Source: a phage | Direction: 5' to 3' (one strand) | Sequence record: PX969468.1 | Length of the DNA: 64,000 nucleotides | In this document: positions 1 through 64,000 of the stretch, one piece after another | Position numbering within the stretch: position 1 is the first letter of the stretch | Layout: each line of letters opens with the position of its first letter | Made by a program: the position numbers and the translations under genes | The notes under the pieces: generated by a model | Databases searched by the model: none | Told to the model about the DNA's origin: nothing | What the model saw: the letters and a program-made list of their open reading frames with translations, nothing else

Positions 1-560
1 GACAAGTTTTTCTCCTCTTTGTCAAGTGCTGCATGAAAAATTTACAAACTGGTATGGTAGCATTTTTGCGGCCCTGTTTACATTCAGGAGTGTATGTATA
101 ACCCTTGTTGTGTGGGCGTTTAGACGTCTGGACGGTCAGAAGTCCGCAGGTTAATATCTAATCTATTGGTCGCTAACTATATCCCCCACAAATAATAAGA
201 AATGCAATTGTTATGTGCGTAAACAGTGACTCATGTTATCAATCCCTGTATGTATCGCCAGTGGTGCGCATAATGGGTATTATGTTAAATTGCCCGTAAT
301 GATAACTATTCTCACAATGATAGGTATTCTCATTCAACCCCGCAAAACAGGTTGCAAATGTTGTGCCACTGTGTGAACGGCCTCACCTATTAATCTGCCT
401 CACTGCCCCGATATTTGAGAATTGTTATAAGAATGAGAAGTATTCCCATTTCGTCCGCCTGGCAGCACTCCAGTCGCTACCGGCTCCTGACAGGGAAGCA
501 CTCCTGTTGGTCAGGTCAAAATCGTGGTATAACTGGGTCTATTCAGATATTTCTGGCTGA

Positions 561-1748
561 CTCTTCAGGTCTGTGTGGGAAAAGCCAACCCCTCCGGCGG
601 CTGGGAGGGGGTCAATTAAAAAATTTACGTGGTGTATGAAGCGCTCTTCAGGTAAGGCATGTATTATGGGATGAAACCCTCTTCAGGCAATGATATTTGT
701 AGGTGTGATATTTGCTGGAGAGCCAGATATGACGGGACTCCCGGCGGGGCAGGGGTAGTACAGACAGGGAAAATATGGGGATGTAGTTGGGTGAATTGAT
801 CAGGCAGGTAGAGTATGGAATATGTTACAAGTATGTTAAATATGGAGGGTGAATATCTGCAGGATTTGTGTGTAAAATCAAAGACTTAAGTAGTGTTGTG
901 GTATTTTCTATAAATAATTCAAGTTTAATAGGTAATATTTGTCTCTATCCACTTTGTGTGGTAAACAAATTCAAATGAGGTTGGTTTACAAGTGTATACA
1001 TAATATACAAATTAAAGATACAAGAAACCCCCCTCCCCCTTCGGCTACCATTCACCTTTTCCTCTGACTGGTACTTAAACACTTATTCAGACTCTTCAGG
1101 TTATCACCCATATACCATATGGCAGTGACTGGTGTCCTCCGGCCCCTCTTTCGTCACCCGTCCGCTTCGCCATGCTAATGCCATAGCCAAATGTTCGGTT
1201 GTTCACCCTGTTCACTCAGGTGTATCTCCATACCCCTTCAAACCGAAGAGAACAGAAAACCCGAATTACTCGGTAAAAGAAAAGAGAAGAACTTAATTTT
1301 ATCAGGATAGGCAAGAATGTCAAGGCATGACTGCTCACTAAACAAGCAAACAGTCATGTGTGGGAGGTAAGTGATTGTGGTGGTGGGAAATTTAGTTGAA
1401 AGATGGGTTATAGGTGCTTCCAGCACTTTAGCCGGGCAGCTAATTGTGTGTCAGTCCAGCGGTTCATCCTCTACTTCACTGAAATCAATGTTCATGGTCT
1501 CTTCCCAACCATCGATCTCAGCACAAGAGTGGAGTTATTTAGGGTTTACTCCCAAAGCCTCAGCAACAGAGTCTATATTTAACACCTCTGGCAGGTATGA
1601 TTCATCGAATTCAAGGTAAATCAGGCCACGAGTGTTGTCAGCTCCACCAAATATTTCTATCTTCATGAAATCTCCTCTGGAAATGAGAGTGTGAACAGGG
1701 TTTTATACGTTCCAATGCACTGGAATTATACACGTTTGCCTCTTCAGG
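561..1748 (+). repeat. Five same-orientation copies of the 9-mer CTCTTCAGG (561-569, 644-652, 679-687, 1092-1100, 1740-1748) in an ORF-poor region
   Basis: Read directly from the sequence. About 0.2 copies per strand would be expected by chance in 64 kb. Region 1-1240 has no convincing ORF with an RBS. Confidence 0.5.
1535..1666 (-). CDS. hypothetical small protein (43 aa)
   Basis: ATG preceded by AGGAGA at 4 nt spacing. Below the ORF-track size cutoff. MKIEIFGGADNTRGLIYLEF... Confidence 0.35.
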   Translation of the reverse strand: MKIEIFGGADNTRGLIYLEFDESYLPEVLNIDSVAEALGVNPK

Positions 1749-1787
1749 CCATGCTTTAGCATGAGGAATCTGTGTGGGCTCGGTGCT

Positions 1788-2201
1788 TCATAGTCTACCG
1801 CCCCTAAACTCTTCGTGCTCAGGCATAATAGAGAACCAGATATCTACGATGTCCTCCCACGTCAGGTCATCAGCCTCAGGATCTACCTGGAGCGAAGATG
1901 AAGAGTCATCAGAATCGAAGTTTTCCTCTTTCACTGGCTCAGCCAATGGACATATGGTCACTCCTTCAAATGTCTCTTCAGATACATGTGTGTTGATCAT
2001 GTTCCACCCGTGAGTATTCCGGCAACAGCCGCTATGGACGTAATGATCATCAGGATCACCACTAAAACTTCGGACAGTGTTTTCATTGTGTATTCCATAT
2101 TCTCCAAATGATGTGTGGATATTATCACCGGAGCGGCAATGTGTCAACAGAAACGCCGCGAGGGTTTGGTTAAAATCCGAGCGTATGGTGATTTGGGTCA
2201 A
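1788..2201 (-). CDS. hypothetical acidic protein; start uncertain
   Basis: Track ORF with acidic C-terminus. An alternative 33-aa hydrophobic ORF (1997..2098) overlaps it in another frame. Confidence 0.3.
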   Translation of the reverse strand: MTQITIRSDFNQTLAAFLLTHCRSGDNIHTSFGEYGIHNENTVRSFSGDPDDHYVHSGCCRNTHGWNMINTHVSEETFEGVTICPLAEPVKEENFDSDDSSSSLQVDPEADDLTWEDIVDIWFSIMPEHEEFRGGRL

Positions 2202-2359
2202 AACGGACGTGCGTTCTCGCTACGCTCGAAAAGAGAGTTGTTTGTAGGAAGCTCTTAAACGCTCTGTAATGAGATTATCTGTCCAAGGTATGCAATCGTG
2301 CACCAGATAAAGAAAAGGACGCCACAGAGCGTCCTAGGTGTCTTAAATTTGATATTTTG

Positions 2360-2659
2360 CTATACCCATGATGGCTTATCAAGGTTGGAGTAGCTGAAAG
2401 GTGTCAAAAGGTGACTGTCAAAATCTCTCAAACTATCCAGATCTTTTTCCTCGTCCTGACACCATCTGTGCCTGCATTTATTGTTGTAGTGCATAGAATG
2501 CATGGCGTTCTGCAACTTAACAGGCACAAGCGATTCAGGAGTAGATAGTATTGTTGGGTATGCCAGAACCACTTCAAACAGTGGAAACACATCGAAACTA
2601 AAATCTACCTCTGCAGAGGTTGATGGCATGTAGGAGTATTTAGCCGCCTTTGTAGACAT
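2360..2659 (-). CDS. hypothetical protein
   Basis: Track ORF; start moved to the ATG preceded by GAGGTGG. Confidence 0.5.
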   Translation of the reverse strand: MSTKAAKYSYMPSTSAEVDFSFDVFPLFEVVLAYPTILSTPESLVPVKLQNAMHSMHYNNKCRHRWCQDEEKDLDSLRDFDSHLLTPFSYSNLDKPSWV

Positions 2660-2667
2660 AATCCACC

Positions 2668-3000
2668 TCACACAGGTTTGATAATACCTTCACCGAATAA
2701 CTCTTCGTATCTAATCTTATCCGGATCCCACTCCTGGATAATTTCGAAGATAATATCCAACCCTGGGATAATCACTTCTCCGGTATCAAGCTTAGCAAGA
2801 ACAAAACCGGAAGGTTGAATGGTTTCCCAGTTACGGCGATCAGAATAAAATACTTCGAAAATATCACCAACCTCAATCCGTTTCTGTTGCTCAAGATGCT
2901 CAAGGTTCTCTTTCATACGGATGCAGCGGATTTTTCGTGCAGGCCATAGACCACCTGCATCACGTTCATTCAATTCTTTTACAGTGATCCGTATACCCAT
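2668..3000 (-). CDS. hypothetical protein
   Basis: Track ORF in the co-oriented minus-strand gene array. Confidence 0.5.
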   Translation of the reverse strand: MGIRITVKELNERDAGGLWPARKIRCIRMKENLEHLEQQKRIEVGDIFEVFYSDRRNWETIQPSGFVLAKLDTGEVIIPGLDIIFEIIQEWDPDKIRYEELFGEGIIKPV

Positions 3001-3027
3001 CTCAAATCTCCTTCATAGATAGTAAAA

Positions 3028-3047
3028 AGAGGGGCCCAAGCCCCTCT
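3028..3047 (-). terminator. rho-independent terminator-like hairpin (AGAGGGGC-CCAA-GCCCCTCT)
   Basis: Perfect 8-bp GC-rich stem with 4-nt loop, followed on the minus strand by a T-rich run, just downstream of CDS 3056..3361. Confidence 0.6.
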
Positions 3048-3055
3048 CTTTGTCA

Positions 3056-3361
3056 TTATTCTACAGAGCGTTTGAACAGAATGTCTGCCTCGGACATGTG
3101 CTCAACCTCTTCTTCGATTTTAGCTCGACGTTTTTCAGCCTCATAGCGAATATCGAACTCGGTAGCCACCAGAGATTTGATGAATTTAGGAGAATACAGG
3201 TGATCCTGCTTCTCAACGAGAATGATATCCTTAATGGCATCTTTCAGATCTTTAATCTGAAGTTGGAGTTCCACCAGTTCTTCGATTGTCTTGCGAAGGC
3301 GATCACGCTCTGCAGTGTCAGAAGGAAGGGAGGTGAACAGTTCAACTTTAGATTTAGCCAT
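3056..3361 (-). CDS. hypothetical coiled-coil protein
   Basis: Track ORF; charged heptad-like sequence. Confidence 0.5.
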   Translation of the reverse strand: MAKSKVELFTSLPSDTAERDRLRKTIEELVELQLQIKDLKDAIKDIILVEKQDHLYSPKFIKSLVATEFDIRYEAEKRRAKIEEEVEHMSEADILFKRSVE

Positions 3362-3389
3362 AGTAAGAGTCTCCTTATGTTGTTTTAAA

Positions 3390-3641
3390 TTAACGTTCTA
3401 CAAAAATACCGTTCAGCTCAATAACCAGGAATTTCTGGTCTTCACTATCGTCTCGTGCCAGCACCTCACAGACGTATCGGTCATCTCCATCATCATCGCA
3501 GTCAAATACAAGACTGAGGACTTTATCATGATAAACCTTCGCCACTACCGCCTCGTAAGTATTGCCGATTGTGAATCCAAGATAATCTCCAATGCATTTG
3601 ACAACAACATGATCGCCAGCATTCAAGTCAATCTTCGTCAT
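3390..3641 (-). CDS. hypothetical protein
   Basis: Track ORF; start moved to the internal ATG (MTKIDLN...) preceded by AAGGAG. Confidence 0.5.
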   Translation of the reverse strand: MTKIDLNAGDHVVVKCIGDYLGFTIGNTYEAVVAKVYHDKVLSLVFDCDDDGDDRYVCEVLARDDSEDQKFLVIELNGIFVER

Positions 3642-3796
3642 TACTGCGCTCCTTGGGTAATAATACTGTATGTAAAACTTTAACCAGAGATGTGAATAAC
3701 GCCCCAAAACACACTGATAGCGCTAAAACAGACAAGGCCATCATTAAAGCTTCAGTAAAATCAGTCATTCCTCACCTCTTGTTAGTCACTATACTA

Positions 3797-4060
3797 TCAT
3801 TTATCCTCGCCGTCAAGAACTTTTTTAAATCTTTCAGGTATGTCACCCGTTCTTAGATAGTTCATGACCTCACAAGGTTCCCACTTGAATTTCTTACAGA
3901 GCAGGGCGGCTGAGATTGTCTCATTGCGGAAAGAAAGGATATTAATATCCCACTCTGAGAACCCTAATTTCCGAAGAGTGGCTATAGAAATCCTCACAGC
4001 AACCCAGCAAGAGAGGCACGCAACAAACGCCACTGCTATAACCCACATCAGGATGTTCAT
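3797..4060 (-). CDS. hypothetical membrane protein (N-terminal TM helix)
   Basis: Track ORF; hydrophobic N-terminus; GAGGTG upstream of the ATG. Confidence 0.5.
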   Translation of the reverse strand: MNILMWVIAVAFVACLSCWVAVRISIATLRKLGFSEWDINILSFRNETISAALLCKKFKWEPCEVMNYLRTGDIPERFKKVLDGEDK

Positions 4061-4069
4061 ACAAGCACC

Positions 4070-4153
4070 TCACTGAAATACAAGACACAGTGTTAAGGTT
4101 ACTGACCAGCAAATAATTAACAGTGCCGTTGCAACCTTGGCAAGATTTATCAT
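4070..4153 (-). CDS. small hydrophobic peptide (27 aa)
   Basis: ATG overlaps the stop of the upstream gene (ATGA coupling). MINLAKVATALLIICWSVTLTLCLVFQ. Confidence 0.35.
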   Translation of the reverse strand: MINLAKVATALLIICWSVTLTLCLVFQ

Positions 4154-4437
4154 AGTGCCTCTAAGATTTCATATCCTTCGGGTCGGAATACAAGCCACTC
4201 CGTGGCTCCGTTTGGTCGATACGCTTTATACAGAACAACCTGATCTCGGCACATGCACATAGCTACATAGTTTTCATCCACACCTGCAGCCTGCATTGCA
4301 GCTTCTTCTCCGGCAACTGCTTTGCTTACAACCTCCTTGGTAGGCAGGTGTGCGATCAGCTCGTCACCATCATTAATTCCAAAATGGCTGAGCTCCCCAT
4401 TGGTATCTTTAATCTTAATCTTAACCAGATCTTTCAT
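4150..4437 (-). CDS. hypothetical protein
   Basis: Track ORF; tight coupling with neighbours. Confidence 0.5.
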   Translation of the reverse strand: MKDLVKIKIKDTNGELSHFGINDGDELIAHLPTKEVVSKAVAGEEAAMQAAGVDENYVAMCMCRDQVVLYKAYRPNGATEWLVFRPEGYEILEAL

Positions 4438-4766
4438 TAGTCTTCCTCCAGGTTCAAAGGCCCTAAGATTTCATATGCCAGATTAGAAGTTACCAGAGGG
4501 TCTTCTGCATCTTTAGTATTATACCACCCGTGAATAACCAGAGTCCCACTCTGTTTCATATCCAACTGGAACTGTTCTGCAGTTTCCTCATCCATCTCTA
4601 AGATCTCCATGAGGTATTTGATGTTAGGAAGGTATGCAGCTGTTACAGTTCCCTCCACCAAACCTTCGGGCCAACCTACATCTGGATGACAAGTAGGAAC
4701 CAGGTTGGTCAGCTTAATGGTGTACGCTTTTTCTGCACGAGCCTTCAGTAACGGGTCAATCTTCAT
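4437..4766 (-). CDS. hypothetical protein
   Basis: Track ORF; overlapping stop/start with neighbours. Confidence 0.5.
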   Translation of the reverse strand: MKIDPLLKARAEKAYTIKLTNLVPTCHPDVGWPEGLVEGTVTAAYLPNIKYLMEILEMDEETAEQFQLDMKQSGTLVIHGWYNTKDAEDPLVTSNLAYEILGPLNLEED

Positions 4767-5116
4767 TATTCGTCCTCCTCTTCGGTGCCTGCTTCCAGTA
4801 ATAAGTTAAGAATATCTTCTGCACAAGGCTCATAGAACTCTTGGCCTTCATTATCGATGATTTTGTAGTCATCTCCACGAATAATCAGAGGATCACTCTC
4901 AAAATTATCGAGGCCTTTAACAACGACAACACGATCGATTGCCATCATTGTAAGAACTTTATCGACATCTTCCTCTGCTACACCATACTGCAGCAGAATG
5001 TCTTTGGTAGGAGGAACAGCATCCACCACAACGCCGTTACCAAAACCTTCCGGAAGTTTAGCTAAAATATCTTCCGGAACCACATTCACATCAAAACCGG
5101 TAATTTCTACTTTCAT
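4766..5116 (-). CDS. hypothetical small acidic protein (paralog family A)
   Basis: Track ORF; MKVEITG... N-terminus and acidic C-terminus shared with other family members. Confidence 0.5.
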   Translation of the reverse strand: MKVEITGFDVNVVPEDILAKLPEGFGNGVVVDAVPPTKDILLQYGVAEEDVDKVLTMMAIDRVVVVKGLDNFESDPLIIRGDDYKIIDNEGQEFYEPCAEDILNLLLEAGTEEEDE

Positions 5117-5365
5117 TTACAGCACCTCTTCGTCAACTAATTCATAAAAATGACCAGGAATCATGATTGGATCGTCCTCTTCCCCAATGAAGAGAGTGCC
5201 GTCCATAATTAGCATAATCATTGTTGCCGCACCATCTTCTGCAAAACTATTTACCATTTCTCGGGTAGGAATTTGTGCTTCAATGATATCCCCGTTTTTA
5301 AATGGAAAATCGAAATCGATACCTTCTAAAGCGGCCTCATCAATATTCTTAAGTTTAATTTTCAT
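5117..5365 (-). CDS. hypothetical small acidic protein (paralog family A)
   Basis: Start moved to MKIKLKN..., preceded by AGGAGA. Confidence 0.5.
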   Translation of the reverse strand: MKIKLKNIDEAALEGIDFDFPFKNGDIIEAQIPTREMVNSFAEDGAATMIMLIMDGTLFIGEEDDPIMIPGHFYELVDEEVL

Positions 5366-5445
5366 TATTAAAATCTCCTGTTTTGTTAAGATGGATGTAT
5401 TATTGCACACAGGGTTGGCGTTGTCAATACCTGTGTGCAAGAAAA

Positions 5446-5841
5446 TCACTGAAACAATGCGGATAAATTACCTTCTGGTGGGAACTTATCTGCCAAAAAC
5501 GGTGTTAGCACAGTAGCCTTCTGAAGATCTGGGGTCCACTCGTTGTTCAGAACATCCCAGTAGTACGCAATGTTGCTGTGCGGGTGCCGCATTACGAACT
5601 TTTTCCCTTCGTAGTCATCTGAAACCTCTACAGAAGAAATAACAACAGAATCTTCAAGGGTTTCTTCATAGAAAGACCCGCCTTCAAATTTCCAACGAGA
5701 TGCAAGAGCCCCTGCCTTGAACGCTGCAGATAACGGACTGTCGGCAAGAACATACATTTCTTGCACTCTGTCGCTGCGATCTTTGCTTCTTACGTTGTAC
5801 ACAGTATCTGAGCTATACTCAACACGGTATAGGCTTACCAT
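5446..5841 (-). CDS. hypothetical protein (paralog family B)
   Basis: Shares the C-terminal motif FV..HP.S....YW.....WTP with CDS 7652..8050. Confidence 0.5.
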   Translation of the reverse strand: MVSLYRVEYSSDTVYNVRSKDRSDRVQEMYVLADSPLSAAFKAGALASRWKFEGGSFYEETLEDSVVISSVEVSDDYEGKKFVMRHPHSNIAYYWDVLNNEWTPDLQKATVLTPFLADKFPPEGNLSALFQ

Positions 5842-6200
5842 TACCGCACCTCCTCAATAACTTCCACATCTGAACCCACCACAAATGCAAAAGGACAGGT
5901 TTCATGAAAGACATCCGGATCGCCGCCAAGCTTGCTAACAATTTCTCCACCACTAATAAACACAAGCTCACCGATATTCATCAGATTGCTGAAATAGTAT
6001 CCATAATGATTAAAGAATGCAGCCGGGTCAGGTAAACTAGTAGCCTCAAGTTCTACATCGTTTGAGATTACTTTCCTATCATAACCTCTCGCCTTCTGAG
6101 ATGCAAGATCTGCAGAATCTTCAGGCGACCGGAGATGCACAGGAATTGTTTCACCAATAAATCGTACTTTCATATTCTCACCCAACAACCATAGCTTCAA
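5841..6200 (-). CDS. hypothetical protein (paralog family A-like, ends ...DVEVIEEVR)
   Basis: Track ORF; C-terminus resembles 8052..8306 and 8296..8523. Confidence 0.45.
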   Translation of the reverse strand: MKLWLLGENMKVRFIGETIPVHLRSPEDSADLASQKARGYDRKVISNDVELEATSLPDPAAFFNHYGYYFSNLMNIGELVFISGGEIVSKLGGDPDVFHETCPFAFVVGSDVEVIEEVR

Positions 6201-6441
6201 AAGGAGTCATGAACGAATAAACGGCATCATCATCTGCTTCAGGGAATGCTCCCAAAGACTTCATGTCTGAGCCCTTGACAAATACAAGGTTTTGATCAAA
6301 AGCTTCTTGGGGATCAATCCGATACATATCTCGTAGAATATCGCTTACCTCCTCATCAAGAGGTGAGTATGCTGTGCACGTTTTTCCGATCAAGCTTTGA
6401 GAATCAGGGTATCCACCTGAAGTTTTAAAATAAACAATCAT
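6178..6441 (-). CDS. hypothetical protein
   Basis: Track ORF; GAGGTGAT upstream of the ATG. Confidence 0.45.
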   Translation of the reverse strand: MIVYFKTSGGYPDSQSLIGKTCTAYSPLDEEVSDILRDMYRIDPQEAFDQNLVFVKGSDMKSLGAFPEADDDAVYSFMTPFEAMVVG

Positions 6442-6536
6442 ATAGTATCACCTCTGGCAAGAGATGGGGATTCCTTTCCCACAAATAATTACAAACTTTT
6501 CTTTTTATTGAGAGAAGTATGCTAATCCAAGCAGGA

Positions 6537-6806
6537 TTACTCTTCTACAATCTCATACACATCAGGAGTTACAATCAACTCTTCTCCGTTACCCGGTGCA
6601 ACAAACACCACCAAGCCTTCAGGTGTGTGCTTTTTAGCCATCTCGATAACATCTTCTCGCAGGGCTGGCTCCATCAGATCAAAGCCTTCACCCAAGGCAT
6701 CACGAACTACTTTCATGTAGTCCACTGGTTGTGCTTCAACGATCATGCCTTCAACCAGTCCACAGTTTTTGTCTGCCAGCTCAGTTTTGAATAATTTAAT
6801 TTTCAT
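6537..6806 (-). CDS. hypothetical small acidic protein (paralog family A)
   Basis: MKIKLFKTE... start and ...YEIVEE end. Confidence 0.5.
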   Translation of the reverse strand: MKIKLFKTELADKNCGLVEGMIVEAQPVDYMKVVRDALGEGFDLMEPALREDVIEMAKKHTPEGLVVFVAPGNGEELIVTPDVYEIVEE

Positions 6807-6832
6807 TTAGAGGTCTCCTCAATTATTTGATA

Positions 6833-6934
6833 TTAATAGCCGTAACCTAACATATTAACTACAACTGCGATTGCAAACATAATTTCAAAGCATGCAATCT
6901 CTACATTTGGGACTAATTTCTTAATCACTCCCAT
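6833..6934 (-). CDS. small hydrophobic peptide (33 aa)
   Basis: ATG preceded by GAGGTG at 6 nt, immediately downstream of the HPF-like gene. MGVIKKLVPNVEIACFEIMFAIAVVVNMLGYGY. Confidence 0.4.
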   Translation of the reverse strand: MGVIKKLVPNVEIACFEIMFAIAVVVNMLGYGY

Positions 6935-6943
6935 TATAGCACC

Positions 6944-7261
6944 TCATTCTCCAAAGTCAATCTTTACTTTGCCTTTCCCCTTACCTTTCTTTCCACCGCA
7001 CTTAGCCAGCTGACGTGCTGCAACATCTACCATACGGTCAGTTGCCTCGTAAGCGTCACTGCCTTTAGCTTTGGCAATAACTTCTTTTCCGGAAGTGTCA
7101 AAAATGAACGCCATGACTTCCTGGTGATCATTTTCAACTTTTACACTTACACGTGCATGATTTACAGAAGGATGTAGACGCTCCAGTTTTGACATTTTGT
7201 GGGAAATGAAAGACACCATGCCTTCAGTGATTTCTACGTTGCCAGTGATTTCAATCTGCAT
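6944..7261 (-). CDS. ribosome hibernation promoting factor / RaiA (YfiA) family protein
   Basis: 105 aa; MQIEITGNVEITEGMVSFISHKMSKLERL... and ...DAYEATDRMVDVAARQLAK align by eye with E. coli RaiA/HPF; Lys/Gly-rich tail. Confidence 0.65.
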   Translation of the reverse strand: MQIEITGNVEITEGMVSFISHKMSKLERLHPSVNHARVSVKVENDHQEVMAFIFDTSGKEVIAKAKGSDAYEATDRMVDVAARQLAKCGGKKGKGKGKVKIDFGE

Positions 7262-7343
7262 AACGTGCTCCTTTTAAAGAAGAGGGAACCAAACCCTCTT
7301 TGAAAATAATGATACTAAAGATCAAGTGTTGTGTCAACAGTTT

Positions 7344-7634
7344 TTACAGCTTGTCGTCGATAGTTTTTAAAATATCTACTGCAAGATCTGCCATTTTACG
7401 AACATACTCTGCAAACTCAACAGGATCCTTGATCAATGAGTTCACAGGGTCATACCCTAAAGCGTTTAAAATGGCTACAGCATCCACGACCTTCTCATCA
7501 TTTGCGAAGATCTCACCGTCAAACTTGTAGGTCCATTTTGAGTCAATCTTGGCATGGCAGGATTGGTCCATGCTTATTACACCATCTTTTTTAAACGATT
7601 CGGTGTTATCAGTGTCTAAAACTAAATCCATCAT
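7344..7634 (-). CDS. hypothetical protein
   Basis: Track ORF. Confidence 0.5.
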   Translation of the reverse strand: MMDLVLDTDNTESFKKDGVISMDQSCHAKIDSKWTYKFDGEIFANDEKVVDAVAILNALGYDPVNSLIKDPVEFAEYVRKMADLAVDILKTIDDKL

Positions 7635-7651
7635 GTAAGTACCCCACTATT

Positions 7652-8050
7652 TCAGCTTATCTTTTCTTCAACAACCCCATAGCTTGGGGCAGAGTCAAGA
7701 GCTTTCTGGTTTAAAAGTGGTGTAGCAGAATCTGCAAACGGTGTCCAGGTTTTTGTTCTGGCATTCCAGTAATGCTTCACTCTAGAATCAGGATGCACTA
7801 TAACAAAAACTTTTTCACTTGTCAACACATTAATTTCTTCCACACCCTTGCTGATAATTTCTCCGTCATAGCCACCAGTCTGGTATCCTTCGTACCAGGT
7901 TCTTGCATAGGCATAGCCAGCCTGCCAGCATGCAGCCTCCTCCGAGGTGGAGACTACGTAAAAGTCTTTCTCAAATTCCGGAATACGCCCCTGCTTTACG
8001 CTCCAAGCTCCGCGAATTTTCATTGTTACTTTGAAAAGCTTGTTCTTCAT
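7652..8050 (-). CDS. hypothetical protein (paralog family B)
   Basis: Paralog of 5446..5841 (HPDSRVKHYWNARTKTWTP). Confidence 0.5.
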   Translation of the reverse strand: MKNKLFKVTMKIRGAWSVKQGRIPEFEKDFYVVSTSEEAACWQAGYAYARTWYEGYQTGGYDGEIISKGVEEINVLTSEKVFVIVHPDSRVKHYWNARTKTWTPFADSATPLLNQKALDSAPSYGVVEEKIS

Positions 8051-8051
8051 A

Positions 8052-8306
8052 CTACCGCTCTACAATCTCTACATCTGTTCCTACACCGAAGGCATAGTAA
8101 TGTTCTTCCCCAAAGTAATACTTGGGGACACCCGCTTTGATCAGATCTAACCCGCGAATAAATACCACACAGTGTGATACAGTGGAATGCTTCTGACGCA
8201 CAGGATCGTTGTCAGGCAACCATTCGAAGTATACCGCAGGTACAACCTTCCCTTTAAGAAAGGATTGCCCCAAGTAGACGTTAGAATCAAGAATTTTAAC
8301 CTTCAT
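8052..8306 (-). CDS. hypothetical small protein (paralog family A)
   Basis: MKVKILDS...GLDLIKAG...GTDVEIVER. Confidence 0.5.
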   Translation of the reverse strand: MKVKILDSNVYLGQSFLKGKVVPAVYFEWLPDNDPVRQKHSTVSHCVVFIRGLDLIKAGVPKYYFGEEHYYAFGVGTDVEIVER

Positions 8307-8523
8307 GATCGTCCTCCACTATCTCTACATCCTCACCTAGGGCAAAGTTGTAGGCCCACTGGCTGTCAAAGCAGTCCTGAGATGCTCCAGCGGCAATAAG
8401 ATCTGCACCCTTTATTTTTAAAAGGTCAGGATAATCTTCGTTAGGGACAGCGGTAAACACTTTACCCACTAAAGGCTCCTGACCAATATAGAAGCTTGAA
8501 TCTAAAACTTTAACTTTCATCAA
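8296..8523 (-). CDS. hypothetical small protein (paralog family A)
   Basis: MMKVKVLDS...GADLIAAG...GEDVEIVEDD; tandem duplicate of 8052..8306. Confidence 0.5.
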   Translation of the reverse strand: MMKVKVLDSSFYIGQEPLVGKVFTAVPNEDYPDLLKIKGADLIAAGASQDCFDSQWAYNFALGEDVEIVEDDHEG

Positions 8524-8804
8524 CGGTCTCCCTCAGGTGGTTGGGGGACGTAAACACTGTTACGAATCTCATCAGCGGTGTAGTAGCAGGTTTTTCCAGC
8601 CCTGTCCCTAGCAGCAATATATTCAGCTATACCTACAAGCGCCATGGCTTTGGTAGCATATCTCCCTAATTCATCTGCTCCCCAGTAGAATTTAGACCAA
8701 TATGGGATAAGTCCAAACAAATATACCTTTTGTCTCACTTCCCAATAGGTCTCTTTACTACACACCTTGAACTCCACATCTGTATCGCAAATCTTTTTCA
8801 TCAC
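8520..8804 (-). CDS. hypothetical protein
   Basis: Track ORF trimmed to the internal ATG (MKKICDTD...) that overlaps the upstream stop as ATGA. Confidence 0.45.
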   Translation of the reverse strand: MMKKICDTDVEFKVCSKETYWEVRQKVYLFGLIPYWSKFYWGADELGRYATKAMALVGIAEYIAARDRAGKTCYYTADEIRNSVYVPQPPEGDR

Positions 8805-9097
8805 TGCCCCTCTTCTGTGGTTGGATTGGTAGTAAGATATTGTGCATTGGCCGGAGGTACACCAGACATCTTCCACACAATCATACATTTATACCCAGGA
8901 ATTCTCCTAAAAGATGCTCCTGAGGTATCCGTGCAGGAATATTTCCGTTTACCGAACCCGTTCTCAAGCATGATCCAGTATCCCGTGTCTTTATCACCTG
9001 GAATTGGTAATCCCTCATCGTCCACCCACTGAATGGACCACGGCACGATGGCTACAGCTTTATATTTAAACTTTTTAAACCACTCAAAAAGTTTCAT
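8801..9097 (-). CDS. hypothetical protein
   Basis: Track ORF. Confidence 0.45.
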   Translation of the reverse strand: MKLFEWFKKFKYKAVAIVPWSIQWVDDEGLPIPGDKDTGYWIMLENGFGKRKYSCTDTSGASFRRIPGYKCMIVWKMSGVPPANAQYLTTNPTTEEGQ

Positions 9098-9100
9098 AAT

Positions 9101-9190
9101 TCAGCCTCGCATAGACATAATCACTATAAACAGGCAAACAATGAATCCGAATGCCACGCCACCCATAAACGTTAATATTGATGCAATCAT
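9101..9190 (-). CDS. small hydrophobic peptide (29 aa)
   Basis: MIASILTFMGGVAFGFIVCLFIVIMSMRG; only a weak RBS. Confidence 0.3.
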   Translation of the reverse strand: MIASILTFMGGVAFGFIVCLFIVIMSMRG

Positions 9191-9192
9191 AG

Positions 9193-9378
9193 TCAATCAG
9201 TCTCGCTTGGCAACTCTTCCACCTTAACATGCCGAAAAGTGTTACCGTAATGGTTGATCCATGACATCAGCTCACTTTCTTGCTCTTCCTCTGGAATGAA
9301 CTCTCGAATACTGACAAGTTTTAAGAAAACCCAATCACAATCTGCACCCATTCTACCAGACAGACAATAGTGCTTCAT
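9193..9378 (-). CDS. hypothetical protein
   Basis: Track ORF. Confidence 0.4.
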   Translation of the reverse strand: MKHYCLSGRMGADCDWVFLKLVSIREFIPEEEQESELMSWINHYGNTFRHVKVEELPSETD

Positions 9379-9397
9379 AAAAACCCTCCATCCTGGT

Positions 9398-9598
9398 TTA
9401 GAATACTGCCTCTTTTAATGATCCAAGGAGCAGCAGGTGTGAAATCTGATCCACATTCATGGTAGATTCAATCTCCTCTCCTTTGAAAGGTTCTCGGCAA
9501 AACAGTACTACATTCGGGTTTTCGCTACGCACTATATAATACAGATCGTTCAAATAATTCTCATAGTAGGTATTAAATTTAAGAATTTTGTCACTCAT
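9398..9598 (-). CDS. hypothetical protein
   Basis: Track ORF. Confidence 0.45.
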   Translation of the reverse strand: MSDKILKFNTYYENYLNDLYYIVRSENPNVVLFCREPFKGEEIESTMNVDQISHLLLLGSLKEAVF

Positions 9599-9882
9599 TT
9601 TCTACTCCTCTTCTTAGATTTTTGGGGAGAAACGCTTTCTGCAATACGAGACAAACGTTCTTCTGAAGCCTTGCCTATTCCAGGTTTTTTGAGTGGATTA
9701 TCTTTATGACCACAATCCAATTGGATATCGGATACCTCTCCAACCTTGTAAGTCAATTCTAGCAAAAGGTTGTCGTCCTTGTCAAATGTTTTTACGATAA
9801 ATTTTTTATCGTCCTCCTGAACCTCATATCGGGTACCTGCAGTATACAGCATGGTGCCATCAGTATAGGATATCCAGATCAT
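9595..9882 (-). CDS. hypothetical protein (basic C-terminus)
   Basis: Track ORF; overlapping stop/start. Confidence 0.45.
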   Translation of the reverse strand: MIWISYTDGTMLYTAGTRYEVQEDDKKFIVKTFDKDDNLLLELTYKVGEVSDIQLDCGHKDNPLKKPGIGKASEERLSRIAESVSPQKSKKRSRK

Positions 9883-10226
9883 TGAGCCTCCTTCTGCTGC
9901 AACAGCATTAACTCTTTGTTAGAGATCTTTACTGCTGTTTTTATTGTTCCATCTTCACGGAACCACGACCAGAACTCTACAGTGTCACCACTATCAAGCA
10001 AAGCATGCCCATGGTAAAAATCCTTGTCCTTAGACAGTTTCTCATCTATATCTGCATCAACACATTCGTGATCCATAGCATTTTGCCTGAATGCATCGGT
10101 TATGCCAATGCATGCCTTGCTCTCAAGACTGGTATATCCGATATCTTTTAATTCAGTTTCCCAAGTCCAGTATCCTACAAAAGCTACAACAGCTGCCCAC
10201 ATTAATACCGACTTAATCTTTGGCAT
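9879..10226 (-). CDS. hypothetical membrane-anchored protein
   Basis: N-terminal TM helix (VLMWAAVVAFVGYWTW). Confidence 0.45.
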   Translation of the reverse strand: MPKIKSVLMWAAVVAFVGYWTWETELKDIGYTSLESKACIGITDAFRQNAMDHECVDADIDEKLSKDKDFYHGHALLDSGDTVEFWSWFREDGTIKTAVKISNKELMLLQQKEAQ

Positions 10227-10286
10227 TCTCTCTACCTCTTTCTTAGTTTATTTAATCATGGCACATCCTTTGTGCCTTGTTGCACA

Positions 10287-10748
10287 CTACTTGAACAACA
10301 GTTCAAGATAGTGCAAAATTAACAGAAGTTGAATTACGCCTAGCACAACGGCGAGTATGTTAATCTTAGAATCAAAAAACTTCTTAACTTTTACCCTAAA
10401 AGGCTCTTTAATGTCCTTTACGATCCTATTTATAGATGATTTCATATCCCTGATTACCATCCTAAACATTAGAGACGGATCCTCCTTCTCTGTAACAGAA
10501 TCGAAAACATACTCTCTTCGGTCATAAGGCCCTCCAGATCTGCGTATTAACCTCTCCACAGAGACCTCGTACGACACACCTGTAACGTAATCATCTATGA
10601 CAAGTAGTGACGGGTCTTTATCATCCAAGGGTATCAAAGTTATCTTTCCAGATTTTGTTAAAATTTCTCCTTTTTCAAGCAAGGTGTACCAATGCTCTCT
10701 ACCAAGGTTGTTGAGGCACGTTTTTACATATTTAACAAACATCGTCAC
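10287..10748 (-). CDS. hypothetical protein with C-terminal TM helix
   Basis: Track ORF; hydrophobic C-terminus (ILAVVLGVIQLLLILHYL). Confidence 0.45.
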   Translation of the reverse strand: MTMFVKYVKTCLNNLGREHWYTLLEKGEILTKSGKITLIPLDDKDPSLLVIDDYVTGVSYEVSVERLIRRSGGPYDRREYVFDSVTEKEDPSLMFRMVIRDMKSSINRIVKDIKEPFRVKVKKFFDSKINILAVVLGVIQLLLILHYLELLFK

Positions 10749-10948
10749 CCCTCATCACACGTCTGATATAACCATTCTATGAAATCTTGATACCACTCTC
10801 CCTCTGAGCGCTCCGTAGGCCAATAATCTTCCCCCTCTCTTGCATTAAAATCTGAGTATTCGACTTTCCACTCCTTTACCAGCTCGTGGAGAAGGTTTTC
10901 AGCCTGTTCTAAGGATTTATTTTTTGTCATTACTGTCCCCTTTTTCAA
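10745..10948 (-). CDS. hypothetical protein
   Basis: Track ORF; start could be the internal MTKNK. Confidence 0.4.
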   Translation of the reverse strand: MKKGTVMTKNKSLEQAENLLHELVKEWKVEYSDFNAREGEDYWPTERSEGEWYQDFIEWLYQTCDEG

Positions 10949-11036
10949 GATAATTATACATTAGTGCCGCACCACCCAAAATGGCTACCAGCAGTAATAC
11001 TCCGGAGAGCATTTCAATAAACATGGCTTGAAACAT
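10917..11036 (-). CDS. small hydrophobic peptide (39 aa)
   Basis: ATG preceded by GAGGGG at 8 nt. MFQAMFIEMLSGVLLLVAILGGAALMYNYLEKGDSNDKK. Confidence 0.4.
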   Translation of the reverse strand: MFQAMFIEMLSGVLLLVAILGGAALMYNYLEKGDSNDKK

Positions 11037-11150
11037 TAGAAGGTCCCCTCTAATTTCACGCACCATTTTAAATACACACTCTTTTCCCATGAAGATACTG
11101 AACTAAGGTCTGTATAGAATGCAATCTCCCTAAGAACAGTATAAACAGTT

Positions 11151-11387
11151 TCAGTCACTGTTACCATTCTTATCTGCCTCCTTCATTTTTCTGACGGTTT
11201 TACAGTGATCTACCAAGCACATAACAACAATGAAGAGAACGACAGGCCAAAAAGGTGCGGCAGTGATTATAGTTATAAAGTCGTCAAACTTAATTTTTCT
11301 ACAAGATATGATGCAAAGAGTTGCTAAAACAACCATTGTCAGAAAGGTCAATGCGCAATACCAAACCAACACAGTATCTATGGCCAT
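11151..11387 (-). CDS. small membrane protein, two TM helices, charged C-terminus (holin-like topology)
   Basis: Hydrophobicity pattern only; not adjacent to the endolysin. Confidence 0.4.
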   Translation of the reverse strand: MAIDTVLVWYCALTFLTMVVLATLCIISCRKIKFDDFITIITAAPFWPVVLFIVVMCLVDHCKTVRKMKEADKNGNSD

Positions 11388-11388
11388 A

Positions 11389-11916
11389 TTACATCTCCTG
11401 GTTCAAACTGTTAAGAAAGGATACTCTGTCTTCGCTATTTTTCTCTGTGATATACCTTCCAAACATGGAAAGAATCACATGCTTCAAGTAATCTTTTTCT
11501 GGGTCGCTTAGATGATTGCGTGGCTTTATTTCCACATCATGGTAGTCATACAATCCACAATCATGATACCCCCAGTATCGACACACCTCAATACTGATCG
11601 GGAGTTTTTTGTCACACGAAACTTTCCAACGGGTTACGTTGTTACCAGGGGATAAATCCTCGCCCACCTTCACGAATGACAAATCGTAATTCATAAACTT
11701 TTCGTACAGTTTAAGTACAAAACCCTCTACCTGTGGAGAAACACCAGCCACTAGCTGGGCGTATCTATATTTACTTTCAATAATTTTTCGGCGCTTTGCT
11801 GTAAGGTTTATTGCAGCAATTTGACTCTCTGAGTATCTCCAAGGCTTATATATAAATGCTTTCGGGTCTTTATCGCCATAAAAATCTTTCCAATCAACCA
11901 GTAGCATACCTGTCAC
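11389..11916 (-). CDS. hypothetical protein
   Basis: Track ORF. Confidence 0.5.
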   Translation of the reverse strand: MTGMLLVDWKDFYGDKDPKAFIYKPWRYSESQIAAINLTAKRRKIIESKYRYAQLVAGVSPQVEGFVLKLYEKFMNYDLSFVKVGEDLSPGNNVTRWKVSCDKKLPISIEVCRYWGYHDCGLYDYHDVEIKPRNHLSDPEKDYLKHVILSMFGRYITEKNSEDRVSFLNSLNQEM

Positions 11917-12146
11917 TCCTCCACAACTTCAAGGCCTTTGCCGCCTCGTTCTGGTAGATTACTTAAAGACAGGTAATACGTATAGTCAGGAGAGATCCTG
12001 CCAGACTCTGCACCTGCAGATAGTAAATCTTTTCCCTTAACCATGACAACATTATCGTTTGCAGATAGTCGTTTTGCTTCCACAATTTTACCAACGCAGT
12101 CAACCAAGGAAGGGTACCCTAAATCTGTAAGAAATTTAACTTTCAT
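11913..12146 (-). CDS. hypothetical small protein (paralog family A)
   Basis: MKVKFLTDL...GKDLLSAG...GLEVVEE. Confidence 0.5.
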   Translation of the reverse strand: MKVKFLTDLGYPSLVDCVGKIVEAKRLSANDNVVMVKGKDLLSAGAESGRISPDYTYYLSLSNLPERGGKGLEVVEE

Positions 12147-12185
12147 GCTACCTCCTACTTCTACCGTCCCTGGTAAGATAAATTA

Positions 12186-12584
12186 TTACTGAACAGAGCG
12201 CGGAGCTGGGAAGGATAACTCTTCTAAAGAGAAGATTTCATTCCCCACAATCCATGTTGCAGGATCATCTGGGTTGACTGGATAGATAATCATCACCTCG
12301 TCAGTGTTACATACCCGCTTTTTACCTGTGGAGTCATCAGCGACCAGCATGCGCGGTTCTTCAGAAATGCACAGGTAGCCTCCTCGGCCCACTGTTCCTT
12401 CCACAGGATCTTGTCCTTTGATCACGATGATTATCTTCTCTCCTGAGGTGATATTACCTTGCACACTCACCGTTTGACCAACTTTAGATGTGCCGAACTT
12501 GGTGGTTTCAAACATTAAATCTCGAATTACTGTTGCATAGTCTCCAGACACTTTCTTACCTTCTTTAGTGATCTCAATCTTCAT
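12186..12584 (-). CDS. hypothetical protein
   Basis: Track ORF. Confidence 0.5.
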   Translation of the reverse strand: MKIEITKEGKKVSGDYATVIRDLMFETTKFGTSKVGQTVSVQGNITSGEKIIIVIKGQDPVEGTVGRGGYLCISEEPRMLVADDSTGKKRVCNTDEVMIIYPVNPDDPATWIVGNEIFSLEELSFPAPRSVQ

Positions 12585-12847
12585 ACACTGGGCTCCTTAA
12601 ATGAATCTATGTAATCAATTAAATCCCAAGCATCCCTATGACCTGTCAGAGGGTATACTTCTCCAAGAGGGATCATAGCAATAAGTCTATCAAAAACCCA
12701 ATCTGGACGCAACATTTTATGGTGATATTCCCACTCACCTTCTACAGATTTTTTCTGAGTAATCAGGATCTCTGTGTAGTGTTTCGCCTGTCTTGAGTAA
12801 ATTGAAAATGACTTGTACATAAATGACCCCCTTGTTGAGAACAACAA
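12581..12847 (-). CDS. hypothetical protein
   Basis: Track ORF. Confidence 0.45.
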   Translation of the reverse strand: MLFSTRGSFMYKSFSIYSRQAKHYTEILITQKKSVEGEWEYHHKMLRPDWVFDRLIAMIPLGEVYPLTGHRDAWDLIDYIDSFKEPSV

Positions 12848-12854
12848 TACATAA

Positions 12855-13139
12855 CTACCAGGTTACTGTCAAGTAGGCAACCGTGTTATTTTTCTCTGGA
12901 GAGATGCCAACAACATCTACCTGCAGACCTCCTGCCCTCAAATCCCCAACAATATGCGGGAAGTAATCTGAGAGATGTGAGGGTAGATTTATCGAAAATC
13001 CGCATCCCAGAAAGCCTGCTAACGCTTTATTTTGTATCTCCCCTACAATCGCATCATAAATGGAGTTAAGCTCGTCAGGGAGCGTTACAGGACGTTTTAG
13101 CGCTAACTGGTGCAACTTGTCCTTAGCACTCATTTTCAT
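12855..13139 (-). CDS. hypothetical protein
   Basis: Start moved to MKMSAKDK..., which overlaps the upstream stop as ATGA. Confidence 0.45.
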   Translation of the reverse strand: MKMSAKDKLHQLALKRPVTLPDELNSIYDAIVGEIQNKALAGFLGCGFSINLPSHLSDYFPHIVGDLRAGGLQVDVVGISPEKNNTVAYLTVTW

Positions 13140-13669
13140 TTCAAATCTACCTCTGGTGGTGCCAACCACATAAATGGCGGCAAGTCTAGACGGTTTTTCT
13201 TGTCCCATACAAAATATGCATATGCCTGCCCATCCGTTCTACCATTGGATTGGAATGACGGGCGCTTAGATATTGTGATCACAGTGGTAGGTGCATTATC
13301 AAGCCACCATTCAAATCTGGCCTTGCTTTCCAGAAAATTAAGACGCAAAAGCATAATAACTACGTCGGCATCTTTCAACGCCTTGTCCACAAACTCACGG
13401 GCCAGGCTGTACGGCGGGTTGGTGATAATACAGTCAACATGGTTGTATTCTGTATTCAGATAGTCAACACCTTCTTGGATTTCTCCCCATGCAGATCCTA
13501 ACGGCATACGGGAGTAGAACACACCTGAGGCACTATTCCTGCAAGGCTCTAAGTAGGTCCAGTCTTCTGGGAACGGAATAAGGTCATACAGCCCTTCTGC
13601 ACACCACTCCGGTGTCACATACTCATCGTAGGCGTTACGTTGTTCATCAGGTTTTCTAGCACAAGTCAT
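13136..13669 (-). CDS. DNA N6-adenine (or N4-cytosine) methyltransferase, small phage Dam-like
   Basis: ITNPPY catalytic motif (motif IV of amino-methyltransferases). Confidence 0.55.
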   Translation of the reverse strand: MTCARKPDEQRNAYDEYVTPEWCAEGLYDLIPFPEDWTYLEPCRNSASGVFYSRMPLGSAWGEIQEGVDYLNTEYNHVDCIITNPPYSLAREFVDKALKDADVVIMLLRLNFLESKARFEWWLDNAPTTVITISKRPSFQSNGRTDGQAYAYFVWDKKNRLDLPPFMWLAPPEVDLK

Positions 13670-13720
13670 GCAAATCTCCAGATCATAAAAGCCCTCCGAA
13701 GAGGGCTTTAGAATTAATGT

Positions 13721-14770
13721 TTAAGCTTCTTCGACAATTCCTGCACCCAGGATTTTTTCATTGAGCTCTTTTGCTGTTTTAATAATATTGTCCACCAGAC
13801 GCTTGCGCGTCTTATCTTTCACCTTAACCTCTTCACCGCCGTTCAGAGTAGTCTTCAATTGAGACAGAATATCCTGAAGTTCAACGACAGAGAATCTCTG
13901 CAGATCTTCTGAAGTAATCTCACCCAGGGCAATTCTGACGGTCTCGCCACTTTCCATCTGCAGATTCAGGAACACAGTGTGAACATCACCTTTCGAACCA
14001 CCCGCTTTTGCAGATTCAACAGCATGAACTAACTCATCTAAAGATGTGCACTGGTGAATCTCCGGAAGACCTGCTTCACCTAACACGCCTTCTTCATCAC
14101 CTTTTGCCAGAAGCTTTTTCGGTTTTTGTCCGTTCTGGATGCGTTGTATGTTGCCTTCATCCAGAATAATAGCTCCAGTGCGTGCTGCCAGCTCTTCTCC
14201 GTCCAACCACACTTCGCCACCAGCTGTGATGGATGCGATCTCATCTTCTGTCAGCACCCCACCGTAGTATTTTTCGATCAGGCGTTCAAAACGTTTTTTC
14301 CAGTAGCTGACCTGAGTATTCATGTTCACACCGTTACCATAAGTGCCACCTTGATAGTAGTGGAACATAAACTCTGTGTCCGGAGCCACAGTACGTTCTT
14401 TACAACCAAGCCATAAGATTGTTCCAGCAGAGCAGCACATCCCTTCAGCATGTGCAACAACGCTTGCCTGAGACTCGCGGAATGCCTGCAGATAAGCCAT
14501 TGCAATGTGCACGCAACCTCCAGGGCTATTGATGATCACCCGAATGCTTTCTTCCGGCTGAGCCATACGGATCGTCTGCAGACGAGACATATGATCTTGT
14601 AAGTCTTCCAAATCGTCGATATAAAGAACGTGGTCAACAACAGGTGTTGGGTAGCTGTATGTTTCCATAATACCACCCGGCATACCAAACATTTTATTAC
14701 TCATAGGTTCGAAACCGTTCTGTTTTTCTTTCATGCCGTGTACCATGGTGCTGCGAGGTGTTAAATTCAT
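13721..14770 (-). CDS. ClpP/S49-fold serine protease with charged coiled-coil C-terminal extension (possible prohead protease-scaffold type)
   Basis: INSPGGCVHIAMAYLQAF and GMCCSAGTILWLGC resemble ClpP/SppA motifs; the C-terminal third is charged and helical. Confidence 0.55.
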   Translation of the reverse strand: MNLTPRSTMVHGMKEKQNGFEPMSNKMFGMPGGIMETYSYPTPVVDHVLYIDDLEDLQDHMSRLQTIRMAQPEESIRVIINSPGGCVHIAMAYLQAFRESQASVVAHAEGMCCSAGTILWLGCKERTVAPDTEFMFHYYQGGTYGNGVNMNTQVSYWKKRFERLIEKYYGGVLTEDEIASITAGGEVWLDGEELAARTGAIILDEGNIQRIQNGQKPKKLLAKGDEEGVLGEAGLPEIHQCTSLDELVHAVESAKAGGSKGDVHTVFLNLQMESGETVRIALGEITSEDLQRFSVVELQDILSQLKTTLNGGEEVKVKDKTRKRLVDNIIKTAKELNEKILGAGIVEEA

Positions 14771-14830
14771 GAGAAATCCTTAATATTGGAAGTTGAAAGC
14801 TATTTATTTAAACCTGATTCACATTTACCT

Positions 14831-15142
14831 TTATTTAGCAATCACTAGGGAATACTTACGATTGTTAGAAGCATCACAGCTCAATGATTGCCAGTCTACC
14901 ACATACCACGTATCATTGTCAACAATTACTTTATCGCCTGTTCTGTAGCAGGTACTGCTTTCAATAATCCGAGACTCGATAAAGAATCTGTGTCGGCGCT
15001 CACGTAGCAACGCTAAGTTGATTATATCACCACCACTGTCCTTGATCCACACATTCTTGGATCCTTTATTTGCCAAAATTGTCTCGCCGTTGTAGACAAA
15101 CAGGCAGTATATTTTATTCAGTCTCTCTTGTATTGTAGCCAT
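14831..15142 (-). CDS. hypothetical protein
   Basis: Track ORF; AGGAGA upstream; downstream of promoter 15173..15201. Confidence 0.5.
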   Translation of the reverse strand: MATIQERLNKIYCLFVYNGETILANKGSKNVWIKDSGGDIINLALLRERRHRFFIESRIIESSTCYRTGDKVIVDNDTWYVVDWQSLSCDASNNRKYSLVIAK

Positions 15143-15172
15143 ACTATCTCCTTCTACTTGTCTTGTCCGATA

Positions 15173-15201
15173 ATAATATCTAAAGCTTACCTGTTTGTCA
15201 A
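15173..15201 (-). promoter_or_regulatory. sigma70-like promoter (TTGACA-17-TATTAT)
   Basis: Consensus hexamers at 17-bp spacing on the minus strand upstream of CDS 14831..15142. Confidence 0.5.
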
Positions 15202-15245
15202 CAACTGTTTTAGATATTTAAGGGTGGAATAACCACCCTTCTATA

Positions 15246-16034
15246 TTACTCGGAAACAGGGGTCCAAATATGATTTGCACGATCCTCGATAAGATTGAGT
15301 GCAATCTGACGACCCAACCCGGAACGAACGACATCATCTGGACTATCAAAGCTGATCATTCCAACCTCAGGATCTGGATGGCGAGTAAAGAAATCCGTCA
15401 CCCATGCAAGGCCAGATTTACCAGGGATGTCACGTTGGCTATTATCACCCATAATTACAAGAGTGGCTTGATCAGAGATCCTTGTGATAATTGACAACAT
15501 TTCTTCAGGGTTAGTTTGCTGTGCCTCGTCAATCAGGACAAAGCATCGCTCATCGAAACTACGACCACGAATGCTTTCAACTTCACAAATCTCTATACGA
15601 CTGTTCTGACCGTCTCCCAGCATTGCGGCAAAAGCACCTTTGCCAACACGGCGACAAATCGTGTCCATCATGCTTCGAAGATAGGGCCACAGTTTCTGCA
15701 TTGCATTTCCAGGTTTAAATCCTGAAGTCTTTCCTGTCTGAACGTAAGGGCGTGCAACAATGATCTTATCAATCTCGTTCTTACGCAGAAGATCACCTGC
15801 ATATGCAGATGCCATGAACGTCTTACCGGATCCAAACACACCGTTTACAATGATAATCTTACGCGACCCTAGATAATCAAGATACTTTTGCTGCTTTTTA
15901 TTCATTGGTCGGAGAGCTGGAGCGGTGTGCTCTCGTTCGTCAGCAAATTTTTCAGCAGCCTTACGCAGGCGATCAGATTTGCGAGCCTCTCTAGCTTCAT
16001 CACGCATGCGTTTTGTTTCTTTAGCTCGACCCAT
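15246..16034 (-). CDS. phoH: PhoH-like ATPase
   Basis: Walker A GVFGSGKTFMA, Walker B VLIDEAQ, and overall PhoH-like sequence. Confidence 0.75.
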   Translation of the reverse strand: MGRAKETKRMRDEAREARKSDRLRKAAEKFADEREHTAPALRPMNKKQQKYLDYLGSRKIIIVNGVFGSGKTFMASAYAGDLLRKNEIDKIIVARPYVQTGKTSGFKPGNAMQKLWPYLRSMMDTICRRVGKGAFAAMLGDGQNSRIEICEVESIRGRSFDERCFVLIDEAQQTNPEEMLSIITRISDQATLVIMGDNSQRDIPGKSGLAWVTDFFTRHPDPEVGMISFDSPDDVVRSGLGRQIALNLIEDRANHIWTPVSE

Positions 16035-16072
16035 GTTGGGACTCCTTTCAGATTGAGATGTGTCAAGTGCTT

Positions 16073-16423
16073 TTACTGCAATAGTTTTTCAATAGCCGCT
16101 TCCATACTGCTTGCAACAGCCTGAACTCGGATATTCATCTCTTCTTGGTGGATCAGCTCCTTAAGCTCTTTAATGGTAAATTCTTTAGAGAAACCTTCCA
16201 CCATAATCTTGTGTAAGGCTTCTTGCGTGTCTACCTGCAAGAACTTTTCCAGTTTGTTGGCAGAGGCTTCTAAATCAGCCCGAATGCGAGGGTCATCTGT
16301 GCGATTCAGCATTAGGCGTAAGCCATCAAGATTAGTAGAAATAGCGTCTGCATGTTGAGTAACTAACCGTGGCAAAATGAGATCTACAAACTTATTAGCC
16401 AAATCGATACGTTCTTGTGTCAC
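16073..16423 (-). CDS. hypothetical protein
   Basis: Track ORF; GTG start overlaps the stop of the upstream peptide gene. Confidence 0.45.
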   Translation of the reverse strand: MTQERIDLANKFVDLILPRLVTQHADAISTNLDGLRLMLNRTDDPRIRADLEASANKLEKFLQVDTQEALHKIMVEGFSKEFTIKELKELIHQEEMNIRVQAVASSMEAAIEKLLQ

Positions 16424-16533
16424 TGTTGCACCCCCTCTTCATCTTCATGATGTTTCTTTTCACGCTTGTGTTTTTTCTTAAGCTCAAGCGCAATCTCTTT
16501 CTTGTACGCCTTCTTCAAGGCTTTTTTAGCCAT
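16420..16533 (-). CDS. small Lys-rich basic peptide (37 aa)
   Basis: GGAGG RBS; MAKKALKKAYKKEIALELKKKHKREKKHHEDEEGVQQ. Confidence 0.45.
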   Translation of the reverse strand: MAKKALKKAYKKEIALELKKKHKREKKHHEDEEGVQQ

Positions 16534-16597
16534 TTGGCACCTCCTCTGCTTTCATTTTACGATAATTATACCTATCTAAACAAAGCTTTGTCAACAA

Positions 16598-17071
16598 CTA
16601 GTCTACCTGGACCCAACCGCCTGCTACTTTTTTAAACATTCTTTGGTTATCGCTACCTCGGAACGGTTTCTTGGTTGGTAAATCTTTTACATACTTACCG
16701 TCAATGATGATATCAGCCAGTTTAAGAACATCACTAGAGATATGGTCAAATGTGAACCCAGTATATACAAGAATAGTTTTCTTGTCACCAAATTTTTCCT
16801 TAATTTTCTCCATCAGGCTAATAATATCTGGCTCATTATAGTATGCTAAGGGTTCTCCACCCAGCAGAGAGATACCGCACACAGACGGGTTATCTAAATC
16901 TGACAAGATTTTTTGCAAGTCTTCTTCAGTGAACTCTCTTCCCTTATCTTTTGACCAAAATGCCTGATTAAAGCAACCAGGGCAAGCGTGTGGGCACCCA
17001 GATACCCACAAGGCAGTTCTAATACCTGGCCCTTCGGTATAAGATATTTCTGTGTATCCGGCAATGTTCAT
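16598..17071 (-). CDS. nrdG: anaerobic ribonucleotide reductase activating protein (radical SAM)
   Basis: CxxxCxxC-type cluster (GCPHACPGC), GGEPL motif, NrdG size, adjacent to nrdD. Confidence 0.8.
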   Translation of the reverse strand: MNIAGYTEISYTEGPGIRTALWVSGCPHACPGCFNQAFWSKDKGREFTEEDLQKILSDLDNPSVCGISLLGGEPLAYYNEPDIISLMEKIKEKFGDKKTILVYTGFTFDHISSDVLKLADIIIDGKYVKDLPTKKPFRGSDNQRMFKKVAGGWVQVD

Positions 17072-17193
17072 AGATACTCCGCATCACATTCAGGACAATG
17101 CCAAATAAAATCATCAAGTGCCTTGCACCAACGAAGATTGCACTTACAACCGCAGTGTTTACAAATTTTTACTTTAAAGCCACCAGATGACAT
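17068..17193 (-). CDS. small Cys-rich zinc-ribbon-like protein (41 aa)
   Basis: AAGGAG RBS at 5 nt; seven Cys (CKHCGCKC...C...CPEC); stop overlaps the nrdG start. Confidence 0.5.
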   Translation of the reverse strand: MSSGGFKVKICKHCGCKCNLRWCKALDDFIWHCPECDAEYL

Positions 17194-17254
17194 AACAACT
17201 CCTTAATTTACAACGGACTGAAGGGCTAGAATAAAGCTGGCCCTTTGTGTGTTA

Positions 17255-18415
17255 TTATTTATTAGCAAATTTCTTCAAATGTTCTTCTACTAGCTCGAAT
17301 ACCTCCGGTCTGTAGTAGAAGAACTCTCGACAGCCATCAAACTTCTCTGTGAAGTTGATTTTGTATTGGCTCAAGGCTTGGTGCATAGCTTTTTCTAAAG
17401 TTTGCATGTCGTCTGTTGTTCCTTCCCAAGTTTTTATAACATGTAGATCAGAGAATCTAGCACCAGCTTTTTTAGCTCTTTTTAACACATCTTTTCTTCG
17501 TTCATCTACCCGGACACTCACACCAATTTTCATCATAGTTGGTACTTCCAGATCGTCAACCATGATATAAAGGCTACCATGTTCATGAGATAAGAAGCCG
17601 ACTTTAGCACATTTTTGACAGCCAGCTTTTTGGTTGATGTGGACAAACGGTTTTTGTGTGAACTCCCCGTGAATCGGACAGATGATAGTGACCTCTGTCT
17701 CCCTATTAACATATTCCACCCCGGAATAATCGTATTTATCTTTATGGATAGCTCTGGCTCTTGCCTCAAACCTTTTAGCCACCTCAGATGCTTTCTTTCT
17801 CTGCGTCTTCCTACTAACCTCGGCCACCTTCTTCTTCCCGCACTCGGGGCAACCTTTTCCACTTGGTGCATGGTCATGAGGTCTTTGTGGGAAGTGAGCA
17901 CCACATGTATTACAGATTATCTCCACTTTATCATTACCGGTTTTATAATTTACAAGAGAGTAATCATACTTATCGCCATGAAGCGCTTTTGCCTCAGCGA
18001 TCCACTCTTCAGTAGTCTTTCTCTCAGTTCCTCCACACTTACGGCAACCCCCCTCGCGGAGATGGTTATCAGGCTTTTGCTCAAACTCGCCGTGAACAGG
18101 ACAAACAATCACAACTTTAGTTTTAGCATTTACATACTCTACCTTAGAGTAATCATATTTATAATTATACTTAGCCTCGGCCTCCGCTTTAAATTTTTCA
18201 GCAGAAGCCGCTCTTTCTGCTTCAATCTGACATTTTGGGCAACCCTGTTTTTTACGGAGGTGATCTCCAAGAGTTTTCTTAAATTCTCCATGCTCAGGGC
18301 ATATAATTACAACCTTGGTGTGTGCACCCACATATTTGACTTTGGAATAATCATATTTATCACCATGAACTGCTTTCGCCCCCTCTATAAAATCTTCGGT
18401 TGTAAGTTTTCTCAC
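17255..18415 (-). CDS. repeat protein: four tandem ~60-aa zinc-ribbon-like modules plus C-terminal T5orf172/GIY-YIG-like domain (possible mobile endonuclease-like protein)
   Basis: Four repeats of YDYSKV.YV...TKVVIICPxHGEF...HL...GCxKC; C-terminus LYIM...MKIGVS...R...DLHVIK...REFF. Family assignment is from memory. Confidence 0.45.
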   Translation of the reverse strand: MRKLTTEDFIEGAKAVHGDKYDYSKVKYVGAHTKVVIICPEHGEFKKTLGDHLRKKQGCPKCQIEAERAASAEKFKAEAEAKYNYKYDYSKVEYVNAKTKVVIVCPVHGEFEQKPDNHLREGGCRKCGGTERKTTEEWIAEAKALHGDKYDYSLVNYKTGNDKVEIICNTCGAHFPQRPHDHAPSGKGCPECGKKKVAEVSRKTQRKKASEVAKRFEARARAIHKDKYDYSGVEYVNRETEVTIICPIHGEFTQKPFVHINQKAGCQKCAKVGFLSHEHGSLYIMVDDLEVPTMMKIGVSVRVDERRKDVLKRAKKAGARFSDLHVIKTWEGTTDDMQTLEKAMHQALSQYKINFTEKFDGCREFFYYRPEVFELVEEHLKKFANK

Positions 18416-18481
18416 TGCTGAATCCTCTTAGTTCTCGTCTTTGAACTAAGGGTGCCACATCCTTGTGGCTTTTGTCAAGTA

Positions 18482-19744
18482 TCAGCAACCACAACTTCCG
18501 TAGTGCTTAACTCGCTCGATAACTTCCGCTTGCTTACCTTTATTGTAAGGACGGGAGTTAGGACTGGAAAGGTATCCAGATACACGCCTGATCACACTGA
18601 TCGTACCTTCCTCATGGTTTCCACAACAAGGGCATATAAAACCTCTTGGAGAGGCTTTAAATTCTCCCTGGAAACCGCACTTGAAGCATTGGTCAACAGG
18701 CTGGTTTATACCGAAGTACATAATGTGTTTATACCCGAAGTCAACAAGAGCCTCTAAAGCATCCAGGTTGTTTTTCAGGTTAGGTGTTTCTACGTATCCG
18801 ATGTTGCCACCAGAGGAGATCATAGCAAAACCTTCCTCATACTCCCACTTATCAAAAGGAGAGCTATTTATCCATACTGGCTGATGGAAACTGTTGGTGA
18901 GATATTCATGCTCGTGCTTCAACACTTCCGGATATTCACGATCCAGACAGGTTGCAGCTTTATAGCATAGACTCTCAGAAGGAGTGCCGTACAAGCTAAA
19001 TGCTAGTCTACTTTCCTTCTTGTATCGCTCACAAGCATCTCTCATGTGCTGAAGGATTTCAAGAGCTAAAGCCTTGTCACCCTCTCTACCCAAAATCTGA
19101 CAGGTTTCATACACACCGATATACCCAATACTGATGGAAGCGTACCCGTCATAGAAGAGTTTATCAATACTCTCTTCAGGATCCAGGCGAGCAAGAGCGC
19201 CTTCACACCACATGATGGGGTTCTGCCCTGCCTTTGTTCCTTTTAGACGATTAACCCTTACAAGGTGAGCCTCGTATGCAAGATCCAAGTATTCGTCAAG
19301 AACTGCAAAGAAATCAACACCTTCCGTCTTGGCTTTTGCCGCAATCATTGGCAGGTTAAGGCTAACAACACCTAAGTTAAATCTACCAAGGTATTTCTCC
19401 TCGCCTGTTTCCAAGTCATTGTATTTGCTAAGAAAACTCCGGCAACCCATGCTCGTTACTTTGCCATCTGTCGAGCCTGTCACTTTTCTATTTAGTGGTA
19501 CAGATACGAAGTCAGGGTAGATACGTTCTGCACAGCATTCCAGAGCTAATCGTTTCAAATCATAGTTAGGATCCCCAGGGTTCATGTTGACACCCTCTTC
19601 CAGGAAGAACAGCACTTTAGGGAACACAGGTGTGATACGTTCTTCACCAAGACCCATTTTGTGGACTTTCAAGTAGTTTTTGGTAATCATTCTACCAAAG
19701 ACCGAGGTATCCAGTCCTAAACTTAATGTGATGAATGGAGTCTG
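18482..19744 (-). CDS. nrdD: anaerobic ribonucleoside-triphosphate reductase, exon 2
   Basis: In-frame extension upstream of the track ATG reads QTPFITLSLGLDTSVFGRM..., continuing T4 NrdD-like sequence; glycyl-radical motif RVSGYL and CxxC pairs at the C-terminus. Confidence 0.7.
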   Translation of the reverse strand, partial: QTPFITLSLGLDTSVFGRMITKNYLKVHKMGLGEERITPVFPKVLFFLEEGVNMNPGDPNYDLKRLALECCAERIYPDFVSVPLNRKVTGSTDGKVTSMGCRSFLSKYNDLETGEEKYLGRFNLGVVSLNLPMIAAKAKTEGVDFFAVLDEYLDLAYEAHLVRVNRLKGTKAGQNPIMWCEGALARLDPEESIDKLFYDGYASISIGYIGVYETCQILGREGDKALALEILQHMRDACERYKKESRLAFSLYGTPSESLCYKAATCLDREYPEVLKHEHEYLTNSFHQPVWINSSPFDKWEYEEGFAMISSGGNIGYVETPNLKNNLDALEALVDFGYKHIMYFGINQPVDQCFKCGFQGEFKASPRGFICPCCGNHEEGTISVIRRVSGYLSSPNSRPYNKGKQAEVIERVKHYGSCGC

Positions 19745-20541
19745 CTGTCTCCTCTCTGTGTTTCCACAGGGCCAGACTATCTCTTACTCTACTTCAATAA
19801 GATAATAACCCTTTATTGTGAGATGCTTACCTTCGGCATTTCCTTCGATAGCCCTATGAACGTTACCTACGTTCAAATTTAAGGCTTTTGCACAGGCATA
19901 AAGTGAAGGATATTCACCCACCAAGGTTTTCCCTTTATATGCCTGCACTTTCCTATAGCACTTACCTGGACAAAGTCCTGTTCGGAAAGCATGTCTCTTA
20001 TTATCTTCCGGCAAAACCCACTCTAGGTTAGACGGATGATCATTCAATGTATTGCCATCTTTATGATTCACTTCCCAGTTTTCAGGATCTTCTGGGACAT
20101 CTGGCAAACAATACAAGGCAACAATCCTTGAGGTTTGGATTCGAATCTTTTTACCTTTGTGGTTGAAAGAGTACATATAACGGCGTTTAACATGCTTGTT
20201 ACCTTTTCCATAACCTCCCCACAATATTGGGTGTAGCATTCCACGTTTTCCGTATACGTTTCCAACCTCATCAATCACATAGTTTGATTCTTCACCATTA
20301 AGAATGATCTTTTTCATAGAGCCTCTCCATTTCGAAGTTAGTATTTCAACTAACCCCTACACTACTTGGTTCAGAAATGTTTGTCAAGCATCTCTGCCTT
20401 TCGTTAGTCGTTACAACCGTTCCAACTCCTGTAAGAACTAGTCACGGGATTGGCATAGCTTTCGCCTTAGCGTTCCCCGTTAGCCGGATTTACCGACCCC
20501 TCTTATGAGGTTAGGAGAGTTTTACAACGGCCAGTTTGTTA
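19745..20541 (-). mobile_element. putative group I intron interrupting nrdD (about 797 nt) carrying an HNH endonuclease ORF
   Basis: Exon 1 ends ...TSVNG on a U; exon 2 resumes at QTPF after a G; the interval holds 224 nt non-coding, an HNH ORF, and 39 nt. T4 nrdD is known to carry a group I intron. Confidence 0.65.
19784..20317 (-). CDS. HNH homing endonuclease (intron-encoded)
   Basis: HNH motif VNHKDGNTLNDHPSNLEWVLPEDNKRHA. Confidence 0.65.
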   Translation of the reverse strand: MKKIILNGEESNYVIDEVGNVYGKRGMLHPILWGGYGKGNKHVKRRYMYSFNHKGKKIRIQTSRIVALYCLPDVPEDPENWEVNHKDGNTLNDHPSNLEWVLPEDNKRHAFRTGLCPGKCYRKVQAYKGKTLVGEYPSLYACAKALNLNVGNVHRAIEGNAEGKHLTIKGYYLIEVE

Positions 20542-21402
20542 ACCGTTGACAGAAGTTAACGTATTGATTTGGTAGAGCAAAGTCTGCATACTATCAAACA
20601 CGTCTTTATCTGTCATTTGCATTGCAACAGTCTCAGCATCTGGCAACCAATGTTCCTGACAAAATTTAAGGTTCTTCTCGTAGGTTGCTTCAGCATACTG
20701 TGCCAGATAATGATCAATATGGCTCATGGTCTGACCACCATATTGAGCACTAGCTACTGCACTAGAGATTTGGCTAAGGATTGTTGTTGCAACCCCTATT
20801 GACTTCGGCTTACTGACATGGGCGTTGCCAATGTTGAATCCGTTTTCCAGCATATCCGGATAATTTACCAAACAACAGTTTGTTAACGGACTGATCAGGT
20901 AGTCAAGATCATGCACATGGATGAAGCCTTTGTTGTGCTCTTCGGAGACACGGTCTGGCAGGATCTGTGTTGATGCAAGATGTTTGCTAAGGATGCCTGC
21001 AAGCAGGTCACGATGAGTATGAACATGATTAGTAGGCTTATTTGCGTTTTCTTTTGTAAATTCATCACAAGTTCGATCCAAGAAGCCACTAATATCTGCA
21101 AGCAGTTTTCCACCTGCCTCTCTGTTATTATCTCTTGTCTGTCTGTACTGGATGTATTCTCTGGCTGCACATTTTAAACCCATATCCATAAGAGCATCTT
21201 CAACAAGGATATGGATATTTTTTACAGAGATCGTGCACTGATCGGTTGGTAGATTGTTAGCAACAACTTCATTAACCGCACAGGCGATCCGGTAAGCTTC
21301 TTCTTCAGTATGTCCAGACTCAAGTAAGGCGGACTCTGCCGCCTTGATCACCTTAATTCCGTTATAGAACTCTTCTCTACCGTCCCGTTTTACAACTTTC
21401 AC
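20542..21402 (-). CDS. nrdD: anaerobic ribonucleoside-triphosphate reductase, exon 1
   Basis: ATP-cone N-terminus (KVVKRDGREEFYNGIKVIKA); ...KGFIHVHDLDY...GFNIGNAHVSKPKSIGVATTI... matches T4 NrdD from memory; ends at an in-frame stop inside the intron. Confidence 0.7.
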
Positions 21403-21677
21403 TTTTTCTCTCCAAAACCATTCTTAACAAAAGAGATGAAATCGTCGGCACCGCCTATATGGACACTGTCAAGATCGCTTTCTAAGAAGATCTGCGGCAA
21501 CGTTCTGGGGACGATTGGACTACACTTCTCAATAAGCTCTTCTTTTGTGTAGCCCTCGCCAAGTGTCTTATATACAAAAGGCAGACCTTTACTGACTGCA
21601 AATTCTTTTGCTCTTACACAATGTGGGCAGTTATCTTTACCGTAAATAATAAAGAAAAAAGATTTTTCACAGCTCAT
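21399..21677 (-). CDS. glutaredoxin/thioredoxin-like protein
   Basis: CPHC active-site motif after a beta-strand start (FFFIIYGKDNCPHC). Confidence 0.6.
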   Translation of the reverse strand: MSCEKSFFFIIYGKDNCPHCVRAKEFAVSKGLPFVYKTLGEGYTKEELIEKCSPIVPRTLPQIFLESDLDSVHIGGADDFISFVKNGFGEKK

Positions 21678-21680
21678 GTA

Positions 21681-22769
21681 TTAAAACTCCCAAATTTCTT
21701 CTTCAGCGTCATTAACAGTTGTGTTGACGCGGTAGTCAGTGTTCGACATTTCTTGGTTCGCCGTCTGTTGCAATGAAGGTTTCATCCACACCTGCATAAA
21801 CGGTAGAGGGTCCTTTGTTGGCGGCACAAAGTCTTTGTCGATGCCGTAGTAATCATAAATCGGTGAGCAGTTATAGTCAACCCATTCTTTAAGCAACGGT
21901 GAGTTAAGACCTATAATCGCTCTTCCTTCGCTGAAAATATAGTCACTCCAACCGTACTCTTTGGTTCGTACTTCATCAAGAATCTCTTTTAACTCCCCTT
22001 TTATCTCAAGGAAGCTTTTCTCCCATGCCGGATCATTAAGCAGGATATCAATGATGGCAAAATCACCTTTCGAATGTAGCATTTCGTCAAGCATGATTTT
22101 TTGAACAAGCTGCGCCACCTGAACAAAAATACCCTGTTCAGCTACTGCGAAAGTGCATGCAAAACTTGCAATAAACTCAATACTTTCCAGGGCTAAAAGT
22201 GCAAAAAGCGCTCTAAGAATGCATTTCCGCACAATATCTTCTTCAACACTAGAAGGATCCAGTCGGTATTTTGCACCAATAACCTCAAGCTCTTGCATGT
22301 ATTTGACAATAACGCCAGATCTGCTCAGAACGTTTTGGTTTTCCTGAATCTCTTCTATAATCTCACGGGCATTGGGGAGGCATTGTCTAACAATCTCTGA
22401 GTAAGTTAGTGCGTGAAGAACTTCAATCTCTGACTGTTTCATCAATAGAGTGAAAAGCTCACTATTAGTGATGAATGGTGAAAAGAGGCAGATGATCGAT
22501 CTTGCCGCAACGCTATCAGCCTCCCATTGCCACATCAAGGTCTGCACCATCACATCATAAGTTGACTTGGAGCATGTTACAAAATCTGAAATAGATTGCG
22601 ACAAATCCACTTCATCCTCTGCCCAGTCTTGTTCTTTTTGTTTTTTGTACAGTTCGAACAGTTGTGGATATTTTTTGTTGATAGAGTCGTACATACCCAT
22701 TTGCTGTCCCAGAAACAGCGGATAGTCACCAGTTTTATGAGCGGTGTTCTCAGCATTAAATACAGCCAT
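21681..22769 (-). CDS. nrdB: ribonucleotide reductase class I small subunit
   Basis: Ferritin-like iron-ligand pattern and R2 length; start moved to the ATG (MAVFNAEN...) with an AGAGGT RBS. Confidence 0.7.
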   Translation of the reverse strand: MAVFNAENTAHKTGDYPLFLGQQMGMYDSINKKYPQLFELYKKQKEQDWAEDEVDLSQSISDFVTCSKSTYDVMVQTLMWQWEADSVAARSIICLFSPFITNSELFTLLMKQSEIEVLHALTYSEIVRQCLPNAREIIEEIQENQNVLSRSGVIVKYMQELEVIGAKYRLDPSSVEEDIVRKCILRALFALLALESIEFIASFACTFAVAEQGIFVQVAQLVQKIMLDEMLHSKGDFAIIDILLNDPAWEKSFLEIKGELKEILDEVRTKEYGWSDYIFSEGRAIIGLNSPLLKEWVDYNCSPIYDYYGIDKDFVPPTKDPLPFMQVWMKPSLQQTANQEMSNTDYRVNTTVNDAEEEIWEF

Positions 22770-22807
22770 TATTCTACCTCTAAAATGGGGCCGAAGCCCC
22801 TTTAAAA

Positions 22808-25123
22808 TTATAGTGCACAGCTTTCGCAATACGGATCTTCAACTGAACTATCTGCAATCAAAGGGTAGTTCTTTCTGGTTTCATCTTCAGCCTGTTTCTT
22901 GGCATGAAGTTCCTCTGCCAAGGAGTCACCAGCACCAACCCTAGAGTTTAAATAATACCATGTCTTCATCCCGAATTTAGTGGCACGGATAAGGTACCCT
23001 AGCTGCTCCTTCATTGAAATTTTACCATCTTTCAACTTGGTGTAGTCTATGTATAAATCCGCGCTGATTGCCTGACCTGTGAATTTTTGAATCACAGCAT
23101 ACATATCGATCATGTCGTTAGTATCAACGTCCCAAGCCGAAGTGTAATACTCTTTCAACTCATCATAGTCAGGAACGATAAACAGCACCTGCCCTTGTGG
23201 CGACTTTTTAAAGATAATGTGCTCACGGACAGGATAAACCCCGTTAGTGGTGTTTGTTGCCAGCGAAGAGCTTTCATTAGGCATATATGCTTCAAGAACG
23301 CTATTACGTAGCCCACCATTTTCAATGATTTCTTTACGTAACCCTTCCCAATCCTGTTTAAGAGAAGGATCTTTCACCACGCTATCGACCTCTTTGTTAT
23401 AGGTGTCGATTGGTAACCAACCTTCTGGATATTTTGTTTTATGCATCCACTCGCAGACACCACGCTCTTTTGCCAACCGTAAACTTGCCTTATGCAAGCT
23501 GTAGCTGTGAAGTTCTGCAAGATCGTGAACAAGCTGTTTACTTTCAGGAGATCCGTAAGTAATCTTGTGGCTGGCAATAAAATGTGCAACGTTGGTAAGG
23601 CCAACCCCGATGGATCTGCGTTTTTTAACAGTGCTCTCCATATTTTCATACGGATATGTCATGATTTCCATAACATTGTCAATCATAAGCACCGTGTAGT
23701 ATGCAACATCCTCATACTCTTCTGGAGTAACCCTTCCAGCTACAAGGGATGACAGGAAGCACAATGCAACTTCGCCGTCATCAACATCGTGCTTGAAGAT
23801 ATTACGCATATCTGAATAGCCTTTTGTCGGGAGGGCTATTTCTGCACACAGGTTACTTGAATAGATCACATCTTTAAAAGGTGTATGTCTATTCATCTCG
23901 TCTGTCCAGTATACGTACAGCCTTCCAACCTCAGTACGCTGCGTGATCAGCTCAACAGCAAGATCTCTAGCTCGGATCCATGTTTTAGGAATACTATCAT
24001 CTTTAGCTATACGATCAACCTCTGCATCAAACTCCTCCATAGACATGGTGAAGATACCTTCATGCAGTTGAGGCGCGTGCTTATAAGAAACAAGCATCCA
24101 ATCTAAATTCTTAGCCACACGGTTGATAAACGACCTATTAATACCTATAGAGTAGTCCATGGTGTTGATTCTTTTTGAAGCAACAGTCATAGGGTTTCTC
24201 AAACGGATTAGCTCATCAATCTGCGGGTCTAGTGCAAGAAATGATACTGTTGCAGAACCGCCACGTGATTGTTGTCTGTTCTCCTTAACCCCAGCATCAA
24301 TACCTCGATAATATGGAATCTTACCCATGTGTTTAATAGTGTTACCACGAACACCATCGCCTGCAGATCTTGATGATAAATAGTAGCCGATACCTGCTTG
24401 GTTAACCGTCATTGTGTACGCAACTTCACGTGCCACACCAATAGATTTTGCTGTATCGTCAGCTTTTATTACACAACAAGATGCATACCCTGTCTTACCT
24501 GTGCGCAGCCCGTTTAAGTACGGTGTCGGGGCATTGATCTTTAAGTCGGACAGATAAGTGTATAATTTTACAACATCGTTGATACGACGTTCTTTCGGCA
24601 TATTCTTCATGACAGCCATTGCTATCCCCATAAACATCATCTGGGGAGATTCAAACAAGGTGTCTTTAAGAGTATCCTTGATCCCGTATTTGTCGCGAAA
24701 CTGTTTAAGGACTGCATAGCCATAACCGAGATCTTTACTGTGGTCAATAACAGCGTCTAAAGTGTTTAGCTCGGTAAAGCTATAGCCCATATCCTCCCAA
24801 TACCCTTTCTCAACCATGGTATTGTAAAATGATGGTAAGGAAGGGATCTTTGTAAACCCTCCAAAAGCCTCTTTATAAATCTGACCAATAAGAACACGAC
24901 CAGCCATACGGGAATGTGCTTCGTCTTTACGGCTAACACAGGAGTCTATGATAGCTTGGTTAACTTCTTTGGTTGTACATCCATCATACAGTCGTTTGTA
25001 TGCATCCAGTGCAATGTGTGACCAATTGCCGTTACCGTCGTCACCGAAAATAGCTGCCTTATTTAAACGTTCTGGATCGAATGCCACTTCACATCCGTTG
25101 CTTTTAATTACCTTGGTGATCAA
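22808..25123 (-). CDS. nrdA: ribonucleotide reductase class I large subunit
   Basis: 771 aa; N-terminal ATP-cone; C-terminal Cys pair (YCESCAL); immediately upstream of nrdB. Confidence 0.8.
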   Translation of the reverse strand: MITKVIKSNGCEVAFDPERLNKAAIFGDDGNGNWSHIALDAYKRLYDGCTTKEVNQAIIDSCVSRKDEAHSRMAGRVLIGQIYKEAFGGFTKIPSLPSFYNTMVEKGYWEDMGYSFTELNTLDAVIDHSKDLGYGYAVLKQFRDKYGIKDTLKDTLFESPQMMFMGIAMAVMKNMPKERRINDVVKLYTYLSDLKINAPTPYLNGLRTGKTGYASCCVIKADDTAKSIGVAREVAYTMTVNQAGIGYYLSSRSAGDGVRGNTIKHMGKIPYYRGIDAGVKENRQQSRGGSATVSFLALDPQIDELIRLRNPMTVASKRINTMDYSIGINRSFINRVAKNLDWMLVSYKHAPQLHEGIFTMSMEEFDAEVDRIAKDDSIPKTWIRARDLAVELITQRTEVGRLYVYWTDEMNRHTPFKDVIYSSNLCAEIALPTKGYSDMRNIFKHDVDDGEVALCFLSSLVAGRVTPEEYEDVAYYTVLMIDNVMEIMTYPYENMESTVKKRRSIGVGLTNVAHFIASHKITYGSPESKQLVHDLAELHSYSLHKASLRLAKERGVCEWMHKTKYPEGWLPIDTYNKEVDSVVKDPSLKQDWEGLRKEIIENGGLRNSVLEAYMPNESSSLATNTTNGVYPVREHIIFKKSPQGQVLFIVPDYDELKEYYTSAWDVDTNDMIDMYAVIQKFTGQAISADLYIDYTKLKDGKISMKEQLGYLIRATKFGMKTWYYLNSRVGAGDSLAEELHAKKQAEDETRKNYPLIADSSVEDPYCESCAL

Positions 25124-25350
25124 TTTGCTTCCTCCACTTCACTAACGTATTTATCAAGGCAGGTATCAGTATCTTGCTGGATAAAAGTATCCTCTTCTAC
25201 AGAGATATTTATAATTTTACCTGTATACTCGTCATAATAGACATCATCATACATTTTAATATCGTTTGTCAGGCCATTGAACCAAAGCCAACCAACATAC
25301 TCTGCCCGACTTGCAAAACCAAGATCCTTCCACTTGGAGTTATGACTCAT
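25120..25350 (-). CDS. hypothetical protein
   Basis: Start moved to MSHNSKWK..., preceded by AAGGTGGTG. Confidence 0.45.
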   Translation of the reverse strand: MSHNSKWKDLGFASRAEYVGWLWFNGLTNDIKMYDDVYYDEYTGKIINISVEEDTFIQQDTDTCLDKYVSEVEEAN

Positions 25351-25360
25351 CTTCACCACC

Positions 25361-25822
25361 TTAGCTTTCAATACCGAATAATTTTTCCAGGCGATGCAGA
25401 TCTTCAAAATTGAAAGGTTCATCAACAATATGAATATCTTCAGCCTTTTCAGATTGTTTTGTATACTTTCTTACATTAACACGATCCTCTACAGGGATAT
25501 CATACGGAAGATCTTGAACAAGCATTGCCTCACCGGGTGCTTTATCTACATCTAAAATATCTACACCGTTATACATTTGCGGGTATCTAAAGTCTGCACG
25601 CATGACACCAGCAAATACATCTGCCTTTCGATAATGTGTTGGCTTATTTTTGCATCGAACATTTTTTCCACGAAGAACATCAATACTTTTTAAATCAAAA
25701 CCTACGGCAAAGAGTGCAGCTCGGAGACCGTTTCGTGTGCGAACGTTAAACCCGGGAACGGTAGATAGGAAATCCAAAGTAACTGAAATAAATGTCTTTT
25801 TAGGAATCATAACATTACTCAT
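25361..25822 (-). CDS. hypothetical protein
   Basis: Start moved to MSNVMIPKK... (GGAGA RBS) because the track ATG lies inside the -10 element of promoter 25863..25891. Confidence 0.45.
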   Translation of the reverse strand: MSNVMIPKKTFISVTLDFLSTVPGFNVRTRNGLRAALFAVGFDLKSIDVLRGKNVRCKNKPTHYRKADVFAGVMRADFRYPQMYNGVDILDVDKAPGEAMLVQDLPYDIPVEDRVNVRKYTKQSEKAEDIHIVDEPFNFEDLHRLEKLFGIES

Positions 25823-25862
25823 ATCTGTCTCCATTTCTGGCTCACTAACAAAGTGAGCCATT

Positions 25863-25891
25863 ATTATAGATTATCTAATACTATTAGTCAA
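25863..25891 (-). promoter_or_regulatory. sigma70 consensus promoter (TTGACT-17-TATAAT)
   Basis: Perfect -10 and near-perfect -35 at 17-bp spacing on the minus strand, between thyX and the downstream gene. Confidence 0.55.
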
Positions 25892-25920
25892 CACAAAAGT
25901 TACCTATCGCTGTGATAGGA

Positions 25921-26904
25921 TTAACCTTTCACGAAGTGGTTATTAAGCAGCTGTCTGTGCTGAACCCACCCACAAAAGTTGGCAGACCAGAATTTACCAT
26001 CACGGTCTTGATGGGTTACACCTTCCTGCCAAGTACTAATGTCTTGTGTGATTTCACATGAAGACAGGTAGTAGTTTAAACGTTCCATTGCGTTATCATG
26101 ATCCATAGGTGTTGCCTGGTGTTCGTAAGGGCTTGCATGAATACGATCCCCACCAATCAACTTTTTAGCCACACTGTCTGCCTTTTCAAACGTACTGTCA
26201 ATATTTCGATAAGATACTTGTGCACAGCAACTAGCACTAATAGACAGAGCTTCTTTAGTATCAAGAATGCAGAGCTTTCCTTCTGTGTCACGTACAGCGT
26301 AGTTAAACTCTCCGTCCAAATAAACGTGCTCTACGTATGGAGTGTGCCATTGACCTGGTTTAAGGATTTCAGGAGTGCTATTCACAAGAGCTTCCCACAT
26401 ACAATTAGCCAACATCTGAATCGTAGGATCCGCATCGTGCCAGCAACGGAGATGGAAAAAATTATTCCACTCTGTGCTTGTTACAACTGTTTTCATGCGC
26501 TGAAACGGCTCCACTAAGCGGTTACATACTTGTTTATGGTAACCAGCAAGGGCGAACTTCTCTGCATGCCAAGCGGCGTTTTTTGCAGCTTCTTTCCAAA
26601 ACTCTTCAGGGGTTAGCTCCATGTCAGTGTACTCTACACGGATCTTTTGATCGTGTTCCCCACCATCTTCCATCCCTCGCTTATTTACACCGAAGCGAAC
26701 TGGCATTGCCGGATTCTCCACAATCTGTTGCAGCATCTTGCCGACAGGCACTGCACGGGAAGACATGGCGTTTCGGCTGAACACTCGGTGCGTCATAAGC
26801 TCTGAGTGAATAATTCGAGGATACTCTAGTTCAAAAGTGGTGATACGCTTACCTTTCTCGGAAATGCTGTCAGCAATGATCTTTGCAGTGCACAGTTTTA
26901 GCAT
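25921..26904 (-). CDS. thyX: flavin-dependent thymidylate synthase (ThyX-like)
   Basis: THRVFSRNAMSSRAV resembles the ThyX RHRxxxxxxxSxR signature; nucleotide-metabolism context. Confidence 0.5.
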   Translation of the reverse strand: MLKLCTAKIIADSISEKGKRITTFELEYPRIIHSELMTHRVFSRNAMSSRAVPVGKMLQQIVENPAMPVRFGVNKRGMEDGGEHDQKIRVEYTDMELTPEEFWKEAAKNAAWHAEKFALAGYHKQVCNRLVEPFQRMKTVVTSTEWNNFFHLRCWHDADPTIQMLANCMWEALVNSTPEILKPGQWHTPYVEHVYLDGEFNYAVRDTEGKLCILDTKEALSISASCCAQVSYRNIDSTFEKADSVAKKLIGGDRIHASPYEHQATPMDHDNAMERLNYYLSSCEITQDISTWQEGVTHQDRDGKFWSANFCGWVQHRQLLNNHFVKG

Positions 26905-27104
26905 TATTTAGCTCTCCTTGTTTTAATTTTGGAAATTTCGTCTGGGTTTATGTTAGCCTTAAATGCAAGGTATCTGTTGAACATATCGGAGCACATGTCT
27001 TGGGTGATCCTGGAGGCATACACCAGCTTACCTCCCAGATCATACACCTCTAGCCAGTCACCGTATCTGACTACAGGATCGCCACCTTTAGAACATCTGC
27101 CCAT
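26904..27104 (-). CDS. hypothetical protein
   Basis: Track ORF. Confidence 0.45.
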   Translation of the reverse strand: MGRCSKGGDPVVRYGDWLEVYDLGGKLVYASRITQDMCSDMFNRYLAFKANINPDEISKIKTRRAK

Positions 27105-27105
27105 T

Positions 27106-27699
27106 TCAAATACCTTCTAAAAACTTTCCTATTTTATACCAGCTATCAGCGGTATAGTCAACACTGACCTTTAACTCCTCAAATTGCTCATAAGGCGTAT
27201 CTTTTAAGATTTTAATAACTTCAGGTCGTGAAGCGAATTGGTTCAGGTATTCATGCCTGTCGTCAATTATAACATCTACAGCCACATTTCCTTTAAAATG
27301 TGTGGCGTAGAATCCGTGGCCCTGGGTGTGATCGTCCAGATCCATAAACTCACTTGTCCAACGCTTTAAGAACCTTGATTTAGATGCAAGGTGACCTTTC
27401 TTGCATACCGAGATAAATGCAAGCTTGTGACCACGAGCCACCAAATCTTTCATAACCTCAATAGCCCCCTCTTCAGGCTTAAGGAAGTCGTAGAGGAACG
27501 GATCACTCCAGAAATCAAAAGGTCCTATGATGTTTTCTTTGGGGCGATCAGGCCAATACTTTGACAGATCGTAATACATCAGCCCATTAGAAGGTTTAAC
27601 GACTGTCTTACTGGCTGGACCATACAAACGCTCCAACCACTCCCACCATGCTGTTCCTGAATCTACCAGTGTCAAATCTACATCAATTCCGATTAACAT
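27106..27699 (-). CDS. HAD-superfamily hydrolase, 5'(3')-deoxyribonucleotidase-like
   Basis: N-terminal DxDxT motif (IGIDVDLTLVDS); about 190 aa. Confidence 0.5.
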   Translation of the reverse strand: MLIGIDVDLTLVDSGTAWWEWLERLYGPASKTVVKPSNGLMYYDLSKYWPDRPKENIIGPFDFWSDPFLYDFLKPEEGAIEVMKDLVARGHKLAFISVCKKGHLASKSRFLKRWTSEFMDLDDHTQGHGFYATHFKGNVAVDVIIDDRHEYLNQFASRPEVIKILKDTPYEQFEELKVSVDYTADSWYKIGKFLEGI

Positions 27700-28310
27700 T
27701 CTTCTTGGGCCTCTTTAGCATCAATATACTTGCACACAATCTCCGATGCACATCCCCAAGGTGCACCTTCAGGATTTACAACATCGAACTCAATCCCTTT
27801 TATTCCATTCTTTTCCAGACTTAGATAGGTTCTGGAATCATTTCCCCAGTCATATCCAACACGGTGAATACGGAACAACAACAGATCTCCACCTGTGCTG
27901 TATGCGTACTCACTAAGGCATGCCAGCTCCTCTTTGAATCCACCATCGGAGTAAACAACAACCCCTTTACCTTTAGGGAAATCTTTCTTCAAGGATGTGA
28001 CTGCGGCCTTACCGAAAGCATCTTCACCAAAGATAGGTTTAATCAGATTTTCACTACAATGGATCATCCACTCTCGCGGAGAAACATGCTTACCGTCTAT
28101 CATTAAGAAAGGGCAAGGCTCTTCTTTGTAGTGGCGGTCATAAAGTGCATTCCAGAGTTGAGGAGTTACACCAGCTGCCTTAATTGCCACGCTGAAGAGC
28201 ATCTCCTTAACCTCACGATGGTGTGAGTTAGGAATAGCTTCCAACAAGAGATCTGCAATGTGATCCTTACCACTACTAGGTGGGGCGTTAAGAACAATAA
28301 TATCCATCAA
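27693..28310 (-). CDS. deoxynucleoside monophosphate kinase-like P-loop kinase
   Basis: P-loop NAPPSSGKDHIADLL resembles the T4 gene 1 dNMP kinase N-terminus. Confidence 0.5.
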   Translation of the reverse strand: MMDIIVLNAPPSSGKDHIADLLLEAIPNSHHREVKEMLFSVAIKAAGVTPQLWNALYDRHYKEEPCPFLMIDGKHVSPREWMIHCSENLIKPIFGEDAFGKAAVTSLKKDFPKGKGVVVYSDGGFKEELACLSEYAYSTGGDLLLFRIHRVGYDWGNDSRTYLSLEKNGIKGIEFDVVNPEGAPWGCASEIVCKYIDAKEAQEEC

Positions 28311-28510
28311 AAACCTCCGTGGTATTCTTCAACTGCATCAATAATACTTTTACACTCATCTACCAGCTCGTTAGCCACTACAGCATCGTCTTCCCAAACA
28401 GCCTCTTCAATCTGATCAAGCAATGATCGCATCTTATCCATCATTTCTGGGATAAAGTTTTCTGAAAAGCTGTCTGGAACTGTTAACTTTAGTGTCATTG
28501 CGGTCTCCAA
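28307..28510 (-). CDS. hypothetical protein
   Basis: Track ORF. Confidence 0.45.
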   Translation of the reverse strand: METAMTLKLTVPDSFSENFIPEMMDKMRSLLDQIEEAVWEDDAVVANELVDECKSIIDAVEEYHGGF

Positions 28511-28525
28511 TCATACTATGCGTTA

Positions 28526-28984
28526 TTAGAAGTTTGTTTTTACACGTCCCTTTTCATCTACCTCATTGTTAGCTAAAAGCGTTACAAAGTCTGTGAAACG
28601 GACATGAAGAACTCTTTTCTTGTCAAGGTATCCTAAAGCCACCCCTGAAAAATTTAGCATCAAGGGGGCTAAAGAAGCTCTAGCACTGAAATGCTGTTGT
28701 TCTACTCTTCCTACACCCTTAGTGTAGGATGGGTTAAGATTGTAAGTTCTGAATCCCAGTTTTGTTGGAGCTTTAGAATTAAAAACAACTTTATAGCGTT
28801 TCTTACTCAACTTATGCTCCAGGATAAGAATTCCCTTATCACCCTTGATAAGTTGAAAATCTGTAAAGTGCTCTTTTAAGACGAAAGGTAGTGCCAGTCC
28901 CATAGCCTGGCCTCTTTGTACCGCTGTCTCACCAAAAGCTTTTGCATCAGTAAGTTCTTTGGTCAAGTCTATGCTTTTGATCAT
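28526..28984 (-). CDS. hypothetical protein (downstream of methyltransferase)
   Basis: Track ORF overlapping the 3' end of the methyltransferase gene. Confidence 0.45.
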   Translation of the reverse strand: MIKSIDLTKELTDAKAFGETAVQRGQAMGLALPFVLKEHFTDFQLIKGDKGILILEHKLSKKRYKVVFNSKAPTKLGFRTYNLNPSYTKGVGRVEQQHFSARASLAPLMLNFSGVALGYLDKKRVLHVRFTDFVTLLANNEVDEKGRVKTNF

Positions 28985-29765
28985 ACCGGGTCTCCAAAAT
29001 GTATTGTAGTTCTTTCTTGCCTATACTCTTCATTCCAGCAGTCTTACCTGCTTCTTCTTGAAAAGAAGAATAGCATTCAGCAAACACTCTGTCAACACCG
29101 TCAACTAAAGATTTTATGAAATATGTAGATTCTTCAGATTTTGGATCATCATCACCCAATACTTTTCCAGCGTTATACCCAACACGTCTTACACAGAAGT
29201 CGTAGTCATCCGGTGTGCCAAAAGAAAATAACTTATTCTCTCCAATCTCTACAGGATCCCTATTGCACGCCTTTTTCTCCCAAATTTGGAAAACACATGG
29301 CACGTCATAAGGTTTGCCATTAAGTAAAAACGAGTTCTTAGGGCACCTTTCGCTGTAGACAAGGTGCATAGACATGTCCAGCCTGTTTGAAAAAAATATT
29401 TTTTCAAATGTCCGTGGCAAGATGAAGGCTATAGCCCCGCCAAGCTCTAGCAATGATGCACAATGGTTAAAGAATTTGCAAGCTAAAGATGAATTCTTAC
29501 CAAACGGTGGGTTACCTATGAAGACATCTGCCTTGGGGTGCACCTCCAAGAAGTTTGCCTGAATGCACGGTGTTGGTCCTTCAAATTCAGGATCTGGTAC
29601 TAAATCGTACGACAGTATCTCTGAAAATAGTTTTGAAAAAGAACCTCTTCCAGCAGAAGGCTCAACGTATGCACAATTCCCATACTTATCTTTTACTTTA
29701 CCAACAAGATATTCTGCATACTCAGGGTTTGTGTAATATTTGTCGTTGGACTCTTTCTTACTCAA
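28947..29765 (-). CDS. DNA N6-adenine methyltransferase
   Basis: Motif I-like VEPSAGRGSF and motif IV FIGNPPFG; probable TTG start preceded by GGAGG. Confidence 0.6.
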   Translation of the reverse strand: MSKKESNDKYYTNPEYAEYLVGKVKDKYGNCAYVEPSAGRGSFSKLFSEILSYDLVPDPEFEGPTPCIQANFLEVHPKADVFIGNPPFGKNSSLACKFFNHCASLLELGGAIAFILPRTFEKIFFSNRLDMSMHLVYSERCPKNSFLLNGKPYDVPCVFQIWEKKACNRDPVEIGENKLFSFGTPDDYDFCVRRVGYNAGKVLGDDDPKSEESTYFIKSLVDGVDRVFAECYSSFQEEAGKTAGMKSIGKKELQYILETRYDQKHRLDQRTY

Positions 29766-29770
29766 AGTGC

Positions 29771-29802
29771 CTCCAAAAGGAAAAGGGAGGCGCAAGCCTC
29801 CC
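29771..29802 (-). terminator. rho-independent terminator (GGGAGGC-GCAA-GCCTCCC plus T-run)
   Basis: 7-bp GC stem with GNRA loop, followed on the minus strand by TTTTCCTTTT; lies between the exonuclease and methyltransferase genes. Confidence 0.6.
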
Positions 29803-29810
29803 TATACTTG

Positions 29811-30794
29811 TTAGATTATCTGAATCAGGGTGTTTTTCATCTCTTCTCGGGTACGGATGTTGTTACGATCACGAACAACAGATCCACAACCTTCGCAGCG
29901 GTATGTTTTAAATGCACTCAGCTGAGTATATGCCAAAGCTTCTTCCTCGTGAAGGTGTTCTCCACCACAGCGTGGGCAACGAACCTTTGGCTCCTCGTCC
30001 TGGTAATACAATGACATGTTTGGGTGTTGCTTAGCAAACGGGCGAGCCAGCAAATACAGTCCTTCCAGAGACAGGATATCACCAACATTATACTCCCGCA
30101 TCTGCTTAAATGCCTCAAGATCACCATGGACACACTTGATCCACATTTCAAATGTGTGATCAATCAGTTTCTGTCGGGCCAGTTGGAAGTATTTGCATGC
30201 ATACTCCAAAGTGTTTGCATTCAAACGGAATGCCTTCTTGATCATTTTAAGGGTGTCAACCTCTTTGTAGGGGCTTGTTGGAGGCAACCCGTGAAATGCA
30301 AATCGTTGGTTGGCCCACCCGCAGTCAAAACCTGAATTGTGGGCTACTGCGACATCGCATTTATCCAGATAATACCACAAATCCTGAATCAATTCGAGAT
30401 CATTGTGAATATCTTCATCCCACATTTTGTAATCTGGAAGAGCGCAGTCAACTACACTAGGGCTGTCTAACCACTTACCTGCGAAAGTTAGCATATAGGG
30501 CATAACTTCAATACCACAGGTTTGAATGTTGGTCTTATAGTGCCCAAAGAACCAGCCGTTTGTTGGGGATGTCTCTGTATCATACACCCAAACTTTAGCA
30601 CCTTTGTGCTCTTCAAGGAAGCGCTCCGTTGCTTCTCCTACAATCTCTGACATATTCTCTTGTGCACGTTTAAGCTGTAGTCGGATCCAGCTCTCACGTG
30701 ACTCACGGCCTAAAAATTCACGAGCAATTTGTCTATTAGTGTATCCCTGTTGCTTTAGTGTTAAAATTTGCTCAAGAGTTAACTTTGTCATCAT
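29811..30794 (-). CDS. DnaQ-like (DEDDy) 3'-5' exonuclease with N-terminal HTH and C-terminal zinc ribbon
   Basis: Exo motifs VWVYDTETSP, AHNSGFDCGW and YNVGDILSLE; C-terminal CPRCG...CEGCG. Confidence 0.55.
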   Translation of the reverse strand: MMTKLTLEQILTLKQQGYTNRQIAREFLGRESRESWIRLQLKRAQENMSEIVGEATERFLEEHKGAKVWVYDTETSPTNGWFFGHYKTNIQTCGIEVMPYMLTFAGKWLDSPSVVDCALPDYKMWDEDIHNDLELIQDLWYYLDKCDVAVAHNSGFDCGWANQRFAFHGLPPTSPYKEVDTLKMIKKAFRLNANTLEYACKYFQLARQKLIDHTFEMWIKCVHGDLEAFKQMREYNVGDILSLEGLYLLARPFAKQHPNMSLYYQDEEPKVRCPRCGGEHLHEEEALAYTQLSAFKTYRCEGCGSVVRDRNNIRTREEMKNTLIQII

Positions 30795-30806
30795 CGTTAA
30801 GATTCC

Positions 30807-31028
30807 TTAGTAAAACTGAAGAATGTCTTTTAAAGCGAAGTCACGATATTCGCCCTTGTCTACATCGAAGGCACGCATCAACCACTGCTCTTCTTTATGA
30901 TACTCTGTAGAGCCAAACCATAAATTAGGCTCAGTAACGCAGCGATCTGCAACAACACCTTTCCAGTTACGGTATTTCATCCTGATCAGGACTGAGTCGC
31001 AAGGATTGAATACCTTTTTCATCCCCAT
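30807..31028 (-). CDS. hypothetical protein
   Basis: Track ORF; overlaps the 3' end of the upstream gene. Confidence 0.4.
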   Translation of the reverse strand: MGMKKVFNPCDSVLIRMKYRNWKGVVADRCVTEPNLWFGSTEYHKEEQWLMRAFDVDKGEYRDFALKDILQFY

Positions 31029-31572
31029 AGAAATCTCTCTCCTCAGTTTTCTTTATAAACTCTTGCATGTAGAACTCAATAGCCTCATGCTTGGTGCACT
31101 CCGGATCAATGACAAGATTGAGATCTGATTCTGCTCGTGCAATAATCGTAGCTTTAGAGCATCTCCTCAAGAACTTTGTCATATCATCTCTGTAGTTTTT
31201 GTGGAGCGGGAAGTCGCTGTAGTCTTTCTCCAAATAGTCAGCCATCCGGCGCAACGCCTCTGATAAACTGCAATCTGTATACTCGTTACAGTATTTCATC
31301 CAGTATTTAAGCACATACCCCTCAAAGGTATTAGTGCATTGAGACAAAACACCCCTGCAACGACCAGTCAGATGATCATGATCTAAACAAGGCTTACGAA
31401 GTGGCTCGCACAAGATCGGATCAAGACCATCCTGCTCCTCTGACAATTCTTTTCGAAAGTTGGCTATGTCCTTAGAATCTTTTAACCACCCGTTATGAAC
31501 GGGGGCTTTGACAGCTTTCTTTCTTATTTTACGCTTTGCGATAATCCCTCCAGATGCGCCCTGCCTATCCAA
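30967..31572 (-). CDS. endonuclease VII-like (T4 gp49-type) junction-resolving nuclease; start uncertain
   Basis: CLDHDHLTGRCRGVLSQCTN matches the EndoVII DHDHxxGxxRGxLCxxCN core. Confidence 0.5.
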   Translation of the reverse strand: MDRQGASGGIIAKRKIRKKAVKAPVHNGWLKDSKDIANFRKELSEEQDGLDPILCEPLRKPCLDHDHLTGRCRGVLSQCTNTFEGYVLKYWMKYCNEYTDCSLSEALRRMADYLEKDYSDFPLHKNYRDDMTKFLRRCSKATIIARAESDLNLVIDPECTKHEAIEFYMQEFIKKTEERDFYGDEKGIQSLRLSPDQDEIP

Positions 31573-32153
31573 TAAGCATCTGCGAGATCGGCCTTACCTT
31601 GTACCAAATTGATCCCATCTAGGAACCCAGGTTCAGATACTTCGCAGGCCTTAACCATCAACTTTTTATCCATTGTAACAGGTTTCTTCACAGTATGCTC
31701 TTTACCTGTCTTTTTGTCAAGCTTTTTCTTCTCCTCGAAAGCAAGTTCCTCAGGAAGATGACTACGAGCAAACTTTTTGGCAGTTGTTGGTGTCACTGTG
31801 TGGACCTTAAACAGGCCGTCATTTTCACAATCAGCTAAGGCATCCCAAAGCATAACTTCAAGACCGTAAAACAACCCAGCCAGTTCACGTGTGGCATCCC
31901 CGCGTGATCCAAAGGAAAGCCCTTCCATAACTACGGTGTCAACGCCGTGCGTGTGGATATAATATCTGACCTGTTTGCAGATCCAGTCAATACGCTCAGC
32001 AGCTGTTGCAAAAGAAACCGTCCCTGGTTTCTTCTCTTTTGCAGATGAGCTTTGAGTTCGTAACACAACCTTATGAACAGGCTTTCCATCGTCCCATACA
32101 ACGCAAGCTGTGTGTGTCAACGACTGGTCTATGGATAATAGACGCTCTCTCAT
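31524..32153 (-). CDS. RuvC-like Holliday junction resolvase (RNase H fold)
   Basis: N-terminal LLSIDQSLTHTACVV and VVMEGLSFG resemble RuvC/YqgF catalytic strands. Confidence 0.45.
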   Translation of the reverse strand: MRERLLSIDQSLTHTACVVWDDGKPVHKVVLRTQSSSAKEKKPGTVSFATAAERIDWICKQVRYYIHTHGVDTVVMEGLSFGSRGDATRELAGLFYGLEVMLWDALADCENDGLFKVHTVTPTTAKKFARSHLPEELAFEEKKKLDKKTGKEHTVKKPVTMDKKLMVKACEVSEPGFLDGINLVQGKADLADAYWIGRAHLEGLSQSVK

Positions 32154-32485
32154 GCTTCCTCATCCTCCTCTCCTTCATCAGGAGCATAAGCCTTATCTTT
32201 GAACAAGACGAGAGAGCAAAGCTTAACATCTGTTTCCACACTGGTGAACATGCATAACCGCTCGCCCTCAATCAGCTCACAATCCTCTTTTAAAACAGCA
32301 GACCATACACGGTCATCTGCGTAATCATCCGTGTACAGGATGTATGAAATGGTGTCATCTTCATACAACCGCCACATACCTGTGGCAACAACGAATGTGT
32401 TTTTTGTTTTAAGTGTCCCTGTTGTATGATCATCCTCAAAAACAGCTTCCATAATTGCGTTATCTACAGCATTTTTAGTCATCAA
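32150..32485 (-). CDS. hypothetical acidic protein
   Basis: Track ORF. Confidence 0.45.
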   Translation of the reverse strand: MMTKNAVDNAIMEAVFEDDHTTGTLKTKNTFVVATGMWRLYEDDTISYILYTDDYADDRVWSAVLKEDCELIEGERLCMFTSVETDVKLCSLVLFKDKAYAPDEGEEDEEA

Positions 32486-33621
32486 ATTGCTCCAACATTT
32501 CTAAGAACATTAACAAGTTTTGTTTGATCATTGAATGTTCGCTTCATATACAAACAGTCAAAAATTATACTCATCCATTGACCTACGGAAATTCTGCGAT
32601 CAATACCATTGAAGTCAGTATACTTAACAACACCTTTCGGGAACCACTTCTTGTACTGATCAATAATAGCCACCCACATCTCCTTTGGAGTGCTGCACTG
32701 AGACAGTAGGTAGAATGCTGAGGCATCCCCGAACTTACCCTTACCGATAAGTCCTTGATACGGCTTGATATTGTCAGCAGAGTCACCACACAGCATTTGG
32801 TATCCGAAGAACAGCATCCCGTAACCACCAACCTCTCCATTAGGCTTCATGAAGATGTTCCCCATACCGTTATCGATCAGCATAGGGGTTTCCCTTACAA
32901 AATCTCCCTTATCGTTTCGCATGGGATCGAACACAAGCCCCGGTAGTGTTCTTTGGTCCTTATCAATAGAGATAATAAACTTGTTGAACTTACCTGTTTT
33001 TTGGTAGTGGTTCCAACCTTCAAATTGCTGGATAGCTAACCAGTCGTCAGCCTCGATACCGTTGATCACTTGAGCATTATACTGCTTTTGGAGATACTGT
33101 CTTGCATCTCCAAGCAGCAGTGGTCGAAGAGTATTGTTACGGTTGGCTTTATATCTTTCCGGCATGGGAAGATCTAGTCTGAAATTACCTGTGCCTCCAA
33201 GTACCCCTACGCACCGATCTTCCGGAATACCGAGATAATTAAGGACTGCATTAGCTTTACACTTAATTGTGTGCAAGCAGTTCTCTACAGGATCAGGGGT
33301 TTGGATATCCAAGACATCGAAATCTTCTCGTGTCCACGGAATAAACTCCTTGCCAGCCTTTTTACATGCAGCTTCACGGTTGGTATTCTCAGCTTTTAAC
33401 CAACCACCAACGGTGTTCTTCTGCCGCCCCCAGAACTCTGTTCGTGTTTTAAACATCTTCTTACGTCCGGAGGCTTTGTGTGTTACCTCAATTGTCCTTT
33501 TTTCACAACTTGCTGCAGCTTGATATGCAACCTGATCGAAGTCATAATAAACTATAGCGTCAGGTTCAAGAAGATCAGCCAGACAATCTATGGACTCAAT
33601 AAGTGGATATTCTCTACTCAA
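32482..33621 (-). CDS. 5'-3' exonuclease / flap endonuclease (RNase H-like)
   Basis: GIEADDWLAIQQ matches the GxEADD motif of 5' nucleases. Confidence 0.6.
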   Translation of the reverse strand: MSREYPLIESIDCLADLLEPDAIVYYDFDQVAYQAAASCEKRTIEVTHKASGRKKMFKTRTEFWGRQKNTVGGWLKAENTNREAACKKAGKEFIPWTREDFDVLDIQTPDPVENCLHTIKCKANAVLNYLGIPEDRCVGVLGGTGNFRLDLPMPERYKANRNNTLRPLLLGDARQYLQKQYNAQVINGIEADDWLAIQQFEGWNHYQKTGKFNKFIISIDKDQRTLPGLVFDPMRNDKGDFVRETPMLIDNGMGNIFMKPNGEVGGYGMLFFGYQMLCGDSADNIKPYQGLIGKGKFGDASAFYLLSQCSTPKEMWVAIIDQYKKWFPKGVVKYTDFNGIDRRISVGQWMSIIFDCLYMKRTFNDQTKLVNVLRNVGAI

Positions 33622-33922
33622 AGACCCTCCTGTTAGTTATTCTGCAAGATGGTTGGATGCTGTAATGGAATGCATCATCACTCTCTGCAATAAGTGACTC
33701 AACATCCCAATACTTTTCAAAAAGGAACGGATTAGACCCCCAGTGGTGGGTTATTTTCATCAAGGAGTCTGGTATCATATAACCACAGATCTTAATTACA
33801 TCGCCAGGTTGAATTGTGTTTTCATGAAGGTTGCTTGCCTTCTTCAGAATCATACCTTTATGATTCTCGTTTGCATACAACTGGACAATATCTTTATCTT
33901 CAACAATAAAAATTTTAAGCAT
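33614..33922 (-). CDS. hypothetical protein
   Basis: Track ORF. Confidence 0.45.
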   Translation of the reverse strand: MLKIFIVEDKDIVQLYANENHKGMILKKASNLHENTIQPGDVIKICGYMIPDSLMKITHHWGSNPFLFEKYWDVESLIAESDDAFHYSIQPSCRITNRRVFE

Positions 33923-33981
33923 ATCTAGTTCTCCTAGTTTATAGATATCTGACCGATAATATCAGATTAATAACACTTTTG

Positions 33982-34275
33982 TCAAGACTTTTTAGTCTTT
34001 CTTGGAGAGCTTTTTGTTGATCTTTTCCTTTTGTGGTAGATTCCAAGTGCAGCGTTTTCTTGGGCGCACGTTTTAACAGTTCTCAGACAAGAACTTTCAG
34101 CTTTAGGCAGGTTTAACTCCCACCAACCAAGCCAGTAAAGTTCTGATTCAGACAACTGCTCAGATTCAGCCTTCCGATACAAGGCTTGCATACCTCTGAT
34201 GATATCGTCCAGAGGTGTATCGAATACAAAAGCTGTCTTATCGAATTTCTCTTTTACAGGTCTCTTAGCCATCAA
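33982..34275 (-). CDS. hypothetical protein (basic C-terminus)
   Basis: Track ORF. Confidence 0.45.
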   Translation of the reverse strand: MMAKRPVKEKFDKTAFVFDTPLDDIIRGMQALYRKAESEQLSESELYWLGWWELNLPKAESSCLRTVKTCAQENAALGIYHKRKRSTKSSPRKTKKS

Positions 34276-34729
34276 GGTAACCCTCTATCCACGAAAAGTC
34301 AGTCTTCCATTCTGGAACTTTACTAAGCTCACGCCACTCTGCAAAGCAGTCTCTGTAATACGCCTCTGCCATACCTTTGGTGATCTTATTCACCTTAGCC
34401 AACTGATTAACTGCCTGAGCATACTTTCCACGGATATTTGCTAACCCAGGATGCACCGATGTGTGACAATCTGGGCACAACGCTATCAGTCCGACAAGCC
34501 GGATCACTCCATCTTCGAAAGTGTAAAGTTCATGACACTCCACTGGGTGTTTGCTGCCTTTACCGCCGCACACCTCACAGGTGTAGTTGGCTTCTCTATA
34601 GCACTTCTTGCGGATCTTATCCCACTCACTCTTCTTTACAGCGTTTCGGAGGTTATTATACCAAGCTGTTTCTGGGATCAGTTGCACAATAAGCCTGCGT
34701 TCAGACTTCATTAAACGTCCGTCTTCCAC
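34265..34729 (-). CDS. HNH-like zinc-finger nuclease family protein
   Basis: CEVCGG...HPVECHELY...LCPDCH pattern. Confidence 0.4.
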   Translation of the reverse strand: MEDGRLMKSERRLIVQLIPETAWYNNLRNAVKKSEWDKIRKKCYREANYTCEVCGGKGSKHPVECHELYTFEDGVIRLVGLIALCPDCHTSVHPGLANIRGKYAQAVNQLAKVNKITKGMAEAYYRDCFAEWRELSKVPEWKTDFSWIEGYLDG

Positions 34730-34738
34730 GTATTCTCC

Positions 34739-34945
34739 TCATTCAAAGAAATGGGTGCGAGGACAAGATCCAGCCTCGCCTTGTTTCACAAGCTCGTAGA
34801 GCTCACCTTGACTTGTCTCATAAAGGCAAATACGTTTACCATTGTCCCGGTATACATCGACAAGATACGCTGTTTCACCTGCAAACACGACACCACAGGC
34901 CAGACATGCTGCCATGAACAAAATTGCCAACAGAAAATCTTTCAT
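34739..34945 (-). CDS. small secreted protein or lipoprotein (signal peptide)
   Basis: N-terminal hydrophobic signal (MKDFLLAILFMAACLACGVVFAG). Confidence 0.45.
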   Translation of the reverse strand: MKDFLLAILFMAACLACGVVFAGETAYLVDVYRDNGKRICLYETSQGELYELVKQGEAGSCPRTHFFE

Positions 34946-35008
34946 GGTTAAACCCTCCTAAACATTTTATGAGGTAACAATACCACGTCCGTGTGGTTAT
35001 GTCAATGA

Positions 35009-35770
35009 TCAATCCTTAACACAAGGTCTTGGATAGCCTCTGGATAACTTCCACTCAGTTAGTGACATCTCTCCGTAGAGACAGTTTACTTCCCAAGACT
35101 TTCTTGCACAAACTGCCTCCCACCACGGATTTAGCCACTTCCTGTCGTTGAAGCACCTTAAGTTTCTTCCTTTGTTATCTCGTGCCCTCCAACAGGTATC
35201 TTTCTTAGACCAATCAATACCGGGCAGGATATTATTCTTGTGCGGGTTTGGAACTATCTTTAAAGCCTCTTCCGGGTTGGCTATCGACCATTCAATCCTA
35301 GATTTAGCCTCTTCGAAAGTGTCAAAATCTCCCAACCTAACATTTACCCTATTTATCCTTCTACTTGCCCTCCACTTACCCTCTCTTTTCAGCCATACCA
35401 CACCAGTCACTGTAGAGGTATTATTGCTTTGTACATTTTCCAAGGCTCTCTTACAGTAGTTATCCCATGGCTTCAACATTTGAAGGTTTTCTATCTTGTC
35501 TACAGGCACTCCGTTAGTAGAATTTTTCTTAGATACGATATGATCGATATGCCAAGTATCTGTGACACATCCGTAAAACATGTCAAAAATTTCCCTATGT
35601 CTGCCACGTTTAACATTTGTCAGCTTATTGTACACTTGGAAATATCCAGTCTTTTTGTTGTAGTGTCCAGCCCTATTTCCATTCCTACTGTAGCCAGGTT
35701 TCCAAAAGATTAGATCACCATCCTTGTACCAATAAGGGTAATGATCATTAAAAAAGAAATGTATCTTCAT
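35009..35770 (-). CDS. free-standing HNH homing endonuclease with AP2-like DNA-binding domain
   Basis: HNH motif HIDHIVSKKNSTNGVPVDKIENLQML; AP2-like VTGVVWLKREGKWRASRRINRVNVRLGDFDTFEEA. Confidence 0.65.
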   Translation of the reverse strand: MKIHFFFNDHYPYWYKDGDLIFWKPGYSRNGNRAGHYNKKTGYFQVYNKLTNVKRGRHREIFDMFYGCVTDTWHIDHIVSKKNSTNGVPVDKIENLQMLKPWDNYCKRALENVQSNNTSTVTGVVWLKREGKWRASRRINRVNVRLGDFDTFEEAKSRIEWSIANPEEALKIVPNPHKNNILPGIDWSKKDTCWRARDNKGRNLRCFNDRKWLNPWWEAVCARKSWEVNCLYGEMSLTEWKLSRGYPRPCVKD

Positions 35771-35824
35771 ATCTCAACACACCTCTGGTGTAGAAAGGTA
35801 GGCGAGTGGCCTACCTTTTGATCA

Positions 35825-36322
35825 TTAATCCAGAACAACACCTCCAAACTCTACAAATTTCTTAAGCAACTTGTCAATGGTTTTTGGATTTTGGTCGTAC
35901 TGGTTGTATGGGAACGAAGCCCAAATATTTGAGGTCTTACGTATAGCAGATTTAATATGACCGTTATCTATGTCTTCAAGTGCTTTACGTTCCCTGATCA
36001 ACTGGATTGCCCACTTATCCTGGCTATCTGGTCCAAAATCCGGCAACTTAAGCTGTTTTTTGTAGTGTTCCCAGTATTTGACAAGAAATTGATATTTACC
36101 GCAGGCTGTAGTTCTTTGCCCTTTTGAGTTAAACACTTTACCAGGGCGACCGTTTGCAAAAGGGTGTGTAGAAAAATCTGTAAAGATTTCAGGTTTTCCG
36201 TCCATCCCGTATGCTACAACATCGTATCCTCCACATTTGGTGGCAGGGTGGGTTGTTGTTCCCTCTGCCCAGCCAATAAGATCCAAGAAAGCTTTTCGTT
36301 GAATATTTTTATCAAGTTTCAT
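35825..36322 (-). CDS. endolysin, lambda R-like lytic transglycosylase
   Basis: NIQRKAFLDLIGWAEGT... aligns by eye with lambda R (NNQRKAFLDMLAWSEGT), including the catalytic Glu context; 165 aa. Confidence 0.8.
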   Translation of the reverse strand: MKLDKNIQRKAFLDLIGWAEGTTTHPATKCGGYDVVAYGMDGKPEIFTDFSTHPFANGRPGKVFNSKGQRTTACGKYQFLVKYWEHYKKQLKLPDFGPDSQDKWAIQLIRERKALEDIDNGHIKSAIRKTSNIWASFPYNQYDQNPKTIDKLLKKFVEFGGVVLD

Positions 36323-36464
36323 TTTTCATACTCTCCAGTTCACTCATAACGAGCCCCGATCAGCACCACTGTGTGGTGTGGCTAGGTTGCCCAGTTCATA
36401 CATCAGGGCATATGTAGGTGCAAATTGAAAACACTTATTCAATTGGCTACTAAACATACCTAAA

Positions 36465-37748
36465 TTATTCCAGCACCTCCCAAGTGTCTGGGTTAACATT
36501 TCGGACGCAGATACCGACAGGGAATTGGTAGTTATTGTCTTCTGTCCTTGCTTGATATTTGAAGGTGACAAACTTGCCGATCATTTCCTGCATTCTGTCA
36601 TAGCTACGCTCCTCGTGCGTACCTTTCATCTTCATTTTAACAACAATACCTTCCTTGTCAACACAGATAAGAACACCTTCATCATTCTTATCTTTCTCAA
36701 CGTCAATAACTTTCACCTCTGCGTCGTTGAACTTTTTCCATTTCAATGCTTCAGATGTTCGCTGACCGTACTCGTATTTACCGCAGAAATTACGCATGAT
36801 AGTACCTTCATATCCTTCGGACATGAATATACCAACAGATTCTTCGCAATGATCAACTGTGTACGCAAGCTCTGCGTCAACAACCTTGATATGGTCAAGC
36901 ATCAGAGTGGTAACGGTATCCTCTGCATCCATAAGATCCTTGCAGCGTCCAGACTCTGTTTCTGGATCCCACCACACCTTGTCGCTAGGAATATCAAAAA
37001 TGTGATACTCCAGATCGTAGCTACAGTACCCACCGTAACGCAAATCATCACGAACAGGCTCAACATCGACAGGAATATCTACCTTGTTGAAGTTTTTGTA
37101 TGTTGATAAGCCTGCCTTAATTGCGGCATGACGGCGTTTTTTATCTGCCTCATAGTCTTTATCGATCTCGGCCTGAATCTCTTCCTGTGTGCGCCACCGT
37201 TTAGCAAGAGACACTATTTTCTGCAAAGGAAGACCATGAATGTATAGTTCCCCATCAAGTTGTTTAATCCCAGTGGTAGAATGGAAAGAACGAAGTTGCT
37301 CTAAAAGCTTTCCTTGAATAGGGTAGGACTTATTACCACGGGAAATAAATTTAGGCTCACCGTTTTGGAAAACAACTAGTAGACGAAGGCCATCTAACTT
37401 ACGCAAGATCCAGCAAGGTAATTTAAGTGCCTTTCCACGCTTCAGGTAGTCATGCACCAGCATGGGTAAAAGGTCAACACCCTGCTCGCAATCTTCCATA
37501 TTTTCAACATACCCCAGACGGACTTGTTTTTCCCACTTACTGATCGCTTCCAGCTCAGCCTGTTGCTCAGCTGTAGTTTCATTGGCACGACCCACGTTCT
37601 TAGGTGTGCAGATCGTCTCTTTGTATTGCAGTTTACCATCAAGCTTGCCAAACTCTACGATAACCTTATCACCATCCGTGAATACTTTCCACTGTTGGTA
37701 GCTGCCATCTTTATTCAGTGCGTACAGTGTTGTTTTGATTTGATGCAT
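36465..37748 (-). CDS. ATP-dependent DNA ligase
   Basis: Nucleotidyltransferase motifs KLDGLR (I), DGELY (III), EGYEGTIMR (IV), LKWKK (V). Confidence 0.65.
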   Translation of the reverse strand: MHQIKTTLYALNKDGSYQQWKVFTDGDKVIVEFGKLDGKLQYKETICTPKNVGRANETTAEQQAELEAISKWEKQVRLGYVENMEDCEQGVDLLPMLVHDYLKRGKALKLPCWILRKLDGLRLLVVFQNGEPKFISRGNKSYPIQGKLLEQLRSFHSTTGIKQLDGELYIHGLPLQKIVSLAKRWRTQEEIQAEIDKDYEADKKRRHAAIKAGLSTYKNFNKVDIPVDVEPVRDDLRYGGYCSYDLEYHIFDIPSDKVWWDPETESGRCKDLMDAEDTVTTLMLDHIKVVDAELAYTVDHCEESVGIFMSEGYEGTIMRNFCGKYEYGQRTSEALKWKKFNDAEVKVIDVEKDKNDEGVLICVDKEGIVVKMKMKGTHEERSYDRMQEMIGKFVTFKYQARTEDNNYQFPVGICVRNVNPDTWEVLE

Positions 37749-38017
37749 TACTCGGCCTCTTCCTTAAAAATTTTAAACATCTCTTCTTTACTCATTACCA
37801 ACCAGTCTCCCATAAAGTCAACTAACCAATCTCCCTGGTACAAGACTAGGTTACCAAACGGCTCTACAAGCTCACACATGCGACGAAGATCTCTGGTCCG
37901 AACAGGTGACGATGTAAACACACCTGTATCAATCCACCGTTGCAGATCAGATACTGATGAAGAGCTTCCGTCAAACTGGTGTGCTTCTACAGGTTTAGCA
38001 AGATTAAATAACGGCAT
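37748..38017 (-). CDS. hypothetical protein
   Basis: Track ORF. Confidence 0.45.
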   Translation of the reverse strand: MPLFNLAKPVEAHQFDGSSSSVSDLQRWIDTGVFTSSPVRTRDLRRMCELVEPFGNLVLYQGDWLVDFMGDWLVMSKEEMFKIFKEEAE

Positions 38018-38312
38018 TACAGTCCTCCTTATCTAATAGGTCTTTTATCGGGTAAACAAGCAGGTGTGGATCGTAATAATTTATAGTTTTATTCTGCCAC
38101 ACTATGAACTTAATTACAACTAAATTTACCACATCTTTATCTCCATGTAGTCCAACACACAGATTTGTCCATATTTTGTGGTTGAATACTTTGCTGTCGA
38201 TGTAGATCTTAGTGTCAAACTTATCCTCTATCCTGCCTATGAGTTTAACCAACTCTTTCATCTGATCCCCAAACACAGCATCGTTTTCAAGATCTCTAGA
38301 GTGCTTGTACAT
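38004..38312 (-). CDS. hypothetical protein
   Basis: Track ORF. Confidence 0.45.
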   Translation of the reverse strand: MYKHSRDLENDAVFGDQMKELVKLIGRIEDKFDTKIYIDSKVFNHKIWTNLCVGLHGDKDVVNLVVIKFIVWQNKTINYYDPHLLVYPIKDLLDKEDCNAVI

Positions 38313-38376
38313 AACTTTCTACCTCACTTGCATACTTTCCTAAACAAGTAAAGCCGGGATCGCCCCGGCTATGTTA

Positions 38377-39090
38377 TTAAATATATTCTGTTACATCCTT
38401 GAAGCTTGAAGGCTTCATAATCTTACCTTTACTGTCGAGGAATATGATAACTTTATTTCCGTTGTAGAATTCTTCTTTAGCAACAAAACCTTCATAGCGA
38501 CCATCAAAGCGTCGCTCAAGATCTTTAATCTCCAACTCGATGAGTTGTTCAACAGGCATATCTGCACTGGCACCGTGTGAATACCGCAGATGGTTGACGC
38601 GTGCAAACTTGCTGTCATTAGATTTTAGAACCTTCCGCATCATCCCGCACACATCACCGCGAAGCTGGAACAGCAAAGCTGTTGACAACTCTGCTAAGCG
38701 GTAAGCAGACGCTCTTTGCTTAGAGGTATTTTTCGCAGCGATCAGTGTATCATAAAATTCACCGATCTTAAACTTAAGACCTCGCGGATTATCAAACAGG
38801 TTTGACCACTTTTCATGGTTATCGTTAACAAGATAAGCGGCATAACTTGTGACAACATGAAGATCGCAGGCCTCTTTTAGGAGATGATCCCCACCATCAC
38901 CTTTCTCCAACTCTTCCAAAACCTCATTGAACTCTTCCTCAATGAAACTCAGCTGAAGTTCGAATGGTGTGTATGATTTTTTCACTTTAGCTGCTACACG
39001 GTTCCAGTTTTCCACCCAGTTGGCAGACCAAAGGTAGTTTTCAGGCTGGGACAGTTTTTCCAGGTTGTCGATCAGTTTAGTATTCAGCAT
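38377..39090 (-). CDS. hypothetical protein (possible MazG-like NTP pyrophosphohydrolase)
   Basis: Acidic helical EE..E pattern (FIEEEFNEVLEELEKGDGGDHLLKEACDL); weak. Confidence 0.35.
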   Translation of the reverse strand: MLNTKLIDNLEKLSQPENYLWSANWVENWNRVAAKVKKSYTPFELQLSFIEEEFNEVLEELEKGDGGDHLLKEACDLHVVTSYAAYLVNDNHEKWSNLFDNPRGLKFKIGEFYDTLIAAKNTSKQRASAYRLAELSTALLFQLRGDVCGMMRKVLKSNDSKFARVNHLRYSHGASADMPVEQLIELEIKDLERRFDGRYEGFVAKEEFYNGNKVIIFLDSKGKIMKPSSFKDVTEYI

Positions 39091-39104
39091 TAAAAGGCCT
39101 CCGC

Positions 39105-39866
39105 TTACAGTTCCATAAAGTTTTCTACGATGTCAATAAATGTTTTATCAGAGAAAGCGTCAACCGCCCCGTTAAACCAAACTGGGATGCCGCGATCCTC
39201 ATATTGATAAAGGTCGCTACGTGAAATGCCGCTTCCATCTGCACTCTGCGAATCATACTTGTTTACAATCAGTAGTTTTGTGCCTTTACAAGTAGCAGGA
39301 AACAATTCCCAGTTAAAATTAATAACTGTGTTAGAACAACCCACCAGAATCACCATATCATTGCTGGTAAGAGATGTCAATAGGTCATACATGTCTGTAT
39401 ACTTAGGAGCAACCTCACCGAAGAACACCACATTGGGCTTAACCCAAGTATACTTGCCTGTATCTACCTCCGTGTATCCGATATTTTTAATTACATCATT
39501 ACCTTCAGCATCTTCGTAGGTGATTTCAGGCAAATACCCGTGGACATGTAAGATATCTTCATGTTTAACACCAGCACGCTCCAGCAAATCATCTATATTG
39601 GTTGTCAGGTTGATCACACGACCAGACCAACGTGAATACCACTCAGCGATCCGGAGATGTGCAAGGTTAGGATCAACACTGCCCAGAGCTACACGCCGTG
39701 CATTGTAAAAGTCATGCACCTTATAGTAGTTCTTGGCAAAGGTGTGGATGTTACACACCTCATCGATGCTGAAATTCTCCCACATTGCAGTTTGACCAGA
39801 ACGAAAAGTTGGGATCCCAGATTCTGCGCTCAAGCCAGCACCAGAAATAACAATAAGTCGTCGCAT
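39105..39866 (-). CDS. Sir2-family NAD-dependent enzyme
   Basis: ISGAGLSAESGIPTFRSG NAD-binding signature; 253 aa. Confidence 0.65.
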   Translation of the reverse strand: MRRLIVISGAGLSAESGIPTFRSGQTAMWENFSIDEVCNIHTFAKNYYKVHDFYNARRVALGSVDPNLAHLRIAEWYSRWSGRVINLTTNIDDLLERAGVKHEDILHVHGYLPEITYEDAEGNDVIKNIGYTEVDTGKYTWVKPNVVFFGEVAPKYTDMYDLLTSLTSNDMVILVGCSNTVINFNWELFPATCKGTKLLIVNKYDSQSADGSGISRSDLYQYEDRGIPVWFNGAVDAFSDKTFIDIVENFMEL

Positions 39867-39874
39867 AAATGTCC

Positions 39875-40225
39875 TTAGTAGATGTTTTGGTTGATCTCTA
39901 TTCCAAACTTCTTGAATGAGTCAGCAGCAAGCATAAATTTACGAGCCGCTGATGGGTTAGAAGTATGCACGAAAATCTTCACGTTGTCAACTACAGGAGG
40001 CTTACCAAATACAAATTTTTCCTCCAACATAGATAGGCAATCGTACCCTTCAAATACCTCTCCAAGATCGTTGTCCATGTGCCACTCAGAAACGCGCCTG
40101 TAGAGCTTTCCCTTATCGTTAATAAAATCCATAAACTCAGAGGAATTCTTTAGCCAAATAGCATCGGGGATCCCATAATTTGACGGATCTCTCAAGTCAT
40201 CCAGCCACACGATCAACTTCTTCAT
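39875..40225 (-). CDS. hypothetical protein
   Basis: Track ORF between the Sir2-like and RNA ligase genes. Confidence 0.45.
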   Translation of the reverse strand: MKKLIVWLDDLRDPSNYGIPDAIWLKNSSEFMDFINDKGKLYRRVSEWHMDNDLGEVFEGYDCLSMLEEKFVFGKPPVVDNVKIFVHTSNPSAARKFMLAADSFKKFGIEINQNIY

Positions 40226-41157
40226 TGCATATAGTCCTCGTTGTGGAAATAGCAGTCAAGTATCTCACGGCGTTCCTGCTCTAGGAGGCAGTTCCACACA
40301 TCTTCTGTGTAATTGTTACGAATGAAGTTTACCATGCCGTAAAACTCTTCGTCAATACGTTTAAAGATATCATCATCCCAAATCTTCCAAGCTTTACCCC
40401 TCATTACGGCCTTCCGTGCCAAATAGTATGGAGACTTGATCTTCAGCTGCAGATCATAAGGGTAGTAAGGCTTACGAATCATATACCCTTCACCTCTTGT
40501 TTCTGCAGCTAATTCTTTTGCATAGCTGAACGGAATTTCACGCACAGTGTGAGGACGTTTTGCACCAAGGTATTTGGCAATCCCATCTAAAGCTGCTTCT
40601 GGTAGCATTATTCCAGAATCATTATATCTGCAACCTATCAAATATGCGCCATGATCTTCCTGAACAATATGCGGATCTGAAGGGTGACAAATTTCAAACA
40701 TGAATGTCATGTTTTCATGGCCCATAACCTTCTTGATAAGATCTAAATTACCACATTGCTCCTGGATGGTTTCCTTTGCAAGGTTACAATATGGAGAATC
40801 AAGAGACCCGGTTGTTGAAAACAATAGTTCACCTTTATGAGATGATACCACACCAAGGAATCCGTTCTTTTTCTCTACCGCCGTCACAAGTTTATTGTCA
40901 GGCAGGTTGGTGGAGTTTTCTCCCAAATTAAACACTTTTGTGAAGGGCCATGCCACAACATTTCCTTCATTACCGACAACAATGCCTCGGCACTCTAGTA
41001 AACGCGGAGACAAATGCCATAAATTGTTGTAGAATACTTTTCTGGCATATTTGTAGATCTTTAATCCAAGATCTGGGTAATATCTGCTGGTTACAAGACC
41101 TTTGTCAACCAGGTCGTCTGCATTAAAATACTTCATCATACATTCCTCATTTGTCAT
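40222..41157 (-). CDS. RNA ligase-like nucleotidyltransferase
   Basis: Putative adenylylation motif VEKKNGFLGVV (KxxG); sits next to a polynucleotide kinase and separately from the DNA ligase. Confidence 0.45.
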   Translation of the reverse strand: MTNEECMMKYFNADDLVDKGLVTSRYYPDLGLKIYKYARKVFYNNLWHLSPRLLECRGIVVGNEGNVVAWPFTKVFNLGENSTNLPDNKLVTAVEKKNGFLGVVSSHKGELLFSTTGSLDSPYCNLAKETIQEQCGNLDLIKKVMGHENMTFMFEICHPSDPHIVQEDHGAYLIGCRYNDSGIMLPEAALDGIAKYLGAKRPHTVREIPFSYAKELAAETRGEGYMIRKPYYPYDLQLKIKSPYYLARKAVMRGKAWKIWDDDIFKRIDEEFYGMVNFIRNNYTEDVWNCLLEQERREILDCYFHNEDYMQ

Positions 41158-41200
41158 TTTGTCCCTTTATTCTGCCACACAAATAACCTGGTGTCAACAC

Positions 41201-41229
41201 TTGAAATTAACAAAACAGTTAGGTATACT
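41201..41229 (+). promoter_or_regulatory. sigma70-like promoter (TTGAAA-17-TATACT)
   Basis: Hexamers at 17-bp spacing, about 30 nt upstream of the first plus-strand gene. Confidence 0.5.
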
Positions 41230-41257
41230 CTCATTAAAATTAAAACGGAGAGTTACT

Positions 41258-41668
41258 ATGTCTAAAATGCTATATATCGTGCGTGGTCTACCAGGGTCTG
41301 GCAAATCAACACTGGCAAATGCGCTATCTTTAGAAGGTCTGTATCCACATTTTGAGAACGATATGTTCTGGTACGACGATGACGGCAATTACAATTGGGA
41401 TGCAAGTAAAGTAACACTTGCAGCAAAATGGTGCAAAGATAACGTAGAAGATATGATGCGTATGGGCTACGACCGTATCGTGGTAAGTAATACGTTTACA
41501 AAAGAAAAATATGTGCAAGAATATATTGACATGGCGATCAGTCATGGATATAGTTATACCGTGATCGTGGTTGAAAACCGCCATGGTAATAAAAGCATTC
41601 ATGATGTTCCAGACAGGGTTGTGGATCGTATGGAACGCCAGCTTAAAAACTGCATTAAACTTAAATGA
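41258..41668 (+). CDS. polynucleotide kinase-like P-loop kinase (Pnk kinase domain)
   Basis: LYIVRGLPGSGKSTLANAL resembles the T4 Pnkp kinase N-terminus; GGAGAG RBS. Confidence 0.55.
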   Translation: MSKMLYIVRGLPGSGKSTLANALSLEGLYPHFENDMFWYDDDGNYNWDASKVTLAAKWCKDNVEDMMRMGYDRIVVSNTFTKEKYVQEYIDMAISHGYSYTVIVVENRHGNKSIHDVPDRVVDRMERQLKNCIKLK

Positions 41669-41675
41669 GGAATGT

Positions 41676-42230
41676 ATGAAATACTTTGTAACAAGCGACA
41701 CACACTTTCTCCACCAGCGGGTAATGGAGTTCGACTCATGTCAAAAACACAGATCTCAGTATGATCACAATCTTGACAGTATGAATGCGGGAATCATCAC
41801 CAAGTGGAACTCTGTTGTGTCACCTGCAGACACTGTGTTTCACTTGGGGGATATTGCGTGCACTAATGATAAGAATATCAACAAATTGCTTCCAGATGTT
41901 CTAAATATGTTGAACGGACATATTATTCTTGTTCGTGGTAACCATGACACAAGGACGACTGTCAGAATTATGAAAGAGTTCGGTCATGAGGTTGTAGATT
42001 ATTACGAGCTTCGCCACAACAAGAATTTGATCTGTATGAGCCATTACCAGTTTGCAAAGTGGAACAGAAAGCCTCACGGATCAGTCCAACTGTTCGGTCA
42101 TGCTCACGGAACCACACAGCAGTTGTTTGGCAGGCAGTTTGATGTCGGTTGGGATGTGTGGGGGAGACTCTTACCATTAGAAGAGGCATACCGTATTGCA
42201 ATGAGTCTTGCTATTGACAGCGGGGAGTAA
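41676..42230 (+). CDS. calcineurin-like metallophosphoesterase
   Basis: Motifs DTHF, GDI and GNHD; GAGGAA RBS. Confidence 0.6.
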   Translation: MKYFVTSDTHFLHQRVMEFDSCQKHRSQYDHNLDSMNAGIITKWNSVVSPADTVFHLGDIACTNDKNINKLLPDVLNMLNGHIILVRGNHDTRTTVRIMKEFGHEVVDYYELRHNKNLICMSHYQFAKWNRKPHGSVQLFGHAHGTTQQLFGRQFDVGWDVWGRLLPLEEAYRIAMSLAIDSGE

Positions 42231-42277
42231 TCCCTGCTATTTTAAAGAAAATTGCCACACAAGGAGAATCAGGAGAT

Positions 42278-42628
42278 ATGAAAGATGAGGATAAGCTGCT
42301 ATATCTTAAAGTCCCCCTTGAAATACTGTCTATGTCAAAAGTTTTGAATGGCACAACTGGGGAGGTTGTTGTTCTTGACTTATATGACAAGATCGTATAC
42401 TGCTACCTGCACAACTGGTATAAGCTTGGAGAAAATTCACGCTTCACACCCAGCACCAGGAAAATTGCAGCAGATGTTGGGATAAAGAAAACAAAAGCAG
42501 CAGCGTGCGTTAAAACTTTAGAATGTGCAGGAGTGGTTGAAATATCCACACAAGGGAGAGGTAAAAGATGCACATTTTCCAAAGTTTTGCCACCAGAAGA
42601 AGTTATTCGAATGTCAACAACTGGTTAG
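42278..42628 (+). CDS. helix-turn-helix DNA-binding protein (putative regulator or initiator)
   Basis: HTH-like segment RKIAADVGIKKTKAAACVKTLECAGVV; directly upstream of the iteron array. Confidence 0.45.
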   Translation: MKDEDKLLYLKVPLEILSMSKVLNGTTGEVVVLDLYDKIVYCYLHNWYKLGENSRFTPSTRKIAADVGIKKTKAAACVKTLECAGVVEISTQGRGKRCTFSKVLPPEEVIRMSTTG

Positions 42629-42700
42629 ACCAGTAAAAACTTAAACATCTGTACTATAAGGATTTGTATGTTTTATGTTCACTCTGGAGCAGAAGTTAGT

Positions 42701-42785
42701 AACTGTCCGTGATACGGACACTACTGTCCGTCACGCGGACACATCTGCCCGTAATACGGACACTAACTGTCCGTGATACGGACAC
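42701..42785 (+). repeat. Four tandem 21-bp direct repeats, each with a 15-bp palindrome GTCCGT-N3-ACGGAC (iteron/operator array)
   Basis: Repeat cores at 42705-42719, 42726-42740, 42747-42761 and 42769-42783; 21-bp period. Confidence 0.7.
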
Positions 42786-42925
42786 ATAAAGAATATAACT
42801 AAAATAACTAAATAATAAAAAATAAAAGATCTAGTACTTATGGTACTAAAGTACATATACTTAACTTATGTAGAATATACTAGATCCTAAGTACCATGTT
42901 TTAAATTTATTACTTATTATGGGTA
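42786..42925 (+). other. AT-rich block with a 9-bp inverted repeat (GATCTAGTA ... TACTAGATC); possible DNA-unwinding element
   Basis: Strongly AT-rich by eye, directly after the iterons. Confidence 0.5.
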
Positions 42926-43160
42926 GTGTCGGCCCTTCATTGGCACTCGCCTACGAGGGGCGAGATGCCGGGCCTCCATAGTGCACACAATAACAGAAGT
43001 GCATACATGCAGGACTGTTAACATGTGTGGGAACGAAGCGATAGCGCAGGCCAAAGGCCGAGCACTAATGTGGACCACCGACGAAAGCTTGCCAGCGCCG
43101 GAAGGAGTCGGTTGAGAGCCTCCCGCGCGAGTTCGGATAAAGTTTATGTGTGGAAACTGA
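42926..43160 (+). other. GC-rich ORF-free segment; candidate structured non-coding RNA
   Basis: No ORF of 60 aa or more in any frame between 42628 and 43290; abrupt rise in GC; multiple stem-forming segments. Confidence 0.35.
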
Positions 43161-43289
43161 CAAGAAGGACCCTAAATCGCTCCACAGCTATATAAACTAT
43201 ACCAAGTAAGGCAATCGCACCAGTTTGATAGAAAAGCTCGTTACAAAGCGATACAGTGAGTTTTTCTATAACTTGAAGAGGAGGCTGCT

Positions 43290-43868
43290 ATGAGTTCACG
43301 CAAAGATGCCAGTGAAAAGATTGCAAAACGTTATCAGAATGAAGAACAGATGGAGAAAACTTTCAAGTGGAAGCCAGGTTTCCAGCGTAATCATTCTAAC
43401 GCTCGTGATCGTAAGCATCCTGATAAGTGGCTAACACCGCCAAATGATGGCATGCAGGTTGGTGATGAGAAGGAGCTATCACCTGGAAAAGATGGCAACT
43501 ACATTCGCACTAAGGACGCTAGTCCAAAGGATGACAGCTATCTTGTAGATAAGGTTCTTAATGGTATTGATGTAGATGTTGACACTACACGGAACTTTTT
43601 TCTTGGGTGGTATCGCACAGGTTTTTTCGACATCAAGGCCATTCGTCGTGTTTGTGATATTAAAAAGTCTGCATATGATGACGACTCGTTACATCGCACA
43701 CTGAGACAATATTCAGAAAGATATGGTCATCCGGTTATCACTCTTGACGATGTTAACGAAGTGATGTATCATGCAGAGGTTGTTGCAGGCAGATTTGGTG
43801 ATGCATATCTTGATATCCTTTCTGCAAACGATGAGGTAATGTTGAATAAGATTTACTACGAACGTTGA
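43290..43868 (+). CDS. hypothetical protein
   Basis: Track ORF; GAGGAGG RBS. Confidence 0.55.
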   Translation: MSSRKDASEKIAKRYQNEEQMEKTFKWKPGFQRNHSNARDRKHPDKWLTPPNDGMQVGDEKELSPGKDGNYIRTKDASPKDDSYLVDKVLNGIDVDVDTTRNFFLGWYRTGFFDIKAIRRVCDIKKSAYDDDSLHRTLRQYSERYGHPVITLDDVNEVMYHAEVVAGRFGDAYLDILSANDEVMLNKIYYER

Positions 43869-43878
43869 GGAGAGCTTA

Positions 43879-44067
43879 ATGAACAATCCGGTAGCAAAGA
43901 ATTGTAATAAGTTCAACAAGTCTGCAATTCACACTGACAGGAAAAAGAGCTGGTCACCGGACATTGACGAGGAGCTGGAGAATTACTTTGAAGATCTGGT
44001 TACCAATGCAGGCGAGGTTGCGATTAAAGAATACGCAGACAGGAGGGATAAGGCCGGAATCTGTTGA
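43879..44067 (+). CDS. hypothetical protein
   Basis: Track ORF; GAGGAG RBS. Confidence 0.45.
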   Translation: MNNPVAKNCNKFNKSAIHTDRKKSWSPDIDEELENYFEDLVTNAGEVAIKEYADRRDKAGIC

Positions 44068-44143
44068 CAAAAATAATGTTACCTGATAAGATCTGCAATA
44101 TGATGTGATACAATTTTAACTTACGAGGTCTACAGGTAATGCT

Positions 44144-44386
44144 ATGTTTAAGGTTAAGCTCGTTTTCCGTTCCATGAATGAGGATTATTTAGAAGATGAA
44201 GGTGAATTTCGTGCACTAGATGATGCAATAGATTTTGCCAACGACTTAGCTTGTATGAATACGGGTTATGGTTTATGTTGTTGGGATGGTGGTGTTCAGA
44301 TTGGTGATAGCAAGATCTTCTACTTCTACCCTGAGCCCGATAACAAACAAATTAAGTATGTTTTATTTATTTGTGCTTTACAATGA
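44144..44386 (+). CDS. hypothetical protein
   Basis: Track ORF. Confidence 0.45.
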   Translation: MFKVKLVFRSMNEDYLEDEGEFRALDDAIDFANDLACMNTGYGLCCWDGGVQIGDSKIFYFYPEPDNKQIKYVLFICALQ

Positions 44387-44399
44387 GGTTGTTTTCGTG

Positions 44400-44720
44400 T
44401 ATCATGATGAATATCCAATTTAAAGATGAGTTTGATGGCTTTATCTCCGGATGCTTTGAAACAGGGTTCGGAGAAGGCTGAGTTACCCTTAGAGGGCTTG
44501 ATAGTGCACCACACTTAAAATGGTAGGGGCAGCCAGCACATGACGATGTGACCCCAGCCAACCTGTAATAAGGTCGAGCCAGAGCGCGGTAATGGGTATC
44601 TGGTAACCCACTCGTTGGGTCTTGTTGGTCCAGGACGCTGGGCAAGTCGCAGGGAACACCACCCTGCGGCGAACTTGACAATCAGTATTTGCCGTGATAA
44701 AATCCACCTATCACGTGATA
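44400..44720 (+). other. GC-rich segment upstream of the tRNA cluster; candidate stable structured RNA
   Basis: Only mutually overlapping ORFs on both strands; GC-rich with hairpins such as CAGGG-aacaccac-CCCTG. Confidence 0.35.
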
Positions 44721-44731
44721 ATGGAGGAAAC

Positions 44732-45070
44732 ATGGCGGATACAACTAAAAAGCGTCGCCGTAGAGGCAGACCTCTGAAAGAGGAGTCCAACGCCATTCAG
44801 CTAGAGAAGAACATTCTTGATATGAAGGAATCTTTTATAGCGATGGTTCCAGAAGCTCACAAAGTTTTAAGAGAGCTGATGTTGGATCCGAAAACCAAGC
44901 AAAATATTCGTCAAAGCATTGCAGAGTATGTCCTTGATAAGGCAGACCGAATGCAGGAAGAATATGATGAGATGTTTGGTGAAGAGGAAGAGGTGGTAGT
45001 AGAAGAGGCTGAAAAACCAGCACCTTTTATGCCATTTACCACAGAGATACAGCCTGTTGGCAATAGTTAA
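44732..45070 (+). CDS. small basic protein with AT-hook-like KKRRRRGRP segment
   Basis: Start moved to the ATG preceded by GGAGG. Confidence 0.5.
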   Translation: MADTTKKRRRRGRPLKEESNAIQLEKNILDMKESFIAMVPEAHKVLRELMLDPKTKQNIRQSIAEYVLDKADRMQEEYDEMFGEEEEVVVEEAEKPAPFMPFTTEIQPVGNS

Positions 45071-45079
45071 AATATTTTC

Positions 45080-45108
45080 TTGACAAACTTTGCTTAACAG
45101 TGTAATAT
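45080..45108 (+). promoter_or_regulatory. sigma70 consensus promoter upstream of the tRNA cluster (TTGACA-17-TAATAT)
   Basis: Perfect -35, 17-bp spacer, near-consensus -10; about 60 nt before the first tRNA. Confidence 0.6.
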
Positions 45109-45166
45109 TATAAACATGGTCTCCCACCTTTTCTGGCGGCTCAGGTGTAAAAGAAAGCCACCCAGT

Positions 45167-45241
45167 GCCCTGTTAGCTTAGTGGATAAAGCAGCGGCCTT
45201 CTAAGCCGTTGACACTGGTTCGAGTCCAGTACGGGGTGCCA
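45167..45241 (+). tRNA. tRNA-Arg (anticodon TCT)
   Basis: Cloverleaf folded by eye: 7-bp acceptor stem, D-arm GCTT/AAGC, anticodon loop CTTCTAA, T-arm ACTGG-TTCGAGT-CCAGT, encoded CCA. Confidence 0.75.
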
Positions 45242-45245
45242 AATT

Positions 45246-45332
45246 GGGGAGTTATCCCGTAGAGGTAGCGGTGTAGACTGTAAATCTATTGTCATTGCGA
45301 CTCGGGTGGTTCGACTCCACCACTCCCCACCA
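45246..45332 (+). tRNA. tRNA-Tyr (anticodon GTA), type II with long variable arm
   Basis: Acceptor GGGGAGT/ACTCCCC, anticodon loop CTGTAAA, T-arm GGTGG-TTCGACT-CCACC, CCA. Confidence 0.75.
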
Positions 45333-45446
45333 AATTTATATTTTTAAATGCATAAATCATACAGATAATGACATTGATATTTATCGTCGTTTATACTAGT
45401 CACTAACTGCTCGAAAATCAGTGTCATTATCAGTGTAATTTATAAA

Positions 45447-45537
45447 GGAGGGTAGGGAGCAATGGTGCTCAAGCGGTCTTGAAAACCGTCCCGTTGAGGA
45501 TGACTCGATGATGGTTCGATTCCATTACTCTCCGCCA
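45447..45537 (+). tRNA. tRNA-Ser (anticodon TGA), type II
   Basis: Acceptor GGAGGGT/ACTCTCC, anticodon loop CTTGAAA, long variable arm, T-loop TTCGATT, CCA. Confidence 0.65.
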
Positions 45538-45635
45538 CATTGTTGACCTTGTAATTAAGCGAAAGCCGGAAGCAGAACCGGATTATCAAATGTTACAGTC
45601 GTCATCGCCGACTAGCCACATGGTCAACATATTGC

Positions 45636-45734
45636 GCTAGGTAAGCCCTTTGGCAAGGGCGAGGATTTTTAATCCTGAAAATAGACGAGGTAGTCGTTGA
45701 ATACATAGGTGGTTCGATTCCATCACCTAGCACC
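45636..45734 (+). tRNA. atypical tRNA-like gene (about 99 nt; Lys TTT-like anticodon loop; about 29-nt extra region); possible pseudogene
   Basis: Perfect 7-bp acceptor (GCTAGGT/ACCTAGC), D-arm, T-arm GGTGG-TTCGATT-CCATC, anticodon loop TTTTTAA with a 4-bp stem; insertion too long for a canonical type I tRNA; no full CCA. Confidence 0.35.
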
Positions 45735-45738
45735 TTTT

Positions 45739-45814
45739 GCTGATGTAGCACAATTGGCAGTGCAATTGATTTGTAATCAATAGGTTGCAGGTTCAAGTCC
45801 TGCCATCAGCACCA
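45739..45814 (+). tRNA. tRNA-Thr (anticodon TGT)
   Basis: Acceptor GCTGATG/CATCAGC, D-arm GCAC/GTGC, anticodon stem ATTGA/TCAAT, loop TTTGTAA, T-arm GCAGG-TTCAAGT-CCTGC, CCA. Confidence 0.8.
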
Positions 45815-45815
45815 T

Positions 45816-45890
45816 GGCCCTGTAGCTGGAAGGTTCAAGCAAGCGACTCATAATCGCCAGACGGTGGTTCAATTCCACCCAGGGCCACCA
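45816..45890 (+). tRNA. tRNA-Met or Ile2 (anticodon CAT)
   Basis: Acceptor GGCCCTG/CAGGGCC, anticodon loop CTCATAA, T-arm GGTGG-TTCAATT-CCACC, CCA; G1-C72 argues against initiator. Confidence 0.7.
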
Positions 45891-45901
45891 AATAATAAAT
45901 A

Positions 45902-45978
45902 CTCCGCGTAGCTCAGCTTGGTAGAGCGCCTGATTTGGGATCAGGAGGTCGAGTGTTCGAATCACTCCGTGGAGACCA
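45902..45978 (+). tRNA. tRNA-Pro (anticodon TGG)
   Basis: C1-G72 acceptor, D-arm GCTCAGCTTGGTAGAGC, anticodon stem CCTGA/TCAGG, loop TTTGGGA, T-arm GAGTG-TTCGAAT-CACTC, CCA. Confidence 0.8.
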
Positions 45979-46024
45979 CCTTTAGTTATACTTTAAATAT
46001 ATACACACAAAAGGAACCTTTAAA

Positions 46025-46294
46025 ATGTATACACTTAAAATTGTAGAACGTGTAAATCCAACCCATACTTTAGATCTTCGTGACGATTTCAACCCTCTTG
46101 CTGTAAATCTTCGAGAGTCGTATCATGAACTAAGCTGCGATGCAGTTGTGGTCTTCTTTGAAGACAACTCTGAAGGGGCAGTAGCTTGTGTTGTTGATAG
46201 CGAGCAGAAGTTTTATATTTACAGAGATGTGGATGCTTACTTGATGAATGAGAATGCGGTTACTGTCAGAATCATCCACCGAGTGCCTCGATAA
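46025..46294 (+). CDS. hypothetical protein
   Basis: Track ORF; AAGGAA RBS. Confidence 0.5.
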   Translation: MYTLKIVERVNPTHTLDLRDDFNPLAVNLRESYHELSCDAVVVFFEDNSEGAVACVVDSEQKFYIYRDVDAYLMNENAVTVRIIHRVPR

Positions 46295-46347
46295 GTATTA
46301 GTCTCCTTTTAGTTAGTTTCGATCTATTTAGGTTACTCAATTTTAAC

Positions 46348-46382
46348 CCGCCCCGTTAGCTGTATAGCTGCGGGGTTTTTTC
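46348..46382 (+). terminator. rho-independent terminator (GC hairpin plus TTTTTT)
   Basis: CCCCG...CGGGG stem followed by a T6 run downstream of CDS 46025..46294. Confidence 0.55.
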
Positions 46383-46399
46383 GTTTCTGGAGCCTTAAA

Positions 46400-46798
46400 A
46401 TGATTTCAGTCTTAACATTGATGAGTAAATACAGAGGGATCATAAAAGGTTTAGTTTTTGCAGCGGCTATAGGCATGGCTTATCTTGGGGCCGTGTATTG
46501 GTTTAACTCTAAGCTCAATGATGCTTATCAGGAAGGTGTGTCAGCAACAGAGTTAAAGTGGGAACGGATCCTTGACCAACAACAAAAGCAGGCCGACAAA
46601 ATTAAAATGGGCCACGCAGAGGAGGTTAAAAACCTTGAAAAATCTCTTTCTGATCTACAGGATAAATTAAATATGGCTGAGAAGGCAGGTAAAGAAAAGC
46701 AGATTATCTACCTCCAATCTCCTGAAGGTAAGAAGTCAACACTTCCTGATCAGCTAATAGATATTTATAATGAGAGTATCAATCAGGAGGTTCGATGA
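46400..46798 (+). CDS. i-spanin (Rz-like): N-terminal TM helix plus periplasmic coiled coil
   Basis: TM segment GLVFAAAIGMAYLGAVYWF then charged coiled-coil; immediately followed by a lipoprotein gene. Confidence 0.6.
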   Translation: MISVLTLMSKYRGIIKGLVFAAAIGMAYLGAVYWFNSKLNDAYQEGVSATELKWERILDQQQKQADKIKMGHAEEVKNLEKSLSDLQDKLNMAEKAGKEKQIIYLQSPEGKKSTLPDQLIDIYNESINQEVR

Positions 46799-47082
46799 GA
46801 GTTACTGCACTGGTTGTTTTGTGCTTGTTATTGTGTGGGTGTGCAACCAGCGTTGAGAGAGAATACAAGATTGACCCTCCGGATGTAGGAAGGTTGATTG
46901 TTAAACCTCCCGAGGGTGCTATGAAACCACCTGCTAAAGCTATCCCTTTGAAGAAAGGTGCGCCAGATGCGGTGAATTCTGGCATTATGAGGGATAATAA
47001 CCTGTCTTGTAGTAATGATAGAGCTAAATTGATCATTTTGCAAGACTATATAAGAACACTGTTTCCAAAGGAGAGAGGTTAA
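46795..47082 (+). CDS. o-spanin (Rz1-like) outer-membrane lipoprotein
   Basis: Signal peptide with lipobox-like LLCGC, proline-rich mature region; start overlaps the i-spanin stop (separate architecture). Confidence 0.6.
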   Translation: MRVTALVVLCLLLCGCATSVEREYKIDPPDVGRLIVKPPEGAMKPPAKAIPLKKGAPDAVNSGIMRDNNLSCSNDRAKLIILQDYIRTLFPKERG

Positions 47083-47507
47083 TGTCTAAGATTTACGGAC
47101 CGTGTTCTGAAAAGCAGAAGATGATCCTAGAGAACGATGCAGATATTTTGGTGATCGGAGGTGCAGCTGGGTCTGGAAAGTCGTTCCTCTTGCAGCTAAT
47201 GCCACTTAAAATTATTGATGACCCACACAGCTCTGTGGTTATGTTCCGAAGAACAACTCCACAGTTGGAAGGTGAGGGTGGGCTATGGCCTAAAGCAGTA
47301 GCTATTTACAGTGATCTGCCTGAAAACATTAAACCAAAGTTCAGAGAGAAGGATCATAAGTTTATTTTTCCACGGTTTGATCCGAGCACTGGCAAGTGGG
47401 ACAGGAGCAAAAAAGGGGCCGTTGTAAAATACTGCCACATGGAGTATGTCCAAGATAAGCTTAACCATCAAGGCCTTGAGTACACCATGGTTTGCTTCGA
47501 TGAGGGT
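47082..47507 (+). CDS. terminase large subunit, exon 1 (ATPase N-terminal part)
   Basis: Walker A GGAAGSGKS, Walker B-like MVCFDEG; reading frame stops right after the Walker B region. Confidence 0.65.
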
Positions 47508-47557
47508 TAATTTGTAGCTCTCGTAAAACCTCCCTAATTGCGGGGAAATCTTTATTA

Positions 47558-47586
47558 TTGACACCACCAACCTGTTATGGTAACAT
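47558..47586 (+). promoter_or_regulatory. sigma70-like promoter inside the intron (TTGACA-17-TAACAT)
   Basis: Hexamers at 17-bp spacing about 140 nt upstream of the endonuclease ORF. Confidence 0.4.
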
Positions 47587-47725
47587 GATAGAGGCTTCGA
47601 AGAGAGATCGAAGGTATGGTAACAGTGTGTTGATTTAGATAATCCGCAGCGAAGCATCCGAGAGGATGAACGTTCAACGACTAGTCGAAAGACGTAGAAT
47701 CAAGCGATTCGAAACGGGAGGGTGA

Positions 47726-48316
47726 ATGTGTAATACTAAAAAATGTATGGATTGCCAAAGAGTTCTACCTCTTGATGATTTCTTTTTATCATCTAAGAGC
47801 CAGGATGGATACTCAGGTACATGCAAGGAATGCTATATGTACTACAGGAAGAATGGATCTCGTAGAAACAAAAATATGGTTAAGAGAGATGATGCAGCAT
47901 CTTTTATTCAAGACTTACTGAAGAAAGGTGAGCTTTTTGAATGTAAATCTTGTCATGAAAGTATGCTTGCTGATAGTTTTTACACAAAACGCGACTATGG
48001 TAAAGTGTATCTAGTCACGAACAGGTGTAAGATGTGTGAAAAGTTTTATCAGATTGAGAAGAAATTTCACATAACAAAAGATGAATACTATCGTCTACTC
48101 TCAGATCAAGATCATAAGTGTGCAATCTGTAGAATATCTCTTGATGAGTATAAGACTCAAGGATATAGAGATTTCTTTTGTGTTGATCATGACCATAAAA
48201 CTGGTGCTGTAAGAGGGTTGCTTTGTGATAAATGCAACAGGGCTTTAGGTTTCTTCCAAGAGGATGAGGAAACCATTCTTAGAGCGGCAGAGTATTTACA
48301 CATTCATAAGATATAG
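47726..48316 (+). CDS. endonuclease VII-like / HNH-family zinc-finger homing endonuclease (intron-encoded)
   Basis: CVDHDHKTGAVRGLLCDKCNRALGF matches the EndoVII core; several upstream CxxC pairs. Confidence 0.6.
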   Translation: MCNTKKCMDCQRVLPLDDFFLSSKSQDGYSGTCKECYMYYRKNGSRRNKNMVKRDDAASFIQDLLKKGELFECKSCHESMLADSFYTKRDYGKVYLVTNRCKMCEKFYQIEKKFHITKDEYYRLLSDQDHKCAICRISLDEYKTQGYRDFFCVDHDHKTGAVRGLLCDKCNRALGFFQEDEETILRAAEYLHIHKI

Positions 48317-48390
48317 TCTGGTCTGCATGGAGACATGCAGCTGCCTGAAAATGGCGGGGCAAGACTAGCGACCTTGCCCGAACATAAACG

Positions 48391-49512
48391 ACGCAATTCG
48401 AATGGGAGCAGATAGACTATTTGATGTCTCGTCTGCGATCTCAGTCAAAGTATCCATCAAGAATGGTTATCAGCTGTAACCCCGACTCAGAACACATGCT
48501 TGCCAAACTGGTTAGGTGGTGGTTGGACGATGAAGGGTATCCAGATCCGGAGAAATGCGGTAAGAAAAGATATTTTATCCGACGCGACGGGGAATTTATC
48601 TGGGGAGATTCTAAAGAAGAGTTGATAGAGAAATACACCACGGTTAACGGACTTGGCGTAGAGATCAAGCCAAGACCGTTGTCATTCTCGTTCATAGGCG
48701 CAACAATATTCGATAATCCTGTCTGTTTGAGAGACAACCCAGAATACCTTGCTTTCCTCGAAGGTCTACCAGAGCTGGAAAAAGCTCAGCTTCTCCATGG
48801 TAACTGGTTTGCAAAGCCTGAGGGTGCAAACTATTTTCAAAGATCTTTCCTTCGTGATGCCGATAGAGTACCTCTTGGGTCAGTATCTTGCAGGGCATGG
48901 GATAAGGCAGGAACCGAGAGAACTTCCGGTAATAAATTTCCTGACTTTACTGCCAGTATTAAGGTAAGTAAAGATAGCGACGGATTTTATTACCTGTCCG
49001 GTGATTATTGTCCTGAGAACGTGGATGACGGGAGGTATTCCACAGGTCTGGAAGGCAAGTTCTGTAAAAAGGCTGGTGAACGAGATGTGATCATCAGGAA
49101 ACAGGCGCAGTTCGATGGTGATGATTGCATAATCGTCTTCTCTGTGGACCCAGGGCAGGCAGGTAAGAGTGAGTTCTTAACCTCCTCCAGATCCTTGCTT
49201 GCCGAAGGGTTCAGGGTTGAAGAAGACCCAATGCCTTCCAACAAGTCTAAACTGACAAGGTTCTCACCTTTTGCCAATCTTGCCCAACAAGGAATGGTGA
49301 GGATTGTAAAATCCAGTTTCCATCCTGATACTCTGGAAGCATTTCTGACTGAACTTGAAAAATTCAACGGGGAAAGATCAACATTTAACAGAAAAGACGA
49401 CTGGGCCGACTGCGTAGCTTCTGCGATTAATTTCCTGGAGAAAGAGGAGGTAGCACTTCCTTGTGTGATTCCATCAATCTCATCACCTTCTATGTTCAAG
49501 CGTTTTATCTAA
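48391..49512 (+). CDS. terminase large subunit, exon 2 (ATPase motif C plus nuclease domain)
   Basis: In-frame region upstream of the track start reads TQFEWEQIDYLMSRLRS...; ISCNPD coupling motif; nuclease Asp contexts RAWDKAGT, IVFSVDPGQ, DDWADCVASA. Confidence 0.65.
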   Translation, partial: TQFEWEQIDYLMSRLRSQSKYPSRMVISCNPDSEHMLAKLVRWWLDDEGYPDPEKCGKKRYFIRRDGEFIWGDSKEELIEKYTTVNGLGVEIKPRPLSFSFIGATIFDNPVCLRDNPEYLAFLEGLPELEKAQLLHGNWFAKPEGANYFQRSFLRDADRVPLGSVSCRAWDKAGTERTSGNKFPDFTASIKVSKDSDGFYYLSGDYCPENVDDGRYSTGLEGKFCKKAGERDVIIRKQAQFDGDDCIIVFSVDPGQAGKSEFLTSSRSLLAEGFRVEEDPMPSNKSKLTRFSPFANLAQQGMVRIVKSSFHPDTLEAFLTELEKFNGERSTFNRKDDWADCVASAINFLEKEEVALPCVIPSISSPSMFKRFI

Positions 49513-49562
49513 GTGTTGCCAATCTTAATTAGATGTGGTACAATAAAGTAATTGGAGATACT

Positions 49563-49588
49563 AGCCCTCTGACGAGGGCTATTTTGTT
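49563..49588 (+). terminator. terminator-like hairpin (AGCCCTC-TGAC-GAGGGCT plus T-rich tail)
   Basis: 7-bp stem then ATTTTGTT, after the terminase gene. Confidence 0.45.
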
Positions 49589-49612
49589 ATACTGTTTTGA
49601 GGGGTAAAGCTT

Positions 49613-51169
49613 GTGTCCAAAAAGAACCGCAGGAAACACAACGCCACAGCCAAAACTGTGAATAAATCTGGGAACGCAGGCGCACCAACTCATAATGTTC
49701 GTATGAGTGAGATCGGTTCTGGCGCACTTTCCCAAATTATGGCAGAATCGCAATCTATGATGGTTGAGGAATTGCGTTGGCCTCAGCTGATTGCCACAGT
49801 GGAGACTATGAAATGTGATTCCACAGTTGCTACTGCCTTAGATACAAAATATGTTTTCATCACGAAAGCATTCAATGATTTTAAGATCCTTTATAATGTT
49901 AAAAGTGAAGACTCTAAGAAAGCTGCCGAGCTTATAGAGTATTCTTTGCGTAATTTGGCAAACCAACAAACTCTTCGAGATATTGCAAGAAGCGCAGCTA
50001 CCTTTAACGAGTATGGTTTTTCACTGTTTGAGAAAGTATACCGCAGAGAGAAAGAAGGTAAATACGCCGGGATGCTTCTTATTGATAAAATTGCATTCCG
50101 ACCTCAGGCCAGTTTGTCCAGATCAGAGCCGTTTGTCTTTGACAAGAATAGTAGAACACTGACAGGTATTTATCAATCACCTAATGCATTTCTAAACACG
50201 CAGAATGCACGCTGGGCTGGTCCTCTTGCTGCAATGCCTTCAAAAGGCTTTAATGAGCCTGAAATTTTCATCCCTGCTAAAAAGCTTATGCTCATGACTC
50301 TGTCAGGAACAGAATCTAACCCTGCAGGTGTGTCACCAATGATAGGTTGCTACAGATCTTTCCGTGAGAAAGTCTTGATTGAAAACCTTGAGGTAGTTGG
50401 CTGCTCCAAAGACCTTGGTGGTGTGCTTGAGCTGAAAATTCCTTCCAATATTCTGAACAAGGCCAGCATTGACCCGAATTCAATGGAAGGGAGAATGGTT
50501 GCAGATCTTATGCTTGACGCAGCAAATGCCCATAGTGGGGAGCAAAGTTTCTTTATACTTCCGTCTGATAGAGATAAGTCTGGTAAAGAGCTTTACTCCA
50601 TGACCCTGAAGGGGGTTGATGGTATGGGCAAGCAGTATTCGACTAAAGATTTGATTGATGCCCGTAAGAAGGCGATTCTTGACCGTTTCGGTGCTGGCTT
50701 TATTAACCTCGGTAACGATAACGTTGGATCCTTCTCTCTGTCTGAGTCAAAACAGTCTATCCATGGTCATTTTGTTCAGCGTGATATAGATATTATCACT
50801 GAAGCCTTCAATAAGGATCTTATTCCACAGCTTCTGGCATTGAATGGTATCATCCTTGAAGATGATGATATGCCTAAACTGAAACCTGGTCTGATTGAAG
50901 AGGTGGACATGGAGAGCTTCTCCAAATTTGTCCAGAGGATCGGTGCTGTAGGTTACTTGCCAAAAACTCCTGCAGTAATTAATAAGATTCTTGAAGTAGG
51001 CGGGTTTGATGAAAGATTTGACGAGGACATGGATCAGGAAGAGCTGATGAAGCTCTTGGGCCAGGATATCAGTAGGGCTGGTGATGGAATGGCTGCAGGA
51101 TCCACTGGTAACGGCACTTCTAAGATGTCATCAACCAGAGATAATTCCATATCCAACATGGAAAATTAA
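49613..51169 (+). CDS. portal protein (putative)
   Basis: 518 aa immediately after the terminase; GTG start with GAGGGG RBS; position and size only. Confidence 0.5.
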   Translation: MSKKNRRKHNATAKTVNKSGNAGAPTHNVRMSEIGSGALSQIMAESQSMMVEELRWPQLIATVETMKCDSTVATALDTKYVFITKAFNDFKILYNVKSEDSKKAAELIEYSLRNLANQQTLRDIARSAATFNEYGFSLFEKVYRREKEGKYAGMLLIDKIAFRPQASLSRSEPFVFDKNSRTLTGIYQSPNAFLNTQNARWAGPLAAMPSKGFNEPEIFIPAKKLMLMTLSGTESNPAGVSPMIGCYRSFREKVLIENLEVVGCSKDLGGVLELKIPSNILNKASIDPNSMEGRMVADLMLDAANAHSGEQSFFILPSDRDKSGKELYSMTLKGVDGMGKQYSTKDLIDARKKAILDRFGAGFINLGNDNVGSFSLSESKQSIHGHFVQRDIDIITEAFNKDLIPQLLALNGIILEDDDMPKLKPGLIEEVDMESFSKFVQRIGAVGYLPKTPAVINKILEVGGFDERFDEDMDQEELMKLLGQDISRAGDGMAAGSTGNGTSKMSSTRDNSISNMEN

Positions 51170-51236
51170 AAATTATCAACACAGGGGGTTGCAAAACCTC
51201 CTTTGGCGTGATAAAATAATCCACATGGGGAATAAG

Positions 51237-51656
51237 ATGCCACAGGAAGAAATGATTTCCTACGAAATCATCTACGAGCCTGACACTAAAGATGCTCACG
51301 GTGAGTGGATGAGTAAAGACACCATCAAAAAGGCTAAAGATAACTGGGACGCAGCATACGCCGCAGGCCTAGTTTCTGAAAACCTTTTTCACTTGACCTC
51401 TACAGATGCTTTCACTATTGAAAAGACGTGGATTCAAGAAGAGTTTGATGTTGTAGTAATTGGCACTGAGCAGGTCATCAAGGCTGGCTCTTGGGTTGCT
51501 AAAGTTAAATACAATAATCCTGAACTATGGGAAGCTAAGAAGGCTGGCATTGTTGGTGGCCTAAGCATTCAGGCAACAGGTAATGTTGATGAAGAAACTG
51601 GTGAAATTACCAACGTAAACTTCGGGATCAGTGTTGTAGAAGAGGGCAATGAATAA
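51237..51656 (+). CDS. hypothetical head-module protein; start uncertain
   Basis: Track ORF between portal and scaffold. Confidence 0.4.
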   Translation: MPQEEMISYEIIYEPDTKDAHGEWMSKDTIKKAKDNWDAAYAAGLVSENLFHLTSTDAFTIEKTWIQEEFDVVVIGTEQVIKAGSWVAKVKYNNPELWEAKKAGIVGGLSIQATGNVDEETGEITNVNFGISVVEEGNE

Positions 51657-52633
51657 TGTCTGAAAAAACGATTACTATTAAAGAGAAGGGGATTGCCCTG
51701 TGCCATAAGGCGCAAGGCTATAGCGCTAACAACAGACCTGTATCTCTTTTGATGAAGAGTGATCTTAAGCCTGAGCAGTTAACAGACGACATTGTTAAGG
51801 CACTTCGCCAAGTTACTGTGGAGCTTAGTTTTGAAGAATACCTGCGTCGTTTCTTCGATATGTGGTATGATGATGCTAAAGCACTTGCACACATGCTTGG
51901 TTTTGAGATTGAAGAGGAGGCTTGGGCTAAAGAGCATCCTGATTGGGAATGGGCGCAAGCTGACGCAGAGTCTTGTATTGCATGGCTGGAAGAGCGTTGT
52001 GATAACGTGACCATTCATAAAGCTGCAAAAGAAGGCAAACAGCTTAGTGTGGTAGATCAATACAGCCTGTTAAAAACACAACAGATTTTTGAACAAGTAA
52101 CCGCTGATCTCTTCGATAAAGAAGGGAACCTGATCAAGGCGGTACAGGAACCTGCTGAGGTGGATAAAACTACCGAGGTGGATGATGTTGCAAAATCCGC
52201 AAATACCGAGGAGAATCCGGTGGACGTAACCAAAACTAAAGAGTATCTGGATCTGCTGAAGCAAGTAGAAGAGCTGAAAGCAACCCAGAGTAAAGCTGAA
52301 GAAATCATCAAGGCCCAGGTTGAAGTTGAAAAAGCTAAAATGCTGACTAAGGCTCAAGCTTTAAGCTTTGTTGGTGAAGAAGATCACGCAACCCTGGTTG
52401 ACTTCATGCTGGAAAAAGCTAACGAACCTATCGTAGCTATGCTGGAGAAAGCTCAAGCAAAAATTGAAGAGCTGGAAGCAGAGGTGCATAAAACTAAAGA
52501 AGAGTTTGCCACCACTGAACATGGTAATGATGGCGAACCTGTTGTGGATGATATTGCAAAATCCGCAGAAGAAATTCTTGCTGAAAACGTTGCAAAAGCA
52601 CTTGCTCGTGCACGTGCAGAATCTGCCAAATAA
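51656..52633 (+). CDS. scaffolding protein (putative)
   Basis: Long charged helical region (KAEEIIKAQVEVEKAKMLTKAQALS...) upstream of the capsid genes. Confidence 0.5.
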   Translation: MSEKTITIKEKGIALCHKAQGYSANNRPVSLLMKSDLKPEQLTDDIVKALRQVTVELSFEEYLRRFFDMWYDDAKALAHMLGFEIEEEAWAKEHPDWEWAQADAESCIAWLEERCDNVTIHKAAKEGKQLSVVDQYSLLKTQQIFEQVTADLFDKEGNLIKAVQEPAEVDKTTEVDDVAKSANTEENPVDVTKTKEYLDLLKQVEELKATQSKAEEIIKAQVEVEKAKMLTKAQALSFVGEEDHATLVDFMLEKANEPIVAMLEKAQAKIEELEAEVHKTKEEFATTEHGNDGEPVVDDIAKSAEEILAENVAKALARARAESAK

Positions 52634-52653
52634 GACATTAACGGGGGAAATAA

Positions 52654-53043
52654 ATGATTACCGCTCAATATTCTGATATCGTGCTCGGCAAAGTTGATTC
52701 TAGCGATGCTGGCTACAATTTTAAAGAGATGGAAATTACACTGACAGAGCACCATCATGCTGGTACTGTTGTAACAAAAACTGGCACTATCGCTAACGAT
52801 GATGGCTCAGACGTTTATGGTGTTCTCGTAGACCGAGCTCTGGTAAAAGATGCAGGAAAAGTTCATCTCGCTGAGCCTCTGCAAACAGGTCAGAAATATA
52901 AACTGGTTGTTGCAGTTCACGGTGTTACCTTTGCAAAAGATAAGCTGCTGGGGTCTAACGGTGAAGCAGCTAAGCAGGCTGTTCTTGAAAAGCTGGAAGC
53001 TCTGGGTAACAAAGTTCACGTCCAGACTCTTGGTGAAGAGTAA
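52654..53043 (+). CDS. head decoration or minor capsid protein (putative)
   Basis: 129 aa directly before the major capsid gene; codon use typical of highly expressed genes. Confidence 0.4.
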   Translation: MITAQYSDIVLGKVDSSDAGYNFKEMEITLTEHHHAGTVVTKTGTIANDDGSDVYGVLVDRALVKDAGKVHLAEPLQTGQKYKLVVAVHGVTFAKDKLLGSNGEAAKQAVLEKLEALGNKVHVQTLGEE

Positions 53044-53091
53044 GCCCTAAATTGTTCGGGAAAATATTTAAGTTTTACTTTGGAGAAATAA

Positions 53092-54102
53092 ATGATTACT
53101 CGTAAAGATGAATTTGGCATTGTCGATTTAGGTGCTACTCTGGACCTTGTTCCGCGTCAATTTCGCCTGATTACCGGTATGGATCTGTTCGAAACTCGTC
53201 TCGGCACCTCAACAATTGCTCAGATTGAACGTGTTGATGAAGTTGTAACCGACATTCCGGCACGCCGTCGTGGTGGTGAGCGTAACTACGTGGGTAGTGA
53301 ACGTGCTCAGGTTAAAAACCTGAACATCCCGTTCTTCCCTCTGGACAAAGGCATCACCGCAGCAGATGTTCAGAACTTCCGTCGTTACTTCACCCCTGAT
53401 GCTCCGAAAACTGTTCAGGACGTAGTAACCCGCGTTGTTCGCCGTATCCGTGTTTCTCATGAAGCACTGCGTGAGAAAGCACTGTTCCAGGCTATTCTGG
53501 GTAAATCCTATGCGCCTGGTGACACAACCTGTCAGTATGACTACTACACTCTGTGGGGTGTGTCTCAGAAGTCTGTTGAGATTGACCCTGCAAAAGCAGA
53601 TCAGGATCCGATGGAGGTTCTGGAAGAAGCTCGTCTGCACATCGCGCTGCAAGCTGGCGATAACGCAGCTGGCTATCGTATTGTAGCCCTGTGCTCACCA
53701 GAGTTCTTCAGTGCTATTACCCATCACCCTCTGGTAGAACTGGCATACACCTATTACGGCTCTGCTCAGGAACCTCTGCGTCGCCGTCTGGGTGCTGGCG
53801 GTCAAGACAGCGTATACCGTGTGTTTGAGCATAAAGGTATCACCTTTATCGAAGATATCTCTGGCAATATTCCTAAGAAAGAAGCTCGCATTCTGCCGAT
53901 GGGTATTGATCAGATGTTCCAGCTGCACTTTGCTCCGGCAGACGATGTTAACGAAGCAAACACCCCAGCACAGGAACTGTACATGTGGTATAAACACTCT
54001 GCATACCTGCGTGAAGAGAAGATTGAATCTGAAACTTCTATGCTGGCAGTTAACACCCGTCCAGAGCTGGTTGTTAAAGTAACTCTGAAAAACGGTGACT
54101 AA
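53092..54102 (+). CDS. major capsid protein (putative)
   Basis: 336 aa after scaffold and decoration genes; strong codon bias; followed by the strongest terminator in the window. Confidence 0.55.
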   Translation: MITRKDEFGIVDLGATLDLVPRQFRLITGMDLFETRLGTSTIAQIERVDEVVTDIPARRRGGERNYVGSERAQVKNLNIPFFPLDKGITAADVQNFRRYFTPDAPKTVQDVVTRVVRRIRVSHEALREKALFQAILGKSYAPGDTTCQYDYYTLWGVSQKSVEIDPAKADQDPMEVLEEARLHIALQAGDNAAGYRIVALCSPEFFSAITHHPLVELAYTYYGSAQEPLRRRLGAGGQDSVYRVFEHKGITFIEDISGNIPKKEARILPMGIDQMFQLHFAPADDVNEANTPAQELYMWYKHSAYLREEKIESETSMLAVNTRPELVVKVTLKNGD

Positions 54103-54126
54103 TCACTAAGGTGATTCATCCCATAC

Positions 54127-54160
54127 GGGGAGGGGGTTCTCCCCTCCCCTTTTTATTTAT
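54127..54160 (+). terminator. rho-independent terminator (GGGGAGGGG-TTCT-CCCCTCCCC plus TTTTTATTT)
   Basis: 9-bp G/C stem and T-run immediately after the capsid gene. Confidence 0.8.
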
Positions 54161-54182
54161 TAGGGTTTAACAGGAGTGTCCC

Positions 54183-55010
54183 GTGAAGAGAGCCGTATAT
54201 CCAGTTGAGTATGATCCTCTATTAAGAGTTTTCAACAATCAGTTAAGTTTTTATCAATTTTTAGCACAATATAACCCAGAAATCAATGTTGGTTTATCAG
54301 CCCTGCTGCCACCAACAGAATTCGTTATTGGCAGTGTTCACTATCCATGCAGAACGATTGTAGACTTCTTCGAGAAGATTGCAAAACATACAGGCCTGCC
54401 AATTGATACTGGTATTTCAACTATCCGTATGGGTGTTATTCTTCTGTTCTTCACAGAAAACCTTGATGAAAGCACTTTAACACTGCAAAGCGGGGATGTC
54501 AATATCACACTCACTCCGTCAGTGTTTAAAGAGGTAGATGCTGCTTTCCAAGTTTCCGTGGCAGAGGGCCATTTATGGGACCCTGTAGGGATGCCTAAAA
54601 AAGTGACCATAAACGATGAGCAATGCAACATTGTTTATGAAGAAGATACCCAAACTTTCACCATTGAGTGGCCTAAGAAACGTTCTCAGGTTGTAAATCT
54701 TGGACTGGTCTCTACGATAGCTCCACCTCCTGAACCAGAGCCGGAGCCGCCTGTAGGTCCTACTGAACCTAGTGGTGACGGTGAAGTTACTGTAGCAGAT
54801 CCGCAAGATGTGACTGTATCATCTTCCTCATTTGTAGCCATTGAGAATAAGGATGAAATCCTTAAACAGGCCGCAGCTCTTAACAACGAAGATGACAAAA
54901 GTGGTTCAAAAGATGCACTCCAAACCTTCGCTAAAGAGTACGGTGTTACCTTAAGTAAGGCAAAAACTTTCCAAAATATGATGAAAGATTTTGAGGCTGC
55001 ACTGGCATAA
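54183..55010 (+). CDS. hypothetical structural protein with Pro/Glu-rich linker
   Basis: GTG start with AGGAG RBS; linker PPPEPEPEPPVGPTEPSGDGE. Confidence 0.5.
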   Translation: MKRAVYPVEYDPLLRVFNNQLSFYQFLAQYNPEINVGLSALLPPTEFVIGSVHYPCRTIVDFFEKIAKHTGLPIDTGISTIRMGVILLFFTENLDESTLTLQSGDVNITLTPSVFKEVDAAFQVSVAEGHLWDPVGMPKKVTINDEQCNIVYEEDTQTFTIEWPKKRSQVVNLGLVSTIAPPPEPEPEPPVGPTEPSGDGEVTVADPQDVTVSSSSFVAIENKDEILKQAAALNNEDDKSGSKDALQTFAKEYGVTLSKAKTFQNMMKDFEAALA

Positions 55011-55019
55011 TTTTGTTAA

Positions 55020-55055
55020 GGCCCCTTCCAAATCAGGAATGGGGCTTTATTTTTA
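55020..55055 (+). terminator. terminator-like hairpin plus T-run
   Basis: GCCCCTTCC...GGAATGGGGC followed by TTTATTTTT. Confidence 0.5.
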
Positions 55056-55069
55056 CGAGGTATTTTCAA

Positions 55070-55690
55070 ATGGCATGGTATGAAGATGAAGAGATTATCC
55101 CGTCACCGCCTAACCATGATGGTGTAGTCGATACCCCAGAAGAGCCACCAAAAGAAGATCCTGTACCTCCAGAACCTGATCCAGACCAACCTCTTATTAA
55201 TATTATGAGGTTGTTGCTCGGCAATGTTGATGAGGAAACTCTCCCTGATGAGGTAATTAAAACATTCCTTGACATGGAGAAGTTGAAACTAAATTATCCG
55301 GCAGATCCTGATAAGCTACCTCTACTTAAATACAATGTGCTTGTGCAACTTGTGCGGTGGCTGATGATGCAGGAAGTGTCCAGCGGTAATGCAAGTATAA
55401 CTTCCCGTCTGGAAAAAATAGGTGATGAGACTATAGAGATTCGTGGTGGGTCTTCCTACGCTCAATGGAAAGATTTCCTTGATTGGCTGCTGGCACACCC
55501 CGACTATGTAGATTCTGAGCTAGATGCTTACAGCAGAATGATTATCATTGGTGGTGTTCGTGTAGATGAAGGAATTCGGGTTAAATTTAATGAAAACAGC
55601 AACGGGCCGTTCGATGTCCAGGGTATTACACCTATCAGTGGTCTAAATAACCAACCTCCTCGCCACCCAAGACGCAAACGCAGTTTTTAA
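55070..55690 (+). CDS. hypothetical head-tail joining region protein
   Basis: Start moved to MAWYEDEE... downstream of the terminator hairpin. Confidence 0.5.
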   Translation: MAWYEDEEIIPSPPNHDGVVDTPEEPPKEDPVPPEPDPDQPLINIMRLLLGNVDEETLPDEVIKTFLDMEKLKLNYPADPDKLPLLKYNVLVQLVRWLMMQEVSSGNASITSRLEKIGDETIEIRGGSSYAQWKDFLDWLLAHPDYVDSELDAYSRMIIIGGVRVDEGIRVKFNENSNGPFDVQGITPISGLNNQPPRHPRRKRSF

Positions 55691-55696
55691 AAATTG

Positions 55697-55725
55697 TTGC
55701 TTTTGATGTATCTTTGTGGTAAAAT
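55697..55725 (+). promoter_or_regulatory. sigma70-like promoter with extended -10 (TTGCTT-17-TGgTAAAAT)
   Basis: Shares the tGGTAAAATAC motif with the promoter at 59218..59246. Confidence 0.5.
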
Positions 55726-55743
55726 ACATTAGTGAGGGATATA

Positions 55744-56202
55744 ATGCTAAAGGTTAAATGTCAAACAAGGTTCAACCTAAAGCGTTTAGATCGCTTCTAC
55801 AAAGAACTTGTGAGACTTGAAAGTAAAACAATAACCTACGGCTTTTATGACGAACCTCACCCGTCAGGCTTAAATATGGCAACATTGGCAGCCATTCACA
55901 ACTTCGGTTGGAACGGGCTGCCTGTTCGCAATTTCATGGAGACAGCCTTTGCATTTCACAGCACTCAACTACAGACCTTGACAGAAAAATTGTTGAGAGC
56001 TATGGCTAGAGGATCAAGTGCAGAGGCTATTCTTAAGCAGATGGGGGACACAGGGGCCAAAGCTATCCAGTTTGTTATTGAGGCTGGTCAGTTTAGTAAC
56101 CCTACTGTTAGTGAGCAGTGGGCACAAGAAAAGGGCTTCAACGAGGCTATGCGGCATTACGATGTGCTGCTTGAATCTGCAACCTTTAAAATTGGACAGT
56201 AA
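55744..56202 (+). CDS. hypothetical structural protein (neck/tail completion region)
   Basis: ATG preceded by GAGGGA. Confidence 0.5.
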   Translation: MLKVKCQTRFNLKRLDRFYKELVRLESKTITYGFYDEPHPSGLNMATLAAIHNFGWNGLPVRNFMETAFAFHSTQLQTLTEKLLRAMARGSSAEAILKQMGDTGAKAIQFVIEAGQFSNPTVSEQWAQEKGFNEAMRHYDVLLESATFKIGQ

Positions 56203-56217
56203 AAATAAGGGGGTTGA

Positions 56218-56643
56218 GTGGCAGCAGGTTATAAGCTGATAGGAAAGAACAGGCTAATACCTCGTAAAACATTCAAAGGTCGCCACAGAGTGTATAACAA
56301 AACAGTTGGTGGTCCTTTTGCTAACGAGGGGTTAGAACTTAAGTATGAAGAGTTTGATGTCTTAGAGTGTGTTGTGCAGCCGTTGACAGGAAGGGCAGCC
56401 AAAGATTACTCCTCTCAAATAAACCCTGAAGGTGACAGACAGTACGAGGCTTTTACAGTTTACTCCTCAACCAAGTTGTATAGTCCGGATGAAGGAACAT
56501 ATGCAATGGCTGACCAAATTCAGCTGCCCGACATCCGTGGTGACTTGAAATGGTTTACTGTTTTAAAATGCGATGCATATGTTACCTCTGGTGGTGGGAG
56601 ATATAGATTTTTTGTGGTAGAAGAGCCTGAAGGAGAAAACTGA
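56218..56643 (+). CDS. hypothetical structural protein
   Basis: GTG start with GGGGG RBS. Confidence 0.5.
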   Translation: MAAGYKLIGKNRLIPRKTFKGRHRVYNKTVGGPFANEGLELKYEEFDVLECVVQPLTGRAAKDYSSQINPEGDRQYEAFTVYSSTKLYSPDEGTYAMADQIQLPDIRGDLKWFTVLKCDAYVTSGGGRYRFFVVEEPEGEN

Positions 56644-57194
56644 TGGAAGCTTTCGAAAAAGTTTTTTCTGATCTTGAAACAACCATTGCTAAGCTCGTCA
56701 AGGTTGCCACAGGAAGAACTGTAGTTCTGGCAGAAAGCTCTACCATACCTAAGCCGGAAGGTGAGTTTGTACTTTTACAAACCTTGGCGATCAATCCAAC
56801 CACTTGGGAAGATAATGAGTTTCAAGACGCGGAGGGTAATGCCTACGTCACCCACAGTTACACTGTTACTTATCTGTTAACAGCTTATCGTGGCAGGGCA
56901 TATGCTGCACTTAGCAGAGTATTGCAAGCAATAAACCTTCCGATGTTTTATGACAAGTATTTCCCTCTGGGATCGTGCTTTGCCTACTCTAACAATTCAA
57001 CAATCTCACCTCAAAGAGTGCCGTTGAATAAGCAGACGTATGAAAATAGAGCCACTGTGATGCTGACATTTAACGTAAGGTTTGTTGAAACAGACATTGG
57101 GGCTTTTGAGGATCTTGAGGGAATTAAGGCTGAAATAACCACACACTTCCCTTCACCCAATTCTGGTAAAGCGGTTACAGACAGTGGTCAGTAA
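56643..57194 (+). CDS. hypothetical structural protein
   Basis: Translationally coupled (ATGA overlap). Confidence 0.5.
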   Translation: MEAFEKVFSDLETTIAKLVKVATGRTVVLAESSTIPKPEGEFVLLQTLAINPTTWEDNEFQDAEGNAYVTHSYTVTYLLTAYRGRAYAALSRVLQAINLPMFYDKYFPLGSCFAYSNNSTISPQRVPLNKQTYENRATVMLTFNVRFVETDIGAFEDLEGIKAEITTHFPSPNSGKAVTDSGQ

Positions 57195-57266
57195 TCGTTA
57201 TAATTGTGTAGTGTAATGATTACACTGCGTGTTTGATATCCGTGCACAGATATTAAGAGGAAACAA

Positions 57267-58643
57267 ATGCCATATTTAGATAAAGTGGTAGATGTTACAG
57301 TTAACCTCGGAACCCAGCCTATTGACACTGTAGGTTTCGAAACTCCCCTGTTCATCGCTATCCACAACAACTTTACTGAGCGAGCTCGCGTATATGCAGA
57401 GCTGGATCAGATGGTGGAAGATGGTTTCGCACAAGGCTCTGCAGCGTATGAGTTTGCAGCAAAAGCTTTTGGTGGTGTATTCCCTCCACAATACGTTATG
57501 ATCGGTAGACAGGCCAAAGAAAAGACCACTGTAGATTTTAAAGGTATTGCTGCCGCAGCTGATACCGATGTCGTAATGACTATTGCAAAAGGTAGCTACA
57601 ATACCTCTTTGATAGTCCCTATCTCTGGTGGAACAGCTGCAACTCAGATTGCAGAATCAATGAAGACTAAAATCGAAGCAGATGATAACTTGGACGATAT
57701 CACTGTAGAGGCTGCTGATGGTGTTATCACCATCACTGGTGACTGTACTGTTGGTTACCATACTGGTAACTATACAATCAAAAATATCGCCAATGCTGAA
57801 AAACCTTCTACAGTAGTTGATAAGATCAATGCTGAGCGTGACAATTGGTACTTCCTGTGCCATGAAGACCACACCGACATTGAAGCATGTGCTAAGTGGG
57901 CTCAGGCTAACTACAAGCTGCATGTCTACTCTACGGCAGAAGATGTGACTGGTAAAGATAATAACATCGCCACCAAACTGAAAGCTGCACAATATGACAG
58001 TGTCGGCATGTACGATCCTCGCGCAGATAAGGACTTCCCAGAGGGTGGTATCGTAGGCGCTATGGCATCCAACGATCCGTCTTACGGTGACAGCTTGCAT
58101 TTAAAACAGATGCCGGGTGTGATTGCACCATCTATGACTTTAACTCAGCGTATGGCGATTTGGGAAAACCACGTTAACTTCTACAGAATGATTAACGGTG
58201 TTGGTGCTTTCTGGGAAGGCAAGTGTGCTTCAGGTCAGTATGCAGACGCTATTCGTTTTGCACACTGGATCAAGTTCAGATCTGAAGAATCTATGTTTGG
58301 GTACATGCATCGTCGCTCCAACATGGGTTTAAGCATGAAGATGTCTGATGATGATCTTCCGGTTATCAAGTCTGTCCTGATGAACAACCCAATCAACACT
58401 GGCATTAAGAATGGTGCGATCCTGACAGGTTTTGACGAAGACAACAATGTGTTCTACGACCCGATCATCACAGTTCCTAAACGTGCAGAGATTCCAACCA
58501 ATCAGTTGGCTGCTCGTGTTCTGGAAGGTGTGAAAGTAGAACTGGTGTATAACAACGCCCTGCACTTCGTTCGTATCCGGATCAACGTCCTTCTGGACAA
58601 AGTTGGTTCTAAATCCACCAATGCTGTTGCAATGACTGAATAA
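57267..58643 (+). CDS. tail sheath protein (putative)
   Basis: 458 aa immediately followed by a 157-aa tube-sized protein, chaperone and tape measure (contractile-tail gene order); strong codon bias. Confidence 0.5.
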   Translation: MPYLDKVVDVTVNLGTQPIDTVGFETPLFIAIHNNFTERARVYAELDQMVEDGFAQGSAAYEFAAKAFGGVFPPQYVMIGRQAKEKTTVDFKGIAAAADTDVVMTIAKGSYNTSLIVPISGGTAATQIAESMKTKIEADDNLDDITVEAADGVITITGDCTVGYHTGNYTIKNIANAEKPSTVVDKINAERDNWYFLCHEDHTDIEACAKWAQANYKLHVYSTAEDVTGKDNNIATKLKAAQYDSVGMYDPRADKDFPEGGIVGAMASNDPSYGDSLHLKQMPGVIAPSMTLTQRMAIWENHVNFYRMINGVGAFWEGKCASGQYADAIRFAHWIKFRSEESMFGYMHRRSNMGLSMKMSDDDLPVIKSVLMNNPINTGIKNGAILTGFDEDNNVFYDPIITVPKRAEIPTNQLAARVLEGVKVELVYNNALHFVRIRINVLLDKVGSKSTNAVAMTE

Positions 58644-58653
58644 GGAAGACTAG

Positions 58654-59127
58654 ATGGAAACTCAAATTTTAACTCCTTATGCTTATGATCCTAAAAAGGT
58701 CAAACTGTATCTGATGCAGCAGCGTGTCACTGGCTTCGCTGCTGACACCAAGATCGTTGTTTCAAGAAACGAAGACAACATCTACCCTCACGTTGGTGTG
58801 GATGGCGAAATGTCTGCTGCCCTGTCTCGTAACCAATCTGGTGTTATGACTGTATCTTTGCAGAACACTTCTGTATGGAACGCTTACCTTTCTGACTGGC
58901 AGAAACAGGCATCGATTACTGGCCTGGTATTCTTCCCGGTTCTGCTGGAAGGTAGCCAGGGCCCTGGTATTTCCACAATTGGTTGGATCCAGAAACAGCC
59001 TGACCTGACTTACGGAACCGAAGTAGGTCAGCTGGACTGGGATATCGGTATTCTGGATGCATGGCTCAACCGTGATAACATCACTGGTGCTCTTACTGGC
59101 CTCGCAGGTCTTGCAGGTATTATCTAA
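58654..59127 (+). CDS. tail tube protein (putative)
   Basis: 157 aa between sheath and chaperone genes. Confidence 0.5.
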   Translation: METQILTPYAYDPKKVKLYLMQQRVTGFAADTKIVVSRNEDNIYPHVGVDGEMSAALSRNQSGVMTVSLQNTSVWNAYLSDWQKQASITGLVFFPVLLEGSQGPGISTIGWIQKQPDLTYGTEVGQLDWDIGILDAWLNRDNITGALTGLAGLAGII

Positions 59128-59145
59128 GGGCACACTTTAGCATAA

Positions 59146-59170
59146 GCCTCACCTTCGGGTGGGGCTTTTT
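59146..59170 (+). terminator. rho-independent terminator (8-bp stem, TTCG loop, T5)
   Basis: GCCTCACC-TTCG-GGTGGGGC followed by TTTTT. Confidence 0.7.
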
Positions 59171-59217
59171 GCTTTTATGGTTTTGACACACGTTCTTGAA
59201 TTGCTTGAAAGGTTAAA

Positions 59218-59246
59218 TTGACAATGCACCATAATCATGGTAAAAT
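59218..59246 (+). promoter_or_regulatory. sigma70-like promoter (TTGACA-17-TGgTAAAAT)
   Basis: Consensus -35 and extended -10 upstream of the chaperone gene. Confidence 0.55.
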
Positions 59247-59289
59247 ACACAAATATGGTGCACAACATGACTAATAAGGATGCTATAAA

Positions 59290-59763
59290 ATGGCTATAAA
59301 CTTTAGACCTACAACAGAGATTGATTTAGCAGGGCACAACTTTGTGATCACCCACTGGGGACCGATGAAAGCAATGAAAAACATGCCTAAAATCGGTAAG
59401 ATTGTGGCTGTCCCGCTAGGTGCTATCGGTGGATCTATTATCTCAGGCGGTCAGAACATGGCAGAGGTCCTTCCTACAGCTCTGGCTTACCTGTTCCAAG
59501 AACTTGATGATAACTCTATTGAAGAGCTATTTAAAATCTTGTTCGAAGATATTACCGTAGATGGTGTGGATAAGCTTAACCCGGATGTTGTGTTTGCAGG
59601 GCATCTGCTGGAGATGATTAAGCTGGCAGGTAAGGTTCTGGAGGTTAACTACGGCTGTTTTTTCACACAAGACGGTTTAGGAAGCCTTCTGGAGATGTTA
59701 CAGCAGATGGGTATGATTCAGCAGGTGAACAACCTGGATCAGACTCCGGAAGAGCAGGAATAA
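59290..59763 (+). CDS. tail assembly chaperone (short form)
   Basis: Located between tube and tape measure genes; contains a slippery heptamer and an overlapping -1 frame ORF. Confidence 0.6.
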   Translation: MAINFRPTTEIDLAGHNFVITHWGPMKAMKNMPKIGKIVAVPLGAIGGSIISGGQNMAEVLPTALAYLFQELDDNSIEELFKILFEDITVDGVDKLNPDVVFAGHLLEMIKLAGKVLEVNYGCFFTQDGLGSLLEMLQQMGMIQQVNNLDQTPEEQE

Positions 59764-60023
59764 GCAAGGTTGTTGTGAGGGCCAGTGAGTGGGCAGCCAA
59801 GAACAGTTCACTCAACTGGTTCGACTTTCTTTGGTGCAGGGTGCTCAAGAATTTCAAAGGGGAAAATTTTGAATCGCTAAATCTTGCAGATATGGCGTAT
59901 TTCCTGAAGCTCTGTGAGTATCTTGATATCGAAGAATTCCTAGATACCGTCCAAAACAGGGAAATGGAGCGGGAGCAGAAGGCTGCCGCAGCTGCTGCGA
60001 AAGCTAAGCGCAGGAGAGGATAA
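59290..60023 (+). CDS. tail assembly chaperone, predicted -1 frameshift-extended form (about 244 aa)
   Basis: Slippery T TTT TTC at 59658-59664; the -1 frame is open from 59649 to 60023 and covers track ORF 59775..60023. Confidence 0.5.
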
Positions 60024-60027
60024 TCTA

Positions 60028-60066
60028 AGGGCCGGATTCCTTTTCTGGGATCTGGCCCTTTTTATT
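60028..60066 (+). terminator. terminator-like hairpin plus T-run
   Basis: AGGGCCGGA...TCTGGCCCT followed by TTTTTATT. Confidence 0.5.
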
Positions 60067-60077
60067 ATGAGGAAACC

Positions 60078-62411
60078 ATGGCTACAAACAAAATAGTTGC
60101 CACAACAGTCAACAAGATTGGCTTTGAGATAGAGAACTCCTCCTACAAAAAAGCTGTAGAGAAAATTCGCAGTATTGGGAGGGAGTTCAGGAAACTGGGC
60201 GAGGATTTTAACTCAGCCAACCCCATGAGTAGATGGCAGGCGGTAGCTGTTAAAACCCAGCAGACAATGCAGAGGGTTGCCAGACAGCAATCTCAGGCAA
60301 ATGCTAAACTGCACAGAGAGAGCGTAGCACAGGCCAAGAAAGAGGCTGCAGTAAGGGCTGCAATAGAACGTAGGGAGAATGCGAGACGTAAACAAGCTGT
60401 AGGTAATCTTACCGCTAAAAATCCAGAAATGGCTAGGATGCGTAAGTTCTACCAGCAGCAAGCTAAAGAGGCCAAAAAGGCTGCCAAATCTGCACCAGTG
60501 TCTTACGGCGGTTATAAGCCACCTAAGGCAAGAGTTCTGGCTAATGCTAAAGCTTTCAAATATATCCCCGGTAACCCTAATATGGGTGGTGTGGCTTCCG
60601 ACCCTAATCTTGTGAAAGCTCAGACAGCTGCTATGAATCGTTATCATAGACAGCTAAGAAGGGACGGTAAAGCTGGTATGGATAATAGGCTTATGTCGGA
60701 TCGTGAGGCAAGAAGAACCCACCTCTACAACTCCGCGATAAGACTTTCTGCCAAGTATGGTGCCGGATTCCGTGGAAGCTTGCCAGGATACTCAGAGTTA
60801 GAGTCCAGGTTTGCTCGCGGGGAGATGAAAAAGTCAACCTTTAACGCCCACCTGTCAGCGCTGCAGTCTGGATTTAAAAGTGCCACCAGCCAAACGCTTA
60901 CACTAGGCGATGCCATGAGAGACTTACGTAGATCTGTTATTAATGCAACAGCTGCGTATACAGCTTTTTCTGGATTTGCTGCGGTTAACAGATCCGGTCA
61001 CATGATGGAGGGGGCAAGTGCTGCTCTTACTGCTGTTACTGGAGATCCAAACAAAGCCAACAGTGAGGTTGCGTTTGTCCAGCAAGAGGCTATGCGTCTT
61101 GGTTTTGATCTCAAATCTGGTCTTCAAGGTTACGCCCAAATGTCGGTAAACGCCAAAAACCAGATGACAAACCAGGAAGTGCATGAGCTGTTTTCTGCAT
61201 ATTCCCAGTATGCTGCTGCTTATGGTGCTGATGAGGTAAAATACCAGCGCGGTATTATGGCAATCCAACAGATGCTCGGTAAGGGACAAGTAATGTCCGA
61301 AGAGCTGAAGCAACAACTCGCTGAAGCATTGCCTGGTGCATATGAACCTTTTATCAAGGCCACCAAAGAGGCTTTTGGTCTTTCTGAACTCTCCATGGAT
61401 CAGTTCATGGACATGATGAAGAAAGGTGAGGTTAAAACAGCCAAGATCATGAAGTATGTAGCTAAGTACATGAACGAGGCATCTGCAGCTGGTTATGAAA
61501 GAATGCAGAAGTCTAACGTGCTGGCAGAAAACAGACTGAAAACCTTCATCGAACTGACTCGTCAGAAACTGTTCACCCGTTGGTCTGACGAACTAACAGA
61601 GTTCTATTATACACTAATCCGCACTGGTGAGACTCTGCAATTTGTGTGGGATGCCTCTGGTGATTTTGTTAGCGGGTTTGTGAGAGGCCTTAACTGGGTA
61701 GTTGGTGAACTAAACAATACTATAGTTAAGATCCGCATGTTTTTCCTTGAATGGGGTATTAAATGGGGATTCATAACAGCTAAGACGAAGGAATATTCTG
61801 AAGAGCTTCATGACACCTTTAGCTATGCTAAATGGGCAGGGTTTGCTGCTGCCATCATGCTGGTCGTCAACGCCCTAACAAAAGGTTTTGTCATGGCATC
61901 TATGCTTGTAAAAACCTTTAAATTCCTTAATTCTCTAAGAGGTGCAGCTGGAGCAGCAGGTGCAGCTACTGCAGAAGGATCTGGTGGTGGCGCGGCAGGA
62001 AAAGGTGGAGGTGGCCTCAAGACACCTGGTGGTAAAGTTGGTCTGCTTGGCAAGCTGGGCATTATCGGTACAATATTAAGCGCCGGGGAATTATTTAATG
62101 ACCGTTTCAACCCGCTGAGTGAAAGAAATCAGCAACTGGATACTATCAGCGATATGATTCGCAAAGATATCATATCGGGAGGTAACGGGTTTGTTAATCC
62201 TTTGGACACCTTGCCGGGTGGGACTCTTCCGTTGCCAGGTGGTCCTGGTTTTGCTTCTCAATTAAGAACTATGGAAATGCTACCTTTAGAGATCAGTGAT
62301 GGGAAAATCACGCTTTCCATAGATGAGGGCGAGTTTAGCAAAATACTTGATGCAAAACTTGAGTGGGAGAACAGTAAAGATATCAACTTCATGTCTACCG
62401 ACCTTTGGTAG
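60078..62411 (+). CDS. tail tape measure protein
   Basis: 777 aa, Ala/Gln-rich helical N-terminus, Gly-rich tract (GAAGAAGAATAEGSGGGAAGKGGGG), directly after the chaperone pair. Confidence 0.7.
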   Translation: MATNKIVATTVNKIGFEIENSSYKKAVEKIRSIGREFRKLGEDFNSANPMSRWQAVAVKTQQTMQRVARQQSQANAKLHRESVAQAKKEAAVRAAIERRENARRKQAVGNLTAKNPEMARMRKFYQQQAKEAKKAAKSAPVSYGGYKPPKARVLANAKAFKYIPGNPNMGGVASDPNLVKAQTAAMNRYHRQLRRDGKAGMDNRLMSDREARRTHLYNSAIRLSAKYGAGFRGSLPGYSELESRFARGEMKKSTFNAHLSALQSGFKSATSQTLTLGDAMRDLRRSVINATAAYTAFSGFAAVNRSGHMMEGASAALTAVTGDPNKANSEVAFVQQEAMRLGFDLKSGLQGYAQMSVNAKNQMTNQEVHELFSAYSQYAAAYGADEVKYQRGIMAIQQMLGKGQVMSEELKQQLAEALPGAYEPFIKATKEAFGLSELSMDQFMDMMKKGEVKTAKIMKYVAKYMNEASAAGYERMQKSNVLAENRLKTFIELTRQKLFTRWSDELTEFYYTLIRTGETLQFVWDASGDFVSGFVRGLNWVVGELNNTIVKIRMFFLEWGIKWGFITAKTKEYSEELHDTFSYAKWAGFAAAIMLVVNALTKGFVMASMLVKTFKFLNSLRGAAGAAGAATAEGSGGGAAGKGGGGLKTPGGKVGLLGKLGIIGTILSAGELFNDRFNPLSERNQQLDTISDMIRKDIISGGNGFVNPLDTLPGGTLPLPGGPGFASQLRTMEMLPLEISDGKITLSIDEGEFSKILDAKLEWENSKDINFMSTDLW

Positions 62412-62421
62412 TAAACTGTGT

Positions 62422-62447
62422 AGGGGGCTCTGGCCCCCTTTATTTTA
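62422..62447 (+). terminator. rho-independent terminator (AGGGGGC-TCTG-GCCCCCT plus T-rich)
   Basis: 7-bp stem followed by TTATTTTAT. Confidence 0.6.
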
Positions 62448-62515
62448 TCAGTGTTGTAAAAACGGCTATTTTATGATACAATATTTAGATGGTATCGGAG
62501 TGTCCTGGAGAGGTT

Positions 62516-63400
62516 ATGCAAAGTAATATAGTTGATGAAAAAGACCTGTACAAGCCTCAAGAGGTTAAATCTCCAAAGGCTGAAAAGGCAGAGCAGCAAA
62601 CCGAAAGCGATGTAAAGTACACTATGTTTGTCAGCGGTCTTAACTATGGCGGTCGCAACATAGAAATGAAGGGTAAAAACTTTACTAACGATCTTGCCAT
62701 TATCTTCGATCAGGTTGAGAATTACTCTTTCAAACATTCTGTTGATAAGACGGGGTTTGCGGTGGAAGATAAATCTACCCTGTCAGACCACGCTGTAATT
62801 AAAGATGGTGTATTTTCTTTTACCGGTAGGGTAAATACATCTCCACATATAATCTATGAGCAAAACTACATCGATAGGAATACTGACTCTAAAAACCCTG
62901 CAGCATCTATGCGACCAAGTGCTGCACTGGAGGCTTTGACTGAGATCATTAACAAGCGACAGTTGGTTTCTTTGGTTACCGAGGAGAGACTTCTTGAGAA
63001 CTACATCATAACCAGCCTTTCTGCCAGCAAGTCTGTTGGTGAAGGTGCTGCAATGGTTTTTGATGTAGAACTTACAGAGTTCCGCACATTCTACTTGAAC
63101 AAAGTTGTTAATGCAACTGTATACAGCAATCCTAAGAAAGTAGGCAAGACCCAACAAAAAGGTGCTGTCAACGACTGTAAGAATGGTAGTAACGTAGGTA
63201 ACAAGAGGGACACAGGAGCATTCGCAGACACCGCATCCACAAATGCTGCAGAGGAGTGGCAGCCATATAAATCTATGATGTGGACAGATGAAAACGGTGT
63301 TACCCAATCGGCTGCGGATTGGTATTACCAGGAATATGGAAGACCTTCTACCATAGTCCCATCTGAGCAGGGAAACTACGACAAAGTTAACGGGAAATAA
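62516..63400 (+). CDS. hypothetical tail/baseplate-region protein
   Basis: Start moved to MQSNIVDEK... (GGAGAGG RBS) downstream of a TTGTAA/TACAAT promoter-like element; start coordinate may be off by 1. Confidence 0.5.
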   Translation: MQSNIVDEKDLYKPQEVKSPKAEKAEQQTESDVKYTMFVSGLNYGGRNIEMKGKNFTNDLAIIFDQVENYSFKHSVDKTGFAVEDKSTLSDHAVIKDGVFSFTGRVNTSPHIIYEQNYIDRNTDSKNPAASMRPSAALEALTEIINKRQLVSLVTEERLLENYIITSLSASKSVGEGAAMVFDVELTEFRTFYLNKVVNATVYSNPKKVGKTQQKGAVNDCKNGSNVGNKRDTGAFADTASTNAAEEWQPYKSMMWTDENGVTQSAADWYYQEYGRPSTIVPSEQGNYDKVNGK

Positions 63401-63412
63401 GGGGAGCGTATA

Positions 63413-63793
63413 ATGGAGCTTAAAGATTGGTGCATAATCACCTTTGTGTGGGACATTGACGGCTTTCCTGATCAAACCATGCGTGTTGTTTTAGACAATG
63501 AAACGTATGAAATGCGTATGCAATGGAATGAGAGGGATGAGTCCTGGTGGTTATCTCTTGGTCCAGTAGGTGACAGCCCTTTAGTAACCAGAAAAGTAAC
63601 AGCTTGTCAAGATATTTTAGACGGACTGCATTACAGAGATGATTTACCAAAAGGTAGACTGATGGCGCTGTCGTTTAAAGACGATCAATATTGGGGTAGG
63701 GTTGGAAGATATAACCTTGGGGCGAGATCTGAGCTACAGCTTGTATACGGCACCCCGGTTGATCTTTACAAGGAACAGCAAGGGTTAGAATAA
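63413..63793 (+). CDS. hypothetical tail/baseplate-region protein
   Basis: Track ORF; GGGGAG RBS. Confidence 0.5.
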   Translation: MELKDWCIITFVWDIDGFPDQTMRVVLDNETYEMRMQWNERDESWWLSLGPVGDSPLVTRKVTACQDILDGLHYRDDLPKGRLMALSFKDDQYWGRVGRYNLGARSELQLVYGTPVDLYKEQQGLE

Positions 63794-64000
63794 TGGCAGA
63801 GTACAGACGTAGAACATGGCGATTATTGTTTGGTCGTCCGGTAGAGCATGGGGGTAAATCAAAAACCAATATCCCAAAATCTGTTGAAAAGAAAGGGGAT
63901 AGTGATTCCGGAGTTTATGAAGTTAGCTCAGACACTGGTGCTGCCAATATAGAGTTTGACATACAAAAGGACAATACCAAAGAGCCGAACAAAGGTTATG
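63793..64000 (+). CDS. hypothetical protein, 5' partial (runs off the window)
   Basis: ATG overlaps the upstream stop; open to the window end. Confidence 0.4.
   Translation, partial: MAEYRRRTWRLLFGRPVEHGGKSKTNIPKSVEKKGDSDSGVYEVSSDTGAANIEFDIQKDNTKEPNKGY

What the first reader, a model, noticed from the sequence alone, without database searches (positions are those of the whole stretch)
59649..60023. Programmed -1 frameshift in the tail assembly chaperone (slippery TTTTTTC)
The heptamer T TTT TTC at 59658-59664 lies where the -1 frame opens (from 59649) and runs 119 codons past the 0-frame stop. This is the conserved G/GT-type arrangement upstream of the tape measure gene.
Basis: partly seen in the sequence, partly recalled or inferred. 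Interest (0 to 1): 0.5.

Follow-up and report, generated by a model that had tools for sequence, protein, structure and literature searches.

The report
Tail chaperone -1 frameshift, rV5-like phage
This is the usual programmed -1 ribosomal frameshift that lets a phage make a short and a long tail-assembly chaperone from one gene; it is real and strongly conserved, but public records of this phage group annotate it as two separate genes.

Summary
The window is an rV5-like E. coli myophage (Vequintavirus, 98-99% identical to published genomes). The coordinates hold. T_TTT_TTC (59658-59664) is in the correct 0-frame phase (TGT TTT TTC) in a 157-aa tail assembly chaperone gene (59290-59763; Pfam Phage_TAC_15). 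The -1 frame opens at 59649 and stops at 60021-60023, just before the tape measure gene (60078-62411). One count is wrong: 119 codons run from the slip site, and only 86 lie past the 0-frame stop.

In 55 of 55 related loci (45 distinct), the -1 frame stays open 74-98 codons past the chaperone stop. An in-phase slippery heptamer lies in the overlap at the same motif (NYGCFF). The heptamer differs between clades (T_TTT_TTC, C_CCT_TTT, G_GGA_AAG, G_GGA_AAC; A_AAT_TTT in a Vibrio phage). Synonymous sites are frozen around the site. Conserved -1-frame residues precede any possible start codon, and in some genera the first start codon falls two thirds into the downstream domain.

No conserved downstream RNA structure was found. 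An SD-like GGAGG lies 13 nt upstream.

Verdict: interpretation supported, by comparative evidence only. It is a new, unannotated member of the known lambda G/GT kind. The slip site lies unusually far (32 codons) from the stop. Interest is low to moderate.

The parts
57267..58643 (+). Tail sheath gene (context)
   Evidence: phrog_205 tail sheath, 3e-117; annotated as tail sheath in related records.
58654..59127 (+). Tail tube gene (context; the gene upstream of the chaperone)
   Evidence: Pfam KPP10_Orf10 7e-09 and phrog_280 2e-41. Annotated as tail tube protein in OR062943. rV5 gp52 was identified as the tube protein by virion mass spectrometry (PMC3606486).
59144..59177 (+). Intrinsic-terminator-like hairpin plus T run after the tube gene
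   Evidence: 10-bp stem with 6 GC pairs, then a T tail. A terminator is annotated at the same place in phage Murica.
59218..59246 (+). Near-consensus sigma-70 promoter-like site (TTGACA-17-TAAAAT with TG) upstream of the chaperone gene
   Evidence: 11 of 12 matches with an extended -10 TG. This is a consensus match only; function is not shown.
59290..59763 (+). Chaperone ORF 'G' (0 frame, 157 aa), the short and presumably major product
   Evidence: Pfam Phage_TAC_15 2.3e-23 (83.6 bits, cut-off 22), covering residues 15-129. phrog_3840 tail assembly chaperone 5.4e-69.
59640..59644 (+). Internal Shine-Dalgarno-like GGAGG, 13 nt 5' of the heptamer; candidate upstream stimulator
   Evidence: Sequence. 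An SD-like core lies 13-14 nt upstream of the heptamer in 29 of 45 distinct related loci, against 9.8% at other positions of the same genes. It sits on conserved Leu-Glu-Val codons and is absent in several clades, so a stimulatory role is inferred, not shown.
59658..59664 (+). Slippery heptamer T_TTT_TTC (0-frame codons TGT TTT TTC, i.e. Cys123 Phe124 Phe125)
   Evidence: Conserved in phase at the homologous NYGCFF motif in most of 55 related loci and replaced by other slippery heptamers in others. U_UU.U_UU.C is among the efficient -1 motifs measured in E. coli (PMC4066793).
59649..60023 (+). Open -1 frame (TAA at 59646-59648 before it; TAA at 60021-60023 closes it)
59664..60020 (+). The 119 codons read after the shift: an RFR motif, a Ser/Gly/Asp/Pro-rich linker, then a conserved about 80-aa 'T' domain
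   Evidence: Alignments. tblastn of the T part finds 280 phage records. phrog_10409 9.6e-51, function unknown.
59665..59763 (+). Dual-coding overlap: the 0 frame encodes the G-only C-terminal tail (32 aa), the -1 frame encodes RFR plus the linker
   Evidence: Codon identity among pairs with the same amino acid is 0.40 upstream. It peaks at 0.89 in the 9-column window spanning the site and is 0.68 over the next 10 codons. GGTTT at 59674-59678 is invariant in 11 aligned Vequintavirinae sequences.
59775..60023 (+). The 82-aa GTG ORF that public records annotate as a separate hypothetical protein
   Evidence: Only a weak AAGG precedes it. Conserved residues (ISKVV) lie upstream of it, and the start is not conserved in relatives.
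60027..60070 (+). Intrinsic-terminator-like hairpin plus T run directly after the -1-frame stop
   Evidence: 14-bp stem with 8 GC pairs. A terminator is annotated in phage Murica.
60078..62411 (+). Tape measure protein gene (context; the gene downstream of the chaperone)
   Evidence: Pfam TMP_3 3.7e-18; phrog_5255 with E-value 0.

Best explanation
The locus 59290-60023 is one tail-assembly-chaperone gene that gives two proteins.

Most ribosomes read the 0 frame to the TAA at 59761-59763 and make the 157-aa chaperone, equivalent to lambda gpG. A minority slip back one base. This happens when tRNA-Phe molecules occupy UUU (59659-59661, P site) and UUC (59662-59664, A site), and both re-pair with UUU in the -1 frame. 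The next codon read is CAC (59664-59666), and translation continues to the TAA at 60021-60023. The result is a 244-aa fusion with junction ...NYGCFF|HTRRFRKPSG...

The fusion keeps the chaperone domain (residues 1-125, which is where the Pfam TAC domain ends). It replaces the G-only 32-residue tail with a flexible Ser/Gly/Asp/Pro-rich linker and a conserved about 80-residue T domain.

By analogy with lambda gpG/gpGT, the shared N-terminal domain coats the tape measure protein. The T domain recruits the tail tube protein, so that the tube polymerises around the tape measure, and neither form stays in the virion.

What is shown here: the sequence anatomy and its conservation. What is inferred: the slippage event itself, its frequency, and the roles of the two forms. 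Slippage probably relies on the heptamer alone, possibly helped by the SD-like GGAGG 13 nt upstream. No downstream structure is evident.
For: 1. Anatomy: the heptamer is in phase and lies 9 nt after the -1 frame opens.
2. Identity and position: a TAC family hit above the curated threshold, located between the tube and tape measure genes.
3. Conserved frame: in 55 of 55 related loci (13 GenBank phages from at least 7 clades with 28-55% chaperone identity, plus 41 IMG/VR contigs; 45 distinct sequences), the -1 frame is open 74-98 codons past the G stop. The +1 frame runs only 2-20 codons. An in-phase X_XXY_YYZ heptamer lies within the overlap, 18-35 codons before the G stop.
4. Heptamer turnover at one place: T_TTT_TTC; C_CCT_TTT plus T_TTT_TTC in tandem (phi92/phAPEC8 group); C_CCT_TTT (KLEP7); G_GGA_AAG (Barba16S); G_GGA_AAC (L034); A_AAT_TTT (Vibrio PWH3a-P1). 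All but G_GG.A_AA.C fall in motif classes rated efficient in E. coli (PMC4066793); that paper rates G_GG.A_AA.C as low efficiency, though it is used by IS elements.
5. Synonymous-site conservation peaks at the slip site (0.40 baseline, 0.89 at the peak).
6. -1-frame residues are conserved upstream of any start codon. The RF[RK] motif follows the slip site even where the nucleotides differ (CGG TTT AGG, GTC TTT CGC, CGG TTT AAG). 'ISKVV' precedes the window's GTG.
7. In Mydovirus and Hena1-like loci, the first ATG/GTG/TTG in the -1 frame is 146 nt past the G stop. That is codon 80-84 of about 121-126, inside the conserved T domain.
8. The distance from the G stop to the conserved Trp codon of the T domain takes six different values, all in the same phase.
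9. Annotators disagree on the start of the downstream ORF, giving 43, 59, 60, 71, 72, 82, 88 or 122 aa, one of them from a CTG next to the heptamer.
10. An intrinsic-terminator-like hairpin follows the -1-frame stop directly.
11. Sister clades (Vandenendeviridae, Andersonviridae) were independently predicted to use a -1 frameshift at a GTTTTT motif in the same gene (PMC12846349). The window has ctGTTTTTTCac.
Against: - There is no experimental evidence. No paper found in the held library reports the fusion protein for rV5-like phages.
- The rV5 virion proteome text does not mention gp50 or gp51, which is expected for chaperones and so uninformative.
- No stimulatory RNA structure was found downstream. 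The MFE z-score is -0.46 for 126 nt and +0.60 for 56 nt, and the consensus fold of 11 relatives has 0 pairs.
- The slip site is 32 codons from the G stop, unlike the lambda case where it is close to the end.
- The window has a GTG with a weak AAGG 5 nt upstream (59775), so some independent initiation cannot be excluded in this phage.
- No natural single-ORF G-T fusion was found in 1.84 billion representative proteins.
- The related loci are not phylogenetically independent, so counts such as 55 of 55 overstate the number of independent tests (about 7-9 clades).
Confidence: 0.88

Rival explanations
1. Two separate genes, as annotated in GenBank. The 157-aa chaperone ends at 59763, and an independent 82-aa protein starts at GTG 59775 from its own weak ribosome-binding site. 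The heptamer and the frame relation would be incidental.
For: GTG at 59775 is preceded by AAGG 5 nt upstream. Gene callers and curators annotate it this way. PHROG families 10409, 8811 and 16039 are built from such short ORFs. Protein databases hold only short versions of 43-102 aa.
Against: - The start is not conserved. L017 (100% identical chaperone protein) lacks the AAGG. The L020-23 loci have TTG at that place. Mydovirus and L024 have no ATG/GTG/TTG until 146 nt past the G stop, inside the conserved domain.
- Residues conserved in the -1 frame (RFR, ISKVV) lie upstream of the GTG.
- The -1 phase and an uninterrupted -1 frame from an in-phase heptamer are kept in 55 of 55 loci despite many length changes.
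- Synonymous-site freezing at the heptamer has no explanation under this model.
Confidence: 0.05
2. The same G-T fusion is made, but mainly by transcriptional slippage. RNA polymerase adds one extra U in the run of six T (59658-59663), giving a subpopulation of mRNAs in which the T part is in frame.
For: A homopolymeric T6 run is present and conserved in most relatives. Inserting one base in the mRNA gives the same frame change. [quoted passage not shown]
Against: - Relatives with G_GGA_AAG, G_GGA_AAC and A_AAT_TTT have no run longer than 3-4 bases at the site, yet keep the same arrangement.
- The T run is always in the exact phase needed for tandem tRNA re-pairing, which transcriptional slippage does not require.
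- From general knowledge, not tested here: productive slippage by E. coli RNA polymerase needs runs of about 8-9 or more.
Confidence: 0.05
3. The -1 open frame is a chance or decaying ORF with no product, for example a remnant of a former gene.
For: There is no direct protein evidence. The T part has no curated family or known function.
Against: The T part is conserved at the protein level down to about 30% identity in 280 phage records and keeps an open frame of 74-98 codons in all 55 loci. Within the window it is the only heptamer-linked -1 extension of this length.
Confidence: 0.01

Closest known systems
Phage lambda gpG/gpGT tail assembly chaperone frameshift, and the conserved arrangement described by Xu, Hendrix and Duda 2004 (as summarised in PMC5009743)
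   Same: Two overlapping ORFs lie between the major tail (tube) gene and the tape measure gene. The downstream ORF is in the -1 frame. There is an in-phase slippery heptamer, and no strong stimulatory structure is required. A short major product and a long minor fusion share the N-terminal chaperone domain. Distant relatives of the window (Barba16S) even use lambda's own heptamer, G_GGA_AAG.
   Different: The phage is a contractile-tailed myophage, not a siphophage. The heptamer is T_TTT_TTC. The slip site is 32 codons (18-35 in relatives) upstream of the G stop, so the short form has its own conserved C-terminal tail that the long form lacks, and about 100 nt are dual-coding. There is no detectable sequence similarity to lambda G or T, and no Pfam Phage_tail_T hit. 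The ratio and function are untested here.
Predicted -1 frameshift in the chaperone gene of Pakpunavirus Adele / Vandenendeviridae and of Andersonviridae (PMC12846349, Dec 2025)
   Same: The tail module type is the same (the window's tube protein matches Pfam KPP10_Orf10). That paper states these clades are related to Vequintavirinae. The downstream ORF is likewise routinely mis-annotated as a hypothetical protein. The -1 frame is uninterrupted in all genomes. A conserved GTTTTT motif lies at the site, and the window has GTTTTTTC.
   Different: That study did not report the frameshift for Vequintavirinae. In the one related genome I read (Acinetobacter phage Herod), GTTTTTTC sits in a different phase (0 frame GTT TTT TCC), so it is not a canonical X_XXY_YYZ heptamer. 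In the window and its relatives the heptamer is canonical and in phase.
Phage P2 E / E+E' (myophage chaperone frameshift; from my own knowledge. PMC5009743, notes only that P2-type efficiency is 2-3 fold higher than lambda's)
   Same: A contractile-tailed phage with the chaperone pair between the tube and tape measure genes. It uses a T-rich slippery run, recalled as T_TTT_TTG and not verified here.
   Different: No sequence similarity was detected. In P2 the shift is near the end of E, as I recall. The sheath and tube families are different.
E. coli dnaX -1 frameshift (A_AAA_AAG with an upstream SD-like stimulator and a downstream hairpin; from general knowledge)
   Same: An internal SD-like element (GGAGG) lies 13 nt 5' of the heptamer, within the spacing range recalled (10-14 nt, from general knowledge, not verified here) as stimulating -1 shifts in E. 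coli.
   Different: There is no downstream hairpin. The SD-like element is absent in several clades. The outcome is an extension rather than a truncation. The stimulatory effect is untested.

Membership tests
G/GT-type tail assembly chaperone with programmed -1 frameshift | Gene pair lies between the major tail/tube protein gene and the tape measure protein gene | tested here: met
   Tube gene 58654-59127, chaperone locus 59290-60023, tape measure gene 60078-62411.
G/GT-type tail assembly chaperone with programmed -1 frameshift | Downstream ORF overlaps the upstream ORF in the -1 frame and has no conserved initiation signal of its own | tested here: met
   The -1 relation holds in 55 of 55 loci. 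First possible starts are scattered and, in some genera, lie inside the conserved domain.
G/GT-type tail assembly chaperone with programmed -1 frameshift | Slippery X_XXY_YYZ heptamer in the 0-frame phase within the overlap | tested here: met
   T_TTT_TTC at 59658-59664. It is present in all 55 loci, with five heptamer types there and a sixth in a Vibrio phage.
G/GT-type tail assembly chaperone with programmed -1 frameshift | Evolutionary signature of recoding: the arrangement is kept while the protein sequences diverge, and synonymous variation is suppressed at the site | tested here: met
G/GT-type tail assembly chaperone with programmed -1 frameshift | Two products, with the short form in large excess over the fusion, are actually made, and both are needed for tail assembly | not testable with these tools
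   No proteomic or genetic data were found for rV5-like phages.
G/GT-type tail assembly chaperone with programmed -1 frameshift | Neither product is present in mature virions | tested here: inconclusive
   The text of the rV5 virion proteome paper names gp49, gp52 and gp53 but not gp50 or gp51. The supplementary tables held gave no match to the search terms.
Pfam PF21822 Phage_TAC_15 | Whole-protein score above the curated gathering threshold | tested here: met
   83.6 bits against a cut-off of 22, E = 2.3e-23. Residues 15-129 match model positions 2-125 of 127. The domain ends essentially at the slip site (residue 125).
Structure-stimulated -1 PRF (hairpin or pseudoknot 5-9 nt 3' of the heptamer) | Stable, conserved downstream RNA structure | tested here: not met
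   z-scores of -0.46 and +0.60 in the window. The consensus fold of 11 relatives has 0 pairs. Only distant relatives phiA009 (z = -2.8) and KLEP7 (z = -2.0) show a hairpin.
SD-stimulated -1 PRF (dnaX type) | Anti-SD-complementary element about 10-14 nt 5' of the heptamer | tested here: inconclusive
   GGAGG is present 13 nt upstream. Such an element occurs in 29 of 45 loci against a 9.8% background. It lies on conserved codons, is absent in several clades, and its effect is untested.
Transcriptional slippage | Long homopolymeric run (about 8-9 or more A/T) at the site in all members | tested here: not met
   The run is T6 in the window. It is 3-4 bases in Barba16S, L034 and PWH3a-P1.

The most novel reading that the evidence does not exclude
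The slip site is set at the end of the chaperone domain, 18-35 codons before the stop, in every relative. The short and long forms therefore carry alternative, separately conserved C-terminal continuations: an amphipathic G-only tail, or RFR-linker-T. These are encoded by about 100 nt of dual-coding sequence. Shifting would be tuned by an upstream SD-like element and/or by the invariant GGTTT / nascent 'RFR' segment rather than by a 3' RNA structure. If the G-only tail has its own function, such as capping or oligomerisation that the fusion must lack, this would be a functional variant of the G/GT scheme rather than a simple extension.
Probability: 0.2. Interest if true: 0.45.

Novelty: new member of a known kind. 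Interest (0 to 1): 0.25.

Why it matters
The practical consequence is for annotation. More than 100 Vequintavirus genomes, and several hundred related genomes (Seunavirus, Avunavirus, Mydovirus, Certrevirus, phi92-like and phAPEC8-like phages, Aeromonas and Rheinheimera phages), carry this locus. In the 18 annotated records inspected here, none carries a ribosomal-slippage join. It appears as a chaperone plus a 'hypothetical protein' of arbitrary length (43-122 aa), or with the second part left unannotated. Annotating one gene with ribosomal slippage would remove a spurious protein family (phrog_10409, 8811, 16039) and give the true 244-aa product.

For biology, it extends the G/GT rule to a large clade of therapeutic-candidate myophages. 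It also gives a clean natural series of interchangeable slippery heptamers at one homologous site. The unusually long dual-coding overlap could be used to study how much of the shift signal lies in the heptamer alone. It does not change any general concept.

Tried and rejected
- Downstream stimulatory structure. I folded 126 nt and 56 nt after the heptamer and computed a consensus fold of 11 relatives. Nothing exceeded shuffled controls and there was no consensus pair.
- Natural single-ORF G-T fusions. The word-indexed search and the exhaustive HMMER search of 1.84 billion representatives returned only short ORFs (43-102 aa) and a few long repetitive proteins matching a 40-residue stretch. No fusion was found.
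- Solved structures. A profile of the chaperone against PDB sequences gave nothing below E = 0.16.
- NCBIfam gave no family for either part.
- Literature. No paper in the held library links rV5, Vequintavirinae, phi92 or PVP-SE1 with a frameshift. Two candidate papers used 'frameshift' in unrelated senses.
- rV5 proteome supplements held no match for gp50 or gp51.
- Other slip sites in the overlap. No other in-phase X_XXY_YYZ heptamer exists between 59649 and 59763. By eye, the only other candidate is the T_TT.A tetramer at GGT TTA, which is not among the efficient tetramers in E. coli (PMC4066793).
- A +1 frameshift is rejected. The +1 frame closes after 8 codons in the window and 2-20 in relatives.
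Full report
**1. What the window is**

The 5.3 kb around the finding is 98-99% identical over its full length to more than 100 published rV5-like E. coli myophages (genus Vequintavirus, subfamily Vequintavirinae). The best match is Escherichia phage 241Ecol014PP. The local gene order on the + strand is as follows:
- tail sheath, 57267-58643
- tail tube, 58654-59127
- a 157-aa ORF, 59290-59763
- an 82-aa GTG ORF, 59775-60023
- tape measure protein, 60078-62411

**2. Check of the observation**

The sequence shows 0-frame codons ...AAC TAC GGC TGT TTT TTC ACA... The heptamer T_TTT_TTC at 59658-59664 is therefore in the X_XXY_YYZ phase. A TAA at 59646-59648 closes the -1 frame just before 59649. 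The -1 frame is then open to the TAA at 60021-60023, so every coordinate given is exact.

One count is wrong. The 119 codons are counted from the slip site (59664-60020), and only 86 of them lie past the 0-frame stop at 59761-59763. The predicted fusion is 125 + 119 = 244 aa, with junction ...VLEVNYGCFF|HTRRFRKPSG...

As an internal control I scanned the whole window. It has 105 ORFs of at least 100 aa carrying 58 in-phase heptamers. Only three of these let the -1 frame run beyond the 0-frame stop: by 86 codons here, and by 30 and 13 elsewhere. The +1 frame at this gene closes after 8 codons.

**3. Identity of the two parts**

The 157-aa ORF matches Pfam Phage_TAC_15 (E = 2.3e-23; 83.6 bits against a gathering cut-off of 22) and phrog_3840 'tail assembly chaperone' (5.4e-69). 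The Pfam match covers residues 15-129, so the domain ends essentially at the slip site, residue 125.

The -1-frame part matches only PHROG families of unknown function, which are built from the short annotated ORFs (phrog_10409, 9.6e-51). It has no Pfam or NCBIfam family.

**4. Comparative test**

tblastn found the chaperone in 491 phage records and the downstream part in 280. I fetched two sets of loci:
- 13 GenBank loci from distinct groups, with 28-55% chaperone identity to the window: PVP-SE1, Av-05, a Klebsiella Mydovirus-like phage, A7_1, PBES 02, F5M2A, KLEP7, phAPEC8, a phi92-like phage, phi1_175008, two Aeromonas Plateaulakevirus, and Rheinheimera Barba16S.
- 41 IMG/VR loci.

In all 55 loci (45 distinct sequences), three things hold:
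- The -1 frame is open for 74-98 codons past the chaperone stop.
- The +1 frame runs only 2-20 codons.
- At least one in-phase X_XXY_YYZ heptamer lies inside the overlap, 18-35 codons before the chaperone stop.

The heptamer sits at the homologous motif (L-E-V-N-Y-G-C-F-F and variants). It is not always the same heptamer:
- T_TTT_TTC in most loci
- C_CCT_TTT plus T_TTT_TTC in tandem in the phi92/phAPEC8 group
- C_CCT_TTT in KLEP7
- G_GGA_AAG (lambda's own heptamer) in Barba16S
- G_GGA_AAC in L034
- A_AAT_TTT in Vibrio phage PWH3a-P1, found through its tube protein

Replacement of one slippery sequence by another at a fixed place is what selection for slipperiness predicts. Selection for the encoded Phe-Phe would not predict it.

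**5. Evidence that the -1 frame is read from the heptamer and not from its own start**

(a) Residues conserved in the -1 frame begin right after the slip site. An R-F-[RK] motif is kept even where the nucleotides differ: CGG TTT AGG in the window, GTC TTT CGC in Barba16S, CGG TTT AAG in L034. 'ISKVV' precedes the window's GTG.

(b) The first ATG/GTG/TTG in the -1 frame is scattered. In Mydovirus and Hena1-like loci it lies 146 nt beyond the chaperone stop. That is codon 80-84 of about 121-126, so about two thirds of the conserved T part could not be made by independent initiation. Accordingly, phage Mydo annotates only a 43-aa remnant.

(c) In the window lineage the GTG at 59775 has only AAGG upstream. 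Locus L017, whose chaperone protein is 100% identical, lacks even that. The 70%-identical loci L020-23 have TTG there.

(d) Annotators disagree on the ORF. Lengths of 43, 59, 60, 71, 72, 82 and 88 aa are annotated. In phage JES-2013 it is 122 aa from a CTG at window position 59655, next to the heptamer.

(e) The distance from the chaperone stop to the conserved Trp codon of the T domain takes six values (53-107 nt), always in the same phase.

(f) Among sequence pairs below 85% protein identity, I measured the fraction of identical codons at positions with the same amino acid. It is 0.40 across the upstream gene. It peaks at 0.89 in the 9-column window covering C-F-F and the following codons, and is 0.68 over the next 10 codons. 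The pairs are not phylogenetically independent, so this is descriptive, but the peak is sharp and sits on the heptamer.

**6. Stimulatory elements**

No downstream structure is supported. The 126 nt after the heptamer fold no better than shuffles (z = -0.46), and the first 56 nt give z = +0.60. The consensus fold of 11 Vequintavirinae sequences has no pairs. Only distant relatives show a candidate hairpin: phiA009 (z = -2.8) and KLEP7 (z = -2.0).

The invariant GGTTT at 59674-59678 is fully explained by dual coding. It encodes Gly-Phe/Leu in the 0 frame and Arg-Phe in the -1 frame.

Upstream, GGAGG at 59640-59644 lies 13 nt before the heptamer. An SD-like core at 13-14 nt is present in 29 of 45 distinct loci, against 9.8% at other positions of the same genes. 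From general knowledge of dnaX, that spacing can stimulate -1 shifts in E. coli. However, the element lies on conserved Leu-Glu-Val codons and is missing in Mydovirus, Certrevirus, Aeromonas and Rheinheimera phages. I therefore rate it as a candidate only.

U_UU.U_UU.C belongs to the most efficient motif class measured in E. coli (H_HH.U_UU.Y). It shifts at more than 0.1% without any stimulator and is under-represented in E. coli genes (PMC4066793). A heptamer-only signal giving a low percentage is plausible, as in lambda.

**7. Mechanism proposed**

Tandem slippage occurs with two tRNA-Phe molecules, moving from UUU-UUC to UUU-UUU one base back. The next codon read is CAC. The short form (157 aa) keeps a 32-residue tail (TQDGLGSLLEMLQQMGMIQQVNNLDQTPEEQE) that is moderately conserved. 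The long form (244 aa) replaces this tail with RFR, a Ser/Gly/Asp/Pro-rich linker of variable length, and a conserved about 80-residue domain ending in a basic tail.

The functions are inferred by analogy with lambda gpG/gpGT (PMC5009743). The shared domain binds the tape measure protein, the T domain recruits the tube protein, and both forms leave the finished tail.

The transcription context fits one unit. There is a terminator-like hairpin after the tube gene (59144-59167) and a near-consensus promoter-like site (59218-59246). A second terminator-like hairpin (60027-60060) starts 4 nt after the -1-frame stop.

**8. Rivals**

- Independent initiation at the GTG is contradicted by points 5a-f. 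It may still add a little free T protein in this particular phage.
- Transcriptional slippage on the T6 run would give the same protein. The relatives with G_GGA_AAG, G_GGA_AAC and A_AAT_TTT have no homopolymer at the site. The strict codon phase of the T run is needed only for tRNA re-pairing.
- A chance ORF is excluded by protein-level conservation in 280 records.

**9. Comparison with what is known**

This is the lambda G/GT arrangement in a myophage. The nearest published case is the in-silico prediction for Pakpunavirus Adele, 159 Vandenendeviridae genomes and 231 Andersonviridae genomes. That study found a conserved GTTTTT motif and the same mis-annotation of the downstream ORF (PMC12846349, Dec 2025). 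It notes the relatedness of those clades to Vequintavirinae but does not report the frameshift for them.

I found no paper in the held library that does so. None of the annotated GenBank records I inspected carries a ribosomal-slippage join.

Differences from the textbook case:
- The slip site is far from the stop (32 codons; 18-35 in relatives), giving a long dual-coding overlap and a G-only tail.
- The heptamer is T_TTT_TTC.
- There is a possible upstream SD-like element, and no 3' structure.

**10. Verdict**

It is an unannotated new member of a well-known kind and matters mainly for annotation. Interest is 0.25.

Noticed in passing
window 59128-59289 and 60024-60077: The chaperone gene is bracketed by intrinsic-terminator-like hairpins (59144-59167 and 60027-60060). 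It also has its own near-consensus sigma-70 promoter-like site with an extended -10 (TTGACA-17-TAAAAT, 59218-59246). It may therefore be transcribed partly as its own unit inside the tail operon, which could be a further way to set chaperone dosage.
   Followed up: partly
L060:5130-5160 (Acinetobacter phage Herod, MW316732): The same nucleotide motif GTTTTTTC occurs at the homologous place, but one base out of phase. The 0 frame reads GAT GTT TTT TCC, and it is the -1 frame that reads TGT TTT TTC (Cys-Phe-Phe) followed by RFRR. There is no canonical in-phase heptamer, so either the shift works differently there (P-site-only slip on T_TTT_T) or the record has an indel.
   Followed up: partly
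L058:2609-3528 (deep-sea thermophilic phage D6E, NC_019544): An unannotated 920-nt gap lies between the tube and tape measure genes. It holds an 88-codon open frame (2619-2885) overlapped by a 69-codon open frame (2866-3075) in the +1 (or -2) relation. This may be a chaperone pair using a different shift direction.
   Followed up: no
L012:1249-1304 (Aeromonas phage phiA009) and L009:1276-1331 (KLEP7): Unlike the window, these distant relatives have a stable hairpin starting 6-11 nt after the heptamer (z = -2.8 and -2.0 against shuffles). The stimulatory element may differ between clades.
   Followed up: partly
L061:866-1234 (Escherichia phage JES-2013, NC_022323) = window 59655-60023: This RefSeq record annotates the whole -1 frame as a 122-aa protein starting at a CTG two codons after the -1 frame opens. 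That start overlaps the heptamer. It is an annotation artefact that in effect marks the frameshift site.
   Followed up: yes
hits H26, H33, H39, H87, H103: About 20 records named 'Campylobacter phage' with host Campylobacter jejuni (MG0656xx) are 98-100% identical in this locus to E. coli rV5-like phages. The host label looks doubtful.
   Followed up: no
window 28526-28984 (- strand), heptamer at about 28547-28553: A 152-aa ORF of unknown function (phrog_9938, 1e-88) has an in-phase A_AAG_GGA heptamer 6 codons before its stop, with a 30-codon -1 extension. A_AA.G_GG.A is a high-efficiency motif in E. coli (PMC4066793). The extension runs across the start of the next gene in another frame, so it is probably chance.
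   Followed up: partly
P0010, P0012, P0013, P0018, P0019: Residues about 46-88 of the T part (the WFDFLW...FESL segment) match 4-8 repeated stretches in long proteins of 737-1311 aa in the representative library (E = 3.5e-06 to 8e-04). The nature of these proteins is unknown.
   Followed up: no
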